DNA of 64,000 nucleotides from an uncultured Candidatus Saccharibacteria bacterium (GCA_964432275.1 CAYSMH010000003.1:6718-70717), one strand, 5' to 3'. Positions 1 through 64,000 are shown, numbered from the stretch's first letter. The notes: generated by a model from the sequence alone, not told the origin. Translations and numbers: made by a program.

Positions 1-1095
1 ACGGTAGTTGCAAGACTTCGTGCAGCTGGTGCAGTGATCATTGGTCGCACAAACATGGATGAGTTTGCGATGGGTTCTAGTACCGAGAACTCTGCATACG
101 GTGTGACTAAAAATCCAATCAATGAAACCAAGGTTCCCGGAGGATCATCTGGAGGATCAGCAGCTGCAGTTGCAGCTGGACTCGCAGTCGTGTCACTCGG
201 GTCTGATACGGGAGGAAGCATCCGACAACCAGCCGCATTTTGTGGAGTAGTCGGTATATTGCCGACCTATGGTACTGTGTCACGACATGGACTGATGGCA
301 ATGGGCTCGTCACTTGATGTGATTGGTCCATTTGCACATACGACAGCAGATGCACAGATCGTCTACGACGTCATCAGGGGTAAAGATCAGTATGACAGTA
401 CGTCTGTACAGAGCGGTGTAGCAAAACCTCTTACCAAGAAACTCGCGGTGCCCAAAGGAATATTTGATGCAGGAGGAGTAGATAGTGAAGTCAAGCACAA
501 CTTTGAGGAAATGATAGAGAAACTCAAAGCTGAAGGCTATACCGTTGACGAAATAGATCTTCCTCATTTCAAAAATGCACTTGCTGTCTACTACATACTC
601 ATGCCAGCAGAAGTCTCGTCGAACCTCGCACGGTTTGATGGTGTGCGTTATGGTCCGAGAGTTGAGGGTGGCAAGATCCGAGACTTGTACACGACAACTC
701 GAGGGACCCTGTTTGGAGAGGAAGTCCGTCGTCGTATACTGCTCGGTACCTACGTGCTCTCACATGGCTACTACGATGCGTACTACAACAAAGCAATAGC
801 AGTGCGTCATGTGATCAAGCGTGAGCTTGCAGATGCATTTGCTACCTACGATGCGATTCTTACGCCTACCACACCATCTCCTGCATTTGGTATTGGAGAC
901 AAGATAGCTGATCCTATCGCGATGTATCTCTCTGATCTGTACACTGTCCCCGCCAACATCGCACAAGTGCCCGCTATTTCTATACCCAGTGGTACGACCA
1001 GTAGTGGGTTGCCGATAGGTATGCAAATCATCGGTGCGCCGCATGCCGAAGATACACTGTTTGCACTCGGTGAGACACTCGAGCGAATCCGCTAA
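1..1095 (+). CDS. gatA: Glutamyl-tRNA(Gln) amidotransferase subunit A (GatA), 5' end runs off the window start
   Basis: Frame 1 is open from base 1. Amidase signature GSSGGSAAAVAAG...GSDTGGSIRQPAAFCGVVG is present, and the NMDEFAMGSSTENS motif is typical of GatA. Confidence 0.85.
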   Translation, partial: TVVARLRAAGAVIIGRTNMDEFAMGSSTENSAYGVTKNPINETKVPGGSSGGSAAAVAAGLAVVSLGSDTGGSIRQPAAFCGVVGILPTYGTVSRHGLMAMGSSLDVIGPFAHTTADAQIVYDVIRGKDQYDSTSVQSGVAKPLTKKLAVPKGIFDAGGVDSEVKHNFEEMIEKLKAEGYTVDEIDLPHFKNALAVYYILMPAEVSSNLARFDGVRYGPRVEGGKIRDLYTTTRGTLFGEEVRRRILLGTYVLSHGYYDAYYNKAIAVRHVIKRELADAFATYDAILTPTTPSPAFGIGDKIADPIAMYLSDLYTVPANIAQVPAISIPSGTTSSGLPIGMQIIGAPHAEDTLFALGETLERIR

Positions 1096-1113
1096 ATATG
1101 CGATACTAGTACT

Positions 1114-1752
1114 ATGCAATCAAACGTACCAGAGCCCATATTTCTCAACGTTGAGTATATCTTTTCGTGGCTGTGGGGACACATCTTTGGGCCACTGTTT
1201 TCACAGAACACGATCGCGTTCTTACAGTTTTTGCTATCGATATTGATCATCATCGGTATCACGATCATTTTGTACAGTCTGGTGCGCATTCATGAAATGA
1301 AGCAAGACGATGAACGCAAGTCTGCAAAAGCAAAAAAAGAAAAAAGTCCTGCACTAGTTTCTACGCAGGGCAAGGGGGGCGGTATGGAGTTACCAGGAGC
1401 TACTGCTGCGATGGGTGAAGCACAAATTATTGCTCGCAATGAAACATGGGAACATATTCGTAGCAAGCTACTTTCTGAGAGTCAGAGTGATTGGCGACTC
1501 GCAATCATAGAGGCTGACATCTACCTCGATCGGGTACTCGATACACGCGGGGTACCAGGAGACACACTTGGTGACAAGCTCAAAAATGTATCTCCCGACA
1601 TACTGCCGTCGGTGCAAATAGCTTGGGAAGCACACAAGGTGCGCAACCGTATCGCGCATGATGGCGCAGACTTTGCGCTCACGATGCCTGAATCTCGACG
1701 TGTATTGTCATATTTTGAAATAGTGTTTCGCGACCTTCAGGTGATCGAATAA
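1114..1752 (+). CDS. Hypothetical membrane-anchored protein (N-terminal TM helix, Lys-rich linker, C-terminal globular domain)
   Basis: 212-aa ORF with one hydrophobic segment. I recognise no family. Confidence 0.45.
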   Translation: MQSNVPEPIFLNVEYIFSWLWGHIFGPLFSQNTIAFLQFLLSILIIIGITIILYSLVRIHEMKQDDERKSAKAKKEKSPALVSTQGKGGGMELPGATAAMGEAQIIARNETWEHIRSKLLSESQSDWRLAIIEADIYLDRVLDTRGVPGDTLGDKLKNVSPDILPSVQIAWEAHKVRNRIAHDGADFALTMPESRRVLSYFEIVFRDLQVIE

Positions 1753-1802
1753 CTTGCACATGTGTACATCGTCTTGTATGATGTGCATCTGTACACATAT
1801 AT

Positions 1803-1873
1803 CGCGGGGTAGAGAAGAGGTATCTCGTAAGGCTCATAACCTTAAGACCCACGTTCGATTCGTGGCCCCGCAA
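1803..1873 (+). tRNA. tRNA-Met, initiator type (anticodon CAT, C1-A72 mismatch)
   Basis: Cloverleaf folds by eye: acceptor CGCGGGG/CCCCGC(A), anticodon stem TAAGG/CCTTA with loop CTCATAA, T-arm CCACG-TTCGATT-CGTGG. The 5' CGCGGGG and 3' CCCCGCAAC ends mirror the E. coli tRNA-fMet ends. Confidence 0.7.
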
Positions 1874-1882
1874 CAATCAAGC

Positions 1883-1912
1883 AAAAATCCCTATACAACA
1901 TAGGGATTTTTG
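1883..1912 (+). terminator. Rho-independent terminator (stem ATCCCTAT/ATAGGGAT followed by a T-run)
   Basis: Perfect 8-bp stem flanked by A/T runs, immediately after the tRNA. Confidence 0.6.
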
Positions 1913-2063
1913 CTATTGATGCCAATCATAATGGCGCGGACTGGTGGCCGAAGTGAGAACTGCAATTATCGCCCAGTATGAGCAAAACTTGCCGTGATAC
2001 TATCTTCGGCATTCGGAAGCCGAACTGCCGTCATATTCGCCAGAAGCCGTTTTGATCGTATCA

Positions 2064-2095
2064 CAAAAAAATAACCCCTGTAAAAAATACAGGGG
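2064..2095 (-). terminator. Rho-independent terminator for the minus-strand gene 2156..2770
   Basis: Stem CCCCTGTA/TACAGGGG, followed on the minus strand by TTATTTTTTT. Confidence 0.6.
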
Positions 2096-2155
2096 TGAAG
2101 ATTTGTAAAATCTTCAAAAACTTTTTCAATTCAATTTTATACCGAGAGCAAAGTA

Positions 2156-2770
2156 CTAAATTGCAAACATAGCAGCAGGATAGCATAAGTTGAAGTCATT
2201 ACTGGTGATATTAGTGTTAGCATGATCCCACCTATTAGCATTACCGCCACTCCAAGACAGGTAACGGACATAGAGTTCATTACGAGTTTCCTTGTAACAG
2301 CCCCGGTAAATGGTTCCCCAGAAAAGGATCTTTTTTGATTTCCAGTGTTCAGGAATGAATTCAGGGTGTTTCAACAGAAAGTCCAACACATTTGCGTTCA
2401 GTACTTTTTTGCCTCTCAATTCTCCTCGTAATGCCCAGCAATCGATATTGGCAATCTGCTGCTGACGTGCGAGATAGAGTACAACATTTGAAACGTCAAA
2501 CTTGATAGTGCCGCCTTTTTGGTGTTCCTCTAATTTCAAACCGGTTGGAATAAACGGTTCTGCATCGCAGTCAATATCATGTTTAGTACCCTTTATTTCG
2601 TGGGTGCCATGCATTACGCCGAGGACCAATTTCATCAGATTTTCGTCTTTTGAAAAGTCGTCCATGTTTTTTGGTTCCCAACCTGCTTTTGCGGCTGAAA
2701 TTGTAACTTCCCCCATAAGGGTACAGCCAAACTCATTTGATTTTGCCATTGTTTTAGATTTGTGACACAT
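2156..2770 (-). CDS. Hypothetical protein, island-1 cargo (likely true start at MAKSNEF, ~2749)
   Basis: 204-aa ORF, no recognised family. It has its own terminator and lies in an AT-rich island. Confidence 0.5.
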   Translation of the reverse strand: MCHKSKTMAKSNEFGCTLMGEVTISAAKAGWEPKNMDDFSKDENLMKLVLGVMHGTHEIKGTKHDIDCDAEPFIPTGLKLEEHQKGGTIKFDVSNVVLYLARQQQIANIDCWALRGELRGKKVLNANVLDFLLKHPEFIPEHWKSKKILFWGTIYRGCYKETRNELYVRYLSWSGGNANRWDHANTNITSNDFNLCYPAAMFAI

Positions 2771-3011
2771 CCGCTTTTGGCGGACTCATCGGTGAAAAAT
2801 GTATTAAAGAACTGCTATTATTATAGCACTACTCTACTATATAGTCAAGTATGTTCCCCACCTTCTTGATTTGTAATAGTAATTATATGTAACTTTAGTT
2901 TCCACCCACGGACGAACTCGTGCTATGTGTATTGAGAGGTGTCCGTAAGTTGGTTCGTTATATCAGTCACTGGAAGTATCAAAAAGGAGCTGAAAGTGCT
3001 AAAATCTCACC

Positions 3012-3770
3012 ATGCCAAATCCAAAAGATGAGAAAAACACCTTTTTTGACTTCAGTAAACTCCCGCCAGAAAAGGGTATTCTCTTATTCCCGCTTTCTAT
3101 CAGTCTTTTGCGAAACCGACAAAATGCCGATAATCTCATAAAAGATCTCTATAAGTTTTATCCGTCGAAAATGAGCAAACCTCTTATTGGTGTGAATTAT
3201 GTCTACAGCGACTTCCTGTATCTGTATAGCAACAAGCCTGCCCCTGAGCTGAAGCAATCTTTTATGAGCCAGACCATAAAGCATAAAAACGAAATTCAGA
3301 ACATCGTTAAGAAGAATCATGTTGATTTTCAGATTCAGCACGCATTCAGCTTTTCGTCATGGAATCAGTTGTATCTAGGCACAAGTGATTTTGAATTAGC
3401 CTTTGATAAAATCAAAAAACTCTACGCCGAAGATACTCTTTTTCAAAAATATGTAGAGGAAGACTGTGTGTCATATGGAAGAGATATGGAAGAAAATCAG
3501 ACCAACTTCTTTTTAGAAGAAGCGCTTATGTTTTATATGATTCAAAAGAACCAAGTAAGGCTCCCAAATGAGTACATTGAAAATCATCAACAGTGGGTAT
3601 TGCTTTGTTACCCAGGACGACCACTAAAAACAATTGTGTATCTAGCACAGCTTAATCCTTTGAAATTAGAATGGTCTGAAAATCCATATGAGAATGCATT
3701 TTACGATTTAGAATCAAAGCAGCTTATTGAGTACGATCGAGTTGATCTTGATACGTATACACTAAAGTAA
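3012..3770 (+). CDS. Hypothetical protein, island-1 cargo
   Basis: 252-aa ORF in a very AT-rich region, followed by a bidirectional terminator. I see only weak, unverified resemblance to cyclodipeptide synthases (see findings). Confidence 0.5.
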   Translation: MPNPKDEKNTFFDFSKLPPEKGILLFPLSISLLRNRQNADNLIKDLYKFYPSKMSKPLIGVNYVYSDFLYLYSNKPAPELKQSFMSQTIKHKNEIQNIVKKNHVDFQIQHAFSFSSWNQLYLGTSDFELAFDKIKKLYAEDTLFQKYVEEDCVSYGRDMEENQTNFFLEEALMFYMIQKNQVRLPNEYIENHQQWVLLCYPGRPLKTIVYLAQLNPLKLEWSENPYENAFYDLESKQLIEYDRVDLDTYTLK

Positions 3771-3804
3771 CCTTGGATTTATCTGGTTAGAATTGTTATG
3801 CAAT

Positions 3805-3832
3805 AAAAAACCACACATGTTGTGGTTTTTTA
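3805..3832. terminator. Bidirectional rho-independent terminator (AAAAAACCACA-CATGT-TGTGGTTTTTT)
   Basis: Perfect stem flanked by A and T runs. Confidence 0.6.
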
Positions 3833-3908
3833 TTGCTAGAAAAATCTGGGGCTTTTTGATCAAAAGTGCTAGGATACGCATATTGACCATAAATTACTAT
3901 TACTATCA

Positions 3909-6146
3909 ATGGCTGCCACAGAAAAAACTACAAAAAATGTTCGGCGAAGTAATGTATTTTCATACATAAAAACGACACACGATTTGCTCCAGCACAGAGA
4001 GTTATTTCAAAAAGTTTTAGCCATACTGGGCGATTTGAAATCTATTCATCCAAAGCATACCTATACCTATCCCACAGAGGAACGAAACGATGATCTGGTC
4101 CAGCTTTTAATCGATCTCAAAATCGCCTCATACGATTGGGAAGAAATGGAGAAGCAAACGCACCGCGCGGTCGGAAATCGAATAATCGAGTTCCGTTTTG
4201 ACGGGAGTAAAGTCATTGAACTTGTTGATCGCGTTTCAGGTAAGCATAGCCGTATACGGAAAGAAACTCTTGAACTTATTTCAAAAGATATTGGGGAGAG
4301 GTTTACGCTCAATAAGATTGTCGAGATATTTACCGACATTGGGACACCAGAAAGCATGTTTACTCAAGACACCAAATGGCGGGCTGTTTTTTATATCCTC
4401 TCCTTCTACACCACATCAAAAGATTCGAAAGATATTTTGATGTTCTTGAAAATACTTGAACGGTTCGTTCATCCACTTTCGTTTGGCGGCGATGAAACAA
4501 AAGCCAAAGAAACTGAAGAAAAATATAATAAATGGCTCAAGTATGACCGATTCGGAATAAAGACCGGCAAAGCGTTCATTGGTCCAACCGAAGAAGAAAT
4601 TGACCTTGGTATGGATGAGTGGACCAATTCGGATGGCGAAAGCTTCGAAACAAGAGGATTGACAATATCACCAGATGATGTCGCTCGATTGTGGGTTTTT
4701 TGGACTCAGGTAGTCTTAATTGTGAGTGCGTATGAAGGCAATCAGGGACTTGACCGCGATGAGCTTGAGAAGCTGTATCTGGAACTCATAGCGAAAGCGG
4801 AGCAATTGATTGATCGGGGCGATCTCGGGGATTTAAAACAATCCTACAAACGACCGTTCAACAGTCTTGTAACTGCCGAGATTGAAGCACGGTCAAAAGG
4901 ATTCAATAGCCCTTATGAACTAGCTGGTATTTTTCTGATTATAGTGGGTCAAATGCAACCAGATGCTACTGAAATTCAAAAAGAACGAGAGGAACATGCC
5001 GATCTGATCAAGCGTGTCGCCTCTGCAACTCGCGCTATTAGTGGAGAAAAAATCAATATTGCAAAATTATCCTACGAGCAAGCTCTTTTCATACTGAAAC
5101 TATATGTGACTTATATCTCGAACATATTTGAAGCGGTCGCAAGTGGAAACGTAAAAATTACTGACAGTGCCCTTAACGCAAAATATATCCTATTTACCGA
5201 CTCTGTTGAGCAAATCCTCAACAGGAATGATTTTGCCAAACTCAAAAAACAACAGCCTGATTATCTACCAGAACATCTCTATATTGGGGCGGATGAAATG
5301 GAAACATGGTTTGAGTATGGTGGGCAACCAGCCATCATGAGCTTTATCGGAGCAATCGAAAGCGCCTGGGTGAGAAGCGGGCAGCAATCATTTCCTATAT
5401 CTCTCGCTCTCAATAATCAACTAACGGAAACAGACGAGATCATTTCTCGGCACAAGAAATATAAGTCAGAAAAATGGAAACAGATCACTAAAAACCTCGA
5501 CGGCATGAAGGATGAGATGTTTGGTGGCAATAACAAAAAGGAGGAACCGAAAACTGAGCCCGATACACCTAAAAAAGTTATTCACGAACACCTCCATCGT
5601 TTCGAGAATAGCATCCAAGAAAAGGATATTGCATTCAACCACACGTTTTTTGAAGGCGACACTGAGGGAACGGTAGTTAAGAACAAAAAGAAGATTGTGC
5701 TTCCAAAGTTTCCTGCAACCCCCTACGAACAGATTTCGATCCGCTTTCTAACTGATCAAGATGTCCTAATCACAACCCCCAAGAAACAGGTTAGCTCAAA
5801 CTATGAAGCTCTTGGGTTTTCAAATGACAAAGAGAAGAAGCCTAACACTGCATGGGTACTCTTATTACTTCTGGCAAAGAATGGTGGCGAAATCAAAACA
5901 TCAAAGCCTATTCCTGATACGTTACGCCAACAGAAGCGCCAAATCTCTGATCAATTTAAGCTCATATTTAGAAACTCGCAGGACCCGTTTGAGGATTTTT
6001 CTGACACAAATTCTTATCGCTTAAAAATCAAGCTCGAAGTTGTTGGCAAAGATGAAGCCCCTGATCCGCTCGGTACCCAAGAATACCTCGATGAAACCAT
6101 GACCGAAGGAGCAGAAAACTACGGTCGTGATTTCACGCAATTTTAA
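3909..6146 (+). CDS. Large orphan hypothetical protein (745 aa), island-1 cargo
   Basis: Long uninterrupted ORF, Lys/Glu-rich, no recognisable catalytic motifs, followed by a terminator. Confidence 0.6.
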   Translation: MAATEKTTKNVRRSNVFSYIKTTHDLLQHRELFQKVLAILGDLKSIHPKHTYTYPTEERNDDLVQLLIDLKIASYDWEEMEKQTHRAVGNRIIEFRFDGSKVIELVDRVSGKHSRIRKETLELISKDIGERFTLNKIVEIFTDIGTPESMFTQDTKWRAVFYILSFYTTSKDSKDILMFLKILERFVHPLSFGGDETKAKETEEKYNKWLKYDRFGIKTGKAFIGPTEEEIDLGMDEWTNSDGESFETRGLTISPDDVARLWVFWTQVVLIVSAYEGNQGLDRDELEKLYLELIAKAEQLIDRGDLGDLKQSYKRPFNSLVTAEIEARSKGFNSPYELAGIFLIIVGQMQPDATEIQKEREEHADLIKRVASATRAISGEKINIAKLSYEQALFILKLYVTYISNIFEAVASGNVKITDSALNAKYILFTDSVEQILNRNDFAKLKKQQPDYLPEHLYIGADEMETWFEYGGQPAIMSFIGAIESAWVRSGQQSFPISLALNNQLTETDEIISRHKKYKSEKWKQITKNLDGMKDEMFGGNNKKEEPKTEPDTPKKVIHEHLHRFENSIQEKDIAFNHTFFEGDTEGTVVKNKKKIVLPKFPATPYEQISIRFLTDQDVLITTPKKQVSSNYEALGFSNDKEKKPNTAWVLLLLLAKNGGEIKTSKPIPDTLRQQKRQISDQFKLIFRNSQDPFEDFSDTNSYRLKIKLEVVGKDEAPDPLGTQEYLDETMTEGAENYGRDFTQF

Positions 6147-6165
6147 CTAAATACAGAAACCCAAT

Positions 6166-6194
6166 AAAACACTGGCTATAAGGCCAGTGTTTTT
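6166..6194 (+). terminator. Rho-independent terminator (AAAACACTGGC/GCCAGTGTTTT)
   Basis: 11-bp perfect stem followed by a T-run. Confidence 0.6.
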
Positions 6195-6267
6195 CGTTCA
6201 TCGTGATTTTTCACCCTATACATATGAGAGCACAAAACTCTCATATTACTCACTAGCAATTATTACT

Positions 6268-6549
6268 ATGACAAAAAAGAAAATGTCAGCGAGCGAGCAA
6301 AATCTGCTCAATGACCCGTCTGTTGTTTTTACAACGTATGACCTTGGTGTATCAGCCGCACTCCTCTGTGCGGATTTTGAGCTTCTGGCGGTCCAAAAAA
6401 CCAATCCGCGCAAAGCCCTGTTCGTTTTTAAGAAAGAAAAAGGTATCGAAGATGCAGCAAATAGCTACTTCTCCGATCGTCTCAAAGTCAAAGCACGGTC
6501 GTATTTTGACCATCTCAAGGCACTCAAGAACAAACTCTACAGCGAATAG
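6268..6549 (+). CDS. Small hypothetical protein (start moved downstream of the terminator to MTKKKMSAS)
   Basis: The ORF-track start at 6187 lies upstream of/within the terminator region. An in-frame ATG at 6268 follows it. Confidence 0.4.
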   Translation: MTKKKMSASEQNLLNDPSVVFTTYDLGVSAALLCADFELLAVQKTNPRKALFVFKKEKGIEDAANSYFSDRLKVKARSYFDHLKALKNKLYSE

Positions 6550-6552
6550 TTC

Positions 6553-6732
6553 ATGGTTCTTTCAGACGAGAAAATCAAAGAGTTCCAAGAGTTATACAAA
6601 GAACACTTTGGAGTAGAGATCAGCAAAGCGGATGCCTATGAAAATGGCACAAAGCTTTTGCGACTGATCTCACTGATTTATCGTCCAATCGAACAAGATG
6701 AAGATGAGCTCAATGAGATTAACACCCGCTAA
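6553..6732 (+). CDS. Small hypothetical protein (59 aa, acidic C-terminus)
   Basis: Short ORF packed tightly between neighbouring genes. It is below the ORF-track length cutoff. Confidence 0.25.
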   Translation: MVLSDEKIKEFQELYKEHFGVEISKADAYENGTKLLRLISLIYRPIEQDEDELNEINTR

Positions 6733-6737
6733 ATCCA

Positions 6738-7082
6738 ATGACAAAAATCAACCGCCAAAAAATCTGCGGTTCGATGAGCTACACCATCAACGAGATGTCA
6801 GAGTATTTGGGTATCAACAAAAAAACTTGCCTACGCTGGATCGAGAACGGACTGCCGATCGTTCCTGGCAGCAAGAAACCAATTCTTATGCTCGGCTCAC
6901 AGATCAAGGAGTTTTTGCGAAAGAAAGACTCAAAGAAGAAAGTTGAGCTTAAGAGAAACGAGTTTTATTGCCTCAGATGCAAAGCCCCTCGGAGAGCAAA
7001 ACGTGGCTCAATCAAGCGATTGGCGCATCACAAAACGAGCATTTGTAGTGTCTGTAGCGGGAAAATGAGTCGGACAATCTAA
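6738..7082 (+). CDS. HTH DNA-binding protein with C-terminal CxxC...CxxC zinc ribbon
   Basis: The N-terminal segment MSEYLGINKKTCLRWIENGLP resembles excisionase/MerR-type HTH. The C-terminal CLRC...CSVCSG fits a zinc ribbon. Confidence 0.5.
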   Translation: MTKINRQKICGSMSYTINEMSEYLGINKKTCLRWIENGLPIVPGSKKPILMLGSQIKEFLRKKDSKKKVELKRNEFYCLRCKAPRRAKRGSIKRLAHHKTSICSVCSGKMSRTI

Positions 7083-7202
7083 CTCTCCCAAAAGGACTAA
7101 ATGATATTCTCGATACCAACTTAAATGTCCATTATGACCCTCGTTATGTTCCTACATATTAACGACAAAAATTATCCATTATAAACACTAAAAAGTTACC
7201 CT

Positions 7203-7436
7203 ATGACTACGCCACAAATCGAAGAAAAAATAACTCTCAACATCAGCGCTAGAAATCTACCATTTGTCATATCGGCACTTGAGTCAGAGATAGAGCATCT
7301 AAACAAAATCCAAAAGGCATGCGTCAAGAAAAAGCAGTTCCAAGCAGCAAACGATTTACTGCCCAACATCATGTTACTGGAGAATATGGTGAAATACCTG
7401 AAACCTTTCAAGCCCACCCCTTTACCATTCAAATAA
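7203..7436 (+). CDS. Small hypothetical protein
   Basis: 77-aa ORF immediately upstream of the integrase. Confidence 0.3.
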   Translation: MTTPQIEEKITLNISARNLPFVISALESEIEHLNKIQKACVKKKQFQAANDLLPNIMLLENMVKYLKPFKPTPLPFK

Positions 7437-7443
7437 CCCATCC

Positions 7444-8559
7444 ATGACAAACACTATGTATGAAAACGAAATAGCTAAAAGAGCTTTTTTCGAGCACTTA
7501 AAAGGGGCTAAAGGATTTTCGAGAAGTTCGATCCGTACCCACGCAGAGGCGGTCAATCAATGGGAAATCTTTACAAAAAATGATTACTTTTCTACCTACG
7601 ATAAATCCAAAGCTACCTCTTTTACTGACTGGCTTGCTAGTCGACCAGCTAAAACAAAATCTGGAACGATTTCACTGGTCACGCAGTACAACTACCTACG
7701 TCGTGTAAAAAAGTTCTTTACATGGCTATGCGACCAATCAAAGTATAGAAGTAAGATTGTAAAAAGCGATGTTGAGTACTTGCGCCTTTCAAAAGCCGAT
7801 GCTCAAATTGCACGTTCGGGGACGACAAAGAAAATGCCAACCTTCGAGGACGTTAAAAAGATAATCGAGAGTATTGGTGAAAAGTCTGAAATCGACATGC
7901 GTGACAGAGCGCTCATCTCCTTTGCGCTCATCACGGGTGGCCGCATTTCTGCCATAGTCTCGCTCAAGATGAAGAACTTTGACAAAGAGCTCAAGCAGAT
8001 CGATCAAAACCCAGGAGACGGCGTAAAGACCAAGAACTCAAAAAGAATACTCACCACCTTTTTCCCAATCGGTTGGGACGAACCTGAAAAATACTTCATG
8101 GAATGGTATGACTATCTCATTTCAAAGGACTTTCAATCAGATGACCCTATCTTCCCAGTGACCGCTGGTTCATTCGTAAGCGGAGAACATAGCTACAGCA
8201 AGGAAACCGTTGGACAGGATGCCTGGAGCGGCACAGGAGCCGCACGCAAGATATTTGAGAAGCGATGCAAAAATGCTGGACTACCATATTTCCACCCGCA
8301 CTCATTCCGTCATTTGGTTGTGAACATCCTTAGCAAGAAACGCCTCACCGAAGAAGAGAAACGTGCAATCAGCATGAACCTCGGACATGAAAATGTTGGT
8401 ACAACGTTTGGATCATATGGCTACGGAAGTATGAGCAATGAAAGCGCGGTGAAGATTGTTCAAAAATTGAAAGACGTACAGGATGGCACCAGTAACAGCC
8501 TTATGTTATCAGAGCAGGAAAAAGCTCTGTTGGAGAGACTATTGAAGCGTATTTCATAA
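7444..8559 (+). CDS. Tyrosine-type site-specific recombinase/integrase
   Basis: C-terminal catalytic motifs HPHSFRHLVVN (H-x-x-R) and LGHENVGTTFGSYGY (catalytic Tyr), plus an N-terminal SAM-like domain. Confidence 0.8.
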   Translation: MTNTMYENEIAKRAFFEHLKGAKGFSRSSIRTHAEAVNQWEIFTKNDYFSTYDKSKATSFTDWLASRPAKTKSGTISLVTQYNYLRRVKKFFTWLCDQSKYRSKIVKSDVEYLRLSKADAQIARSGTTKKMPTFEDVKKIIESIGEKSEIDMRDRALISFALITGGRISAIVSLKMKNFDKELKQIDQNPGDGVKTKNSKRILTTFFPIGWDEPEKYFMEWYDYLISKDFQSDDPIFPVTAGSFVSGEHSYSKETVGQDAWSGTGAARKIFEKRCKNAGLPYFHPHSFRHLVVNILSKKRLTEEEKRAISMNLGHENVGTTFGSYGYGSMSNESAVKIVQKLKDVQDGTSNSLMLSEQEKALLERLLKRIS

Positions 8560-8596
8560 ACTTGCAATGTAAAGAATAGTAAAGTATCATAAAGAT

Positions 8597-8770
8597 ATGG
8601 AAAAAGATTTTTACACAGCCCGAGATTTGGCCGATAAGCTTGGTCTAAACATTATGACGATCTATCGATGGATCGATGCGAAAAAGCTCAAGGCATACAA
8701 ACTTGGCAAGGAGTTTCGCATTGAGAAAAAGGACTTTGATGCTTTCTTGAAAAAAGCGAGTACCAAATAA
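8597..8770 (+). CDS. Excisionase-family HTH DNA-binding protein (57 aa)
   Basis: MEKDFYTARDLADKLGLNIMTIYRWIDAKKLKAYKLGKEFRIEKKDF matches the helix-turn-helix excisionase family. It sits between the two recombinase genes. Confidence 0.6.
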   Translation: MEKDFYTARDLADKLGLNIMTIYRWIDAKKLKAYKLGKEFRIEKKDFDAFLKKASTK

Positions 8771-8771
8771 T

Positions 8772-10424
8772 ATGAATAATGAGTATTCAAAAATAAAATA
8801 CTTCACTTACGCTCGCAAGTCGCAGGAGGGTGAGGAAAAACAAGTGCAATCAATCCCCGATCAATTGCGCGAGGCTGATGTTGTTGCAAAGCGCTATAAC
8901 ATAAAAGTTGTAGATGTTCTGACCGAAGAAGGTTCTGCAAAAGAGCCTGGCAAGCGCCCCATCTTTGAGGAGATGCTTGAGCGTATTAAAAATGGTGAGG
9001 CAAATGGAATTATTTGTTGGAACCTCAATCGTCTCTCTCGAAACCCAGTCGACAGCGGCAAGCTCCAATGGATGCTCCAACAAGGGCATATCCAATCAAT
9101 ACTCACACCGTCGCGGGAATACAAGCCCAATGACAATGCAATTATTTTTAGTGTGGAAAGTGGTGGCGCAAACCAATTTATTCTTGACCTCAAGGTTGGA
9201 GTAAATCGAGGACTCACAAGTAAGGTGAAGAAGGGGCAGGCGCCTGTCCGCGCACCGCTTGGGTACTTAAATACCAAGCACGAAGCTCGAGGTGAAAACT
9301 ACATTATCAAAGACCCTGAACGATTCGATCTTGTCAAAAAAACATGGACGCTGATGCTCACTGGTGAATACTCTATTCCCAAGCTTCTCAAAATTGTAAA
9401 CGATGATTGGGGTATGCGTACGCGCAAGTTCAAACATCATGGCGGTGGACCGATCAACAAAAGCACGATGTACAACATCTTTACCAATATTTTCTATACT
9501 GGTCTCTTTTTGTATCGAGGAGAAATAAGCAATGGTGTACACGAACCCATGATCACACTCGAGGAGTTTGATAAGGTACAGGTGTTACTTGGCCGATACG
9601 GGCGACCACGATCCAAGACCCATTCATTTGCCTATACGGGCACCATGGTATGTGCAGAATGCGGCAGCGGCATCACTGCGTGCGAAAAGACGAAGTTAGT
9701 GAAAGCTACTGGAAAACTCAAGAGTTACACCTTCTATTACTGTTCCCATCGCAAGAATGGGGTGAAAAACAAGTGTACCCAACGAGCGTACATCCCTTTG
9801 GAAACGATGGAAGAAATGATAAAGGCAGAGATCGATAAGTATACGATTTCTGAAAAGTTCCGTGATTGGGCTCTCCGTATTCTCCAAGAAGAGCACTCAG
9901 AGGAGGCCAAGGAACGTGAGGCGATCTACAGCTCCCAACTGGCCTCCCTTGAGGGTACCCAAAGGGAGCTAGATGCGCTTATAACGATGCGTATGCGTGA
10001 TTTCATAAATGATGAGCAATACGTATCACGAAAGAAAGGCCTCACGGATAAAATCGTCATTCTGACACAGAAAGTCACCCAAACGCAGAAACGAGCACAC
10101 AACTGGATGGAACACACTGAAGAGGCCTTTAACTTTGCTCATACAGCAAAGGCAAGGTTTGATAACCCTAAAACAACCCTAGATGAGAAAAAATCCATCT
10201 TTATGTCCCTCGGTTGGAACTACGAGGTGAAAGACGAAAAACTCTTTATAAATCAGTGTAAGTACCTAGAACCAATAGCAGAAAAACGAAAAGCCGTTGA
10301 AAGTGAAATAAGTCGGTTGGAACTGGGAAAAACCTTTGCCTTAAAAGGACAAAACACCCATTTAGGGGTGTCTTGTCCAGTTCTGCGCGAACGACGGGAC
10401 TTGAACCCGCAACCTCCCGCGTGA
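8772..10424 (+). CDS. Large serine recombinase (resolvase/invertase N-terminal domain, recombinase domain, zinc ribbon)
   Basis: Catalytic YARKS serine motif, SRN motif, a Cys cluster CAECGSG...YYCSHRKNG, and a coiled-coil C-terminal region. The last 39 nt overlap the convergent tRNA-Asp. Confidence 0.85.
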   Translation: MNNEYSKIKYFTYARKSQEGEEKQVQSIPDQLREADVVAKRYNIKVVDVLTEEGSAKEPGKRPIFEEMLERIKNGEANGIICWNLNRLSRNPVDSGKLQWMLQQGHIQSILTPSREYKPNDNAIIFSVESGGANQFILDLKVGVNRGLTSKVKKGQAPVRAPLGYLNTKHEARGENYIIKDPERFDLVKKTWTLMLTGEYSIPKLLKIVNDDWGMRTRKFKHHGGGPINKSTMYNIFTNIFYTGLFLYRGEISNGVHEPMITLEEFDKVQVLLGRYGRPRSKTHSFAYTGTMVCAECGSGITACEKTKLVKATGKLKSYTFYYCSHRKNGVKNKCTQRAYIPLETMEEMIKAEIDKYTISEKFRDWALRILQEEHSEEAKEREAIYSSQLASLEGTQRELDALITMRMRDFINDEQYVSRKKGLTDKIVILTQKVTQTQKRAHNWMEHTEEAFNFAHTAKARFDNPKTTLDEKKSIFMSLGWNYEVKDEKLFINQCKYLEPIAEKRKAVESEISRLELGKTFALKGQNTHLGVSCPVLRERRDLNPQPPA

Positions 10425-10459
10425 CAGGCGGGTGCTCTAACCAGTTGAGCTACGTCCGC
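10386..10459 (-). tRNA. tRNA-Asp (anticodon GTC)
   Basis: The reverse complement folds as GCGGACG acceptor, D-arm GCTC/GAGC, anticodon stem CCCGC/GCGGG with loop CTGTCAC, and T-arm GCGGG-TTCAAGT-CCCGT. Confidence 0.85.
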
Positions 10460-10487
10460 AAATTGTTAACAAAGCCTTTCGGCCGGG

Positions 10488-10561
10488 TGTCGACGGGTGG
10501 GCACGATCCACCGACCTTAGCGTTATGAATGCTACGCTCTAACCAGCTGAGCTACGCCGAC
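10488..10561 (-). tRNA. tRNA with CAT anticodon (elongator Met or Ile2/lysidine type), atypical T-loop
   Basis: The reverse complement has acceptor GTCGGCG/CGTCGAC, D-arm GCTC-AGCTGGTTA-GAGC and anticodon loop TTCATAA. The T-arm GGTGG-ATCGTGC-CCACC is non-canonical and there is an A31-C39 mismatch. Confidence 0.6.
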
Positions 10562-10634
10562 AATCTTGCAATGACAGGGCTCAAAAAATATAGCATATAT
10601 CCACGAAAATTCAACACGTGCTATACTGTCAGTA

Positions 10635-11492
10635 ATGAAAAAGTATGGTCTAATAATCGCGCTAACTATTATAGTACTTCCGGTATGTGCCTTTGCAGCG
10701 CCTCGTACACCTGCGCCAACACTGAGCGCAAAAGGTGTTGCGATATATGGATGGAATGAAGGTGATACTGAACCAACACCGTTGTATTTGAAAAATGAAC
10801 ATCGACTATATCCGATCGCAAGCCTCACAAAGCTTGTGACTGCAAAGGTTGCAGAAGAGTTGTACGATAAGGAAACAATATTTACGCTTTCTAAAAAGGC
10901 GATATCTACGTACGGTATTACCAATGGGATGTATGTCGGTGCACAGTTTACTCGAGATGATTTACTCAAAGCGCTTTTGGTAAATTCTAGCAACGATGCC
11001 GCAGCTGCGCTCATGGAACGAGTAGGGACAAAGACATTTTTGGAAAAAATGAATAATGTGTTGCATACCAACAAATATACGATGACATCATTTGTAAACC
11101 CGTCAGGTCTCGATCCGGTGCAAAAAAGTATAAAACCAAATCGGATGACACCATATCACCTAACCCGGTTACTCAACGATATCTACCGTTCAGACCCGCT
11201 TCTTGTGGATCTTATGTCCAAAGACGCTGTAGAGATAACCAACCTCAAGACCAATACAACTGCGCTACTGAAGCAAACCAATATTTTGTATCGAGATGAA
11301 GCATACAAAGATAAAATACTGATGAGTAAGACCGGACTTACCAACCTTGCAGGTCAAAACGTTGCCTTTATTTCTCCTGGTACTGATGAGTATGAGTACG
11401 TATCTGTAGTGATCCTCGGCTCCAAGAGTAGGGCAACAGACTCACGCAAAGTGATCGATTGGCTCACTAGTGACCAAAACTTCGGGGGATAG
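10635..11492 (+). CDS. Serine-type D-Ala-D-Ala carboxypeptidase (peptidase S11 / class A PBP-like), secreted
   Basis: Signal peptide, then SxxK (SLTK), SxN (SSN) and KTG motifs in canonical order. Confidence 0.75.
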   Translation: MKKYGLIIALTIIVLPVCAFAAPRTPAPTLSAKGVAIYGWNEGDTEPTPLYLKNEHRLYPIASLTKLVTAKVAEELYDKETIFTLSKKAISTYGITNGMYVGAQFTRDDLLKALLVNSSNDAAAALMERVGTKTFLEKMNNVLHTNKYTMTSFVNPSGLDPVQKSIKPNRMTPYHLTRLLNDIYRSDPLLVDLMSKDAVEITNLKTNTTALLKQTNILYRDEAYKDKILMSKTGLTNLAGQNVAFISPGTDEYEYVSVVILGSKSRATDSRKVIDWLTSDQNFGG

Positions 11493-11595
11493 TTGACATA
11501 TAAACCAAAGGGTGTTATCATAGCTCATTACTCATTTTGTGTTATAGGACTTCGCTGTCTGGATGACACGAAGAAATTAATTAAATAACACAATA

Positions 11596-13029
11596 ATGGA
11601 ACCTAACATTTCGCGTCCACGTGGACGCTCAACAACCCCTCGTCGTACTAGTTCATCAGATACTGCACGACCATTTACCAAACGAGCACCTCGCACAAGT
11701 GGTGGCTTTTCCCCTGGGAAAATCATAACCTCTATTGGTTCTGGTACTCGCTATGAAGGCAAGAAACCAAGCTATCCAAGTCGAGGGTCTGACTTTGGCG
11801 CAAGTCGTCCAAGTTTTGGAGGATCTTCTCGTGGAGGCTACGGTGCTAGTCGGGGCGGATATGGTGGAGGAAGTAGAGGGGGCTTTGGAGGTAGTCGCGG
11901 CGGAGGTCGTCGTGGGCCAAAGGCTGATTTCATCGATGAGAACCGATTCATCAACAAAGCAGCAAAGATCGAAGACGAAGTAGTATACACACCGACACAC
12001 ACATTTTCTGATTTCAATATTCACGAAACACTCGGTAAAAACCTTGCCAAAAAGAATTTCGTACACCCATCTCCTATCCAAGATCAAGCTATTCCGGTAG
12101 CACTTGAAGGTAAAGACATCATCGGTATTGCAGCAACAGGTACTGGTAAGACTGCTGCATTCCTGATCCCTATCATCAACAAGTTCGTAGATGATCGTAT
12201 GCACCAAGCAATGGTGCTTGCGCCGACTCGCGAGCTCGCACAACAAATCGAAGAAGAGTTCCGACTCTTTACGGTTGGTATGCGACTCTACTCAGTATCT
12301 GCAGTTGGGGGTCTTCCGATCACCAAGCAGATCCGTGAGATCGATCAGGGTGTACACATCGTGATTGGTACACCGGGTCGCGTCAAAGATTTGATCGAAC
12401 GAGGCAAGCTCAAACCTGCTGACTTCAACACGATCGTGCTCGATGAAGCAGATCGCATGCTCGACATGGGATTTGTGGATGATATGCGGCAGATTCTCGG
12501 TGCAATGCCGGAGTCCAAGCAATCAATGTTTTTCTCTGCCACATTCTCACCAGAGATCAAGCGTCTTTGTTCAGATTTTCTTCGTGATCCAGTCACTATC
12601 TCGCTCAAAACTCGTGATACCTCTGCAAGTGTTGACCAAGATATTGTGCGTGTACCACGCGGCACTGAAAAAATCGAAGTACTTCATGACCTTCTCAACA
12701 AAGAAGATTTCAAAAAGGTGTTGATCTTCCGCGAAACCAAGCGCAACACTGACGAACTCGCACGAGATCTCAAGAAGCGTGGCTTTGCAGCAATGCCGCT
12801 CCACGGTGACATGAGAAGTCGTGAACGTATGCGTACCGTCGAATCATTCTCAAAAGGAATGACCAAAATTGTGGTAGCAACTGACGTTGCAGCTCGTGGT
12901 ATCGATATCCCTGATATCACACATGTGATCAACTACGATGTGCCATCAACATATGACACCTACGTACACCGTATCGGCCGAACAGGTCGCGGTAACAAAA
13001 AGGGAGTAGCACTTACGTTCGTTCGATAA
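11596..13029 (+). CDS. DEAD-box ATP-dependent RNA helicase with N-terminal RGG/Gly-Arg-rich low-complexity region
   Basis: Q-motif, AxTGTGKT (Walker A), DEAD (VLDEADRMLDMGF), SAT and HRIGRTGR motifs. Confidence 0.9.
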   Translation: MEPNISRPRGRSTTPRRTSSSDTARPFTKRAPRTSGGFSPGKIITSIGSGTRYEGKKPSYPSRGSDFGASRPSFGGSSRGGYGASRGGYGGGSRGGFGGSRGGGRRGPKADFIDENRFINKAAKIEDEVVYTPTHTFSDFNIHETLGKNLAKKNFVHPSPIQDQAIPVALEGKDIIGIAATGTGKTAAFLIPIINKFVDDRMHQAMVLAPTRELAQQIEEEFRLFTVGMRLYSVSAVGGLPITKQIREIDQGVHIVIGTPGRVKDLIERGKLKPADFNTIVLDEADRMLDMGFVDDMRQILGAMPESKQSMFFSATFSPEIKRLCSDFLRDPVTISLKTRDTSASVDQDIVRVPRGTEKIEVLHDLLNKEDFKKVLIFRETKRNTDELARDLKKRGFAAMPLHGDMRSRERMRTVESFSKGMTKIVVATDVAARGIDIPDITHVINYDVPSTYDTYVHRIGRTGRGNKKGVALTFVR

Positions 13030-13065
13030 TTGAAAAAACACTATTTTGTGATATCTTTGATAAGA

Positions 13066-13140
13066 CTTTATCCGTTGAAAAGGCCTACTTGGTTTTGATT
13101 GTTGTCCCAAAGAGTAGGCCGTACGGATAAAGTTATTTTT
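13066..13140 (+). terminator. Long imperfect hairpin plus T-run after the helicase gene
   Basis: CTTTATCCG...AAGGCCTACT / AGTAGGCC...GTACGGATAAAG followed by TTATTTTT. Confidence 0.5.
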
Positions 13141-13216
13141 GCCGTTATAGCTCAGCTGGTAGAGCACTCCATTGGTAATGGGGAGGTCATCGGTTCAAAC
13201 CCGATTAACGGCTCCA
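13141..13216 (+). tRNA. tRNA-Thr (anticodon GGT), CCA encoded
   Basis: Acceptor GCCGTTA/TAACGGC, anticodon stem CTCCA/TGGGG with loop TTGGTAA, T-arm ATCGG-TTCAAAC-CCGAT, 3' TCCA. Confidence 0.85.
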
Positions 13217-13256
13217 AATAAAAAGAGATTATCTTTCGATAATCTCTGTAATCAAT

Positions 13257-14336
13257 TTACTGCGCAACTTTTCGGAACATGTTGCTTCTCATCCAATCAC
13301 GATCAATGAGTGTCCGCGGGCCTGTTTTTACAATTCCAACAGGGATACCTGTCCAGTCTTCAAGACGTTCGATGAAATCCTCTATCTTTGAACTCAATGT
13401 TTCTTGTTCATAGACAGAGTGGTCAATGTGATCAAGGAATGTCAGCGCGATCTCGCTCGGAGCATTTATCTCGCATGCTCTCTTGATGCCTTGCCAGCTA
13501 AATGTTGCAACTCGACGAACAGTCTTGGTAACTGATGTTTTTTCAGTAATGTCATGTGGTGCACCAGAAAATTTCCTGACGTACTCCCAGTCCACCTCTT
13601 CTGAATCATCATCAAATGGCCCACTGTTACCACCAACACGGATGGGAAATGTACGAGCAACACCGATCGGTCTCACATCGTACGCATGTCCAGGCAATCC
13701 TGCTTCTGCGAGTAATGATGTCACGGTGGCATCTCGGCTTGTCGTATAAGGGAATGTCCCATGAAAGAGGCTTAGTCCAAATCCTTGCGTTCCTTCCAGT
13801 ACAATGACTCCACCTTCATGTAATTCTCTCAGCATAAGGGGAATCGTGTCGGAAATGTAGTCTTTGAGCTCTGGAACATCTTTTGCAAACATACATCGAG
13901 GATCTCGCATGGCCCGGTCTGCAGCAGCTATACCAATACCAAGACCTGCCTTTGCAGAGGTACTTGCAATAGCTGAAGCAAGCCCAGTAGCACGCTCACG
14001 ATCGATCTGGTCTTGAGTAATCACCATCGCATGTGCATCGATGTAGAGCCGGCGTTTGATAGATAACACTTTTTCAATCATTTCAATTTCTGGAAGCAGT
14101 ACATGAAGACTGATCTGTGCACCTTTTCCGATGACGAGCTTTACATGTGGATGTATGCAACCACACGGTATTTGTCGCATGATATACGGTCCTATCGTGT
14201 GGCCCGCATTTGCAGCACCAGTGCGAACAATCATAGATGCTATGGTGCATATATATGCAGCTATTTCTCCTTTGCTTTCTGATCCGAATTGAAGGCCTGT
14301 TACAGGGATAATAGTTCCCAATCTTTCTTTTATCAT
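13257..14336 (-). CDS. Adenylosuccinate synthetase (PurA)-like protein, short form with divergent catalytic loop
   Basis: NAGHT, LEGTQG, TKTVRRV (in place of TTGRRRR) and C-terminal KTGP motifs are collinear with PurA. GDEGKGK is replaced by GSESKGE. Start chosen at MIKERLG; the ORF track extends it to 14393. Confidence 0.7.
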   Translation of the reverse strand: MIKERLGTIIPVTGLQFGSESKGEIAAYICTIASMIVRTGAANAGHTIGPYIMRQIPCGCIHPHVKLVIGKGAQISLHVLLPEIEMIEKVLSIKRRLYIDAHAMVITQDQIDRERATGLASAIASTSAKAGLGIGIAAADRAMRDPRCMFAKDVPELKDYISDTIPLMLRELHEGGVIVLEGTQGFGLSLFHGTFPYTTSRDATVTSLLAEAGLPGHAYDVRPIGVARTFPIRVGGNSGPFDDDSEEVDWEYVRKFSGAPHDITEKTSVTKTVRRVATFSWQGIKRACEINAPSEIALTFLDHIDHSVYEQETLSSKIEDFIERLEDWTGIPVGIVKTGPRTLIDRDWMRSNMFRKVAQ

Positions 14337-14452
14337 ATAATGATCATTTTTCTTAAAACTACTATAAAACGAGCAAGAGTCAAACCTTTGCACTTTCCCA
14401 TTTTCATGCTATAAATAGTGCCTCCTAACGCCCGAAAATGGGCATTTATTTT

Positions 14453-16258
14453 ATGGAAATACGAAACATCGCAATCATCGCACACGTGGACCACGGCAAG
14501 ACAACCCTTACTGACAAAATGCTCGCATTTTGCGGCATTGTGCTCGATGGTGCATCTATGGACTCCAACGCACTTGAACAAGAGCGCGGCATCACTATCT
14601 ATGCGAAAAACACGGCAGTCATGTACAAAGGTACCAAGATCAACATCGTCGACACTCCAGGTCACGCCGACTTTGGATCTGAAGTAGAGCGTGTGTTGCG
14701 AAGTATCGACTCAGTGCTCCTGATCGTCGATGCTCAAGAAGGCCCAATGCCACAAACACGTTTCGTATTGAAAAAATCTCTTGAGCTCGGGCTCAAGCCA
14801 ATCGTCGTGATCAACAAGATCGACAAACCAGGTGCAGACTGTGCACATACTCATGATGCAGTGTTTGAGCTCTTTATGGAGCTCGGTGCTAGTGATGAAC
14901 AACTCGACTTCACCACTGTGTATGCTATTGGTCGTGAAGGTGTCGCAATGAAAAATGAAACTGACGAACGCAAAGATCTTGAACCACTCTTTGAGACAAT
15001 ACTTGAAAAGGTACCGGTTGCACTTAACGACACTACCAAGCAGTTTCGTATGCAGGCGTTCAACCTTGCGTATGACAACTTCCTCGGACGTCTTGCTGCA
15101 GGACGTGTGTATGAAGGTGTCGCAAAAGCAGGAGATACTGTCTATATCAAAACTGATGGACGTGAGACGCGTACAGCAAAGATCGTCAAACTCTTTACAT
15201 TCATGGGAATGAAGCGTGAAGAAGTGTCTGAAGCAGTAGCAGGAGACATTGTCATGATCGCAGGTATCCCTGACATTTTTATTGGAGAGACTATCTCTAC
15301 TAACAAAGATGCGGAGCTTCTCCCTGCTATCACTATCGATGAGCCGACTATCGTGCTTGACTTCTTGGTCAACAACTCTCCATTTGCTGGAAAAGAAGGA
15401 AAATTTGTCACTTCTCGCCAGATCCGTGAACGACTTGAGCGTGAGCTTGAGACCAACGTCGGACTCAAAGTAAATTTTGATGCAAACCCTGATCGTATTG
15501 CTGAAGGCTTCACTGTCTATGGTCGCGGAGAAATGCACATCGCAGTATTGCTCGAGACTATGCGCCGTGAAGGATATGAAATCCAAGTATCACAGCCACA
15601 AGTTATCATCAAAGAAATCGATGGCGTGAAGAGTGAGCCGTTCGAAGAAGTCACTATCGATGCACCCGCAGAACACCAAGGCGTCATTATCGAGAAGCTC
15701 GGGATGCGAGGATTTATCATGGGCGACATGAATTTGAAAAATAACACCGTCCGTATGGTCTTTACTGGACCTACTCGTGGACTCCTCGGCTACCGCAACC
15801 AGTTCCTCGTAGACACCAAAGGTGAGGGTATTATGAGTGCTCGTGTGCTCGGGTTCCGTCCATACGCAGGCGAGATCACTCGTCGCCAGGTAGGTAGTAT
15901 GATCAGTATGGAGAATGGCAAGGCGCTCGCATTTGCACTCTGGGGTCTCCAAGACCGCGGTACCCTCTATATCGGTCCCCAGACAGAAGTCTACGAAGGT
16001 ATGGTGATCGGCAACACTAGTAAAGGTGAAGAAATGAAAGTAAACCCTACGAAAGGGAAACAGCTCACCAACATGCGTGCATCAGGTACTGATGAAGCGG
16101 TGACGATTATTCCACCGTGGACAATGACGATAGAGCGTGGGCTCGAAGTCATGGTAGATGATGAATTCCTAGAAGTGACACCGCTATCTGTACGTCTTCG
16201 CAAACAGTATCTCAATGATACTGAACGAACAAAAGCTCGACGACCGAAGAACCAGTAA
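14453..16258 (+). CDS. typA: Translational GTPase TypA/BipA
   Basis: [14 protein letters not shown] and NKID G-motifs, with EF-G-like domains and a BipA-specific C-terminus. Start taken at [18 protein letters not shown]. Confidence 0.85.
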
Positions 16259-16261
16259 ATA

Positions 16262-16300
16262 AAAAAGCCCTCAAGATAGTAGTCTTGGGGGACTTTATTT
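16262..16300. terminator. Bidirectional rho-independent terminator (CCCTCAAGA/TCTTGGGGG)
   Basis: Hairpin between convergent genes, flanked by A and T runs. Confidence 0.5.
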
Positions 16301-16626
16301 TATGGCAAGATCCATTTTTTGCCTTTAAGAAAATAGTTATACTGATTATCTCCTAGAGTGACTGTTAGGTAATGACTATAAGCACTCAGTGAAGGCGCGG
16401 GATCTAGGGAGTAGGTACAAACTATGTTATGTTCAGCAGCAAAATTATCTACAACCACAGTTGCTGGTAAGGAACCGTAGTTGAGTTTATTGAGTAACTG
16501 CACAGATTCTTTCTTTGAATCCCTAATCTTTTTAAAGATAAGAAAAAGGAGATAAAATCCTATACATAGGAATGCCCAAAATAATAGGTTACTAAAGATT
16601 TTCATGATTTTTGTTTTTTGCAACAT
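16300..16626 (-). CDS. Small membrane-anchored hypothetical protein
   Basis: N-terminal TM segment. Weak support. Confidence 0.3.
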   Translation of the reverse strand: MLQKTKIMKIFSNLLFWAFLCIGFYLLFLIFKKIRDSKKESVQLLNKLNYGSLPATVVVDNFAAEHNIVCTYSLDPAPSLSAYSHYLTVTLGDNQYNYFLKGKKWILP

Positions 16627-16655
16627 TACAACTTTTCTGATAGAATGTCAACCAC

Positions 16656-17363
16656 ATGAACGAAAAGCGACTCAAAGAATTTTGGGATAAGGAATACAAG
16701 GATCCGGGGATGTTTGCACTCTCTGATGAAGTGTCTACAGACCTCGTCAAATGCGTCCGATGGATGATGAAGGAATACGGCAAGGATGTATTTCGTCCCG
16801 ATGTTACGGTACTGGATGCGGGGTGTGGCAACGGTCGCAACGTGCTGTGGCTCAACGACATGTTTCGCGTATATGGGTACGGCTACGACATTTCAGGGGA
16901 AGCTATCGCTCAAGCGCAAAAGCAGGCAGACAAACAACAGTGGGGTAGCAAGCTTACATTTTCTGTGCGATCGCTCGATGAGCTTATTCCTCTTGAAAAT
17001 GAGTCTGTAGATCTGGTGATCGATGCAATGTCGTCACACTTTTTAAAAAACGTAGAACGTGCGAGATTTATCTCAGAAGTTGCACGAGTGCTGAAACCGC
17101 AAGGACTATTATTTTTCAAATCATTTTACGCAGAGCGCGATAGCCATACCAAAGAGCTACTTGAGAAACATGGTGCTGGTGAAGAAAACGCATACATTCA
17201 CCCCAAGCTCAAAGTGTACGAGTACGTTTGGACCGATGCGGCACTTGCAGCATCGTTTGATGAACAGTTTATATTGATGAAGAAAGAGCTCTCAGGCAAG
17301 CACCATATCAAAGGCAAACCTGCCAAGCGGCGCTCTGTCGTGTGTTATTTTGAAAAAAAATAA
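16656..17363 (+). CDS. Class I SAM-dependent methyltransferase
   Basis: Motif I VLDAGCGNGRN and a D/E acidic loop. Confidence 0.65.
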   Translation: MNEKRLKEFWDKEYKDPGMFALSDEVSTDLVKCVRWMMKEYGKDVFRPDVTVLDAGCGNGRNVLWLNDMFRVYGYGYDISGEAIAQAQKQADKQQWGSKLTFSVRSLDELIPLENESVDLVIDAMSSHFLKNVERARFISEVARVLKPQGLLFFKSFYAERDSHTKELLEKHGAGEENAYIHPKLKVYEYVWTDAALAASFDEQFILMKKELSGKHHIKGKPAKRRSVVCYFEKK

Positions 17364-17389
17364 TAGCAAATCTAGGCTATACTATAGAA

Positions 17390-18556
17390 ATGAAAGTGCG
17401 ACCCAATGTTTCGCTACCACCTAAACCTCGAGGGCTGCTTATTTATGATGCCGATCGAGAACTCGATACGACACATCCATTGTGGAACGAAATCATGCTC
17501 TACTCAGAACGTCTCGAAGAAGTGCATGTGTTGGTATGTATAAAAAAGTTTCCACAAAAGGCAACCCGTGTAGTACATCTCAATACCAATACGTTCGTAT
17601 ATTATTTACCGAGTAGATGGTTGCTCTTGCGTCTCGGTACTATCCTACCACTCATTCGTTACAACATGGTTTGGAACAAGATGTTTCGTCCGCAATTTAT
17701 TCTCAACCATTCAACTCATAGTGGTGCAATACTCGGGTTTTTCCTTTCTTTGCGATATCGAATTCCGTATGTTGTGTCAACGACTGGAGGCTTTCTCGAA
17801 GCTCCTATTCTTTCGCGTGAATTTCTCTTGCACTATGCGCTCATGCGCTGCGCACAGCAAATACTTGTTCCAGGAGAGAAGACTGCACACGACCTATCAG
17901 CACATACTGGAGTACCGAGTACTCGTATTAGTGTAGTACCACCTGCCGTAGATCTTTCATTTTTGGGACAAAAGGTTGATGCAGTAAGTTTTGCAAAACA
18001 GTATCCTTTTCACAACTTCTTTTTAATTACTCAAACATCAATCGGACATCGGCGAGATATCATGTTTCTTATGCGAGTGTTTCGGCGAGTATTGTCCAAG
18101 TACCCCAAAACAGCGCTTATTATTGTTGTTCCCCGATCACAGGTTGCAGTAGTATCCCACATTGTTGGTGGTCGTCATGCCGCAAGTGTATATGTGTACC
18201 CACAAGGCGATGAGATTGCGCAGATGATTGCTGGTGCACATGTTTATCTTGCTACTTCAGAAACACAAGAAACAGTACTTCCTATAGTACGAGCACTGTC
18301 ACTACATATTCCTGTTGTAGCTACGTCAGTAGGTATTGCCAAAGACCTCTTTACGGGGACTCGGTATGCCCAGTGTACGGTAGCGGTAGGAGATGAAGAT
18401 GCGTACACCAAAGCAGTAGTTGACCTGATTGAACACCAGCAACTACGCGATGAGTATCGTCTCAACACGACAACACTTATTGCAACATTTACTCCTCAGA
18501 CGCCATCGGGGTATATTGCCGCAGTCCTTGCTCATGTGGTACAAGAAAAGGCATAG
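17390..18556 (+). CDS. Glycosyltransferase family 1 (GT4-like)
   Basis: C-terminal GT1 fold signature region ([13 protein letters not shown]-x7-E-like). Confidence 0.5.
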
Positions 18557-18557
18557 T

Positions 18558-19439
18558 ATGGACAAAGAAGCCCTCACTGCACGTATTGCCGAGATAGAAG
18601 CTGCTATGATGGACGGCGCGTTTTGGAATGACGTACCACAGGCACAAGCACAGATCAAAGAACTCCAAGAACTCAAAGACAAGCTCGAAGGCGGTAGTAT
18701 CTATGATAAAGGTGCGGCAATTCTTACGATATTTTCTGGAGCAGGTGGAGATGATGCAGAAGACTTTTCAGCAATGCTTTTGCGTATGTATACCAAATAC
18801 ATAGAACGCAAAGGTTGGAGTATGTCAGTAATTCATAGCAATACCAATGATCATGGTGGGTATCGCAATATTAGTATTGAAATCGAAGGTAAGGGAGTAT
18901 TCGGTAATCTCAAAAATGAAAGCGGGGTTCATCGACTTGTACGCATCTCACCATTTAATGCAAATAGTAAACGGCAAACATCTTTTTCACTTGTTGAAGT
19001 TATTCCCAAGCTTGCCAAGTCTGATACCGCAGTGGTGATTGCAGATAGTGATCTTGATATCTCATTTGCACGAGCAGGAGGACCTGGTGGGCAAAACGTT
19101 AACAAGCGTGAGACTGCAGTGCGTATGGTGCATATACCCACAGGCCTTTCAGTACATGTCACCAGTGAGCGCAGTCAGGAACAAAACAGAGACAAGGCTC
19201 TCGAGCTTCTCAAGGGTAAACTGTATAAACGTCAAGAAGAAGAGCGTATTGCGAAAGAAAAAGGATTGTATATTTCCAAGACTACTGATATCGAATGGGG
19301 TAATCAGATACGTTCCTATGTGCTCCATCCATACAAAATGGTGAAAGATCATCGCACCTCTGTAGAAACAGGAAATGTGGATAAAGTGCTCGAGGACGGA
19401 GACCTTGATGAGTTTATAGAAGCAGAACGAGGTTTGTAG
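18558..19439 (+). CDS. prfB: Peptide chain release factor 2, N-terminally shortened, no programmed frameshift
   Basis: SPF tripeptide (RF2-specific) and GGQ motif. Start placed at MDKEALT immediately after the upstream stop. Confidence 0.8.
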
Positions 19440-19460
19440 GTATGGTATACTACATGTCTC

Positions 19461-20141
19461 ATGATCAAGTTTGTAAACGTATCAAAAGTCTATCCCAACG
19501 GCGCAGTTGCGCTTGAGAATGTTAATTTAGAGATCGGAACAGGTGAGTTTGTCACACTTATCGGTCCTTCTGGTGCAGGCAAGACCACCTTGACCAAAAT
19601 GATTCTCGCTGAAGAAGAGCCGAGTGAGGGTACAGTATTGTTTGAAAACATTGATATCAACGCACTCAATCGTGGTGATACCACCAAGCTTCGTCGTCGT
19701 GTTGGTACTGTGTTTCAAGAATTTCGATTGCTTGGCAGCAAGACTGCGTATGAAAACATTGCATTTGCAATGGAAGCTGCAGGCAAAAGTGATGCAGAGA
19801 TTACCTCAGATGTACCACACGTACTTCAGCTCGTAGATTTACAAGATCGCATGTTCCATTTCCCCAACCAACTCTCAGGTGGAGAAAAACAGCGTCTTGC
19901 AATTGCACGCGCAATCATCAATCAACCAGAAGTACTTATCGCAGATGAGCCGACTGGTAACCTCGACGAGGCAAATACTAAAGAAGTTATTCATATTTTG
20001 AAAAAGATCAACGATCTCGGGACAACTGTAATACTCACTACTCATGATCCACTTCTTATTCATGCGGTGGGCAAGCGACTTATCAGCATGGAAAAAGGGC
20101 GCGTAGTCGGTGACGAGATACGCAAGCTCAAGGACAAATAA
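19461..20141 (+). CDS. ftsE: Cell division ATP-binding protein FtsE
   Basis: Walker A GPSGAGKTT, ABC signature LSGGEKQRLAIARA, Walker B LIADEPTGNLD. It is adjacent to ftsX. Confidence 0.85.
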   Translation: MIKFVNVSKVYPNGAVALENVNLEIGTGEFVTLIGPSGAGKTTLTKMILAEEEPSEGTVLFENIDINALNRGDTTKLRRRVGTVFQEFRLLGSKTAYENIAFAMEAAGKSDAEITSDVPHVLQLVDLQDRMFHFPNQLSGGEKQRLAIARAIINQPEVLIADEPTGNLDEANTKEVIHILKKINDLGTTVILTTHDPLLIHAVGKRLISMEKGRVVGDEIRKLKDK

Positions 20142-20155
20142 GGTATACTATATAT

Positions 20156-21079
20156 ATGTTTTGGATCAGATTACAACGAGTATTGCGCAGTGGGTGGATC
20201 AACTTCCGTCGCAACGGGCTCGTCTCATATGCAGCTATTTTGGTAACGACTATTACGCTTTCTGTTGCTACGGGTATTTTTCTTGCGCAGGCAGTGCTTG
20301 CAAGTGCTATTACACAAGTACAAGAGAAAGTAGATATCGCAGTCTATTTTACCGTAGATGCTTCAGAAGATGGTATTTTGGCGCTCCAGGATACACTACA
20401 GACGCTTCCCGAGGTCGCTACAACAACTTATATTTCTGCAGATGAACAAGTTCTCAACTTCCGCGAGCGCCACGCAGATGACTATCTCACACTCCAAGCT
20501 CTCGAAGAGCTCGGAGAGAACCCATTTGGTGGCTCACTGCTGATCAAGGCAAAAGACTCAACTCAGTACGAATCCATCGCTCGTGTACTTGAAGGGGATA
20601 GTGATATTGCTCGAGACAGTGCATCTATTATTGAGCGTATCAACTACTCACAAAATAAACTTGTTATTGATCGCCTCAACATGCTTATTAACAACATTAA
20701 CGATATTGGATTTGCGGTTACATTTGTACTCGGCCTCATTTCTATCGTGATTGTATACACGACCGTACGTCTGACTATTTACATCGCCAAAGAAGAAATA
20801 GGTATTATGCGTCTCGTAGGTGCAAGTTCACGCTATGTACGCGCACCGTTTATGGTGGGAGGTCTACTGTATGGATTATTCGCATTCCTAATCTCAGTTG
20901 CTATATTTTTGCCACTTACATATTTTGCAGGGCGACACGCTACTGATATTCTAGGGTTCAACATTTACACATACTACGTATCACACTTCTTTTCTATCGG
21001 AGGCACGGTGTTGCTTATTGGACTTTTCCTCGGAGCGATCTCAAGTTACTTGGCAGTCCGACGATACTTGGATGTATAA
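20156..21079 (+). CDS. ftsX: Cell division permease FtsX
   Basis: Four-TM topology with a large extracellular loop, immediately downstream of ftsE. Confidence 0.8.
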   Translation: MFWIRLQRVLRSGWINFRRNGLVSYAAILVTTITLSVATGIFLAQAVLASAITQVQEKVDIAVYFTVDASEDGILALQDTLQTLPEVATTTYISADEQVLNFRERHADDYLTLQALEELGENPFGGSLLIKAKDSTQYESIARVLEGDSDIARDSASIIERINYSQNKLVIDRLNMLINNINDIGFAVTFVLGLISIVIVYTTVRLTIYIAKEEIGIMRLVGASSRYVRAPFMVGGLLYGLFAFLISVAIFLPLTYFAGRHATDILGFNIYTYYVSHFFSIGGTVLLIGLFLGAISSYLAVRRYLDV

Positions 21080-21090
21080 CATAGTGAAGT

Positions 21091-21118
21091 AAACCTGGGT
21101 TGAAAAATCCGGGTTTTT
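21091..21118 (+). terminator. Rho-independent terminator after ftsX
   Basis: AAACCTGGG...CCGGGTTTTT hairpin followed by a T-run. Confidence 0.45.
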
Positions 21119-21139
21119 ACGTATAATGAGCGGACAAAT

Positions 21140-21213
21140 TGCGGAATCGTCTAATGGTAGGACGCATCCCTCTGGAGGATGTTATCTTGGTTCGAGTCCA
21201 GGTTCCGCAGCCA
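21140..21213 (+). tRNA. tRNA-Gln (anticodon CTG), U1-A72, 3-bp D-stem, CCA encoded
   Basis: Acceptor TGCGGAA/TTCCGCA, anticodon stem CATCC/GGATG with loop CTCTGGA, T-arm CTTGG-TTCGAGT-CCAGG, discriminator G plus CCA. The U1-A72 pair and short D-stem are typical of tRNA-Gln. Confidence 0.8.
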
Positions 21214-21360
21214 TTGACAGATAGCACGAGACGTGTTGAAATAACGATTCTCGAGCTAGCTCAATATACTATACTGAAATTGCTTACCCGCTGAGTGCGA
21301 TAACCAGAACAAAAGACATCTAATTTTAGGTGTCTTTTGTATTTACGATATCTCATCATT

Positions 21361-21759
21361 TTAGGATAGTTCATTTAAAAACTTTTCCGCAGTATCTTTG
21401 GTAGGAGCAATATCGTATATCTCTTCTGGTGTTAAAATCAACAAACCTTTTACTACTCTATCTGGCAACTGTTCTTTTATCCATGAGGTTGCATTATCAA
21501 AATATTCTCCATCTGTTATATATTCAACATTTCCTTTTATCTGATACCCCATCATTTTTTTCCAGCATACAAGAGAAACCGAGGGGTTAAGAAGAATATT
21601 TGCTAGTGTTTTATCAAGAAAATAGTTTATAAGCCAAATTTTCCCTTCCACAATCCTTATTGAAGATACAGGAACAACGTTTATGTTTGTGCCATATGTT
21701 GCAAGTGCTTTTGATTCGGCAGATAAAATAAATTTTTCAATATCTTCATCAATTTTCAT
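21361..21759 (-). CDS. Pyridoxamine 5'-phosphate oxidase-like FMN-binding split-barrel protein
   Basis: Size and sequence pattern of the PNPOx-like / general stress protein 26 family. Confidence 0.5.
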   Translation of the reverse strand: MKIDEDIEKFILSAESKALATYGTNINVVPVSSIRIVEGKIWLINYFLDKTLANILLNPSVSLVCWKKMMGYQIKGNVEYITDGEYFDNATSWIKEQLPDRVVKGLLILTPEEIYDIAPTKDTAEKFLNELS

Positions 21760-21908
21760 ATGTTTTTATTCTTATTTATATTTATAAATAGTACTCCTAA
21801 ATAAGGATAAGTCGATATTTCACACCTAAAATTAGAACCTTAATTCTAGTTACCTTTTAAGAATAATTGAAGAGTAGGCTATTACGATATTTAAGTATTT
21901 AAAATACC

Positions 21909-21937
21909 TTGACAATACCCCCCTGGGGGTATATACT
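21909..21937 (+). promoter_or_regulatory. Sigma70-like promoter (TTGACA-17-TATACT) with CsoR-type operator palindrome ATACCCCCCTGGGGGTAT in the spacer
   Basis: Perfect -35 hexamer, 17-nt spacer consisting exactly of an 18-bp GC-rich perfect inverted repeat, -10 TATACT, and the csoR ATG 7 nt downstream. Confidence 0.7.
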
Positions 21938-21943
21938 CGGTAC

Positions 21944-22207
21944 ATGTCTACGAATAAAGAAAAAATGATACGCCGGTTAAAAATAATTGAAGGTCAAGTA
22001 AGGGGTCTTCAAGACATGATTGAAAAAGGTACATATTGTATCGACGTCATCACGCAGGCATCCGCGATAAAGCAGGGAATTTCCAATGTTGAGGATACTC
22101 TTCTTGAGCATCATTTGGGCCATTGCTTAATTAACCAAATTAAGGATGGAAAAGCTGATAAAGCTACACAAGAAATCATCCAAGTTTATCGTTTAAAGCG
22201 CAAGTAA
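21944..22207 (+). CDS. csoR: CsoR/RcnR-family metal-sensing transcriptional repressor
   Basis: 87 aa. Conserved Cys (YCIDV) and His/Cys (EHHLGHC) metal ligands in the W-X-Y-Z arrangement, upstream of copA. Confidence 0.75.
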   Translation: MSTNKEKMIRRLKIIEGQVRGLQDMIEKGTYCIDVITQASAIKQGISNVEDTLLEHHLGHCLINQIKDGKADKATQEIIQVYRLKRK

Positions 22208-22229
22208 TTTAATAGAAATAATTATTTAT

Positions 22230-22793
22230 ATGAAAAAAATATCATTATATTTCGCAATTAGCATAGCAATTGTATCCGGGGTTCTTGGTCTTGTTATTGG
22301 GTATGCCCTTACTCCTGAATATAGAACTTCAATGTATGAAAAAAACACAATGGATTTAGGACGTGCTGACCGTACGTTTGATTTGCGTTATATTAACGCA
22401 ATGATTGCGCATCATCGGGGCGCAATGCTACTTGCTGAGCAACTCCAAAAAAATACTGATAGACCTGAACTACAAACGCTCGCAGCTGATATATTGAAAG
22501 GAGAGCCTGTGCTTATTGAAGAGCTTTATACATGGAAAAAAGAGTGGTACGGAGATAGTAGAAAAGTGCGTGATCCTATTGTTGCAAACCTTGGTCCAAA
22601 AGATGAAAAATTTGACCTTAGATTTTTAAACGCAATTATTGCACACCATGAAGCTGGTATTGAGATGACTCAAGAAACACGTATTAAATCAAGTAGGGCT
22701 GAAATTCTTAATAATGCAGATGGAGTAGAAGCATTTCTCAAAGGAGGTATAGAAACACTTAAAGGTCTTAGGTCAACATGGTATTCAATTTAA
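22230..22793 (+). CDS. DUF305 domain protein (two DUF305 repeats), membrane-anchored
   Basis: Two copies of the DxRFLxAMIxHHxGAIxM motif. The family is often linked to copper resistance loci. Confidence 0.6.
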
Positions 22794-22807
22794 CTCATTA
22801 CAAAGAT

Positions 22808-25066
22808 ATGAAAAAAGATGTCTATACAATAAAAGGGATGCACTGTGCAAGTTGTGCTTCCATAATTACGAAAACTGTTTCAAAGGTTCCAGGTGTGCGT
22901 GATATATCGGTGAATTTTGCGAGTGAAAAAGCGAATCTTTCGTTTGATCCGTCTGCTACCTCTATTGAAGTAATGAATACAGAGCTTGAGAAGTTAGGAT
23001 ATATGATTATGTCTACTGGTGAAGAAGAATCTGGAGTACATGATCATGCTAAAACTTCTGACAGCGAACTTGTGCTATTACAACAGAAAACACATTTTGT
23101 ACTACCAATCACTGGCGTAATATTTATACTTATGTTATGGGATATTCTCGCACGGACATTTGTTCGTGTTCCAAATCTTCCTATACCTATGGATCTTTTC
23201 AATATAATAAACATGGTACTTGCAACAATAGTATTGTTTTGGGTTGGAAAACCATTTTTAAAAGGTGTTACAAGATTCCTTCGATATAAGGTTGCTAATA
23301 TGGATACCCTTATTGGTATTGGTACGCTCACTGCATATTTATACAGTGTTGTTATAACGCTATTACCATCTATTCGCGACCTATTGCGCGTACCAGAATT
23401 CACCTATTTTGATGTGACTATTGTCGTGATTGGATTTATTACACTTGGAAAATACTTGGAGGCTCGATCAAAAAAGAAAACAGGGGATGCGATTGAAGCT
23501 CTACTCACGCTTCAGGCAAAAACCGCCCTTATTATTCGTCAGGGAGAAGAAGTTGAAATTCCAATCACTGAAGTGGTGCATGGGGATCTTATTGTTGTAA
23601 AGCCCGCCGGTAGAATCCCAGTTGATGGTGTTGTTGCTGAGGGGTCTTCATATGTGGATGAATCTATGATTACTGGCGAGCCAATTCCTGTGGAAAAAGG
23701 GGAGGGAGATACTGTGGTTGCAGGTACGATGAATACTACAGGGTCATTTACATTCAAGGCAACAAAAGTAGGAGCAGAAACTATGCTTGCGAATATTATC
23801 AAAATGGTAGAAGAGGCGCAGGGAAGTCGTGCGCCAATTCAGGCGCTCGCCGATAAAATCTCAAGCGTGTTTGTTCCTATTGTTCTAGTCATTGCCTTTC
23901 TTTCACTAGTTGCATGGCTAACTATTGGCTCAACCTATCTTGGCTTCTCACAAGCACTTTCACTTGGAATACTTTCGTTTGTAAGTGTGCTCGTAATTGC
24001 GTGTCCATGTGCGCTTGGACTTGCTACGCCGACAGCAATTATCGTTGGGGTCGGTAAAGGGGCAAGGAATGGCATTCTTATCAAAGACGCTGCTACGTTG
24101 CAGAAACTTCACGAAGTTACCACGGTTGTTGTTGATAAGACAGGGACTATTACAAAAGGAAAACCAGAGCTAGTGTCTATAAAAAATCTTTCTGATCGGT
24201 CAGATGAAGAGATTATTGCACTACTTGCTGCGCTTGAGAAAAAATCTGAACATCCTATTGCACATGCAATTGTTTCGTATGCGAAAGAAACAGATATACA
24301 AATTCCTCCAGTTGGATCATTTCAGATTGTAAAAGGTGAAGGTATTCGTGGTTCAATACTCGGAATAGAATATTTTGCTGGTAATATCCGGCTTATGGAA
24401 AACCTCAAGCACGCTATAGACATATCAATGATTGAGGCAGAGACAAAAACTGGAAAAACACCAGTGCTACTTGCTACGAAAGAAAAAATACTTGCAATCG
24501 TTATGGTTGCAGATGCGGTAAAGCCTGAAGCAAAAAATGCTATACAGGAGCTTCATAAGAAAGGAATTAAGGTTTACATGTTAACTGGAGATAATATAAA
24601 TACTGCGCAGTTTATTGCTTCTTCTGTGGGAATAGATGAGGTCATTGCCGAAGTAACACCTGAAGATAAACTCAATACAGTCAAAAAATTACAATCATCG
24701 GGAGAAGTAGTCGCAATGGCTGGAGATGGAGTCAATGACGCTCCAGCTCTCGCTCAAGCAGATGTCGGTATTGCTATGGCAACCGGGACAGATGTTGCTA
24801 TAGAGAGCGCGGGAATCACACTCTTGCACGGTGATATTACAAAACTTGTTAAGGCAATCAATCTTTCAAAGATTACGATGCGTGGGATTAAGCAAAATTT
24901 ATTCTGGGCATTTATATATAATATTGTAGGGATACCACTTGCGGCAGGTGTATTTTATCCACTATTTGGATGGCTGCTCAATCCGATATTTGCAGGGCTT
25001 GCAATGGCATTCTCGAGCGTGTCGGTGGTAGGAAACTCATTGCGGTTAAAAGCTAAAAAACTATAA
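22808..25066 (+). CDS. copA: Copper-translocating P1B-type ATPase CopA with N-terminal HMA domain
   Basis: GMHCASCAS (CxxC HMA), TGEP, CPC ([11 protein letters not shown]), DKTGT and [10 protein letters not shown] motifs. Start placed at [10 protein letters not shown] to avoid overlap with the upstream gene. Confidence 0.9.
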
Positions 25067-25068
25067 GT

Positions 25069-26109
25069 ATGAATAATACAGAAAAACAAACATATACATT
25101 TCATATACACGGTATGCACTGCAAGGCATGTATTCTGCTTACAGAGGGGGAACTGAATGAACTGCCGGAAGTAGAACATGCACACGCTAGTCTTTCGAAA
25201 CATACCGTCACGGTGACAGGTATGTTTGAGGGTAAAACGCAGGAAGAATTAGCAGAGCGGTTTACTGAAGTACTCAAATCTCATGGATATACAGTCTCTA
25301 CTCAAAAACAGAATGCGGTAAAAACAAAACGAACACGCGAGTTTTCGATCGCCATTCCTATAGCTATTGTATTTGCTGTACTATTTGTACTTTTGCAAAA
25401 GATGGGGATTGTAAATCTTGTTGATGCAAGTAATGTGTCGTACGGGACTGCATTTGTGATCGGTATCATAGCCTCACTCTCAACATGTATGGCAGTAGTT
25501 GGTGGACTCGTGCTTTCAATGTCGGCTACATTTGCGAGAGAGGGGGATAAAATTCGTCCACAAATTTTGTTTCAACTAGGACGTCTTATCTCATTCTTTA
25601 TTCTCGGAGGTGTTATTGGTGGAATCGGTTCAGCTTTTGCGCTCAACACAACAGCAACATTTATTCTTGGTATCGTAATCGGCATTGTCATGCTTCTTAT
25701 GGGGTTAAACTTGCTCGATGTTTTCCATTTCACAAAAAGATTGCAGCCGGGCATGCCAAAAATGATTTCGAAGAAAGCATTTTCAGTAAGTAAGCTGACA
25801 CATACGTTTACTCCTTTTCTGGTCGGTATTGCGACGTTCTTCCTTCCGTGCGGCTTTACTCAGTCAATGCAGATATACACTCTTTCCACGGGAACCTTTA
25901 TGAAAGGCGGTCTTACCATGCTTGCATATGCACTTGGTACGCTCCCTGTACTGCTCCTTGTGGGGTTTAGTTCATTTAGTATCAAGAAAAGTTCTCGTGC
26001 AGGAATATTCTTTAAATCTGCAGGATTGATTGTTATACTGTTTGCACTGTTCAATCTCATTAATAGCTTGGCGGTAATTGGTCTTATTCCACCTTTATTT
26101 AATTTATAG
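25069..26109 (+). CDS. HMA-domain fused to CcdA/DsbD-like polytopic membrane protein (putative metal/thiol transporter)
   Basis: N-terminal HGMHCKAC HMA motif. The membrane domain has intramembrane Cys motifs (STCM, LPCGF). Confidence 0.5.
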   Translation: MNNTEKQTYTFHIHGMHCKACILLTEGELNELPEVEHAHASLSKHTVTVTGMFEGKTQEELAERFTEVLKSHGYTVSTQKQNAVKTKRTREFSIAIPIAIVFAVLFVLLQKMGIVNLVDASNVSYGTAFVIGIIASLSTCMAVVGGLVLSMSATFAREGDKIRPQILFQLGRLISFFILGGVIGGIGSAFALNTTATFILGIVIGIVMLLMGLNLLDVFHFTKRLQPGMPKMISKKAFSVSKLTHTFTPFLVGIATFFLPCGFTQSMQIYTLSTGTFMKGGLTMLAYALGTLPVLLLVGFSSFSIKKSSRAGIFFKSAGLIVILFALFNLINSLAVIGLIPPLFNL

Positions 26110-26111
26110 CT

Positions 26112-26501
26112 ATGAAAAAAAATATTCTTGCAATCTCTATAGGTATCGTAATTATTGGGTTCGGAATACTCGTAGCGGTAAATAGTGCGCCAAAAGAAGA
26201 AGAGGTGCTTATAAATGTTGTTACTGTAGTTGATGGAAAGCAAATTATTGATTTACGGGCAAAAGGAGGGTTTACTCCTCGTAGTATTGATGCAAAAGCT
26301 GGAATTCCTACAGTGCTTCGTGTTACTACAAAAGGTACATTTGATTGTTCTTCTTCCGTACGAATTCCATCTCTGAACATATCACAAAATTTGCCACAAA
26401 CAGGTGTTACTGAACTTGATCTCGGGATCCAACAGGCGGGGGTACTAAAGGGTAGCTGTGGAATGGGTATGTATCCTTTTGAAATTAATTTCCAAGCGTA
26501 G
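26112..26501 (+). CDS. Secreted cupredoxin-like small protein (putative copper-binding)
   Basis: Signal anchor, beta-rich ~100-aa domain with Cys/Met cluster (CSSS...GSCGMGMY). Confidence 0.35.
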   Translation: MKKNILAISIGIVIIGFGILVAVNSAPKEEEVLINVVTVVDGKQIIDLRAKGGFTPRSIDAKAGIPTVLRVTTKGTFDCSSSVRIPSLNISQNLPQTGVTELDLGIQQAGVLKGSCGMGMYPFEINFQA

Positions 26502-26540
26502 ATGATTTATAAATTTAATAAGTTAAAATATACTATATCT

Positions 26541-26957
26541 ATGAATATACAAAAAATTGTACTTATAAAATTGAGAATCGTAATGGCACTCATTTTTTTG
26601 TGGGCGTTCTTTGATAAGGTCTTTGGTCTTGGATTCGCTACTAAACCAGAAAATGCATGGATAAACGGAGGTTCACCAACAACAGGGTTTTTATCGTTTG
26701 CAACCAAGGGTCCTTTTGCTGAATTTTTTAAAAGTCTTGCTGGTATACCAATTATCGACTGGCTTTTTATGCTCGGCCTACTTTTTGTAGGAATTACTTT
26801 TCTTTTTAATCGATATGTAAAATGGGGAGCAATCGCAGGTGCAGTAATGATGTTCCTTATGTACCTTGCAGTATTTCCTCCAGAAAATAACCCACTCCTC
26901 GACGAACATATTGTCTATGCACTCGTACTTTTATTCATTGGTTTTATAAAAAAATAA
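26541..26957 (+). CDS. DoxX-like small polytopic membrane protein
   Basis: Three or four TM helices, family-like length. Start taken at MNIQKIVLIKL. Confidence 0.35.
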   Translation: MNIQKIVLIKLRIVMALIFLWAFFDKVFGLGFATKPENAWINGGSPTTGFLSFATKGPFAEFFKSLAGIPIIDWLFMLGLLFVGITFLFNRYVKWGAIAGAVMMFLMYLAVFPPENNPLLDEHIVYALVLLFIGFIKK

Positions 26958-26958
26958 C

Positions 26959-28281
26959 CTAATTACTTAAATATATTTTCTTGTTATTCAGAAATATCTT
27001 CCCTTGCAGGTTGTTGAATATCTCTCGCTTCTCAAATATTGTTCCTTCTTTTAATATAAACTTTGCGTAGTTACGAACGTCGACATCTTCAATTTGTATA
27101 TCGTCTTTAATACCCAAAATGCTACGTTGGAATTTCTTAATTCTCGTTATTTCATCATTAATTTTATCTCTCATACCGACTTTGTTTAAATTCACCTTAT
27201 CAAGAAGGGTAGCAAATTGCTTAATCAAATCCTCTTCATTTAGATACCCACCTTTGCAGTTCCTATCTTTCGACCTCGTACAGCCATAGTACACATGTCG
27301 ATTTACTGTTCCATTCTTAAGCTTTTTAAATTTCTCATCTGCGCAAATTCCTGAATCACATAATCCACATATCATGAGCTTGGTGAATGCAAACTCTTTG
27401 TTTTCAACTCTTAGTACCTGACTTTTCACTTGTGCTTGTACTGCGTCATATAGTTCTTTTGTTATCAGTGCTTCATGTTTTCCTTGATACCAGTTACCGC
27501 TTTTAAGAGGATATTCAAATACTCCATAATAGAATGGATTTTCTAATATGCGATAGATATTTCCTAAACTTATATTCTTGTTTCCTTGTAATGTCTTGAA
27601 GTTCAAATCAAACTTTAACCAGTGGTGCAGCTTTCTTCCAGTCCATTTTTCATATGCAACTTTCTCAAACATCTTCTTTACAATTGGTCCTCGGTCTGGA
27701 TCAATGAGGGTCTCACACTTTCGATCCATTCGCTTTTCTTTCAAGTATCCTGTTGGAGCAGGGGCAGGCCATAATCCCATTTCAACTCGTGTTTTCAGTC
27801 CACGCTTTACATTTATACTTTTATTATCATTCTCAAGCTTTGCTTGCGAACAAAGAATCATCAGGAGGAATTTCTCGTTAGGGGAGTTACGAAACTGCTG
27901 CCCATACGTTCGTATTTCAATCAGCTTTTTCTCATCCATTAAATCAACTACTGATCCTAAATCTCCCGCATTTCTACTCAATCTATCAGGTGCCCAAGTT
28001 AATATGCCTGTATATCTTCCAGATCTGATGTCGCTCAGTAATTCTTTAAATACTGGTCGTTGACCAGAGTCTTTCGCAGAATGAGCCTCTCTCCGAACGT
28101 CTATTATTTCCAACCCATCTCGCTCTGCAATGGCCATCATTTCTTTTACTTGAGAATCAATGGAGAGTGCTTGTTTTTCATCTGATTCAGTTGATTTTCG
28201 AGCATAGAGGCAGTACTTCACCTTTTCTGCTGCTATAAGAGCAGGGAAGCCCGTTTGGGCTGTTTTAGCCAGTATTTCCAT
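26959..28281 (-). CDS. Large serine recombinase (paralog of the one in island 1)
   Basis: YARKS catalytic motif, DRLSRN, recombinase domain and Cys cluster CGLCDSG...YYGCTRS. It is collinear with the 8772..10424 protein. Confidence 0.85.
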   Translation of the reverse strand: MEILAKTAQTGFPALIAAEKVKYCLYARKSTESDEKQALSIDSQVKEMMAIAERDGLEIIDVRREAHSAKDSGQRPVFKELLSDIRSGRYTGILTWAPDRLSRNAGDLGSVVDLMDEKKLIEIRTYGQQFRNSPNEKFLLMILCSQAKLENDNKSINVKRGLKTRVEMGLWPAPAPTGYLKEKRMDRKCETLIDPDRGPIVKKMFEKVAYEKWTGRKLHHWLKFDLNFKTLQGNKNISLGNIYRILENPFYYGVFEYPLKSGNWYQGKHEALITKELYDAVQAQVKSQVLRVENKEFAFTKLMICGLCDSGICADEKFKKLKNGTVNRHVYYGCTRSKDRNCKGGYLNEEDLIKQFATLLDKVNLNKVGMRDKINDEITRIKKFQRSILGIKDDIQIEDVDVRNYAKFILKEGTIFEKREIFNNLQGKIFLNNKKIYLSN

Positions 28282-28403
28282 ATCTATATTAATGTCAGAC
28301 CAGTTGCGGAAGTAAAGCTAGACCATTACTCGGCATCACTTTACAAAATCTGTAAAGCATGCTATAATACGACTAATAAGTTCATTGTAATTTAGCTTGC
28401 GAA

Positions 28404-28453
28404 TGGTCATAGCTACGAGGTTCTGATTTCTCGGAATTTCATAGCTATGACCA
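28404..28453. repeat. Inverted repeat TGGTCATAGCTA-N26-TAGCTATGACCA, candidate serine-recombinase att site
   Basis: Perfect 12-bp arms with a 26-bp spacer, ~120 bp upstream of the recombinase start. Confidence 0.4.
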
Positions 28454-28505
28454 CGAATTGGTTGTAGTTCTGTCCCGGAGTAGGGAAAATTAAAACCATA
28501 ACGAC

Positions 28506-29141
28506 ATGGAAAAAACATTTGCATCTGCGGATCTCACCGCAGGACAACTGAACGCTATTGTAAAAAAGCTTGGCGGTCATGAAGGTGCTTTGAAATTTTT
28601 ACGCGGCGAAACTTCGGTTTCCGAACCTGAAAAAAGCTGGCGTGAGCATGACGGAGTGATTTACTTCACCGTCACTTCCGATGGTGCCACCGGTGCCGAA
28701 TGGATTGCCCGTCTTGAGAAAGGTGGATACCGCGTTGGCGATTACGCCAAGAGCGTTCTACTTTCAAAAGATTTTAAACCTACAAACGGTGTTACAACCG
28801 AAGTTGGAGTGTTGAAGGGTATGCTGTTTGAAGACAATCAACGCATTACCAAAAACATCCGTAAAAATGCCGAAGATCGCAAACTGGAAACACCAAATGC
28901 AGAGATAGCTTGCCTTATCCGTGAAAAATTCACTGATGAAGACATCGAAGCGATGGGTTTATGGTGGATCGTTGCAATGCATGAACCGATCAATGATTCC
29001 GGTGGTGATCCGCGCTTGCTCCTTGCGGACCGTAGTGACGATGGGCGTTGGCTGAACTCGGCGTATGGCATGCCTGACTTCAGGTGGATCCGTGGGAGCG
29101 GGTTCGCGTTTGCTGTTTCGCAAGTTAGTTCTCAAAACTAA
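28506..29141 (+). CDS. DGR target protein (variable C-terminal CLec/FGE-like segment containing the VR)
   Basis: The 3' 128 bp is the VR copy of a downstream TR. The differing codons correspond to AAC/AAT/A-containing codons in the TR. Confidence 0.7.
   Translation: MEKTFASADLTAGQLNAIVKKLGGHEGALKFLRGETSVSEPEKSWREHDGVIYFTVTSDGATGAEWIARLEKGGYRVGDYAKSVLLSKDFKPTNGVTTEVGVLKGMLFEDNQRITKNIRKNAEDRKLETPNAEIACLIREKFTDEDIEAMGLWWIVAMHEPINDSGGDPRLLLADRSDDGRWLNSAYGMPDFRWIRGSGFAFAVSQVSSQN
28996..29123 (+). repeat. DGR variable repeat (VR)
   Basis: 128-bp direct repeat of 29483..29610 at an offset of 487 bp. There are 16 mismatches, and 15 of them are positions where the downstream copy has A. Confidence 0.75.
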
Positions 29142-29482
29142 GACGCTGATCACTTCAGCTCTTTGAATTTAGTCCTTAGCCCTTGTTCCGCTACCATATT
29201 TCTGGTTTGGAATGAGGGCTAATTTTTTTTGCATAAACTTGTATAATGAGTACGGTAATAGGTGTAGTGCGGACGGCAAAAAGATTTATTCTGGGCTTTC
29301 CGCTACCGAATCCAGTATCCATACATCGAGAGTACTTAAGGTCACGGCTTCAGGTAGAGTGGTGTATGCAGAAACTTCAAAAAATGAAGATACTTGGTGT
29401 GAGAGATTAGGGCATTACGATGCCAGATACAATACAACCCTGAGAGTATTCGAGGGGTGGTGATACAGAAGATCTCTTGCAC

Positions 29483-29610
29483 ATTCCGATGGTGATCCGA
29501 ACTTGCTCAACGCGAACCGTAATGACGATGGGCGTTGGCTGAACACGGCGTATGACAAGCCTGACAACAGGTGGAACCGTGGGAACGGGTTCGCGTTTGC
29601 TGTTTCGCAA
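29483..29610 (+). repeat. DGR template repeat (TR), non-coding, adenine-rich AAC codon pattern
   Basis: Same repeat. Adenines occupy the variable positions. The shared 3' block GGGTTCGCGTTTGCTGTTTCGCAA is invariant (IMH-like), followed by a CTCTCCCA/TGGGAGAG hairpin plus T-run. Confidence 0.75.
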
Positions 29611-29635
29611 TTCTTTTCATTTTCTCTCCCAATAC

Positions 29636-29881
29636 TTACTGTTTGGGAGAGTTTTGTTTTGTGAGTTGGCCACTCCAACCGCCTAGCATTCTGCCGGCTT
29701 CATCAAGCTTCACCGAAAGTGCAATATATTTTTTATCGTCAATTGATTTAGTCTCCCAGAGTACAAGTAGTAGTAAGCGTAGAGTGTCAGCTTTTCTAAT
29801 GGCAAGACGCACATATGGGTGCTTTTCCTCCCGTGAGAGAAAGCTTGCGGCAGAAATTGCTTCTATTATTTCGACAAACAA
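29636..29881 (-). CDS. Avd-like (accessory variability determinant) four-helix-bundle protein, N-terminally short, TTG start
   Basis: The C-terminal segment ...LLLLVLWETKSIDDKKYIALSVKLDEAGRMLGGW parallels the Bordetella phage Avd C-terminus (...LAMLRFWLRFLAG...AEVGRILGSWI), a member of the 23S-IVS four-helix-bundle family. Confidence 0.5.
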   Translation of the reverse strand: MFVEIIEAISAASFLSREEKHPYVRLAIRKADTLRLLLLVLWETKSIDDKKYIALSVKLDEAGRMLGGWSGQLTKQNSPKQ

Positions 29882-30145
29882 AGTATCGATGCGTTGACCA
29901 AGAGAAACGGGGAGATGATTTCACGGTCACAAGCTCCGCACTTTAGTGCGCAAACAAAACTTCCGCTCTTTAGGCGGAAGTAGTTTATTTAAAAGTCCGT
30001 CAGCAGCAGCTACCATTACTGGAAGATCAATAAATGGATGGACTGCATGGAAAGATGAGCATGGAATAACGTTAAATGATAATTTAAGACAATAAATATA
30101 GAAATCAAAATTTTACACACAGCTTATCAGGGCTATAATAGAATT

Positions 30146-30535
30146 ATGGATAGGATATCTTCAAAAATAGCACCAATAGCCGGTATTATCATTCTGGTAA
30201 GCTATATATGGATTGCTGTATTTGGACTTCTCCAGACTGCTCATGCTTCAAATAGTCATACGCATTCAGCCTGTCCTTATATGGTTGGCCAGCATTCTAT
30301 TTGCTCCATGGATGTGTTTGACCATCTTCAAGCATGGCAGGCATTCTCTACAGTTACTGTGCCCGTATTAGAGATACTTGCTCTTGCAGTACTTTTATTT
30401 GTCACTGCATGGTTTTTACACGCACCACCACCCCTGTTAGGGCATTTATATACTAAACAAACTTATAGCCAAATACGTGAACCGTTATATCGGCGACTAT
30501 TTTCGCGTGGTATTCTTAACCCAAAAGCACCCTAA
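30146..30535 (+). CDS. Small two-TM membrane protein with Cys/His motif (CPYMVGQHSICSMD)
   Basis: ORF with hydrophobic helices inside a metal-resistance context. Confidence 0.35.
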   Translation: MDRISSKIAPIAGIIILVSYIWIAVFGLLQTAHASNSHTHSACPYMVGQHSICSMDVFDHLQAWQAFSTVTVPVLEILALAVLLFVTAWFLHAPPPLLGHLYTKQTYSQIREPLYRRLFSRGILNPKAP

Positions 30536-30581
30536 TAAGCACTCTGTAATATTTATTATCATTTAACTTAAATTAAAACTT

Positions 30582-30995
30582 ATGGAACAAAATAAAATAG
30601 TAACAGGAGTAATCTGTTTGGTTGCGGGGGTACTTCTCGGGGCAGTTATATTCGGTGGCAAAGGTGATACTGCTCCTGCAATAAGTAATACTAATAATAC
30701 TCATCATGTCATGCCGGATGGTTCTAATATGAACAACAGCATGGATATGGCCTCTATGATGGCAGGTATGAACGCAAATCTTTCAGGAAAGACTGGAGAT
30801 ACGTTTGATCAAGCATTTATCACCGAAATGATTATGCACCACGAAGGGGCAGTAGAGATGGCAGAGCTAGCTTTAACGAATGCTAAACATGCAGAAATTA
30901 AAACACTGGCTAATGCAATTATTTCTGCCCAGAATAGTGAAATTGCTCAGATGAAAACATGGCTTAAAAACTGGTATAAGGTAGAAACACAATAA
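30582..30995 (+). CDS. DUF305 protein with Met/His-rich putative Cu(I)-binding segment
   Basis: DQAFITEMIMHHEGAVEMA motif, preceded by HHVMPDGSNMNNSMDMASMMAGMN. Confidence 0.6.
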   Translation: MEQNKIVTGVICLVAGVLLGAVIFGGKGDTAPAISNTNNTHHVMPDGSNMNNSMDMASMMAGMNANLSGKTGDTFDQAFITEMIMHHEGAVEMAELALTNAKHAEIKTLANAIISAQNSEIAQMKTWLKNWYKVETQ

Positions 30996-30996
30996 T

Positions 30997-31494
30997 ATGA
31001 AAAAAATAAGTTTCGGAAGTTGGATAGGGATACTACTTATAGTATTAATTGGATTTGCTATATGGTGGACACCAAATGCTAAAGAAGCAAAGATTGAGCA
31101 ACAAAAAGAACAGACCAGTCGCGAAGTTGCGTTATTGTGTACAACAGATATGGCAACGCAATATCATATTCATCCCGAGTTACAAATTCTAATAAATGGA
31201 GAAAATAACTCTATTCCAAAAAATCTCGGCATTAAATCAAATTGTATGACCTCAATTCATACACATGATGAAATAGGAGTAATACATGTTGAAGCCCCAG
31301 TACAAAAAGACTTCACACTCGGAGACTTCTTTGCGGTATGGCAAAAGGATTTCTCAAAAAGTAAGATTCTTGATTACGTAGTAGATGAACAACATGAGAT
31401 TTCTGTTACAATTAATGGCGTACCGGTTGATACGTTCGAAAATACTATTCTTGGTGACAAAGATAAAATAGTCATCTCATATAAAACAAAATAA
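30997..31494 (+). CDS. Secreted His-rich hypothetical protein (possible metal-binding partner of the NirK-like protein)
   Basis: Signal anchor, HIHPE and IHTHDEIGVIHVE motifs. The stop overlaps the next gene start. Confidence 0.4.
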   Translation: MKKISFGSWIGILLIVLIGFAIWWTPNAKEAKIEQQKEQTSREVALLCTTDMATQYHIHPELQILINGENNSIPKNLGIKSNCMTSIHTHDEIGVIHVEAPVQKDFTLGDFFAVWQKDFSKSKILDYVVDEQHEISVTINGVPVDTFENTILGDKDKIVISYKTK

Positions 31495-31495
31495 T

Positions 31496-32731
31496 ATGTT
31501 TACTTATATACTATTTGAAATAATCGCAGCCCTCGTTGGAGGTATTGCCATTATTATAATTCTCGTACAATTGTATAAGAATAAGAGTGTAAAAAATTTC
31601 TTCAAAAAGAAAGTCGTTATAATACCCCTAGTATTGTTGGTCACTGCTTTCTTTGTTGGACTACTTGCGAACCGAACGTATCCACCACATTTTGCAATGC
31701 CAGCATGGATGAATTCTCATGCACCAGGCGGCGTTCCAGCATCAATTCCATTCCGTAATATCGTTGAATTCTTCACCTATAAAAACCGATTTGAAAAAGT
31801 GGCTGATATAGGTGCAGATCCGAATGCGGTCCCAGAACTTGCAGAGCCAGATCATGATAATGTGGTGAAGATAAGTTTAACGGCAAAAGAAGTCATCTCA
31901 GAAATTGCTCCAGGTATTTACTATAACTATTGGACATTCAATAAGCAGGTTCCAGGTCCGATGCTTCGGGTTAGAGAAGGGGATACTGTCGAGCTTACAC
32001 TCAGCAATGACCCGAGCAGTTTGCATGATCATAGTATTGATCTGCATGCAGTAAATGGTCCGGGCGGAGGGGCGGAATTCACACATCTTAAACCGGGAGA
32101 AACAAAAACCTTCCGATGGAAAGCTATGAATCCTGGATTGTATATTTATCACTGTGCGATGCCGAATGTGAGCACGCACAATTCTCATGGACAATATGGA
32201 CTCATATTGGTTGAACCAAAAGAAGGACTGCCTCCTGTTGATAAAGAGTTCTATGTGGTGCAAGGAGAACTTTACACAAATGGGGAAATTGGAAAGAAAG
32301 GTCTTGTCCCTTTTAATTCAAAAGATCTCATTGCGGGAAACCCAAATTACGTACTATTCAACGGTCGTGTAGAGTCTACACCTCGTATGGCAGCGGAAGT
32401 TGGTGATAAGGTTAGAATCTATGTTGGAAATGGCGGAGTAAATCTTATCTCATCGTTCCATGTCATAGGTGAAATCTTTGACACTGTCTATCCAGAAGGC
32501 GCAATAGGAAAAGAATCAGCAAAACTCCAGAACGTTCAGACAACAGCTGTTCTTCCTGGTGGTTCATCAATTGTAGAATTCACAGTTGATTATCCTGGCA
32601 AATACCTACTTGTCGATCATGCACTAGCACGATTAAATAAAGGTGCATGGGCAGTACTGGAAGTTACGGGTGAGAAAAACCCTGAAATTATAGAATCGGT
32701 AGGTGATACCAATCACGATCATACTCACTAA
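31496..32731 (+). CDS. Copper-containing nitrite reductase (NirK)-like two-domain multicopper oxidase, N-terminal two-TM anchor
   Basis: HDHSIDLHAVNGPGGG (NirK H-x4-H type-1/type-2 Cu motif), YHCAMPNVSTH (His-Cys...His) and SSFHVIGEIFD (NirK C-domain signature). Confidence 0.6.
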   Translation: MFTYILFEIIAALVGGIAIIIILVQLYKNKSVKNFFKKKVVIIPLVLLVTAFFVGLLANRTYPPHFAMPAWMNSHAPGGVPASIPFRNIVEFFTYKNRFEKVADIGADPNAVPELAEPDHDNVVKISLTAKEVISEIAPGIYYNYWTFNKQVPGPMLRVREGDTVELTLSNDPSSLHDHSIDLHAVNGPGGGAEFTHLKPGETKTFRWKAMNPGLYIYHCAMPNVSTHNSHGQYGLILVEPKEGLPPVDKEFYVVQGELYTNGEIGKKGLVPFNSKDLIAGNPNYVLFNGRVESTPRMAAEVGDKVRIYVGNGGVNLISSFHVIGEIFDTVYPEGAIGKESAKLQNVQTTAVLPGGSSIVEFTVDYPGKYLLVDHALARLNKGAWAVLEVTGEKNPEIIESVGDTNHDHTH

Positions 32732-33196
32732 TACAAAAACACCAGTCGAAAGCTGGTGTTTTTGTTATGAACTTATTGCTGAGGATGGCGCTCAAGAAAG
32801 TCGGATATCATCGCTTCTTGCTGTTCTATAAACTCAGGTCCATTGTGTTGTTCAAGGTATTTACGTAAGAATCCTACTTCTGCTCGTAAAGCCATTAGTA
32901 CACCTTTATCCTCTCCAAAACGAGTGGTTAATTCTTTTACAAATTCTTGATAAGTCATAATAAGATAATATCACTACTATTTTAAAAGTTACAATAAGGC
33001 GTAATTTAGACAACCCACCCTGTGTCACTTTTGTAACTTTTTAAGGTGCTCGAGACGCGTCGAAATGATATTATAAAATCATTAAAAATAACCTTACAGG
33101 GCAAAGCTAGCCATGGTTCTAGCTCGAGACGGCCAGCAGTTATAAAAATACCGGCTTAGATGAAATAATATACGACTCCAGTCGTCAAACCTATAT

Positions 33197-33652
33197 ATGA
33201 AAACAAAACAATTTATAGTACTTGCGGTTGCGGTGATAGTTGTCGTCATTGTGGCGCTTGGCATTGGTAAAAAGCAGGTAGTAGAAGAGCGTGCGTCTAT
33301 GGTGGGGTGCTATGTGGCAACACTTGGTAAAGATGTCTATACACTCACCATCACGTCGGAGCAGCGAGGTACAGTGCTCGGTACGGTGTCATTTGATAAC
33401 TTCGAAAAAGATAGCTCAAGTGGCACATTTGTCGGTACGTACAACGATGGTCTGCTCGTGGGTGACTACTCGTTTCAGTCAGAAGGTATGTCATCCGTGC
33501 GACAGCTCGCATTTCAGAAAGTAGATAATGGTTTTGTGCCAGGGTACGGAGAAGTAGTCGTGGTTGATGGTCGTGAGACATTTGTAGATAGTACAAACCT
33601 CTCGTACGACAACTCTACAGTATTTATCAAGCAAGCAACCTGTGCTCAATAA
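33197..33652 (+). CDS. Membrane-anchored hypothetical protein
   Basis: N-terminal TM, then a beta-rich domain. GC is higher than in the island. Confidence 0.4.
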   Translation: MKTKQFIVLAVAVIVVVIVALGIGKKQVVEERASMVGCYVATLGKDVYTLTITSEQRGTVLGTVSFDNFEKDSSSGTFVGTYNDGLLVGDYSFQSEGMSSVRQLAFQKVDNGFVPGYGEVVVVDGRETFVDSTNLSYDNSTVFIKQATCAQ

Positions 33653-33820
33653 AGCTTGTGAAATAATGTCTACTACACCATAAAGTTGACGAAGTAGTAT
33701 TCACATTTCTAATAAAAATCACACTTACCGTATCGTGATATAGTACAAGTACATAGTAGTAAGATGGATCGCGCCGGATGCTATGCATTAGTATAGTTAT
33801 TTTGTATTTTTGAAACCATT

Positions 33821-34123
33821 ATGAAAAAAATCTTAGCAACAGGGGCAATGCTCGCATACATCACGTGGTTTAACTCCGCTGGTGCACTGGCGGCGACCAT
33901 GCCTGAGATAGCAGCCAGTGAAGTACAGGGTCCTAAACATCATCAAAACATGCGTCATACCAAGCATGCGCATGACAAGCTTATGCGCTTGGCTGAAAAG
34001 TTTGAGATAGATCATATAGAACTCGAGCGTGATTTGCAGAGTAACAAATCAATCAAAGAAATATTGAGCAAGTACGGCATCACCAAAAATCAGTTTCGAG
34101 AAGTGATGGGCAAGCGTCGCTAA
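33821..34123 (+). CDS. Small secreted hypothetical protein
   Basis: Signal peptide followed by a helical His/Lys-rich domain. Confidence 0.35.
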   Translation: MKKILATGAMLAYITWFNSAGALAATMPEIAASEVQGPKHHQNMRHTKHAHDKLMRLAEKFEIDHIELERDLQSNKSIKEILSKYGITKNQFREVMGKRR

Positions 34124-34127
34124 AGCA

Positions 34128-34388
34128 GTGTATACTGTACCTATGACTACACTCGCACATGCAGACATGTTTTTCTTTATTTCGACGATTTGCTTTGTGC
34201 TTCTAACTATTTGTGGAGTTGTATTACTTGTGTACGTGATTGGTATTGTACGTAGTATCAAGAAAGCTTCAGATGCTATTGGTACAAGTTTGGCAGATAT
34301 GAGTACCGAAACCAAAGCGTTTATCAAGGATATTCGTGAGAGTATGGTGTACCGAATGTTTTTTGGGAGCTCACGCAAACGAAAATAA
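34128..34388 (+). CDS. DUF948-like small membrane protein
   Basis: Single TM plus coiled segment. Weak family resemblance. Confidence 0.35.
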   Translation: MYTVPMTTLAHADMFFFISTICFVLLTICGVVLLVYVIGIVRSIKKASDAIGTSLADMSTETKAFIKDIRESMVYRMFFGSSRKRK

Positions 34389-34427
34389 GGTATACTGTAG
34401 GTATTACTAGCACAATACAGAACAGTT

Positions 34428-34820
34428 ATGAAAAAGAATACAACCACAGGTGTCTCAAAAGGAAAGATAGTAGCTATTGGTGCAGGAGTAGCAGCACTCG
34501 CAGCAGCGTCATACTACTTCTTTGGCCCTCAAGGGAAAAAGAATCGTGCCACTGCAAAAGGATGGATGATCAAAATGAAGGGTGAGATCGTAGACAAAAT
34601 GGAGGACGCCAAAGAAGTCACCCAGGAAGTCTATGACACAATCGTCGACAAGGTAGCAGCTGGCTATGCCAAGAACGCCAAGGCACATCCAGAGCTCGCA
34701 CTCTATGTCGATACTCTCAAGAAGCAGTGGAAAGGTATCGCAAAGTCATTTGCTCCCAAGAAAAAAGTAGCAAAAAAGACAGCACCCAAGAAGGTCGCAA
34801 AGAAGGTGGGGAAAAAGTAA
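34428..34820 (+). CDS. YtxH-like general stress protein with Lys-rich C-terminal tail
   Basis: N-terminal GxxxAxGAGVAALAAxxYYFFGP hydrophobic motif typical of the YtxH family. Confidence 0.45.
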   Translation: MKKNTTTGVSKGKIVAIGAGVAALAAASYYFFGPQGKKNRATAKGWMIKMKGEIVDKMEDAKEVTQEVYDTIVDKVAAGYAKNAKAHPELALYVDTLKKQWKGIAKSFAPKKKVAKKTAPKKVAKKVGKK

Positions 34821-34879
34821 TTGCACTACGGTACTCACGGGCTATACTGAGAGTGTTACTAGACAAACAATAATTCGTC

Positions 34880-35032
34880 ATGCTTACAACTATCGCAGTT
34901 ATCTTGCTCATATTATGGTTGCTCGGAGTAGTGGGACTCTACACGATTGGTAGCTTCATCCATGTACTCCTCGTAGTCGCAGTGATCATGATCTTGATCC
35001 GACTTATTCGTGGTCAAAACCCTATAAAGTAG
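34880..35032 (+). CDS. lmo0937-family small membrane protein (50 aa)
   Basis: MLTTIAVILLILWLLGVVGLYTIGSFIHVLLVVAVIMILIRLIRG matches the conserved ~50-aa two-helix family. It is below the ORF-track cutoff. Confidence 0.5.
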   Translation: MLTTIAVILLILWLLGVVGLYTIGSFIHVLLVVAVIMILIRLIRGQNPIK

Positions 35033-35076
35033 ATAGAAATAGTACTCTCGCAAAAGGCCCTCTCGGGTTTTTTGCT

Positions 35077-35904
35077 TTGTGGTACGATATGGCCATGAAT
35101 GCCACAGAGCATACCTTGGTCCAGATAGTAAAAAGATACTATAAAAAGCATGGTCGGCACGACCTGCCATGGCGTCACACCACAGATGCGTACAAGATAG
35201 CTGTTTCTGAAATCATGCTTCAGCAGACGCAGGTCGCTCGTGTGATAGAAAAATACCAAGAATTTTTGAAGAAATTCCCCACACTACGAGCACTTGCCAA
35301 GGCGCCACTATCTGATGTGTTACGAATCTGGAGCGGGCTTGGCTACAACCGCCGTGCGAAGTTCTTGCATCAAATGGCACAATCGATCGTGCGAGATCAC
35401 AAGGGAAAATTTCCAACTACGTATGAAGCTTTGAAATCTCTGCCGGGTATCGGCCCATACACCGCCGGAGCAATCTACGCATTTGCATACAACAAACCTT
35501 TTCCTGTTATTGAGACCAATATTCGCACGGTGTATATTCACCATTTTTTTCCAAAGAAAGATAAAGTTTTAGATATAGACTTGATGAAAATCATAGAAAA
35601 AACACTCGATCAGAAAAATCCGAGAGAATGGTACTGGGCACTTATGGATTATGGTTCACATCTAAAACAAACAGGGAATAAAGTCCATCGTGCGAGTAAA
35701 CACTATACAAAGCAGTCGAAGTTTGAGGGATCAAAAAGACAAATAAGGGGAGCGATCATGCGAGAGCTTTTGAAAGGACCGGCGACGATAGTAAAAATAG
35801 TAAAAGAGATTGAGAAAGAAAAGGGGAGTGTACAAGAAGTGTTTGGTGATTTGGTGAGAGAAGGATTTGTGAAGAAGGTGAGGGGGAAGTATGCGATAGT
35901 ATAA
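35077..35904 (+). CDS. HhH-GPD family DNA glycosylase (MutY/Nth-like, no Fe-S cysteines seen)
   Basis: LPGIGPYTAGAI helix-hairpin-helix, GPD-loop region and catalytic Asp context. Confidence 0.65.
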   Translation: MWYDMAMNATEHTLVQIVKRYYKKHGRHDLPWRHTTDAYKIAVSEIMLQQTQVARVIEKYQEFLKKFPTLRALAKAPLSDVLRIWSGLGYNRRAKFLHQMAQSIVRDHKGKFPTTYEALKSLPGIGPYTAGAIYAFAYNKPFPVIETNIRTVYIHHFFPKKDKVLDIDLMKIIEKTLDQKNPREWYWALMDYGSHLKQTGNKVHRASKHYTKQSKFEGSKRQIRGAIMRELLKGPATIVKIVKEIEKEKGSVQEVFGDLVREGFVKKVRGKYAIV

Positions 35905-36103
35905 CTCTGCTCCGAACATTAGAGGATCTTCGAAACTCTTTAACGTAAAAAGAGGGGATTATAGCCTGGTGAATAAAGACTTTTTATATATTGACAAATA
36001 ATAGATTATATGCTATTATAATTCTATAGTTCTTTGAGATAGTTTTAGTGTTTAACACAGACCCTAACACACGAGTTTGTGCTAAACACTAAAACTTCAA
36101 ATA

Positions 36104-36634
36104 ATGAATAAGTATAAAACAATTCTTCGTCTACTCTGGTTTACAATTGCGTTTTGCTGCCTCTTTCCTCTATTTTACTATAAGAATCGAGGAATGGGTA
36201 AGGACGGACTTTTTATCGGAGGAGAAACAACTACTTCAAAATTAAAAGATTTGTTAAAAAGAGGAAAATTTCTTTTGTGTTGGCAATTCTTCTGGGCTAA
36301 ATGGAACCCTGTTGTAACTTATGAGACAACAAGACCACTTTACCAGTTATGCGGAGGCCACAAAAATCCATTTTTTGCTTCCATTATAACTTTCTTGTAC
36401 AGTGGAATTTTTCTTCACGGTTTCTCAATAATGAGTCCTTATTACATTTATTTAGTTATTGTAGGTAAATTTACCGCACATAACCTGCCTATTATTAATG
36501 TAATGATCTGGTTTATTTTAGGGTTACCTGTAGCAATAGCAAATACTTTAAGATTAAGAAGAATAAACAAAAGGGAAAAAAGATATGATGCTAAATTGGT
36601 ATACCATTTTCCACAAACAGCCATCTCTGCATAG
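36104..36634 (+). CDS. Polytopic membrane hypothetical protein
   Basis: Several hydrophobic helices. Confidence 0.35.
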   Translation: MNKYKTILRLLWFTIAFCCLFPLFYYKNRGMGKDGLFIGGETTTSKLKDLLKRGKFLLCWQFFWAKWNPVVTYETTRPLYQLCGGHKNPFFASIITFLYSGIFLHGFSIMSPYYIYLVIVGKFTAHNLPIINVMIWFILGLPVAIANTLRLRRINKREKRYDAKLVYHFPQTAISA

Positions 36635-36696
36635 AGGTGGCTTTTTCATATATCTATATCTAGAGCCTATCCTGTGCCAGTAGGGGACCCATATGC

Positions 36697-36724
36697 TTGA
36701 CTATATGAACAAATATGCTATAAT
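36697..36724 (+). promoter_or_regulatory. Sigma70-like promoter TTGACT-16-TATAAT upstream of the M50 protease gene
   Basis: Near-consensus hexamers with 16-nt spacing, ~65 nt upstream of the ATG. Confidence 0.4.
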
Positions 36725-36790
36725 GAAACAAAAAGGAATTGCCAAATCCTACTAAATCAAAAAAGAGGCCAAAACATTAAAAACTTAATA

Positions 36791-37729
36791 ATGAAAAGTA
36801 AAGTAAACACGTTAGTTGCTCTAGCTATTAAGAGCCCAAAAATTTTTAAGCTCATAAAGGCGATAAAGTTGTTAAAATTTGCTAAACCGATGGTAACAAT
36901 GATTTCAATTGTTATTTCAGTTGGGGCATATGCAATCATATACGACCCATGGATTGCCGTAGGATTAGTAGCACTCATCTTTGTTCATGAAATGGGACAT
37001 GTGGTGGCTATGAATAACCAGGGATTTAAGACAAGTGGACCCGTCTTCATTCCATTTTTAGGTGCAGCATTGTTTGCGCCAAAAGATATGAATAGGAGAC
37101 AGGAAGCAATAATCGGAATCGGTGGGCCGATACTCGGTTCGATTGCCGCATTTCTACTTATCGGATTATATTTTATCTTTCACGCAAAGTGGATGTTGAT
37201 GATGGGGTATGTTGGGATTTTCTTAAATCTCTTCAACATGATACCTATCTCACCGCTCGATGGCGGAAGGGTAACACAAGCAGTTGGCAAATGGTTCAAG
37301 TTTGTTGGATTTGCAATGCTTCTCGCATTGACGATCTCAATGGGACAGCCAGGAATGTTATTAATTTGGATTATTGTTTTGTTTGACTTTCATTTTATTC
37401 CAGTTAAAGGAAGATTTGCTCTTGCTCTAATCACGGAACTAGCAATGATAGTGCTGATTGCAGCAAAGGTAGGTATCCATAACGATAGTGAATTCTGGGT
37501 TACCTGTTTTGATGCCATCGTCGGCGGGATCTATCTTGTACTTATTGGACTCGCTATTCGTGGTAATTCAAAAGAGCTGGAAAATGCATTAGATGAAAAT
37601 TCAAAGCGACCACATCTTACAGCACAGGCAAAAATTAATTGGTTTCTCGTATGGTTGATTACAACTGCGATACTTTTCACAACAATGTTGCTATTGGCGC
37701 CATCGTTGAAAATTATTATGGTTTCATAA
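36791..37729 (+). CDS. Site-2 protease family zinc metalloprotease (peptidase M50)
   Basis: HExxH (VHEMGH) in a TM helix and an LDGG motif (PISPLDGGRV). Confidence 0.7.
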   Translation: MKSKVNTLVALAIKSPKIFKLIKAIKLLKFAKPMVTMISIVISVGAYAIIYDPWIAVGLVALIFVHEMGHVVAMNNQGFKTSGPVFIPFLGAALFAPKDMNRRQEAIIGIGGPILGSIAAFLLIGLYFIFHAKWMLMMGYVGIFLNLFNMIPISPLDGGRVTQAVGKWFKFVGFAMLLALTISMGQPGMLLIWIIVLFDFHFIPVKGRFALALITELAMIVLIAAKVGIHNDSEFWVTCFDAIVGGIYLVLIGLAIRGNSKELENALDENSKRPHLTAQAKINWFLVWLITTAILFTTMLLLAPSLKIIMVS

Positions 37730-37932
37730 AGACCGTACTCGAAAATTGCGAAAAAAGGCTATTTTGTACAAAATAGGCGATTACTTATTCAGGTAATCGC
37801 CTATTATTATTTTCGATATATTATTTAAAAATTAGATCCGAATGTGAGATGCTGTTCTAAATATAGTGAAATAAAAAACCACATTGATAATATCAATGTG
37901 GTAATACGATTATGCGGGTAGGCTGGTCATGT

Positions 37933-38343
37933 TTAGTAAGCCGTACTTAATCTTCCATTTTTTTTCAATACATAACAGCAAAAATCAAATACTATAAGAG
38001 TTACAAAACAGTTAAACAAAATGTTAGTACTGGTAAATGTATTCTTAGAATAATAGATTATTTCTATAATTATAGAAAACGGAATTACAGAAAATAGAAG
38101 AACTGCACGGTTATTTTTTCCACCAACAAACACTATAAGCATGTAGATACTCATAGATACGAAAAAATGGGTTACGGTTAACGCGATGAATGCAAAAGTA
38201 AAACTCACAATCTCAGTAGTCATACTAACCGGAGGATCTGATTTACAATAGTTAAATACAGAGGGAATTGTGTAAATTCCAAGATTTACGATTACCAACC
38301 ATAGAGCCACCCAAAGGGGTATTTTTGAAAGTAACTTTTTCAT
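37933..38343 (-). CDS. Polytopic membrane hypothetical protein
   Basis: Four hydrophobic helices. Confidence 0.35.
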   Translation of the reverse strand: MKKLLSKIPLWVALWLVIVNLGIYTIPSVFNYCKSDPPVSMTTEIVSFTFAFIALTVTHFFVSMSIYMLIVFVGGKNNRAVLLFSVIPFSIIIEIIYYSKNTFTSTNILFNCFVTLIVFDFCCYVLKKNGRLSTAY

Positions 38344-38532
38344 TTGTTTGATTATTTAATTGTTAGATTTATTGAGCCATCTCTAATCCCAATAAGGAGC
38401 AGGGAAAACCCAACAAAATCAACACTAAATAACCGAATATATCGAAGAACTACTATAGTTATATAATAGCATGAATAATAAGAAAAGTCAATAAAAGCGC
38501 TCCGAACCTTAGAGGATATTCAGATTTAATAA

Positions 38533-39672
38533 CTACTCCACTTTCAATCTCCTCGTATACACCATCGCCGCTACCAATAAAGCTGCGAGGACAGCAAATA
38601 GGAGTCGCATGTCGCCGATTGCGAGTACGAGTGCGCCGGCCAGTGGTGCAATGATATAGGCAAGTGGGAGCGTCATACGAAGTGTGCTGATGAGAGCAGT
38701 GTCGCGTTCGGTGACGTGTTTGAAAAACGCACTCTCTCCAGCGACCTCTACGATACTCGCTCCGACACGTGTAAGGAAAAGGATCGCTGCGAAAACAACA
38801 GCCTTGGTCGGGAGTGGGAGTGCAAGGAGGAGGGTCGCAAGTGCGGTGATCGCAAAGCCTAGGCGCAAGAGGTGTGGTTCGTTGTTGTACCGGTCAGCTA
38901 CCTTGCCAGTCCAGTATTGAAACAGTACAAACGGCAGCAGCATGACTGAGAGGATGATACCGATCGTACCGAGACCAAACCCGAGACTACTGAGGTATGG
39001 TGTCATGTAGAGCACCATCCATGCAAAGAAAAACTGCATGACGAAGTACAGCGTGACGATGCGCCGTGCATATGGGTGTACTACGAGTGCATGGAACGAC
39101 TCGGTAAATGATAGTCGCGGCACGTGTGTGTCGCGTGGAACCCGTGAGGTGGAGCTGATCACGATCAATGAGACAAAGATCGCTATCGCTCCGGCTATGT
39201 ACATGCCCGTAAATCCTACCGTACCCGCGATTAGACTCGCTGCCATGGGTGCGATCACCCAGCCGGCGTTGTTGAGTGTGAGGTAGAGCCCGCGGATGTT
39301 GCCGGTGTTGTGCACGCGACTGTAGTGCTCGATCACAAGATCAAAACCGTACCAGATAATCGTGTTGAGTGAGAAATATAGTACAAACAGCGCGACAAAT
39401 GCATTGTCGGTCGTACTCGTCCCAAGCAGTCCGAGCAATACTCCCGCCACGGCGAGTACCGCGATCAAGAACCTGCTGGAGCCCATACGTCGCACGAGGT
39501 TGCCCGCACCGATCAGGAGTACAAATGATAGTGCAGACGCTACGGTGTACGCCACCGTCATGCCTTGTGCACTCGTGTGGAGTGCAAGTGCTGTCGTGTT
39601 GAGGTACGACAGGAGTGCCAGATGTAGCGAGAAGAAAAATGATGCAAGAAAGACTGGTCGAAGTGGATGCAT
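38533..39672 (-). CDS. MFS transporter
   Basis: About 12 TM helices with the MFS motif-A-like loop (GNLVRRMG). Confidence 0.6.
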   Translation of the reverse strand: MHPLRPVFLASFFFSLHLALLSYLNTTALALHTSAQGMTVAYTVASALSFVLLIGAGNLVRRMGSSRFLIAVLAVAGVLLGLLGTSTTDNAFVALFVLYFSLNTIIWYGFDLVIEHYSRVHNTGNIRGLYLTLNNAGWVIAPMAASLIAGTVGFTGMYIAGAIAIFVSLIVISSTSRVPRDTHVPRLSFTESFHALVVHPYARRIVTLYFVMQFFFAWMVLYMTPYLSSLGFGLGTIGIILSVMLLPFVLFQYWTGKVADRYNNEPHLLRLGFAITALATLLLALPLPTKAVVFAAILFLTRVGASIVEVAGESAFFKHVTERDTALISTLRMTLPLAYIIAPLAGALVLAIGDMRLLFAVLAALLVAAMVYTRRLKVE

Positions 39673-39673
39673 A

Positions 39674-41539
39674 CTAGAGTACTAGTATAACAGGGATCAC
39701 GAGTGGACGCTTTGCGGTCTTTTGTAGCAAGTACTTGCTCACGGTTTCTGCAACAGTGTTTTTGAGGTTCTCGAGGTTGTTGGGATCCATTTGCTTGGAG
39801 TAGGTCTCGATCGTGCGTTTGGTGAGGATACGAGTTTGGCGCAAAAGTTCTTGGTTTTCTTTGAGGTAGACAAACCCACGAGAGATAATGTCGGGAGATT
39901 TGCGGAGCATACCAGTTTGACTATTGATCACTGCCATCACTACAAACATACCGTCTTCTGCAAGCATCTGGCGATCTCGAATAACGACGTTTTGCTCATC
40001 ACCGACTGAGAAGCCGTCGACCATCATAGGACTTGATGGAGCCTTTTCTTTACGAACACCGATCTTGGTACCACCGTGAGTGATTTCAATAATAGATCCG
40101 TTGTCTGGGACCACAATGTGATCTTCGGGCATACCGAGCTCCATAGCGAGCTCTTTGTGCAGCTCGAGGTGGTAGTGGTTGCCGTGAATAGGGATAAAGA
40201 ATTTCGCATGCATTTTGCGGTGGAGCCATTTGATATCTTCTTTGTTGCCGTGACCGGTCGCGTGAACGAAGTCTTCACCAGGAGTACGGTATGAGATGAT
40301 CTTGACGCCTTGGCGAGAGAGACCGTCTTTCATTGCTTGGACTGAGCGCTCATTTCCGGGAACGACTGATGCTGAGAGAATAATGCGATCTCCTTTACGT
40401 AGTACGAGTTTCTTGTTGGTTTTGTTTGCGGCACGATTGAGTGCGCCAAACTCTTCTCCTTGCGCACCTGTGATGAGCACGAGGATACGATCTGGTGGGT
40501 ATTTGTCGATGTCTTCGATTGGGATGATTGTACCTTTTTGTGGCTTGAGTAATCCTGCTTGGATGATGACGTCAATGTTAGTTTTCATTGATCGGCCTTC
40601 TACTACGATCTTTTTCCCAAGCTCTTCAGCAATCTGTACAATTTTGATTAGACGAGTGATGTGAGATGCAAACGCGGCGATGAGGATACGGTTGTTTTTC
40701 TCACGACGCAAGATAGCCTCGATACCTTGGTGTACTTTGATTTCGGCGAGAGAGAATCCTTCGTTTTCGATGTTGGTCGAATCAGTCATCAAAAGTAGGT
40801 TATTTGCATTATCAAACTGTGCATACTCTTTTTCTTCACTTTCAGAAACAACACCATCGATTTGGTCGAGTTTGTAGTCACCAGGAGTCACAATGTTGCC
40901 ATATGGTGTTTCGATAATGATACCCATAGAGTCTGGGATCGTGTGGGTTACGCCCCAAAACCGAACAACAAGGTTGCCAATAGTCACAGTCTGATCCTTT
41001 TCCACAATAACAGGGTTCATTGGTGGCAGGTGAGAAAACTCTGCTTGACGCTTTTGTGTCATCAGTACGGTGAGGTTACGAGAATACACAGGCGGGTTGC
41101 CGATACGAGAGAGTACTAGTGGTACGCCACCGATGTGGTCAAGGTGACCGTGGGTGATGATGAGTGCGCGAATCTTTTCTTTGCGCTCTTCGAGATAGCG
41201 AGTGTTGGGGATCACGTAGTCGATACCAGGAGTTGATTCGTTGGAGAACGACATACCTGCGTCGATGACGATGATATCGTTACCGATTTCGATAGCAGTC
41301 ATGTTTTTGCCGATTTCTTCGACACCTCCAAGTGGAATGATACGAATCACACCTTCCTCTGGTGCGGGAATATGCGCGGTTTTGCGATCAGTGGGTTCTG
41401 CCATCACGTCGATAGGTCCTCCTGGGTGTGGTGGTTTGCGACCACGGTCAAATGCTCGACGATTTCCAAATCGTTTTGGTTTTGAAAAAGGTTTTTTAGG
41501 TGTTGTAGGGGTTGGTTTAGTGTGTGTTGTGTGTTCCAT
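39674..41539 (-). CDS. rnj: Ribonuclease J (metallo-beta-lactamase / beta-CASP) with basic Pro/Lys-rich N-terminal extension
   Basis: HGHLDHIGGVP motif, beta-CASP motifs and C-terminal domain. ~60-aa basic N-terminal tail. Confidence 0.85.
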   Translation of the reverse strand: MEHTTHTKPTPTTPKKPFSKPKRFGNRRAFDRGRKPPHPGGPIDVMAEPTDRKTAHIPAPEEGVIRIIPLGGVEEIGKNMTAIEIGNDIIVIDAGMSFSNESTPGIDYVIPNTRYLEERKEKIRALIITHGHLDHIGGVPLVLSRIGNPPVYSRNLTVLMTQKRQAEFSHLPPMNPVIVEKDQTVTIGNLVVRFWGVTHTIPDSMGIIIETPYGNIVTPGDYKLDQIDGVVSESEEKEYAQFDNANNLLLMTDSTNIENEGFSLAEIKVHQGIEAILRREKNNRILIAAFASHITRLIKIVQIAEELGKKIVVEGRSMKTNIDVIIQAGLLKPQKGTIIPIEDIDKYPPDRILVLITGAQGEEFGALNRAANKTNKKLVLRKGDRIILSASVVPGNERSVQAMKDGLSRQGVKIISYRTPGEDFVHATGHGNKEDIKWLHRKMHAKFFIPIHGNHYHLELHKELAMELGMPEDHIVVPDNGSIIEITHGGTKIGVRKEKAPSSPMMVDGFSVGDEQNVVIRDRQMLAEDGMFVVMAVINSQTGMLRKSPDIISRGFVYLKENQELLRQTRILTKRTIETYSKQMDPNNLENLKNTVAETVSKYLLQKTAKRPLVIPVILVL

Positions 41540-41542
41540 ATA

Positions 41543-42940
41543 TTATTTGTTGAAAATTTTCCATACATTGTTGGTCCGTACATACCAGCGTGCACTGGAT
41601 CTGTATCGATCTCCACCAGGCTGTGCAGGTAGGTCGATAGAGATGGATCGGCGACGAATCAGGGGTGTTGTAGGTGTATAGAGTGGGACTGCTAAGGTAT
41701 ATCCTGATGGTATATCGCGTGTGCTCAATGAATCTAAAAAGAGTGCGTATCGAGCATTGCGTACATCATCCTGAAACAGACCACGGTCAAATGCTTGGAT
41801 AGTCAGCGTACTGCCACTAGCAGCGAGTTGGTCGCGTAGTGCGTATGCTACTGCAAGCACAGTAGGGTCGTTGAGTACTGCCATCGAGAAATCAGGAGGC
41901 GTAGTCTCAGGAGTGTTTGTTGGAGTACCTGTAGGTATTCCATAACCAAACTCTATGGTATCAACGATTTGGTTTTTGTCAATCGTACTATCAACTACAG
42001 CTAGTGACGAACGTGACATATCACTGCGAGCATAGATTCCAACTGTCATTCCTGTGTCGATTGGTGTTTGTTCGTAGCCGGATATCATGGCTGCTGTTTG
42101 AGGTGTCGCTGCAAAAGTCATGTCAATATCACGCGCATTGAGCGCAGAGAGAAGTGCTGTTTGGTTTGCGAAAAACATGATTTGGTATGTATCAATGTAT
42201 GCTTTGTCGTGCGTGTAGTGTTTGTTGCGCTTGAGTGTTACAGAAGTGGTGATGCCATTGGTTTCGGTACGGGTCCGCCATACAAATGGTCCAGATCCTA
42301 TAGGTGCAAGGGTGTATGGCGAGACTTCCATAGATGTACCGCCTTGATCCCATACGTGCATCGGGATGATGCCGATAGTTGCAAGTTGTAAAAATGAAGC
42401 ATTGGGTGCAGGTAGTGTGACAACTACTGTTTGCGGGTCTGGTGCGGTGGTGACAACACCTCGCCAGTCTGCATCGGTCAGAGCAAGTGTATCGAAAGTG
42501 AACGTTACGTCAGCACTTGTTAATGATATGCCGTCGCTCCATTTAAGATCAGGGCGTAACGTAAATGTATAGGTGGTACCATTTGGAGATACTGTATATG
42601 ACATTGCAAGGTCTTCCTCAACATCGTCATTGGTTTTGCGTAGTAGTCCGCTATAGAGGAGCTGTACGAGTGCTCGGTCTGTCTCTGTGGTTGCAAGCAG
42701 TGGATGTACGAGTCGTGGTGCGCCGATCATACCTTCGACTAGTGTGCCTCCACGAGCGGGGATAGTGGTTAAAAAGCTTTGGTTGATAGAAAGTATAAGT
42801 ATGTATAGTGATATCAGTATTGCGATACCAAATGTATACAACCCAACACCATACCACGACAGTGGTCGAGCGAGTACACGACGAAGTGTGTCGCGTGAGG
42901 GAAGTTTGTGTGTAGTGAGAAATGAAAAAAAGGTCGCCAT
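41543..42940 (-). CDS. ABC transporter substrate-binding protein, family 5 (peptide/nickel type), membrane-anchored
   Basis: SBP_bac_5-like sequence pattern with an N-terminal TM anchor. Confidence 0.55.
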   Translation of the reverse strand: MATFFSFLTTHKLPSRDTLRRVLARPLSWYGVGLYTFGIAILISLYILILSINQSFLTTIPARGGTLVEGMIGAPRLVHPLLATTETDRALVQLLYSGLLRKTNDDVEEDLAMSYTVSPNGTTYTFTLRPDLKWSDGISLTSADVTFTFDTLALTDADWRGVVTTAPDPQTVVVTLPAPNASFLQLATIGIIPMHVWDQGGTSMEVSPYTLAPIGSGPFVWRTRTETNGITTSVTLKRNKHYTHDKAYIDTYQIMFFANQTALLSALNARDIDMTFAATPQTAAMISGYEQTPIDTGMTVGIYARSDMSRSSLAVVDSTIDKNQIVDTIEFGYGIPTGTPTNTPETTPPDFSMAVLNDPTVLAVAYALRDQLAASGSTLTIQAFDRGLFQDDVRNARYALFLDSLSTRDIPSGYTLAVPLYTPTTPLIRRRSISIDLPAQPGGDRYRSSARWYVRTNNVWKIFNK

Positions 42941-42970
42941 GAAATAAGGCTCACCTAAGTATCTGTAGAA

Positions 42971-43189
42971 CTACAGGACAATAACCGCAAGACTAGATCC
43001 TGCGAAAACAACTGCAGCACTAACTGTCAGGATAAAAAGCAGACGCTCTGCTCCGCGACGTGTCTGGAAAAATGATAGGGAATCGCCCCCAAGTGATGTG
43101 CCGCTGTCGCCTTGTGAACGTTGAAGGAGGACAAGAACGATAAGTGCGATACTTGAGATAATCTGAATGAGATGCAGTGTGTATGTCAT
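42971..43189 (-). CDS. secG: Preprotein translocase subunit SecG
   Basis: ~73 aa, two TM helices, LLQ...GG...F motif. The ORF-track start was trimmed to MTYTLHL. Confidence 0.6.
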   Translation of the reverse strand: MTYTLHLIQIISSIALIVLVLLQRSQGDSGTSLGGDSLSFFQTRRGAERLLFILTVSAAVVFAGSSLAVIVL

Positions 43190-43256
43190 AGGTGAAACGT
43201 GATAAGTATAACAGAAAAGAATATAAACGCGATTATTGACAAAAATCAATAGTATT

Positions 43257-44258
43257 TTATTTCGACAAGCTTTCGATCAGGCGTTTGCCTTGCTCAAACA
43301 TATCAAGCACAGGAATACCTTCTTTTGAGAGAAGTACTGAGGTGAAGTCGTATGTTGTAGGAGTACCTTTTTCTAGTGTCGCAGTCAGTATACCTGAGAC
43401 ACCGAGTGTATCACTGACGACGAGTCGGCCACCTCCGACGAAGTTGCCGAGTGAATACGCAATAGGTACACCTCGGTACACCTCTATTTTGCGCAGGACA
43501 TGTGGGCCTGCACCGAGTACGAGGTCTGCACCTGCGTCTATCGCAGTGTACGCGACTTGTTGGACATTACCGCGATCTTCACTGCCTACATATTCATTTA
43601 CACCTGGTACATCTGTTTTATTTACACCTTCTGCACCACCATGGAAAATGACGATAACGAAGTCATTAGTTTCTTTGAGTTTCGCAACTTCGCGCGCAAT
43701 GAAGTCGTAGTCAGTAATAGTACGCGCGGGTTCAGTACTTGAGAGTCCCAGTATCCCAATCTTTTTATCTTTTATAACGATACTTGTAGAAGGATTGGTA
43801 GGAGAAATATACGGGATACCAACTTCGTTGAGCACTCGTTCCGTATCAGTGAGTCCTTCGGAGAAATAATCGTATGAGTGATTGTTGACGAGCGATACGA
43901 AATCAAAGCCCGCATCGGAGAGTGCGTATGCAAATGATGGATCTCCGCGAAATGCATGGCACATACTAGATAGATAGATGCATTTGTCCATGCGCCCCTC
44001 AGCTGCAAAAGTCCCTTCGAGGTTGCCTATCATAAGATCGGGTTTATTGAGTACATGGCGTACTGTCGCAAATGCGCGGTAGTTGTAGTCTCTGTCACTA
44101 CTCGGAACCATGTCGCCGACCCAACCGATTGTGATGTTGGTAGGTCTCGGTGCTGGCGTAATAAAGACGCTCGTAGGTGCTTGTGCCCATAATGCACCAG
44201 TGCCGATGATGCCAGCGATGATTACGAGAGCAATGATAGAACGAAGAGTCGTGCGCAT
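43257..44258 (-). CDS. CapA-family metallophosphoesterase (poly-gamma-glutamate / capsule biosynthesis type)
   Basis: Metallophosphatase motifs (GNLE, NNH, GGAEG) in CapA order, with a signal anchor. Confidence 0.65.
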   Translation of the reverse strand: MRTTLRSIIALVIIAGIIGTGALWAQAPTSVFITPAPRPTNITIGWVGDMVPSSDRDYNYRAFATVRHVLNKPDLMIGNLEGTFAAEGRMDKCIYLSSMCHAFRGDPSFAYALSDAGFDFVSLVNNHSYDYFSEGLTDTERVLNEVGIPYISPTNPSTSIVIKDKKIGILGLSSTEPARTITDYDFIAREVAKLKETNDFVIVIFHGGAEGVNKTDVPGVNEYVGSEDRGNVQQVAYTAIDAGADLVLGAGPHVLRKIEVYRGVPIAYSLGNFVGGGRLVVSDTLGVSGILTATLEKGTPTTYDFTSVLLSKEGIPVLDMFEQGKRLIESLSK

Positions 44259-44260
44259 AC

Positions 44261-46192
44261 TTATACGAGAGCGTAGTCGAGCAGTCGCTTCACAATATCA
44301 GCGTTGGTTACCTTGAATCGTACGCTGTCTCCAATACGAAACTCTTTACGAGTTTTGCGACCGACGATTGTCATTTCTTTTTCTCGGTACTCAAAGTAGT
44401 CGTTCCCAATATCGCGCAGGCGAACCATACCTTCACACTTTGTTTCTTTTTCTTCGACGAAAATACCGTTAGGGGAGACACCAGTGATCGTACCGTTAAA
44501 TACTTGTCCAACTCGGGTCGACATATACTCTACTTGCTTGTACTTAATAGATGCGCGTTCTGCATCAGCCGCTTCTTTTTCGCGTATAGACGAATGACTA
44601 CAGACTCGGTCGTAGTATTCCCACATTTCTTTAGGGATCGTACCGTTTGCGAGGTAGTGTGTCAGTAGTCGATGTACGATCGTGTCTGGGTATCGACGAA
44701 TAGGGGACGTGAAGTGTGTATAGAACTCAAAGGCGAGCCCATAGTGACCGATATTTTTCGTACTATAGATAGCTTTTGCCATAGATCGGACGATGGCGGT
44801 CTGGATTGTTTCTTTTTCAGGTTTACCGTCAAGAGACTGCACGAGTTCGTTGAGCGCACGTGCGGGAATGATACCTTCATCGTTTACTTTGAGGTTGTAC
44901 CCCATGCGCTTGAGGAATGTTTTGAGGTCTTCCATGCGTTCAGGGTCAGGGTTGTCGTGGACTCGGTAGACAAAGACGCGACTGTTATCCTTATCACCCT
45001 TGGTGATGAACTCCGCGACTTTGCGATTGGCGAGCAACATGAGCTCTTCGATCATGTGGTGTGTTTGACCTCGTTCTTTGACGTATGCAGACAACGGTAT
45101 CCCATTTTCATCGAGCTTGAACTTCACTTCAACCGTGTCCAGTACCATTGCTCCAGCAGCAAAGCGTTTCTTTTCTAAATCCTGCGCGATCGTAAGCGCC
45201 GCTTCGAGTTCTTTCAAAAATGGACCATCTTTAGTATCCAAGACTTTTTGTGCATTTTCGTAGGTAAATCGCTGGTGGGAGTGGATCACTGTTTTGCCGT
45301 ACCATTCATCAACGACGTTCATCTGTTTATTAATAACAAACACTGCTGACATGGTGAGACGATCTACGTCGGGATTGAGCGAACAGAGATCGTTTGAGAG
45401 TGCTTCTGGAAGCATGGGGATTGTACGGTCGACGAGATAGACAGATGTTGCGCGGCGGTATGCTTCTGCATCGAGCGCAGTGTCGGGGCGCACATAGTGT
45501 GAGACATCTGCGATGTGGATACCTATTTCTACCTTACCTTCATCGAGGAACTGCACTGAGATTGCATCGTCGAAATCTTTGGCGTCTTCGGGGTCGATGG
45601 TAAATGTCGTGATTTGTCGGAAGTCTCGGCGATTTGCTTTTTCTTCCTCGGTAATACCATGCGCTTTGATTGCCTGAGCTTCTGCATCAACTTGTGGTGG
45701 GTAATCAGTATCAAAGCCTTTTTCAAGTGCAAGTGAGAGCATCTCAGCGTTGTTTTCAAGTGGTTTGCCGAGCACCTTCATCACTTCTCCTGTTGGCGAT
45801 TGCATCGGGTCAGGCCAGTCAGTGATCGCGCAAAACACTTTGTCGCCCTGTTTTGCACCAGCGAGTTTGGAGTCGGGAATAGTGATCGGTGTGTACATGC
45901 GACCATCGTTGGTTACGATGCAGTGAGCACCTTGTTCAAACGAGAGGGTACCGGAGTAGCCGATCTTGGCACGACGAGTGATGTCGATGACCCTGCCATA
46001 CGGGTTGTCATGGTTTACATTAGGGAGTTCGGTAATCTCGACTTTGACGATATCGCCATGAAATGCGCGGTTGAGTGCCTCGCGCGGGACTTCTACTGCC
46101 ATTTTAGGGTCGCGGACCTTTACAAAGCCAATGCCTTTAGTTGATATATTGATCGAACCCTCATATAGAGAGCCTACAGAGACGTTTTCCAT
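44261..46192 (-). CDS. rnr: Ribonuclease R / RNase II family 3'-5' exoribonuclease
   Basis: RNB domain with the DFDDA-type catalytic motif (DAKDFDDAISV) and a C-terminal S1 domain. Confidence 0.85.
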   Translation of the reverse strand: MENVSVGSLYEGSINISTKGIGFVKVRDPKMAVEVPREALNRAFHGDIVKVEITELPNVNHDNPYGRVIDITRRAKIGYSGTLSFEQGAHCIVTNDGRMYTPITIPDSKLAGAKQGDKVFCAITDWPDPMQSPTGEVMKVLGKPLENNAEMLSLALEKGFDTDYPPQVDAEAQAIKAHGITEEEKANRRDFRQITTFTIDPEDAKDFDDAISVQFLDEGKVEIGIHIADVSHYVRPDTALDAEAYRRATSVYLVDRTIPMLPEALSNDLCSLNPDVDRLTMSAVFVINKQMNVVDEWYGKTVIHSHQRFTYENAQKVLDTKDGPFLKELEAALTIAQDLEKKRFAAGAMVLDTVEVKFKLDENGIPLSAYVKERGQTHHMIEELMLLANRKVAEFITKGDKDNSRVFVYRVHDNPDPERMEDLKTFLKRMGYNLKVNDEGIIPARALNELVQSLDGKPEKETIQTAIVRSMAKAIYSTKNIGHYGLAFEFYTHFTSPIRRYPDTIVHRLLTHYLANGTIPKEMWEYYDRVCSHSSIREKEAADAERASIKYKQVEYMSTRVGQVFNGTITGVSPNGIFVEEKETKCEGMVRLRDIGNDYFEYREKEMTIVGRKTRKEFRIGDSVRFKVTNADIVKRLLDYALV

Positions 46193-46258
46193 GGAGACAC
46201 TTTATCATGAGAGTTTTGTATTGCATAATCTCGAACTTCCTGCTATTATCTGCCCTAC

Positions 46259-46564
46259 ATGTTAAAGATCAGATTACAACGTATCGGACGCAAGAACGCA
46301 CCAGCTTTTCGCCTGGTTGTTACCGATAGCAAAAACGCTGCACAGAGCGGGAAGTTTCTCGAGATTTTGGGTACCCATACTGTGAAAAATGATGCAGTCG
46401 CATTTGATGGTGACCGCGTCAAACACTGGATCAAAAACGGTGCACAGGTTTCTGCTACTGCACACAACATGCTTGTGAAGGCAGGTATCATCGAAAGTAA
46501 AAAGAAAAATGTGTTACCTAAAAAAGCTCCAACTGTAAAACGAAAAGAACTCAAGAAGAAATAA
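46259..46564 (+). CDS. rpsP: 30S ribosomal protein S16
   Basis: MLKIRLQRIGRKNAPAFRLVV start, characteristic of S16, with a Lys-rich tail. Confidence 0.9.
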   Translation: MLKIRLQRIGRKNAPAFRLVVTDSKNAAQSGKFLEILGTHTVKNDAVAFDGDRVKHWIKNGAQVSATAHNMLVKAGIIESKKKNVLPKKAPTVKRKELKKK

Positions 46565-46624
46565 TAACATCCCCACATCGGGGATTTTATTTTATAGCAA
46601 GACTTTCGGTATATACTATTTAGT

Positions 46625-48910
46625 ATGAATAAAAAATATGTAGCTTGCCTTCTTTTTCTAGCTTTCTTTTTTCCGCAGGTAGCTGATGCACTGACTTTGT
46701 CACCACAACTTATACAAAAAAACTCTCCGGCTATTATAAAAGAAATTGACCCTTCTATGGTCTCCTATGGCCTCATAAAGAACCCTGTAGTTCGTACGGT
46801 ACAAGAGCGACTTCAGCAGCTCGGGTACTATCAAGGTACACTTGATGGAAGTTATGGCAAACTCACTGTGAGGGCGGTTGCTGCATTTCAAAAGACACGC
46901 AGTATTGCAGGAAACGGTACGGTAGTTGATATAACAACACTCAAGGCACTCACCAGTACAACAACTCAACCCGAAAAAATACTTGTTCTCGGAGGTGGAC
47001 CAGCAGCAACTCCAGGAAGTGATCTTAATGATATATACGCAACCAGTGATATGAACAACTGGTCGCTCATATCTGCAAATAATCCTACGACTACGACCAA
47101 ATGGTCGACTCGTGTAGATCCTGGTATGGCGTATATGAACGGCATGTTCTATCTTGTCGGTGGAGGACCAGGCAACTGCTGTGGGGATATGGATCGTGGA
47201 GACGTATGGTCGTCAGCAGATGGGATGTCTTGGACCAAGCTCACGAGTAGTGCGCCTTTTATCGGGAGAAATATTCTTCATCCTGCTGTACTCAATAACA
47301 AGATGTATGTTATTGAAACGAGCTCAACTGCAGGGTCTGGTACGTCTGGACCTCGAGTCTGGTCATCAGCCGATGGTGCGACATGGGTACTAGTCACGAG
47401 TAGTGCAGCGTTTGGGCAGGTGTATCAGCCGACAGCTGTCGCATTTAATGGCAAACTCTACGTGATTAGTGGTCAACAAGGGGTAAATACACTTGCCAAT
47501 GTGTGGTCATCTGTCGATGGGGCTACTTGGACCAAGGTTTCAACGACAGGACCACAAACTGCACAAGCTCGTGCGTATGTATACAACGGCAAACTCTATG
47601 TGATTGGTGGATACCGATCGGGTAGTCCTACAAACTCAGTCTGGTCGTCACCCGACGGGGTAAGTTGGACACTTGTCACCAACGCTATGGCAACACAACT
47701 TAGCCTCAATCCGACAAGTGGCACCATCAATGCAGCAGTAGTTGCTGGAGGAAAAATGTGGGTCGCCGCCAAGTCTGACAATGCAGCATCTGAAAAAATG
47801 TATTCATCTACTGATGGGGCAACATGGACACCTGCATGTACCGCGGTCAACTGGCAATGGCCATCGCGGACAAACTTCGGCATGATTTCAAATGGCGGTA
47901 CACCAAGTAGTGTTGATCCATGTACAACACAATCAGGAATTACCAACACCATTCTCTTTATGGGTGGAGGTAACGAGCAAAATGGATATCGGTCATTCAA
48001 TGATGTATACAACAACACGATACCTGGATGTCTTTCAACTATGGGATATAGTTCTCTCACTGGTCAGTCTTGTACAACAGCAAGCTCGACATGGAATCAA
48101 ATCTCTCCAAGTACAACTAGTGCTTCCAAGTGGTCTGCGCGCCGCAATTTCCAAACACTGCTTTATAACAACCGATATTGGGTGATCGGTGGAGAAACTC
48201 CGACTGGGCTTGCAACAGATGTCTGGAACTCCCTCGATGGAGTCAGTTGGACGCAAGTTGCAACAACTGTTCCGTTTGCAAACTATACGTACTACAAGTC
48301 TATTGTTTTTAATAACAAAATCTATGTAGTAGGTGGCAGATCGTCCGCCAATTCTTCGGTATTTGCCAAGGCATGGTCTACAACGGATGGGGTGACATGG
48401 ACAACAACAACACTCCCATTTCGTGAACGACAAAACCCAACTCTCGGTATGATCAACGGCAAACTCTACGTGATCGGGGGTGTAGAAATTGGAGGCGCAA
48501 AAAGTGATGTGTGGTCCACCGCCAATGGAGTAAGTTGGACACCTATGAATGACTTCCCATACAAGGTCAGTGATGCAAAAATACTCACGTACAACGGCAC
48601 AACACTTATGCTTGGCGGACTCATATGGGATGCGGCTGGAACTGGTGCATCTTCTACCAAGACTATATGGAAGTATATACCGGCGAGTGATACTTGGAGT
48701 GTGGTAAGTAAAACATTCCCAGCTCCATCAAGTGCGTTTACCGAGATCGATGCGGTTATTGCAAACGGCAAACTATGGGTAAGTGAAGCGCTGTACCAGT
48801 CTGGTCAGCAGCGACTATGGACATCTGCTGATGGAGGTAGTACGTGGACCCTATCAAACATGTCGATACCGTGGTCTCCTCGTCATGCGTACAAGATGAT
48901 TGCAAAATAA
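46625..48910 (+). CDS. Secreted beta-propeller protein with N-terminal peptidoglycan-binding domain and at least nine BNR/Asp-box (S-x-D-G-x-T-W) repeats
   Basis: Signal peptide. The PG_binding_1-like segment (LQQLGYYQGTLDGSYGKLTVRAVAAFQ) is followed by repeated VWSSADG(A/V)(S/T)WT motifs. Confidence 0.7.
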   Translation: MNKKYVACLLFLAFFFPQVADALTLSPQLIQKNSPAIIKEIDPSMVSYGLIKNPVVRTVQERLQQLGYYQGTLDGSYGKLTVRAVAAFQKTRSIAGNGTVVDITTLKALTSTTTQPEKILVLGGGPAATPGSDLNDIYATSDMNNWSLISANNPTTTTKWSTRVDPGMAYMNGMFYLVGGGPGNCCGDMDRGDVWSSADGMSWTKLTSSAPFIGRNILHPAVLNNKMYVIETSSTAGSGTSGPRVWSSADGATWVLVTSSAAFGQVYQPTAVAFNGKLYVISGQQGVNTLANVWSSVDGATWTKVSTTGPQTAQARAYVYNGKLYVIGGYRSGSPTNSVWSSPDGVSWTLVTNAMATQLSLNPTSGTINAAVVAGGKMWVAAKSDNAASEKMYSSTDGATWTPACTAVNWQWPSRTNFGMISNGGTPSSVDPCTTQSGITNTILFMGGGNEQNGYRSFNDVYNNTIPGCLSTMGYSSLTGQSCTTASSTWNQISPSTTSASKWSARRNFQTLLYNNRYWVIGGETPTGLATDVWNSLDGVSWTQVATTVPFANYTYYKSIVFNNKIYVVGGRSSANSSVFAKAWSTTDGVTWTTTTLPFRERQNPTLGMINGKLYVIGGVEIGGAKSDVWSTANGVSWTPMNDFPYKVSDAKILTYNGTTLMLGGLIWDAAGTGASSTKTIWKYIPASDTWSVVSKTFPAPSSAFTEIDAVIANGKLWVSEALYQSGQQRLWTSADGGSTWTLSNMSIPWSPRHAYKMIAK

Positions 48911-48953
48911 TTTGCTATACTGGTAGTATTAGTATCTAAGTACCATATACATT

Positions 48954-49259
48954 ATGTCTGACAAAGAATTTCTTGAATTTACTGTAAAAGCATTGGTTGA
49001 CAATCCTGCTGATGTGGTGATCGACCGTACTGTAGATGAAATGGGTGTACTTTTGACACTTTCCGTCAATCAAAACGATATGGGTAAGATCATTGGCCGC
49101 CAAGGTAACACTGCCAAGGCAATACGTACACTCTTGCGTGTAGTAGGTATGAAGCACAATGCTCGGGTGAATCTCAAGATCAATGAACCGGTAGGGTACA
49201 AAGGGCAACCAGGTGTTGCAGATCTTGATGATGCAATGGCAGATCTCAAGGATTTGTAA
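48954..49259 (+). CDS. khpA: KH-domain RNA-binding protein KhpA (UPF0109/YlqC)
   Basis: GKIIGRQGNTAKAIRTLL KH motif, in the conserved position downstream of rpsP. Confidence 0.8.
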   Translation: MSDKEFLEFTVKALVDNPADVVIDRTVDEMGVLLTLSVNQNDMGKIIGRQGNTAKAIRTLLRVVGMKHNARVNLKINEPVGYKGQPGVADLDDAMADLKDL

Positions 49260-49270
49260 TGTTTTACAAG

Positions 49271-49298
49271 AAAAACCGGACCTTCTAGGTCCGGTTTT
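49271..49298 (+). terminator. Rho-independent terminator (AAAACCGGACC/GGTCCGGTTTT)
   Basis: Perfect 11-bp stem plus a T-run after khpA. Confidence 0.65.
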
Positions 49299-49355
49299 GA
49301 CATATATGGAAAAAGTGGTAGGCTAACAAAAACGATATTTTTTAACTTTTAAATA

Positions 49356-49685
49356 GTGATCTTTATGAAAAAAATAGTGTTAATGGTGTTTTTCACGATC
49401 GCGCTAAGTCAGCAGTCGTGTAATGTACTCCGGCCATATTGCGTGAATGGACCTTTTCAACCAGACACATTTGTTGTTACGAGCCTTGCTTTTGATCGAC
49501 TATATCCGTACGCGTATATGGTAAATGATCAATATTACTGCGGGTGTGATCAATCAATCCCTTTTTCGTATAGCAACAGATGGCCCAACTATTGGGTGAT
49601 ACGAAATAGAATTCAAACACAAGGCTATGCCATTGTGTATCGTCATTTTGATCCGTGGTGGGGAGGATATGTTCTTTCATATTAA
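49356..49685 (+). CDS. Small secreted Cys-rich hypothetical protein
   Basis: Signal peptide and six cysteines. Weak support. Confidence 0.3.
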   Translation: MIFMKKIVLMVFFTIALSQQSCNVLRPYCVNGPFQPDTFVVTSLAFDRLYPYAYMVNDQYYCGCDQSIPFSYSNRWPNYWVIRNRIQTQGYAIVYRHFDPWWGGYVLSY

Positions 49686-49775
49686 TTTCTCAACGCTTCC
49701 GAAGGTATATTCGGTAAGCGTTTTTTATTTTGACTTTTAAATGTGGATGGCATAAGGTAGTAAAAATAGTAAATT

Positions 49776-50105
49776 ATGTACACGTTTATTCTCAGTCTAA
49801 AAGAACAACAAGTATTACAATTGATATGTGAAGACCATACAACTAAGGAGATAGGAAAAATCTGCAATATGAGTGGTAGAACTGTAGAGCACTATCGGTC
49901 GAATTTGAGAAAAGTTTTTAATGTAAAAACAATATCAGGCTTAGTGTATAAAGCTGTGAAGTTTGATTATTATCAAATAAACAATACAGTTCAAAGCGAT
50001 CTTGTTTTAATACTTTTTCATAAAATAGATCCTAAAATGTTACCTCCTGAACGTGCTGAAAATATTAAGAAAAAGCTTGAGGGTTTGCTTAGTCTTTTTT
50101 CGTAA
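49776..50105 (+). CDS. LuxR/GerE-type HTH transcriptional regulator (stand-alone DNA-binding domain)
   Basis: LKEQQVLQLICEDHTTKEIGKICNMSGRTVEHYRSNLRKVF matches the LuxR-type HTH. Confidence 0.6.
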   Translation: MYTFILSLKEQQVLQLICEDHTTKEIGKICNMSGRTVEHYRSNLRKVFNVKTISGLVYKAVKFDYYQINNTVQSDLVLILFHKIDPKMLPPERAENIKKKLEGLLSLFS

Positions 50106-50191
50106 TCAATGTAAAAAAGTTGTATGAGTACTGAAAACAGCAGAAATTTCTGCTGTTTTGACTTTTTATATAAATATTGTATTGTTATATT

Positions 50192-50836
50192 ATGAAATTC
50201 CATTTTCTCACCATTTTTCCAGAAATGATCAACTCCTATATAGGCGAGAGTATTTTGAAGCGGGCTGCTGATAAAAAGATTGTATCGTTTGATGTGAAAA
50301 ATATTCGTGACTATTCCAAAGATCGTCACAACAAGACTGATGATCGTCCATATGGTGGTGGGCCTGGCATGGTCATGACACCGGAGCCGATACTCAATGC
50401 TTTTACTAAGCTTAAAACAAAAAAAGATGGCAAGGTAAAAGTCATTCAGCTTTCTCCCAGTGGTAAATTATTTGATAATGCAACCGCAAAGAAGTTTGCA
50501 AAGACGTACACCGACATTGTGTTTGTCTGTGGGCGTTATGAGGGGGTAGATGATCGTGTACGCAAAATATTGCGAGCAGATGAATACAGTATAGGACCAT
50601 ACACACTTACAGGTGGAGAGCTCCCAGCGCTTGCTATGACTGATGCTATAGCACGCCAGATCCCCGGAGTACTAGGTAAAGGGGAGTCAGTAGAAGAGAG
50701 TCGCATCGCGAGTCCTCGGGTGTACACTCGCCCAGAAAGCTTGATATATAAGGCTAAAAAGTATCGCGTGCCCAAGGTTCTGACTACCGGTGATCACAAG
50801 AAAATCGACGAATGGAGAAAAAAGCAGCAGAAATAG
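50192..50836 (+). CDS. trmD: tRNA (guanine37-N1)-methyltransferase TrmD
   Basis: MKFHFLTIFPEM N-terminus, GRYEGVDDR and SPOUT knot motifs. Confidence 0.85.
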   Translation: MKFHFLTIFPEMINSYIGESILKRAADKKIVSFDVKNIRDYSKDRHNKTDDRPYGGGPGMVMTPEPILNAFTKLKTKKDGKVKVIQLSPSGKLFDNATAKKFAKTYTDIVFVCGRYEGVDDRVRKILRADEYSIGPYTLTGGELPALAMTDAIARQIPGVLGKGESVEESRIASPRVYTRPESLIYKAKKYRVPKVLTTGDHKKIDEWRKKQQK

Positions 50837-50898
50837 GAAAGTATTGACTTTTATATCAATATATGTTAATATACATTCAAACCTTAAATCGATAGTAT

Positions 50899-51177
50899 AT
50901 GTCAAATAGAGATAGAAAATATTTTAAAAAATTAATAATAAAAGCAACAGGACCACTGTCTGTTGTACCGCCACCTGCAAAGGTTATTGTGCACCCAAGT
51001 GTGCATATAGAACCCACTGCAAAACCAGTGGATACCACAGATCCTTCAGATATGATCCCGTCAAAACCCAGTCTGTCAGAGCAAATGCGTGCCAGATACG
51101 AGTTATTCATGAACGATTGCCGTTCGATAGACCGCCGGGTTGATCTTTCAAAACAAAAATATACCGAGGGGGAGTAA
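50899..51177 (+). CDS. Small Pro-rich hypothetical protein
   Basis: 92-aa ORF, weak. Confidence 0.25.
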   Translation: MSNRDRKYFKKLIIKATGPLSVVPPPAKVIVHPSVHIEPTAKPVDTTDPSDMIPSKPSLSEQMRARYELFMNDCRSIDRRVDLSKQKYTEGE

Positions 51178-51206
51178 GCCAGATATGAGTACTTTGTGTT
51201 CATATC

Positions 51207-51240
51207 GAAGCCGTTTCGTTTACGAAGCGGCTTTTTTATT
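51207..51240 (+). terminator. Strong hairpin plus T-run ~155 nt upstream of rpoB (terminator of the upstream gene and/or rpoB leader attenuator)
   Basis: 12-bp stem GAAGCCGTTTCG/CGAAGCGGCTTT with loop TTTA, followed by TTTTTATT. Confidence 0.55.
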
Positions 51241-51393
51241 GACATACCTATATCTCTTTGGTACACTGCAATCCCTACAGATTACGGAAGAGTTGCGATT
51301 GATTGCTGTATTTTATTAGACGAGAGAGATAGAAAGCCTCCACCACAATGGTCGGATGGCGATTTTTGCGTTTATATACATTTTATATTACCC

Positions 51394-54300
51394 ATGAGTA
51401 AGACAAAACCTACGTCAACAAAGCGTCCAAAAAAGTATTTTTCTAAATACAAAGAACCATTGGTCGAATTTCCTAACCTTATTCAACACCAGATTGACTC
51501 GTACAACTGGTTGATCGAAAAAGGACTTAAAGAAGTTTTTAAGGAATTTACTCCAATCAACGATTACTCAGGCAAGAAGTTTCAGCTCGATTTGGTTTCA
51601 TTTCATTTGACACCACCGACATACGATGAACACTATGCCAAAGAAAACAAGCTTTCACTCGAAACAGCACTCAAGGCTCGCATCAAACTAACCAACAAAC
51701 AAACAGGATCTGAAAAAGAGCAAGAAATCTTTCTCTCTGATATTCCTGTGATGACCAATCATGGTACGTTCATCATCAATGGTGTTGAGCGATCTCTCAT
51801 TCCGCAACTCTCTCGTTCAAGTGGTGTATTTTTTACCGAGCTTGAAATAAAAGGCAAGCGGTTTTTCGGTGCAAAGATCATCCCAAACCGTGGTGTTTGG
51901 ATTGAGATAGAATCTGATCCGTCAGGTGAAGTATTTGTTCGTATCGACAAGAAGCGTAAGTTCTCTGTGATGACACTTTTGCGAGCTCTAGGACTTACCG
52001 AAGACGAACAGATTCTCAAGCAGTTCAAGGGTGAGACTGCGCAAGCGATCATCAAGGCTGCTATCGAAAAAGACCCTGTCAAAGATCAGGCAACTGCATT
52101 TGTTGAAATATATCGTAAGCTTCGTGATGGTGACCTCGCCAACGCCGACAACGCACGAGAGTTCGTCAACACACTCTTTGGAGACGAACGCTACGACCTC
52201 TCACAAGTTGGACGCTTCCGTTTCAACAAGCGTTTTGAGCTTGATATGAGCGACAAAGAAATGAATCGCAAGACACTCTCTGCTGCTGATATTGCAGTGA
52301 TTATTGCGCATATCATTCACCTCAACACTACTCCTGGCAGTCACCCAGACGACATCGACAACCTCTCATCACGACGCGTACGTTTTGTTGGTGAGCTCTT
52401 GCAATCCAAAATTCACATGGGCTTCACCCAGATCAAACGCAACGTGCAAGATCGTATGAGTACGATTGATGCATCTAATGCGCTCCCGATCCAGGTCGTC
52501 AACCAGCGACCATTGCAGGCTCGTATCAAAGAGTTCTTTACGACCAACCAACTTTCGCAGTTTATGGCGCAAGACAACATTCTCTCAGAGATTGAAGAGC
52601 TCCGTACAGTATCAGCACTTGGTCCAGGAGGACTGACTCGAGAGCGTGCCACACTTGAAGTACGCGATGTACACACTTCTCACTATGGTCGTGTGTGTCC
52701 CATTCACACTCCTGAAGGTCCAAACATCGGTTTGATTTTGCGTCTTGCTATTTATGCGCGAGTTAATGAGTTTGGTATTATCGAAACTCCATATGCAAAA
52801 GTAAAAGGAGGTAAAATCACTGATGAAATCGTGTACTTGAACGCAGCTGAAGAAGAAAAGTACATCATTGCACACGCAGGTATGCGTCAAGACAGTAGTA
52901 TGCTTCCTGACCGTGTTGAAGCTCGTATTCGTACATCACCAGGGATTGTTGATAAAAAAGATGTCGATTTTATTGATGTTGCACCAAACCAAGCGTTTTC
53001 TGTTGCGACCTCTATGGTGCCGTTTCTTGAACACAACGATGCAAACCGTGCATTGATGGGTAGTAACATGCAAAAGCAGGCAGTCCCAGTTATTCGTCCA
53101 GAAGCTCCGCTTGTGGCAACTGGCATGGAAGAACTCGCGGCTCCATACTCAGGACGTCTCGTAATAGCAGAAGAATCTGGTGAAGTAGTGGCAGTAGATG
53201 CAACAAAAGTTTCTATCAAAAATGATAAGACAGGCAAAGATCATATCTACTCACTTGTTAACTTCCAACGAACCAACTCATTCAACGCATTTCACCAGCG
53301 ACCAGTGGTCTCTCTCGGACAAAAAGTAAAGAAGGGTGACCTACTCGCTGACACATCTACAACTGATCAAGGGCAAATAGCGCTCGGACAAAACATGCGT
53401 GTTGCATTTATGTCATGGAACGGTAACAACTTCGAAGATGCGATCATTCTTTCTGAGCGATTGATCAAGGATTCCAAGTTCACTTCTATGTATATCGCAG
53501 AATTTACCTGTGTTGTACGCGATACTAAGCTTGGTCCAGAAATCACTACTCGTGATATTCCCAATGTTGGTGAAGCACGACTCAAAGATCTTGATGAAGA
53601 AGGTATTATTCGTGTTGGTGCAGAAGTAAAAGAAGGAGATATATTGGTCGGGAAAATCACTCCAAAGGGTGAGACAGAACTCACTCCAGAAGAACGACTT
53701 CTCCGAAGTATCTTTGCTGAGAAGGCACGTGATGTGAAAGATACATCGCTGAAAATGGATCACGGAAAACGGGGTCGTATCATTCGCGTCAAAGTATTCT
53801 CACGTGAACACGGACACACCCTTGAAAGTGGCGTTCTGAAAAAAATCGTGATTGAAGTTGCACAGCTTCGAAACATTTCAGTCGGTGACAAGCTCGCAGG
53901 ACGACACGGAAACAAAGGTGTTATTTCGGTTGTACTTCCTGAAGAAGACATGCCATACATGGCAGATGGTACACCAGTAGATGTGGTGCTTACTCCGTTG
54001 GGTGTTCCATCTCGTATGAACCTTGGACAAATTCTTGAAGTTCACTTGGGACTTGCAGCGCATGAGTTGGGCTACCAAGCAATCGTGCCACCATTTAGTG
54101 GTGCAACTGACGCTGAGATCAAGGCAGAACTCGTCACTGCAGGACTTCCAGAAAACGGTCTTGTACCACTATATGACGGTCGTACCGGAGAAAAGTATGA
54201 ACAAGATATTGCAGTAGGGTACATGTACATCTTGAAACTTCACCACATGGTAGAAGACAAGATTCACATGCGAAGTATTGGTCCATACTCTTTGATTACA

Positions 54301-54600
54301 CAGCAGCCACTCGGTGGTAAGGCACAAGGTGGAGGTCAGCGTTTCGGAGAAATGGAGGTCTGGGCATTGGAAGGATATGGTGCCGCGCACACACTTCGCG
54401 AAATGCTTACAATCAAGTCTGACGACATTCGCGGACGTGCAGCAACCTTTGATTCAATCATCAAAGGAGAACCGATTCGTGAGCCAAACACTCCCGCATC
54501 GTTTATGGTGATGTTGAACTATCTCCGTGGACTTGCGCTTGATGTCGAACTCAACTCGTCACATACACCATTATCAGCGGATGAAGAAATAACTGCATAA
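51394..54600 (+). CDS. rpoB: DNA-directed RNA polymerase subunit beta
   Basis: Full-length collinear RpoB motifs (rifampicin cluster region, GDKLAGRHGNKGV, NADFDGD-partner regions). Start chosen at MSKTKPTSTKRPKK; the ORF-track 5' extension is rejected. Confidence 0.95.
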   Translation: MSKTKPTSTKRPKKYFSKYKEPLVEFPNLIQHQIDSYNWLIEKGLKEVFKEFTPINDYSGKKFQLDLVSFHLTPPTYDEHYAKENKLSLETALKARIKLTNKQTGSEKEQEIFLSDIPVMTNHGTFIINGVERSLIPQLSRSSGVFFTELEIKGKRFFGAKIIPNRGVWIEIESDPSGEVFVRIDKKRKFSVMTLLRALGLTEDEQILKQFKGETAQAIIKAAIEKDPVKDQATAFVEIYRKLRDGDLANADNAREFVNTLFGDERYDLSQVGRFRFNKRFELDMSDKEMNRKTLSAADIAVIIAHIIHLNTTPGSHPDDIDNLSSRRVRFVGELLQSKIHMGFTQIKRNVQDRMSTIDASNALPIQVVNQRPLQARIKEFFTTNQLSQFMAQDNILSEIEELRTVSALGPGGLTRERATLEVRDVHTSHYGRVCPIHTPEGPNIGLILRLAIYARVNEFGIIETPYAKVKGGKITDEIVYLNAAEEEKYIIAHAGMRQDSSMLPDRVEARIRTSPGIVDKKDVDFIDVAPNQAFSVATSMVPFLEHNDANRALMGSNMQKQAVPVIRPEAPLVATGMEELAAPYSGRLVIAEESGEVVAVDATKVSIKNDKTGKDHIYSLVNFQRTNSFNAFHQRPVVSLGQKVKKGDLLADTSTTDQGQIALGQNMRVAFMSWNGNNFEDAIILSERLIKDSKFTSMYIAEFTCVVRDTKLGPEITTRDIPNVGEARLKDLDEEGIIRVGAEVKEGDILVGKITPKGETELTPEERLLRSIFAEKARDVKDTSLKMDHGKRGRIIRVKVFSREHGHTLESGVLKKIVIEVAQLRNISVGDKLAGRHGNKGVISVVLPEEDMPYMADGTPVDVVLTPLGVPSRMNLGQILEVHLGLAAHELGYQAIVPPFSGATDAEIKAELVTAGLPENGLVPLYDGRTGEKYEQDIAVGYMYILKLHHMVEDKIHMRSIGPYSLITQQPLGGKAQGGGQRFGEMEVWALEGYGAAHTLREMLTIKSDDIRGRAATFDSIIKGEPIREPNTPASFMVMLNYLRGLALDVELNSSHTPLSADEEITA

Positions 54601-54607
54601 CTCGTAT

Positions 54608-57600
54608 ATGAAAACACTTGATACAACAAATTTTGATTCTATTGTCTTGAAACTCGCGAGCCCAGAACGCATCCGCGAATGGTCATTCGGTGAAGTTACC
54701 AAGCCAGAGACGATCAACTACCGAACCTCACGATCAGAACGAGGAGGGCTCTTTGATGAGCGTATCTTTGGGCCTGAGAAAGACTACGAATGTTACTGTG
54801 GTAAATACAAGCGTATCCGATACGCAGGTATTGTCTGTGAAAAATGTCAGGTTGAAGTCACGCAGTCTATCGTTCGTCGTGAACGTATGGGACATATCGA
54901 ACTTGCAAGTCCTGTTGCACACATTTGGTTCCTTCGTGGTGTACCATCACGCATGAGTATTTTGCTCAACGTCTCACTCGCAGATCTTGAAAAGGTTGTG
55001 TACTTTGCAGGGTATATCATCACCGCAGTACATGAAGATGAGCGTGCGCGCGTAGTAGCAGACCTTGAAGCAGAGTTTAAAAACAAACTCAAAAACGCTG
55101 CTGATGAAGAAACTCGTGAGAAACTTCGTACACTACTTGCCAACACAAAAAAAGAAATTGCAGAAATCCGTGTAGGTAAAGTACTCAACGAACTTTCATA
55201 CCACCATTTCTCCCTTAAGTATGGTTCATCATTTGAAGCAAACATTGGTGCAGAAGCAGTGTTTCAACTGTTTCAGCAAATGGATCTTGAGAAGCTCAAG
55301 GCTCAGACCGAGAAATCTCTCGAAAAGACAAGTGCTGCAGAACGTGAGAAGTTGCAAAAGCGTCTTTCACTCTTGCGCTCTATGATCTACTCCAAGATTC
55401 GTCCTGAATGGATGTTTCTCTCGGTAATCCCCGTGATCCCTCCAGCGATCCGACCAATGGTTGCGCTCGAAGGTGGACGACATGCGACCTCTGACATCAA
55501 CGACCTCTATCGTCGTGTGATCAACCGCAACAACCGTCTCAAGAAACTCAAAGAAATCGGCGCACCAGATGTGATCTTGCGTAACGAAAAGCGTATCTTG
55601 CAAGAAGCAGTCGATGCACTCATCGACAACTCCATCGCAGGTCAAGATTCTCCTGCAATGTCACAAGCACAGCGACGTGCATTGAAATCTTTGTCTGATA
55701 ACTTGAAATCAAAGCAAGGATTGTTCCGACAAAACCTTCTTGGTAAGCGTGTGGACTACTCAGCTCGATCAGTGATCGTCGTTGGACCTCAGCTACGTTT
55801 GAATCAGTGTGGGTTGCCCAAGCATATGGCACTAGAACTTTTCCGACCATTTGTGATCTCCAAGATCATCGCTCGAGAACTCGCGTACAACATTCGCGGT
55901 GCTAACAAGCTCATCGAGGACGGAATCCCAGAAGTGTGGGCTATTCTTGAAGAAGTAATTCAGGGCAAATACGTTATGCTCAACCGTGCACCGACATTGC
56001 ACCGTCTTGGTATTCAGGCGTTTATGCCGGTACTGATCGAAGGTAACGCGATCCAAGTGCACCCGCTCGTTTGTCCTGCGTTCAACGCTGACTTCGACGG
56101 TGACCAGATGGGTGTCTACTTGCCACTTTCTGAAGCTTCACAAGCAGAAGCAAAAAACCTCATTGCTGCTGACAAAAACCTCTTGAAACCACAAAATGGT
56201 GATCCTATTGTTTCTTCGAAACTTCTCGATATCGTACTTGGATGTTATTGGATGACATCATCTGTTGATGGTGAAAAAGGTGAAGGAATGTACTTTGCAA
56301 GTCCTAATGAAGCTATTCTTGCAACAGATCACAACATCGTTTCGTACCGTGCCAAGATAAACGTACTTGGTACACGCAATGAAAAATATGAAGTATTTGG
56401 CGGAAAGCCATTTGAAACTACGGTCGGACGACTCTTGTTCAATGCTATTTTGCCTGCAGACTTCCCATACATGAACGAAGAAATGACATCAAAGAAAATG
56501 GTTGTTATCGTCGACAATCTCATTTCCAAGTATGGTGTTGATCCGATCGCTGCTATCTTGGACCGTATCAAAACATTTGGGTACAAATATGCAACGAAAA
56601 GTGGTGTTAGTTGGGGTATCGACAACGTGATTGTTCCTACAGAAAAACCAGCAATCATTGCAAAACACCGCGCAATGGAAGAAGAAGTGAAAGCTCAATT
56701 TGAAGAAGGTTTGCTTTCAGAAGAAGAACGATATCAAAATGTGCTTACTATCTGGAACAAAGCAAAGGCTGAGATCGAAAAAGTATTGCCTAACACAATT
56801 GCTAAGCACTCATCTGTCTATGACATGATTACTTCTGGTGCTCGAGGTACAGTCTCCAACGTAACGCAGATGGCGGGTATGAAAGGGTTGATTCAAAACA
56901 CGACTGGTCGTACGATCGACTTCCCGATTATTCCATCATACAAAGAAGGTCTTTCTCCGCTAGAGTACTTCATTACTACCCACGGTTCTCGTAAGGGTCT
57001 TGCTGACACTGCGCTCAACACTGCTCGTGCCGGGTACCTTACTCGTCGTCTTGTCGATGTCGCACAAGATGTGATTGTTACCGAAGATGATTGTGGTACC
57101 AAGAGCTCAAAGCGTGTCACCAAAGAAGTCATTTCAGGATTTGAGATCCCATTGTCTAAAAACATTCGTGGCCGTGTACTTGCCAAAGAAATAGTACTTC
57201 CTGATGGAACTACTATGTTCAAGCGTGGACACCTTATCACTCGTGATGAAGCACTCGAAGTAGAAGCACGTGGTGCAACCGAAGTATTTATTCGAACACC
57301 AATGATTTGTAAAACTGTATACGGTATCTGCCGACAGTGTTATGGTCTTGATCTTGGACGAAATGAGTTGGTAGAAAACGGCGCATCAGTTGGTATTGTT
57401 GCAGCGCAAGCGATCGGTGAACCAGGAACTCAGTTGACCCTTCGTACATTCCACGCCGGAGGTGTGGCGGGTGTTGACATTACCCAAGGTCTTCCTCGTG
57501 TCGAAGAAATCTTTGAACGACGTGATGTGAAAAACCCTGCTGTTGTTGCCAAGTATTCAGGTATGGTTAGTGAGATCAAGGACAACGGCGCTGAAAAGAT

Positions 57601-58231
57601 TATTTCAGTTATGTCTGAAAAATCTGAAACATCCAAAGAAAGTGTTGACTACACGATCAACCCACGTCGTATGCCTATCGTAAAGGTAGGGCAAGAAATA
57701 CAAAAAGGTGACTTGCTTACTGATGGTTCTGCAAACATTGATGAGGTATATCAGTACGGTGGCAAAGAAGCTGCAGAAGATTACATCATTCGCGAAATCA
57801 GTAAGGTGTACGAACTCCAAGGTGCATCGATTGCTCGTAAACATCTTGAGATTATCATTCGTCAAATGTTCTCACGCCGCAAGATCAAAGAAGCAGGGGA
57901 CACTTCATTCTCTCCTGGTGAAATCGTAGAAATGACTGAACTTCTTGAAGAGAATGGCAATATGAAGGCGCAAGGACTTCGTGAAGCAAAAGCAGATCTC
58001 ATTATCCTTGGTATTACACAGACCGCACTCCATGCCAAGAGTTGGATCTCAGCTGCCTCATTCCAAAATACTAACCGAGTTCTTATTCAAAACGCGGTTA
58101 AGGGTGGAGTAGATAACCTACGTGGTCTCAAGGAAAACGTTACTGTTGGACGATTGATCCCTGCGGGTACCGGATTTAAAGACCGCAAGGCACTTGCCGT
58201 CAACAAAGACGAAAACCGAGAACAAGAATAA
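54608..58231 (+). CDS. rpoC: DNA-directed RNA polymerase subunit beta'
   Basis: Zinc-binding CxxC motifs (CYCGKYKRIRYAGIVCEKC) and NADFDGDQM catalytic motif. Confidence 0.95.
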   Translation: MKTLDTTNFDSIVLKLASPERIREWSFGEVTKPETINYRTSRSERGGLFDERIFGPEKDYECYCGKYKRIRYAGIVCEKCQVEVTQSIVRRERMGHIELASPVAHIWFLRGVPSRMSILLNVSLADLEKVVYFAGYIITAVHEDERARVVADLEAEFKNKLKNAADEETREKLRTLLANTKKEIAEIRVGKVLNELSYHHFSLKYGSSFEANIGAEAVFQLFQQMDLEKLKAQTEKSLEKTSAAEREKLQKRLSLLRSMIYSKIRPEWMFLSVIPVIPPAIRPMVALEGGRHATSDINDLYRRVINRNNRLKKLKEIGAPDVILRNEKRILQEAVDALIDNSIAGQDSPAMSQAQRRALKSLSDNLKSKQGLFRQNLLGKRVDYSARSVIVVGPQLRLNQCGLPKHMALELFRPFVISKIIARELAYNIRGANKLIEDGIPEVWAILEEVIQGKYVMLNRAPTLHRLGIQAFMPVLIEGNAIQVHPLVCPAFNADFDGDQMGVYLPLSEASQAEAKNLIAADKNLLKPQNGDPIVSSKLLDIVLGCYWMTSSVDGEKGEGMYFASPNEAILATDHNIVSYRAKINVLGTRNEKYEVFGGKPFETTVGRLLFNAILPADFPYMNEEMTSKKMVVIVDNLISKYGVDPIAAILDRIKTFGYKYATKSGVSWGIDNVIVPTEKPAIIAKHRAMEEEVKAQFEEGLLSEEERYQNVLTIWNKAKAEIEKVLPNTIAKHSSVYDMITSGARGTVSNVTQMAGMKGLIQNTTGRTIDFPIIPSYKEGLSPLEYFITTHGSRKGLADTALNTARAGYLTRRLVDVAQDVIVTEDDCGTKSSKRVTKEVISGFEIPLSKNIRGRVLAKEIVLPDGTTMFKRGHLITRDEALEVEARGATEVFIRTPMICKTVYGICRQCYGLDLGRNELVENGASVGIVAAQAIGEPGTQLTLRTFHAGGVAGVDITQGLPRVEEIFERRDVKNPAVVAKYSGMVSEIKDNGAEKIISVMSEKSETSKESVDYTINPRRMPIVKVGQEIQKGDLLTDGSANIDEVYQYGGKEAAEDYIIREISKVYELQGASIARKHLEIIIRQMFSRRKIKEAGDTSFSPGEIVEMTELLEENGNMKAQGLREAKADLIILGITQTALHAKSWISAASFQNTNRVLIQNAVKGGVDNLRGLKENVTVGRLIPAGTGFKDRKALAVNKDENREQE

Positions 58232-58232
58232 T

Positions 58233-59939
58233 ATGCAGACGGTCTTTGACGAAATCAAGGATCGTTTGCCTATTACTGACGTGCTCGCAAGCTATATCAC
58301 TCTGACTCCGTCTGGCACGCAGTACAAGGCAAAATGTCCATTTCACTCCGAACGTTCAGCATCGTTTTCGGTGTCGCCTGAGCGAGGGTTGTACTACTGT
58401 TTTGGCTGTGGTGCCAAGGGTGACATATTTACCTTTGTTGAACAGTTTGAGGGACTTGATCGCAAAGGTGCACTCAAGGTACTTGCAGATCGAGCAGGGG
58501 TTCAGTTGACACGCACCTTTGTTGAGCGTGCAAGCACTGATCCGCTCTATGACGTTCTTGAACGTACAACAACAAGATATCAACACGAACTCGCACGTGC
58601 TACTGTCGTAAAAGATTACTTGATTGCACGTGGACTTACTCAAGCTACGATTGATACATTTCGTATTGGGTATGCACCAGATGAGTGGCGCTATGTAGCA
58701 AACTCTTTGACTGACCAAGCCCAAGCAGTGGTTGGAGAGCGCGCCGGTCTTATTAAAAATACTCCAAAAGGGTACTACGACCGTTTCCGTAAACGGGTTA
58801 TGTTCCCACTTACTGACGCAAGTGGTCGTGTTGTAGGATTTTCGGGCCGGCTCTATCCTGTTGATCCGCAATCAGATGCCCAAAGCCCTAAATATCTCAA
58901 CTCTCCTGAAACAGAACTGTTCCAAAAGTCACGCATTCTCTTTGCTTTTGACAAGGCGAAAGCTGCGATTCGACAGCACAACTTTGCGATTCTAGTAGAA
59001 GGGCAAATGGATTGTGTACTCGCGCATCAGGCAGGTTTTCGCAATACTGTTGCAACTAGCGGTACCGCTGTTTCTGACGCGGCCGCAGCTGACCCAACTG
59101 CAAATTTAGTAGTACTTTCACGATTGACGCCCAATGTTTTTCTTGCATTTGATGGAGATGCTGCAGGACAAAAAGCGCTTGATCATGCAGCTATTGTTGC
59201 ATTGGGGTTAGGGATGAATCCTCGTGTTGTGCCGTTACCTACCGGAGTAGATCCTGCAGACTATATTCAGGCGCATGGTGCAGCTGGGTGGAAGGCACTG
59301 TTGAAAGAAAGTCAGCATTTCATTATTCATCAGTTGCGTTCGATTACCCGTCACAACGTTTCTCCGCATACACTCGTACAGACCCTCAAGGATCGATTGT
59401 TCCCATTTCTCATCAAGATTACCTCACCCGTTGAGCAGGGAAGTTATATTGAAGCTATCGCCAAAGAACTTGATATACCCAAGTCAGATATTGCTCGTGA
59501 ACTCATGCTCTTTGCTGCAGCAAAACCACAAACAGAACAAATACCTGTCGACACGATCGCTCGAGAAACAGTCACACTTCCTGAGAGATTCTTGGCTTTA
59601 TCGATCAAATATCCTACCCCTGTTGCAATAGAAACACGTAAAGCGCTCGAATCGCTATCATTTGATGATCAGCAATTTGCCTTTCCGGTAGTTGACGCAG
59701 ACCGCATGACGGAACTTGAGGTATTGGTTGAGAGAGAGTACGGTACGTTAGTACCTGGTGAGCGAGACATGTTGATACAAGAGCTTGGTGAAAAGATTCG
59801 CGCCACATTTGAATCGACTCTTCGTCGAACATTGAGCAAAAAACTTGAGCAAGCAGAGCGTGACGGCAACGAAGAAGCTGTTCAGCTATTGATGACCACA
59901 TTACACACACTCAACCAACGCCGTCATGGTGCGCCATGA
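58233..59939 (+). CDS. dnaG: DNA primase DnaG
   Basis: CHC2 zinc finger (CPFHSERSASF...CFGCG) and TOPRIM (EGQMD, DGDAAGQKA). Confidence 0.85.
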   Translation: MQTVFDEIKDRLPITDVLASYITLTPSGTQYKAKCPFHSERSASFSVSPERGLYYCFGCGAKGDIFTFVEQFEGLDRKGALKVLADRAGVQLTRTFVERASTDPLYDVLERTTTRYQHELARATVVKDYLIARGLTQATIDTFRIGYAPDEWRYVANSLTDQAQAVVGERAGLIKNTPKGYYDRFRKRVMFPLTDASGRVVGFSGRLYPVDPQSDAQSPKYLNSPETELFQKSRILFAFDKAKAAIRQHNFAILVEGQMDCVLAHQAGFRNTVATSGTAVSDAAAADPTANLVVLSRLTPNVFLAFDGDAAGQKALDHAAIVALGLGMNPRVVPLPTGVDPADYIQAHGAAGWKALLKESQHFIIHQLRSITRHNVSPHTLVQTLKDRLFPFLIKITSPVEQGSYIEAIAKELDIPKSDIARELMLFAAAKPQTEQIPVDTIARETVTLPERFLALSIKYPTPVAIETRKALESLSFDDQQFAFPVVDADRMTELEVLVEREYGTLVPGERDMLIQELGEKIRATFESTLRRTLSKKLEQAERDGNEEAVQLLMTTLHTLNQRRHGAP

Positions 59940-59984
59940 TAGGTTGACTTTAGTTCTATTTTTAGTAATGTAAAGTGATACTGT

Positions 59985-61304
59985 ATGCCAACCAAGAAAA
60001 AAAACGTAAAAAAATCCGTTAAAAAATCTAATAGTTCTAAAAAACCGACTTCAAAAAGTCGTCCTACAGCTAAAAAGCCAGCCAAGAAATCTACGCCCAA
60101 AAAAGCAAAGAAATCAGCGTCACCAAAAGTAAAGAAAGTAGTAAAAAAAGTTGCCGCAAAGCCCAAGCATAAGCCGCGACCAATCACTATCCGACACGAA
60201 GGACAGGGTACTCGTCGTGAAGTAAATATTGAAAAAAAACTTCGAGAACTTGAAGCAAAAGCAGATGAGCTTATTGCCAAGGGTAAGAAGCGTGGGTTTA
60301 TTACCTATGATGAGATTTTGAAAATGTTTCCTGATATTGAGAACAATATTATGTTTCTCGATGAGCTCTATGAGAAGTTTGGTACCGCAGGTATCGACGT
60401 ACTCGAGGGAGGCAACTTGCTCGATATAGACAACCATGAAGATCTCAGTAAGTATGTTAAAGAAAGTCACAGCTTTTCTTCGGTGCAAATGTACCTCAAA
60501 GACATTGGGCAGTACCCATTGATCGCTGCAGCACAAGAACGTGAGCTTGCGAAACGTATTGAAGCAGGAGATGAAGAAGCGAAAAACTTGCTCGCTCGTT
60601 CCAACCTTCGCCTTGTAGTTTCTATTGCAAAGAAGTATGCAAACAGAACTGCAGATCTCACGCTTCTTGACTTGATCCAAGAAGGAAACATTGGACTCTT
60701 TAAGGCGGTAGAAAAGTTTGACTATACCAAAGGTTTCAAGTTTTCAACCTATGCAACGTGGTGGATTCGTCAATCGATCACTCGAGCACTTGCAGATCAG
60801 TCTCGCACGATCCGTATCCCTGTGCACATGGTAGAAACGATTAGTAAGTACAAACAGGTGCTTCGTCGTCTTGCTCAAGACCTCGGCCGTGATCCTATGC
60901 CCGAAGAAGTCGCAAATGAAATGGGTATTGAAGTTGAAAAGGTGCATGTGATCGAACAGATCAATCAAGAGACTCGCTCACTCGAGCAACCGATCGGGGA
61001 TGACGAAGACAAGTCTACCTTTGGAGAGTTTATCCCTGATGACAAGATCTTGCGTCCTGACCAAGAAGCATCTCGTCGCATGCTTACTGATGCGATTCGT
61101 GGTGTCCTCGAAGAAATCTCTCCCAAAGAGAAACGAATTCTCGAAATGCGCTACGGACTCATCGATGGTGTGCAGCACACACTGGAGGAAGTAGGGAAGG
61201 AGTTTGGTGTTACTCGTGAACGTATTCGACAAATCGAAGCCAAGGTCCACGAAAAGCTCCGCCAAAACGACCGTATCCAACGACTACGCAACTATTTCGA
61301 CTAG
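59985..61304 (+). CDS. rpoD: RNA polymerase sigma-70 factor RpoD with Lys-rich N-terminal tail
   Basis: Regions 1.2, 2 ([14 protein letters not shown]), 3 and 4 ([20 protein letters not shown]). Confidence 0.9.
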
Positions 61305-61325
61305 ATAACTACTACAGAAATCCAT

Positions 61326-61355
61326 AAAAAGCCTTTAGAAATAAGGGCTTTTTAT
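61326..61355 (+). terminator. Terminator-like hairpin after rpoD
   Basis: AAAGCCTTT...AAGGGCTTTTT. Confidence 0.4.
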
Positions 61356-61400
61356 ATTGACTTTATATGAATAGATTATATAATATGTAAAAATTATTAT

Positions 61401-61709
61401 ATGGATCATTTAGATGATTTCCAGGTTAAAAAAAGAAATACTGCATTGAATGTGTACAATCTAATATTGAGAATTGTTTCAGTAGTATTAATTAGTGGGC
61501 CACAATTAGAATATGAATTCTTACGAGTTACATTTTATTATGTACAATTAGGTATGTGGTGCCTATTGGGTGGATTACTACTATCGATTATTTGCTCAAT
61601 TATTACTATAAAACATACCAAGCACTCAGGAAATAAATTTTTCCACTACTTGATGATTGCTTGCTCCGCTATTCTATTTGTAATGTTTTTCTGCAGATAT
61701 TTCATTTAA
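61401..61709 (+). CDS. Small polytopic membrane hypothetical protein
   Basis: Three hydrophobic helices, followed by a strong terminator. Confidence 0.35.
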   Translation: MDHLDDFQVKKRNTALNVYNLILRIVSVVLISGPQLEYEFLRVTFYYVQLGMWCLLGGLLLSIICSIITIKHTKHSGNKFFHYLMIACSAILFVMFFCRYFI

Positions 61710-61712
61710 AGT

Positions 61713-61745
61713 AAAAGCCCCGTCATGGACGGGGCTTTTTTATTT
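61713..61745. terminator. Bidirectional rho-independent terminator (AAAAGCCCCGTC/GACGGGGCTTTTTT)
   Basis: Perfect 12-bp stem flanked by A and T runs, between convergent genes. Confidence 0.7.
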
Positions 61746-61762
61746 CCAATTTTTAGGAATTA

Positions 61763-62536
61763 TTATTTCAATAACGCATCTATCTTTGTCTTTACATCAG
61801 CGATCGGATATGCGCCAGGGACGGTGTCGTATTTGCCAGTCTTGAGGTTTACGATGATGGAGAACGGAGTACCTTGTGCACCGATAGATTGCGCTTCTGC
61901 GGTTTCTCGAGCTACACGATCAGATGCCGCAGTACCTGCCATACATGCCGCAAAGAGCTTCTCGTCTACACCTACTGCCTTGGCGTATGAGGTGAGGGCT
62001 GCGGTACTTGCACTGCCTGGGTCGAGTGTGACCCCGATGATTTTGTCGAGGTATGCGTTGAACGCATCATTACCACCCAGAGAACCTACACATTCTGCTG
62101 CAACTGCTTCAGCAGCGGCGTTGGGGTGTAGAGAAGTCAGTGGGAAGTGGCGATATACCCATACTACTGAGCCTTTGTAGTCAGTGACTATTTGTTGCAT
62201 CGTCGTGTGGAACCGTGAGCAGAATGGGCAGTCTGAATCTGAGTATTCGATTACCGCGATTTGTGCGGTTTCAAGAGAGCCTCGTATACGATCATCGCTT
62301 TTTATAGAGAGTACTTCTTTGTTAATACTTTTGGGTGCAGATGGAGCATTAGCTCCAGCAGGTTGTGTGGTGCCACTATTACTTGGTCCAAATACGACAA
62401 TCAGCGCTACTGCGATAATCGCTGCTGCGGTAATGATTGCAGCGGGTAGACTGAGTGCGGTTTTTTTGTGTTCAGGTACTTGTTCAGGGGTTGGTTGATT
62501 TGTTGTTTCTGTTTGCATGCTAGTAGTATAGCGCAT
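61763..62536 (-). CDS. DsbA-like thiol:disulfide oxidoreductase, membrane-anchored
   Basis: Thioredoxin-fold CPFC active site (DSDCPFCSRFH) with an N-terminal TM anchor. Confidence 0.7.
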   Translation of the reverse strand: MRYTTSMQTETTNQPTPEQVPEHKKTALSLPAAIITAAAIIAVALIVVFGPSNSGTTQPAGANAPSAPKSINKEVLSIKSDDRIRGSLETAQIAVIEYSDSDCPFCSRFHTTMQQIVTDYKGSVVWVYRHFPLTSLHPNAAAEAVAAECVGSLGGNDAFNAYLDKIIGVTLDPGSASTAALTSYAKAVGVDEKLFAACMAGTAASDRVARETAEAQSIGAQGTPFSIIVNLKTGKYDTVPGAYPIADVKTKIDALLK

Positions 62537-62547
62537 AGATACGCCAT

Positions 62548-63822
62548 TTGAAAAAAGGGGGTAAAAATGGTAGTATGGTACCCATGAACATCGCTGAAGT
62601 GGCGACCTACGCCATCACCTTTTTGGCTCTCTACGTCCAGATCTTCCTTTTTGTGACCTATCTCGAACGAAGAAAAACACTAGCCAAAGAAACTACACAG
62701 ACTATATCCCTCGATCATTTCCCTAGTATTGCGATTGTTGTGCCGTGCTGGAACGAGGGTACAACAGTCCATGGCACGATAGAGTCATTACTTGCGCTCG
62801 ACTACCCCAAAGACAAGCTTCAAGTGATTGCAGTGGATGACGGTTCTACAGATACTACATGGCAAGAAATACTCAAATACAAAGATCATCCACAAGTGCA
62901 AATACTTCAGAAAGAAAATGGAGGCAAGCACACTGCAGTCAACTACGGTATTGATCATACAAGCACGGACTTCGTTAGCTGTCTCGATGCAGATTCATTT
63001 GTTGCTCCAGATGCACTCAAGCGCATCATGTATATGTTTCAAACACAACCTGACTGCATGGCAGTTGCTCCTTCTATCATTATTTTTAAACCAAAAACAT
63101 TTATCCAGAAGGTACAAAAGGTTGAATACAACATGGGTATCTATGTGAAAAAGATGCTCGCATATCTTGGGGCGATTCACGTCACCCCTGGACCTTTTTC
63201 GGTGTTTCGTCGAGAGGTTTTTGATAAGCTGGGTGGGTTCCGCAAGGCGCACAACACTGAAGATATGGAGATAGCATATCGCATGCAAGAAGCACGTATG
63301 CGAATCGGGCACTGTCATACTGCACATATTTTCACCGTAGCGCCTTCGACTATTCCTAAGCTGTTCAAGCAACGCGTACGCTGGATTTATGGATTTATTC
63401 AAAACACCATAGACTATCGCCGACTTATTTTTAGGAAATCATATGGGAACTTTTCATTTTTTACCTTACCTTCAGGTATTGTCTCTATTACTGCGACGGT
63501 GTATATATTTTTCACGATTCTCTACAATGCACTTGTCTGGATAGTAGAAAAGATAGCGCAGTGGCGTACTGTGGGGCTTCAGGGTAATCTTGGGATTAAT
63601 CTCAATTGGTTTTATATCAATACACAAACCATATTATTTATTACCGTTGTACTGTATGTGATTATTGCATTTGTTACTTATATCGGTAGCCGTATGGCAC
63701 ACGAGCGACTCAACCCGTTTTATCTCTTATGGTATATACTGACCTACAGTGTGATCGCACCGTTTTGGCTTATGAAAGCGGTCTGGAGCTCGCTCACTCG
63801 ACACAAGCCAAGTTGGCGATAA
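62548..63822 (+). CDS. Glycosyltransferase family 2, polytopic (processive synthase-like)
   Basis: N-terminal GT-A domain (VVPCWNEG, DDGSTD, DAD motif SCLDADSF), Q-x-x-RW motif (QRVRWIYG) and C-terminal TM helices. Confidence 0.75.
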   Translation: MKKGGKNGSMVPMNIAEVATYAITFLALYVQIFLFVTYLERRKTLAKETTQTISLDHFPSIAIVVPCWNEGTTVHGTIESLLALDYPKDKLQVIAVDDGSTDTTWQEILKYKDHPQVQILQKENGGKHTAVNYGIDHTSTDFVSCLDADSFVAPDALKRIMYMFQTQPDCMAVAPSIIIFKPKTFIQKVQKVEYNMGIYVKKMLAYLGAIHVTPGPFSVFRREVFDKLGGFRKAHNTEDMEIAYRMQEARMRIGHCHTAHIFTVAPSTIPKLFKQRVRWIYGFIQNTIDYRRLIFRKSYGNFSFFTLPSGIVSITATVYIFFTILYNALVWIVEKIAQWRTVGLQGNLGINLNWFYINTQTILFITVVLYVIIAFVTYIGSRMAHERLNPFYLLWYILTYSVIAPFWLMKAVWSSLTRHKPSWR

Positions 63823-63829
63823 TACCTCT

Positions 63830-64000
63830 ATGAGAAAACATATTCCTAAATACATTCTTGTTTTTTTGGTGACACTCGCAGTGTTTGCAAGTGCGTGGGT
63901 GCTTAGTACACAGATCAATGAACGCAAATTTGCTAACCTTAAAGCTGAGCAAAACCAAGTGTCTATTGATATTTTGTCATCTGAAACAGAGTTTGATTTG
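63830..64000 (+). CDS. Hypothetical membrane-anchored protein, 3' end runs off the window
   Basis: ATG followed by a hydrophobic N-terminus. Open to the window end. Confidence 0.3.
   Translation, partial: MRKHIPKYILVFLVTLAVFASAWVLSTQINERKFANLKAEQNQVSIDILSSETEFDL

Follow-up and report, generated by a model that had tools for sequence, protein, structure and literature searches.

Results

The Target Gene and Its TR/VR Pair

The window, by which we mean the whole 64-kb stretch of DNA that was analyzed, contains the target gene of a diversity-generating retroelement (DGR) at positions 28506-29141 (plus strand). The gene codes for a 211-aa protein that is full length for its family. A protein search returned 1899 homologues, which belong to Patescibacteria wherever the source organism is named; a Pfam search detected no domain in the protein, and no relatives were found in the viral contigs searched. 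The closest relatives on long contigs are located in two loci, L007 and L009, whose target proteins are 86% identical to that of the window. Outside of the variable repeat (VR), the gene has a dN/dS of 0.078 in comparison with L007. An AF2 model of the target has a mean pLDDT of 67.8 with values below 50 in the VR part, where it is too weak for a fold assignment. Searching the PDB with this model using Foldseek gave a best E-value of 0.25, which is not significant, with C-type lectins recurring among the non-significant matches.

The VR forms the 3′ end of the target open reading frame (28996-29123, plus strand, codons 164-206) and is matched over 128 nt by a template repeat (TR) located further downstream (29483-29610, plus strand). 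The two sequences differ at 15 positions, 14 of which fall on adenines of the TR, the remaining one being a C>T change, and 29 of the 30 TR adenines are placed in codon positions 1 or 2. This TR is 92.9% identical to that of L007, and no further copy of it exists in the 64-kb window. An earlier reading of the sequence alone (hereafter, the sequence-only reading) had proposed that the VR was once diversified, and the TR/VR pair bears this out.

In both L007 and L009, the target gene (plus strand) is followed by the TR, after which come avd, encoding 130 aa on the minus strand, and a plus-strand gene for a reverse transcriptase (RT) of 329 aa with a YADD motif. This arrangement recurs in every one of the 16 cassette-bearing metagenome loci and, among the matches listed, in ~90 loci of species-representative genomes. 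The distance from the leader motif (see below) to avd is 300-420 nt in intact relatives, and that to the RT is 680-820 nt.

A Structured Leader RNA Precedes the TR

Alignments of the relatives reveal a fixed order of elements from the VR to avd: a terminator, a -10-like box, a leader, the TR, and a hairpin followed by TTTTGTTTT. Each of them is present in the window. A hairpin with the arms GCCCTTGTTCC and GGAATGAGGGC and an adjoining T-run (29179-29229, plus strand) probably terminates transcription of the target gene; aligned relatives have a hairpin and T-run at the same place, with stems that differ in sequence. It is followed by the -10-like box TGTATAAT (29240-29247, plus strand), a putative promoter of a leader-TR RNA, at a position where two alignments of relatives show the consensus TGnTAnAAT. 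A generic promoter scan missed this box because there is no match to a -35 element.

Directly 5′ of the TR, we located a structured leader RNA of ~227 nt with nine helices (29253-29479, plus strand). Its consensus structure, calculated with RNAalifold from 76 sequences, comprises 56 pairs, 41 of which show compensatory changes. The fraction of leader cells that are paired amounts to 96.5%; the shuffles give 82.4% and the slid controls 37-47%. The covariation score is 0.52 versus 0.24, and none of 500 shuffles attained the observed value. The window leader maintains 54 of the 56 consensus pairs (intact loci average 52.6) and is matched by the leader HMM with an E-value of 6.6e-61 in nhmmer. We found no family for this RNA in Rfam 15, and 16 relatives give no match either. 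A match of the window to the Rfam family RT-7 (19.2 bits versus a gathering score of 116.8, E-value 0.043) is absent from the 16 relatives and was judged to be due to chance.

The TR is followed by a second terminator-like hairpin (29624-29660, plus strand), CTCTCCCAA...TTGGGAGAG plus TTTTGTTTT, which holds the avd stop codon in its loop. A CTCTCC...GGAGAG hairpin with a T-run occurs after the TR in 110 of 119 related loci among the matches listed, its outer stem being conserved and its inner stem covarying. The leader-TR RNA would be expected to start downstream of the -10-like box and to end at this hairpin, and the leader may contribute to the recruitment of an RT-Avd complex. Judged from its sequence, the template-RNA unit of the window (promoter-like box, leader, TR, and terminator) is intact and apparently in working order.

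The avd Gene Is Truncated and the RT Is Absent

On the minus strand, we found an avd open reading frame at 29636-29881, which encodes 81 aa from a TTG start. It matches the Pfam family bAvd with its C-terminal part only (profile positions 65-104 of 107, E-value 2e-4, below the curated cut-off), whereas the Avd of a full-length relative covers profile positions 14-104. Homology to relatives extends the avd remnant to 29636-29905 (minus strand), corresponding to codons 42-130 and the stop codon. In a tblastn comparison, this remnant and residues 42-130 of the 130-aa Avd in L009 share 94% identity, and an HMM made from 73 clade Avds has its single match in the 64-kb window at 29920-29639 (E-value 1.8e-47). 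Full-length Avd has about 120-130 aa and forms a four-helix bundle; the window encodes residues 42-130 alone, and the native start, the promoter, and the helix-1 region are gone. The missing part amounts to 41 residues by homology or 49 by the open reading frame call, which makes the loss of ~45 N-terminal residues described in the sequence-only reading a fair estimate. A sequence search of the PDB with a full-length Avd returned no match.

The sequence-only reading had further pointed to the location of avd on the opposite strand as an anomaly. The strand was assigned correctly, but the orientation does not represent a rearrangement because it corresponds to the published B3 layout and is shared by all intact relatives that were fetched. 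As in B3 cassettes, avd is located directly downstream of the TR on the opposite strand, with position and strand being identical to those in ~90 intact relatives among the matches listed. The RT that belongs to this layout has been deleted at the window locus and is hence not visible there.

No Y[AVILMCT]DD motif occurs in any of the six frames of the whole 64 kb. A tblastn search of the window with the RT of the closest relative gave a best E-value of 0.7, and when all stop-to-stop open reading frames of 30 aa or more were searched with an HMM made from 74 clade RTs, the best E-value was 0.56. The motif scan, tblastn, and the clade HMM also uncovered no RT fragments in the 64 kb. It had been claimed that no RT is present in cis or anywhere in this stretch, and our searches support this. 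As the cassette is without a DGR-clade RT, we class the locus as a relic and not as a functional member.

The Deletion Junction Is Located inside avd

Homology to intact cassettes ends at 29905/29906, inside avd and at Avd residue 42. Using blastn, positions 28360-29905 of the window align with 7855-9374 of L007 at 81.4% identity, and homology stops thereafter; the last bases common to both loci in a base-level alignment are ...GACCAAGAGA. The window lacks the first 41 avd codons, the RT, and the intergenic region between the two genes, and we found no repeats flanking the breakpoint. A separately assembled Logan contig (L001, from SRR25168019) corresponds to window positions 22846-30491 with one mismatch in 7646 nt and contains the same junction, which is therefore real and not an assembly chimera.

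A filler of 72 nt (29907-29978) occupies the right side of the junction. It resembles nothing else in the window and nothing in the fetched loci (~170 related loci). Next to it lies a 3′ fragment of a DUF4357-domain gene (29979-30095, plus strand), which matches PF14267 at profile positions 23-54 of 54 (E-value 6e-12, 45.7 bits, above the curated cut-off). We considered a single deletion that fused avd to the DUF4357 gene and rejected it because DUF4357 homology begins only at ~29979. No match was obtained for the 21 codons that precede it in the open frame, so there must be at least two breakpoints. The region to the right of the junction is a patchwork, and a promoter-like site for the next gene is found there as well.

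Two hairpins between 29890 and 30000 had been proposed as RT-recruitment structures or DGR remnants. The first of these, CTTCCGC-N7-GCGGAAG, is real (29960-29980), can be extended to 29959-29981, and scores terminator-like on both strands; its left arm is contributed by the filler. The second lies within the filler (29937-29950) and has a stem of 5 bp, formed by 29937-29941 and 29946-29950, rather than the 6 bp that had been described. The fold of the 29890-30000 interval is weakly better than that of shuffled sequences (z-scores of -1.5 for the plus strand and -2.5 for the minus strand). Both hairpins are located to the right of the junction and thus outside the DGR homology, and they have no counterpart in ~170 related loci, which is why we rejected them both as RT-recruitment elements and as remnants of a DGR. 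In the minus-strand direction, the first hairpin (29981-29959) and its T-run lie immediately upstream of the avd stump and would further limit expression of the stump by read-through.

RT-less Loci in Related Genomes and a Second Relic in the Window

We took a census of related loci by scanning one genome per species for the leader motif CCGAANCYRGTATCC-N45-75-GAAGMTACTTRG, which occurs once in the window. The scan yielded at least 120 loci, all from different assemblies and nearly all labelled as Patescibacteria or related candidate groups. Among the matches listed, 89 loci from other species were evaluable, that is, they had at least 1.8 kb of downstream sequence free of N-runs. Both RT and Avd are encoded in 70 of these 89 loci, and 19 (~20%) are without one or both. 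The 19 loci include two with atypical layouts (L155 and L178), and most of them have lost avd and RT wholly. Stumps are retained in L093, which has an intact avd, and in L117 and L173, which have C-terminal pieces of the RT; a truncated avd encoding residues 69-129 is present in L037, a locus from the metagenome set outside the census. L132 and L131, which looked RT-less or RT-truncated, were dropped as relics because an N-run takes the place of the RT in each. The VR/TR pairs of the relics range from clean ones to pairs with six non-adenine mismatches, or the VR or TR has been lost, and pairing in the leader erodes in step. The RT-less loci form a decay series, with the window at its fresh end.

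A second and older DGR relic is located at 1996-2770 (minus strand) of the window. Its target gene (2156-2770) belongs to another family and is followed by a terminator-like hairpin, a promoter-like box, and part of a leader. Only the 5′ third of this leader is present (2068-1996); the leader HMM detected it in nhmmer (E-value 6e-4, HMM positions 3-76). The open reading frame at 2156-2770 encodes 204 aa that are 36-52% identical to targets found immediately ahead of the leader in over 20 loci, and its C-terminal motif is common to the VRs and TRs of these loci. The second relic has no TR, avd, or RT, and the 3′ end of its open reading frame is not repeated in the window. At least two clade cassettes must therefore once have been present in this part of the genome, and neither has an RT today.

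The Loss Looks Recent

We compared the avd stump with the corresponding 89 codons of L007 and found 48 synonymous and 7 nonsynonymous differences (pS 0.77, dN 0.035). Nearly all of this divergence built up under purifying selection, and the truncation is therefore young relative to the split of the window and L007 lineages. The state of the template-RNA unit, with 54 of 56 leader pairs kept, also points to a recent loss. The loss of the RT thus looks evolutionarily recent, and this explains why the remaining parts still look functional. We rejected non-adenine VR/TR mismatches as a decay clock: since 0-3 of them are present in intact cassettes too, the single one in the window is uninformative with respect to age.

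The VR is nucleotide-identical in five Logan contigs from five sequencing runs, with the exact target protein on all five, and a search of 5.8 billion protein clusters contained no VR variant on the target scaffold of the window. Such a variant can be seen in an intact relative, where P0002 and P0005 differ at 13 positions inside the VR and at none outside. Our sample for the window lineage consists of six identical observations; in the intact relative, P0005 is unchanged on 12 contigs, with a single variant. The constancy of the VR is weakly consistent with its being frozen.

Discussion

Our findings probably describe a recently decayed Patescibacteria DGR of the B3 type, that is, a defective copy of an element of known kind. 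Architecture B3, TR-(avd)-RT, makes up 90% of the CPR set of Wu et al. 2018 (PMC5758913), and Roux et al. 2021 (PMC8144416) placed Patescibacteria DGRs in clade 2, with targets that have no known domains. The window shares with these elements the order and orientation of its target gene, TR, and avd, the host phylum, a VR at the C terminus of a small, domain-less target, and mismatches specific to adenines, and it is 81% identical at the nucleotide level to an intact B3-type cassette in GCA_964517945.1. Unlike in working B3 DGRs, the RT and the first 41 avd codons have been deleted, leaving a relic. A decaying cassette was one of two alternatives offered in the sequence-only reading, and it is favored by the precise junction at 29905/29906 inside avd and by the foreign sequence to its right.

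We propose that a deletion took out the enzymatic module of the cassette, extending from about codon 42 inside avd across the entire RT gene. In intact relatives, a target gene ending in the VR and its terminator is followed by a separate small unit, made up of a promoter-like box, leader, TR, and terminator hairpin, that would produce the template RNA, whereas avd (minus strand) and RT (plus strand) would be transcribed divergently from a short common intergenic region. If these elements work like the Bordetella phage DGR, an RT-Avd complex would copy the TR RNA into adenine-mutagenized cDNA, which would then replace the VR. The window has retained the target, the VR, and the whole template-RNA unit in what looks like working order, and it has lost the avd promoter, start codon, and first 41 codons together with the RT. 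As the start of avd and the RT are gone, mutagenic homing should no longer be able to run from this locus, and the VR would represent a frozen snapshot of past diversification.

The experimental prototype of these elements is the BPP-1 DGR, with the order mtd-avd-TR-brt. It has in common with the window a TR/VR pair with adenine mutagenesis, an Avd-family protein, and an identical 3′ segment that ends both TR and VR, in the position of the IMH. In BPP-1, avd lies upstream and on the same strand, whereas in the window it is located on the minus strand, downstream of the TR. A structured RNA of 140 nt (Sp; Rfam RT-10 motif) is found 3′ of the BPP-1 TR, between TR and brt (PMC5737381; bioRxiv 10.1101/2023.10.23.563531). 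The window, in contrast, has a conserved structured RNA 5′ of the TR, with a terminator-like hairpin directly after the TR, and its leader shows no sequence or Rfam similarity to the BPP-1 RNA. In a lineage with a 5′ leader, the Bordetella scheme, in which the spacer comes after the TR, cannot apply as drawn. A more speculative reading of our data is that the structured RNA partner, which is absent from Rfam, is located 5′ of the TR in this large clade of DGRs and not 3′ as in Bordetella. The covarying leader provides a concrete RNA with which recruitment of RT-Avd can be tested.

DGRs with remote target genes resemble the window in having a VR-bearing target with no RT adjoining it. Such remote targets are without a TR, leader, or avd of their own, whereas both a TR and an avd stump are present at the window locus, and we therefore interpret it as a decayed local cassette rather than a remote target.

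The second alternative in the sequence-only reading, an RT encoded elsewhere that acts in trans, appears unlikely to us. The leader-TR RNA would then still be expressed and used by a clade RT-Avd from another place in the genome, and the VR would still be diversified. A locus served in this way would be expected to look much like the window, whose template-RNA unit is intact from the promoter-like box through the leader, with 54 of 56 pairs, and the TR to the terminator, and whose VR/TR mismatches that fall on adenines in 14 of 15 cases are as clean as those of active cassettes. The high conservation of the leader across the clade means that a paralogous RT-Avd might recognize the window leader; two complete clade cassettes do coexist in one genome (L017), the window itself had at least two cassettes, and plasmid-borne avd, TR, and brt are cited in PMC5758913 as acting in trans in the Bordetella system. 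However, the 64 kb contain neither an RT nor a second avd, the second cassette of the window is itself dead and has lost its TR, and no VR variant of the target scaffold has been seen. The recent date of the deletion accounts for the intactness of the remaining parts without trans activity. If RT-less target-leader-TR modules were generally maintained as 'satellite' loci, with a template-RNA gene used in trans by the RT-Avd of another cassette, this would explain both the intact RNA unit and the ~20% of leader-bearing loci that are RT-less among the matches listed. We regard this broader idea as quite doubtful, and the decay gradient in other RT-less loci, with up to six non-adenine mismatches and loss of VR or TR, speaks against general maintenance.

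An assembly or binning artefact, in which the RT really lies next to avd and the contig joins unrelated pieces at 29906, is highly improbable. The TR/VR repeat does break short-read assemblies, as seen in the Logan contigs L002-L005, all of which end at or before 29385, upstream of the TR; yet the junction is located within unique avd sequence and not at the repeat, and L001 reads across it with a single mismatch. Another mechanism that we give very little credence is the programmed removal of the avd-RT module by a neighboring recombinase, which would excise or invert it as a reversible on/off switch. A large serine recombinase indeed abuts the cassette as its left neighbor (26959-28281, minus strand; Resolvase PF00239, E-value 2e-20; Recombinase PF07508, E-value 7e-13; Zn_ribbon_recom PF13408, E-value 3e-5), and homologues with 57-65% identity have the same position and orientation beside the cassettes in L055 and L103. 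A switch of this kind is difficult to reconcile with a breakpoint that wrecks the avd coding sequence, is not flanked by repeats, and is followed on its right by a patchwork of unrelated fragments. In addition, the relics in other genomes break elsewhere, and most of them have no recombinase nearby. Recent decay of a local B3-type cassette thus remains our preferred explanation.

For annotation, this means that the truncated Avd should be treated as a pseudogene and the variable protein encoded by the target as fixed. DGR finders that are centered on the RT are blind to RT-less loci, which make up about one-fifth of the related loci among the matches listed; any tally of DGR targets or of DGR loss is biased as a result.

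Homologues of the target also occur outside of DGRs. The target homologue in L012 adjoins a copper ATPase, and we rejected a copper-gene synteny with the window because the two ATPases share only 38% identity. Roughly half of the homologues of the target are found without any cassette, and true cassette-less homologues are present in L011, L012, and about a dozen more loci.

Structured RNAs flanking the template repeat

The template repeat (TR) of the relic is directly preceded on its 5' side by a structured RNA of ~227 nt that folds into nine helices and is conserved in the Patescibacteria clade of diversity-generating retroelements (DGRs). This leader RNA spans positions 29253-29479 of the window and is found at the equivalent place in the related loci L007-L178. 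Covariation is strong, with compensatory changes in 41 of the 56 base pairs, and the RNA is present in at least 120 species genomes; it has no family in Rfam. In the Bordetella prototype DGR the structured RNA lies 3' of the TR, whereas in the Patescibacteria clade it lies 5'.

A hairpin follows the TR (29624-29660) and is shared by 110 of 119 related loci. Its outer stem (CTCTCC/GGAGAG) and its tail, TTTTGTTTT, are conserved in sequence, while the inner stem covaries and the loop holds the avd stop codon. The hairpin is more conserved than a plain terminator requires.

Intact and relic cassettes of the clade

We compared two target-protein variants, P0002 and P0005, from a relative of L007. 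They differ at 13 residues, all of them inside the variable repeat. The pattern appears to be direct evidence for activity of the intact sister cassette in nature.

Two complete cassettes of the clade stand in tandem on the metagenome contig L017 (5001-7464 and 9983-11619), each with its own target, leader-TR, avd and reverse transcriptase (RT). At two other loci, the leader motif was found 3' of homologues of the window's target gene (L019, 6840-6930; L041, 6771-6863). TR, avd and RT were undetected by tblastn at either locus, and both are probably additional relics.

The window itself contains an older second relic of the same clade, on the reverse strand (1996-2770). Its target gene (2156-2770, reverse strand) encodes 204 amino acids and belongs to a family different from that of the main target. 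It is followed on the same strand by a terminator-like hairpin, a promoter-like box and a leader of which only the 5' third remains (2068-1996); the relic is without TR, avd or RT. The next feature is a tRNA-Met (1803-1874, forward strand).

Genomic surroundings of the main locus

Upstream of the main target gene and on the opposite strand lies a large serine recombinase (26959-28281, reverse strand). Homologues with 57-65% identity occupy the equivalent position beside cassettes in L055 (1197-2507) and L103 (630-1940), where they appear interrupted and the cassette targets differ; L125 and L132 contain pieces of the recombinase. The DGR cassette may travel within a recombinase-borne island.

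Recombinase and DGR relic are together enclosed by a copper-resistance cluster (22230-32731), with DUF305, a CopA-type ATPase, HMA-DsbD_2, cupredoxin and DoxX on the left side, and a 129-aa membrane ORF, DUF305, a 165-aa ORF and a multicopper oxidase on the right. The stop codons of DoxX and the recombinase are 1 nt apart.

Between a promoter-like site of the target gene (28340-28368) and the target start, we noted a 23-nt inverted repeat (28404-28453; 83% complementary, 4-nt spacer). It falls inside a stretch conserved with L007, the closest intact cassette, and may represent an operator.
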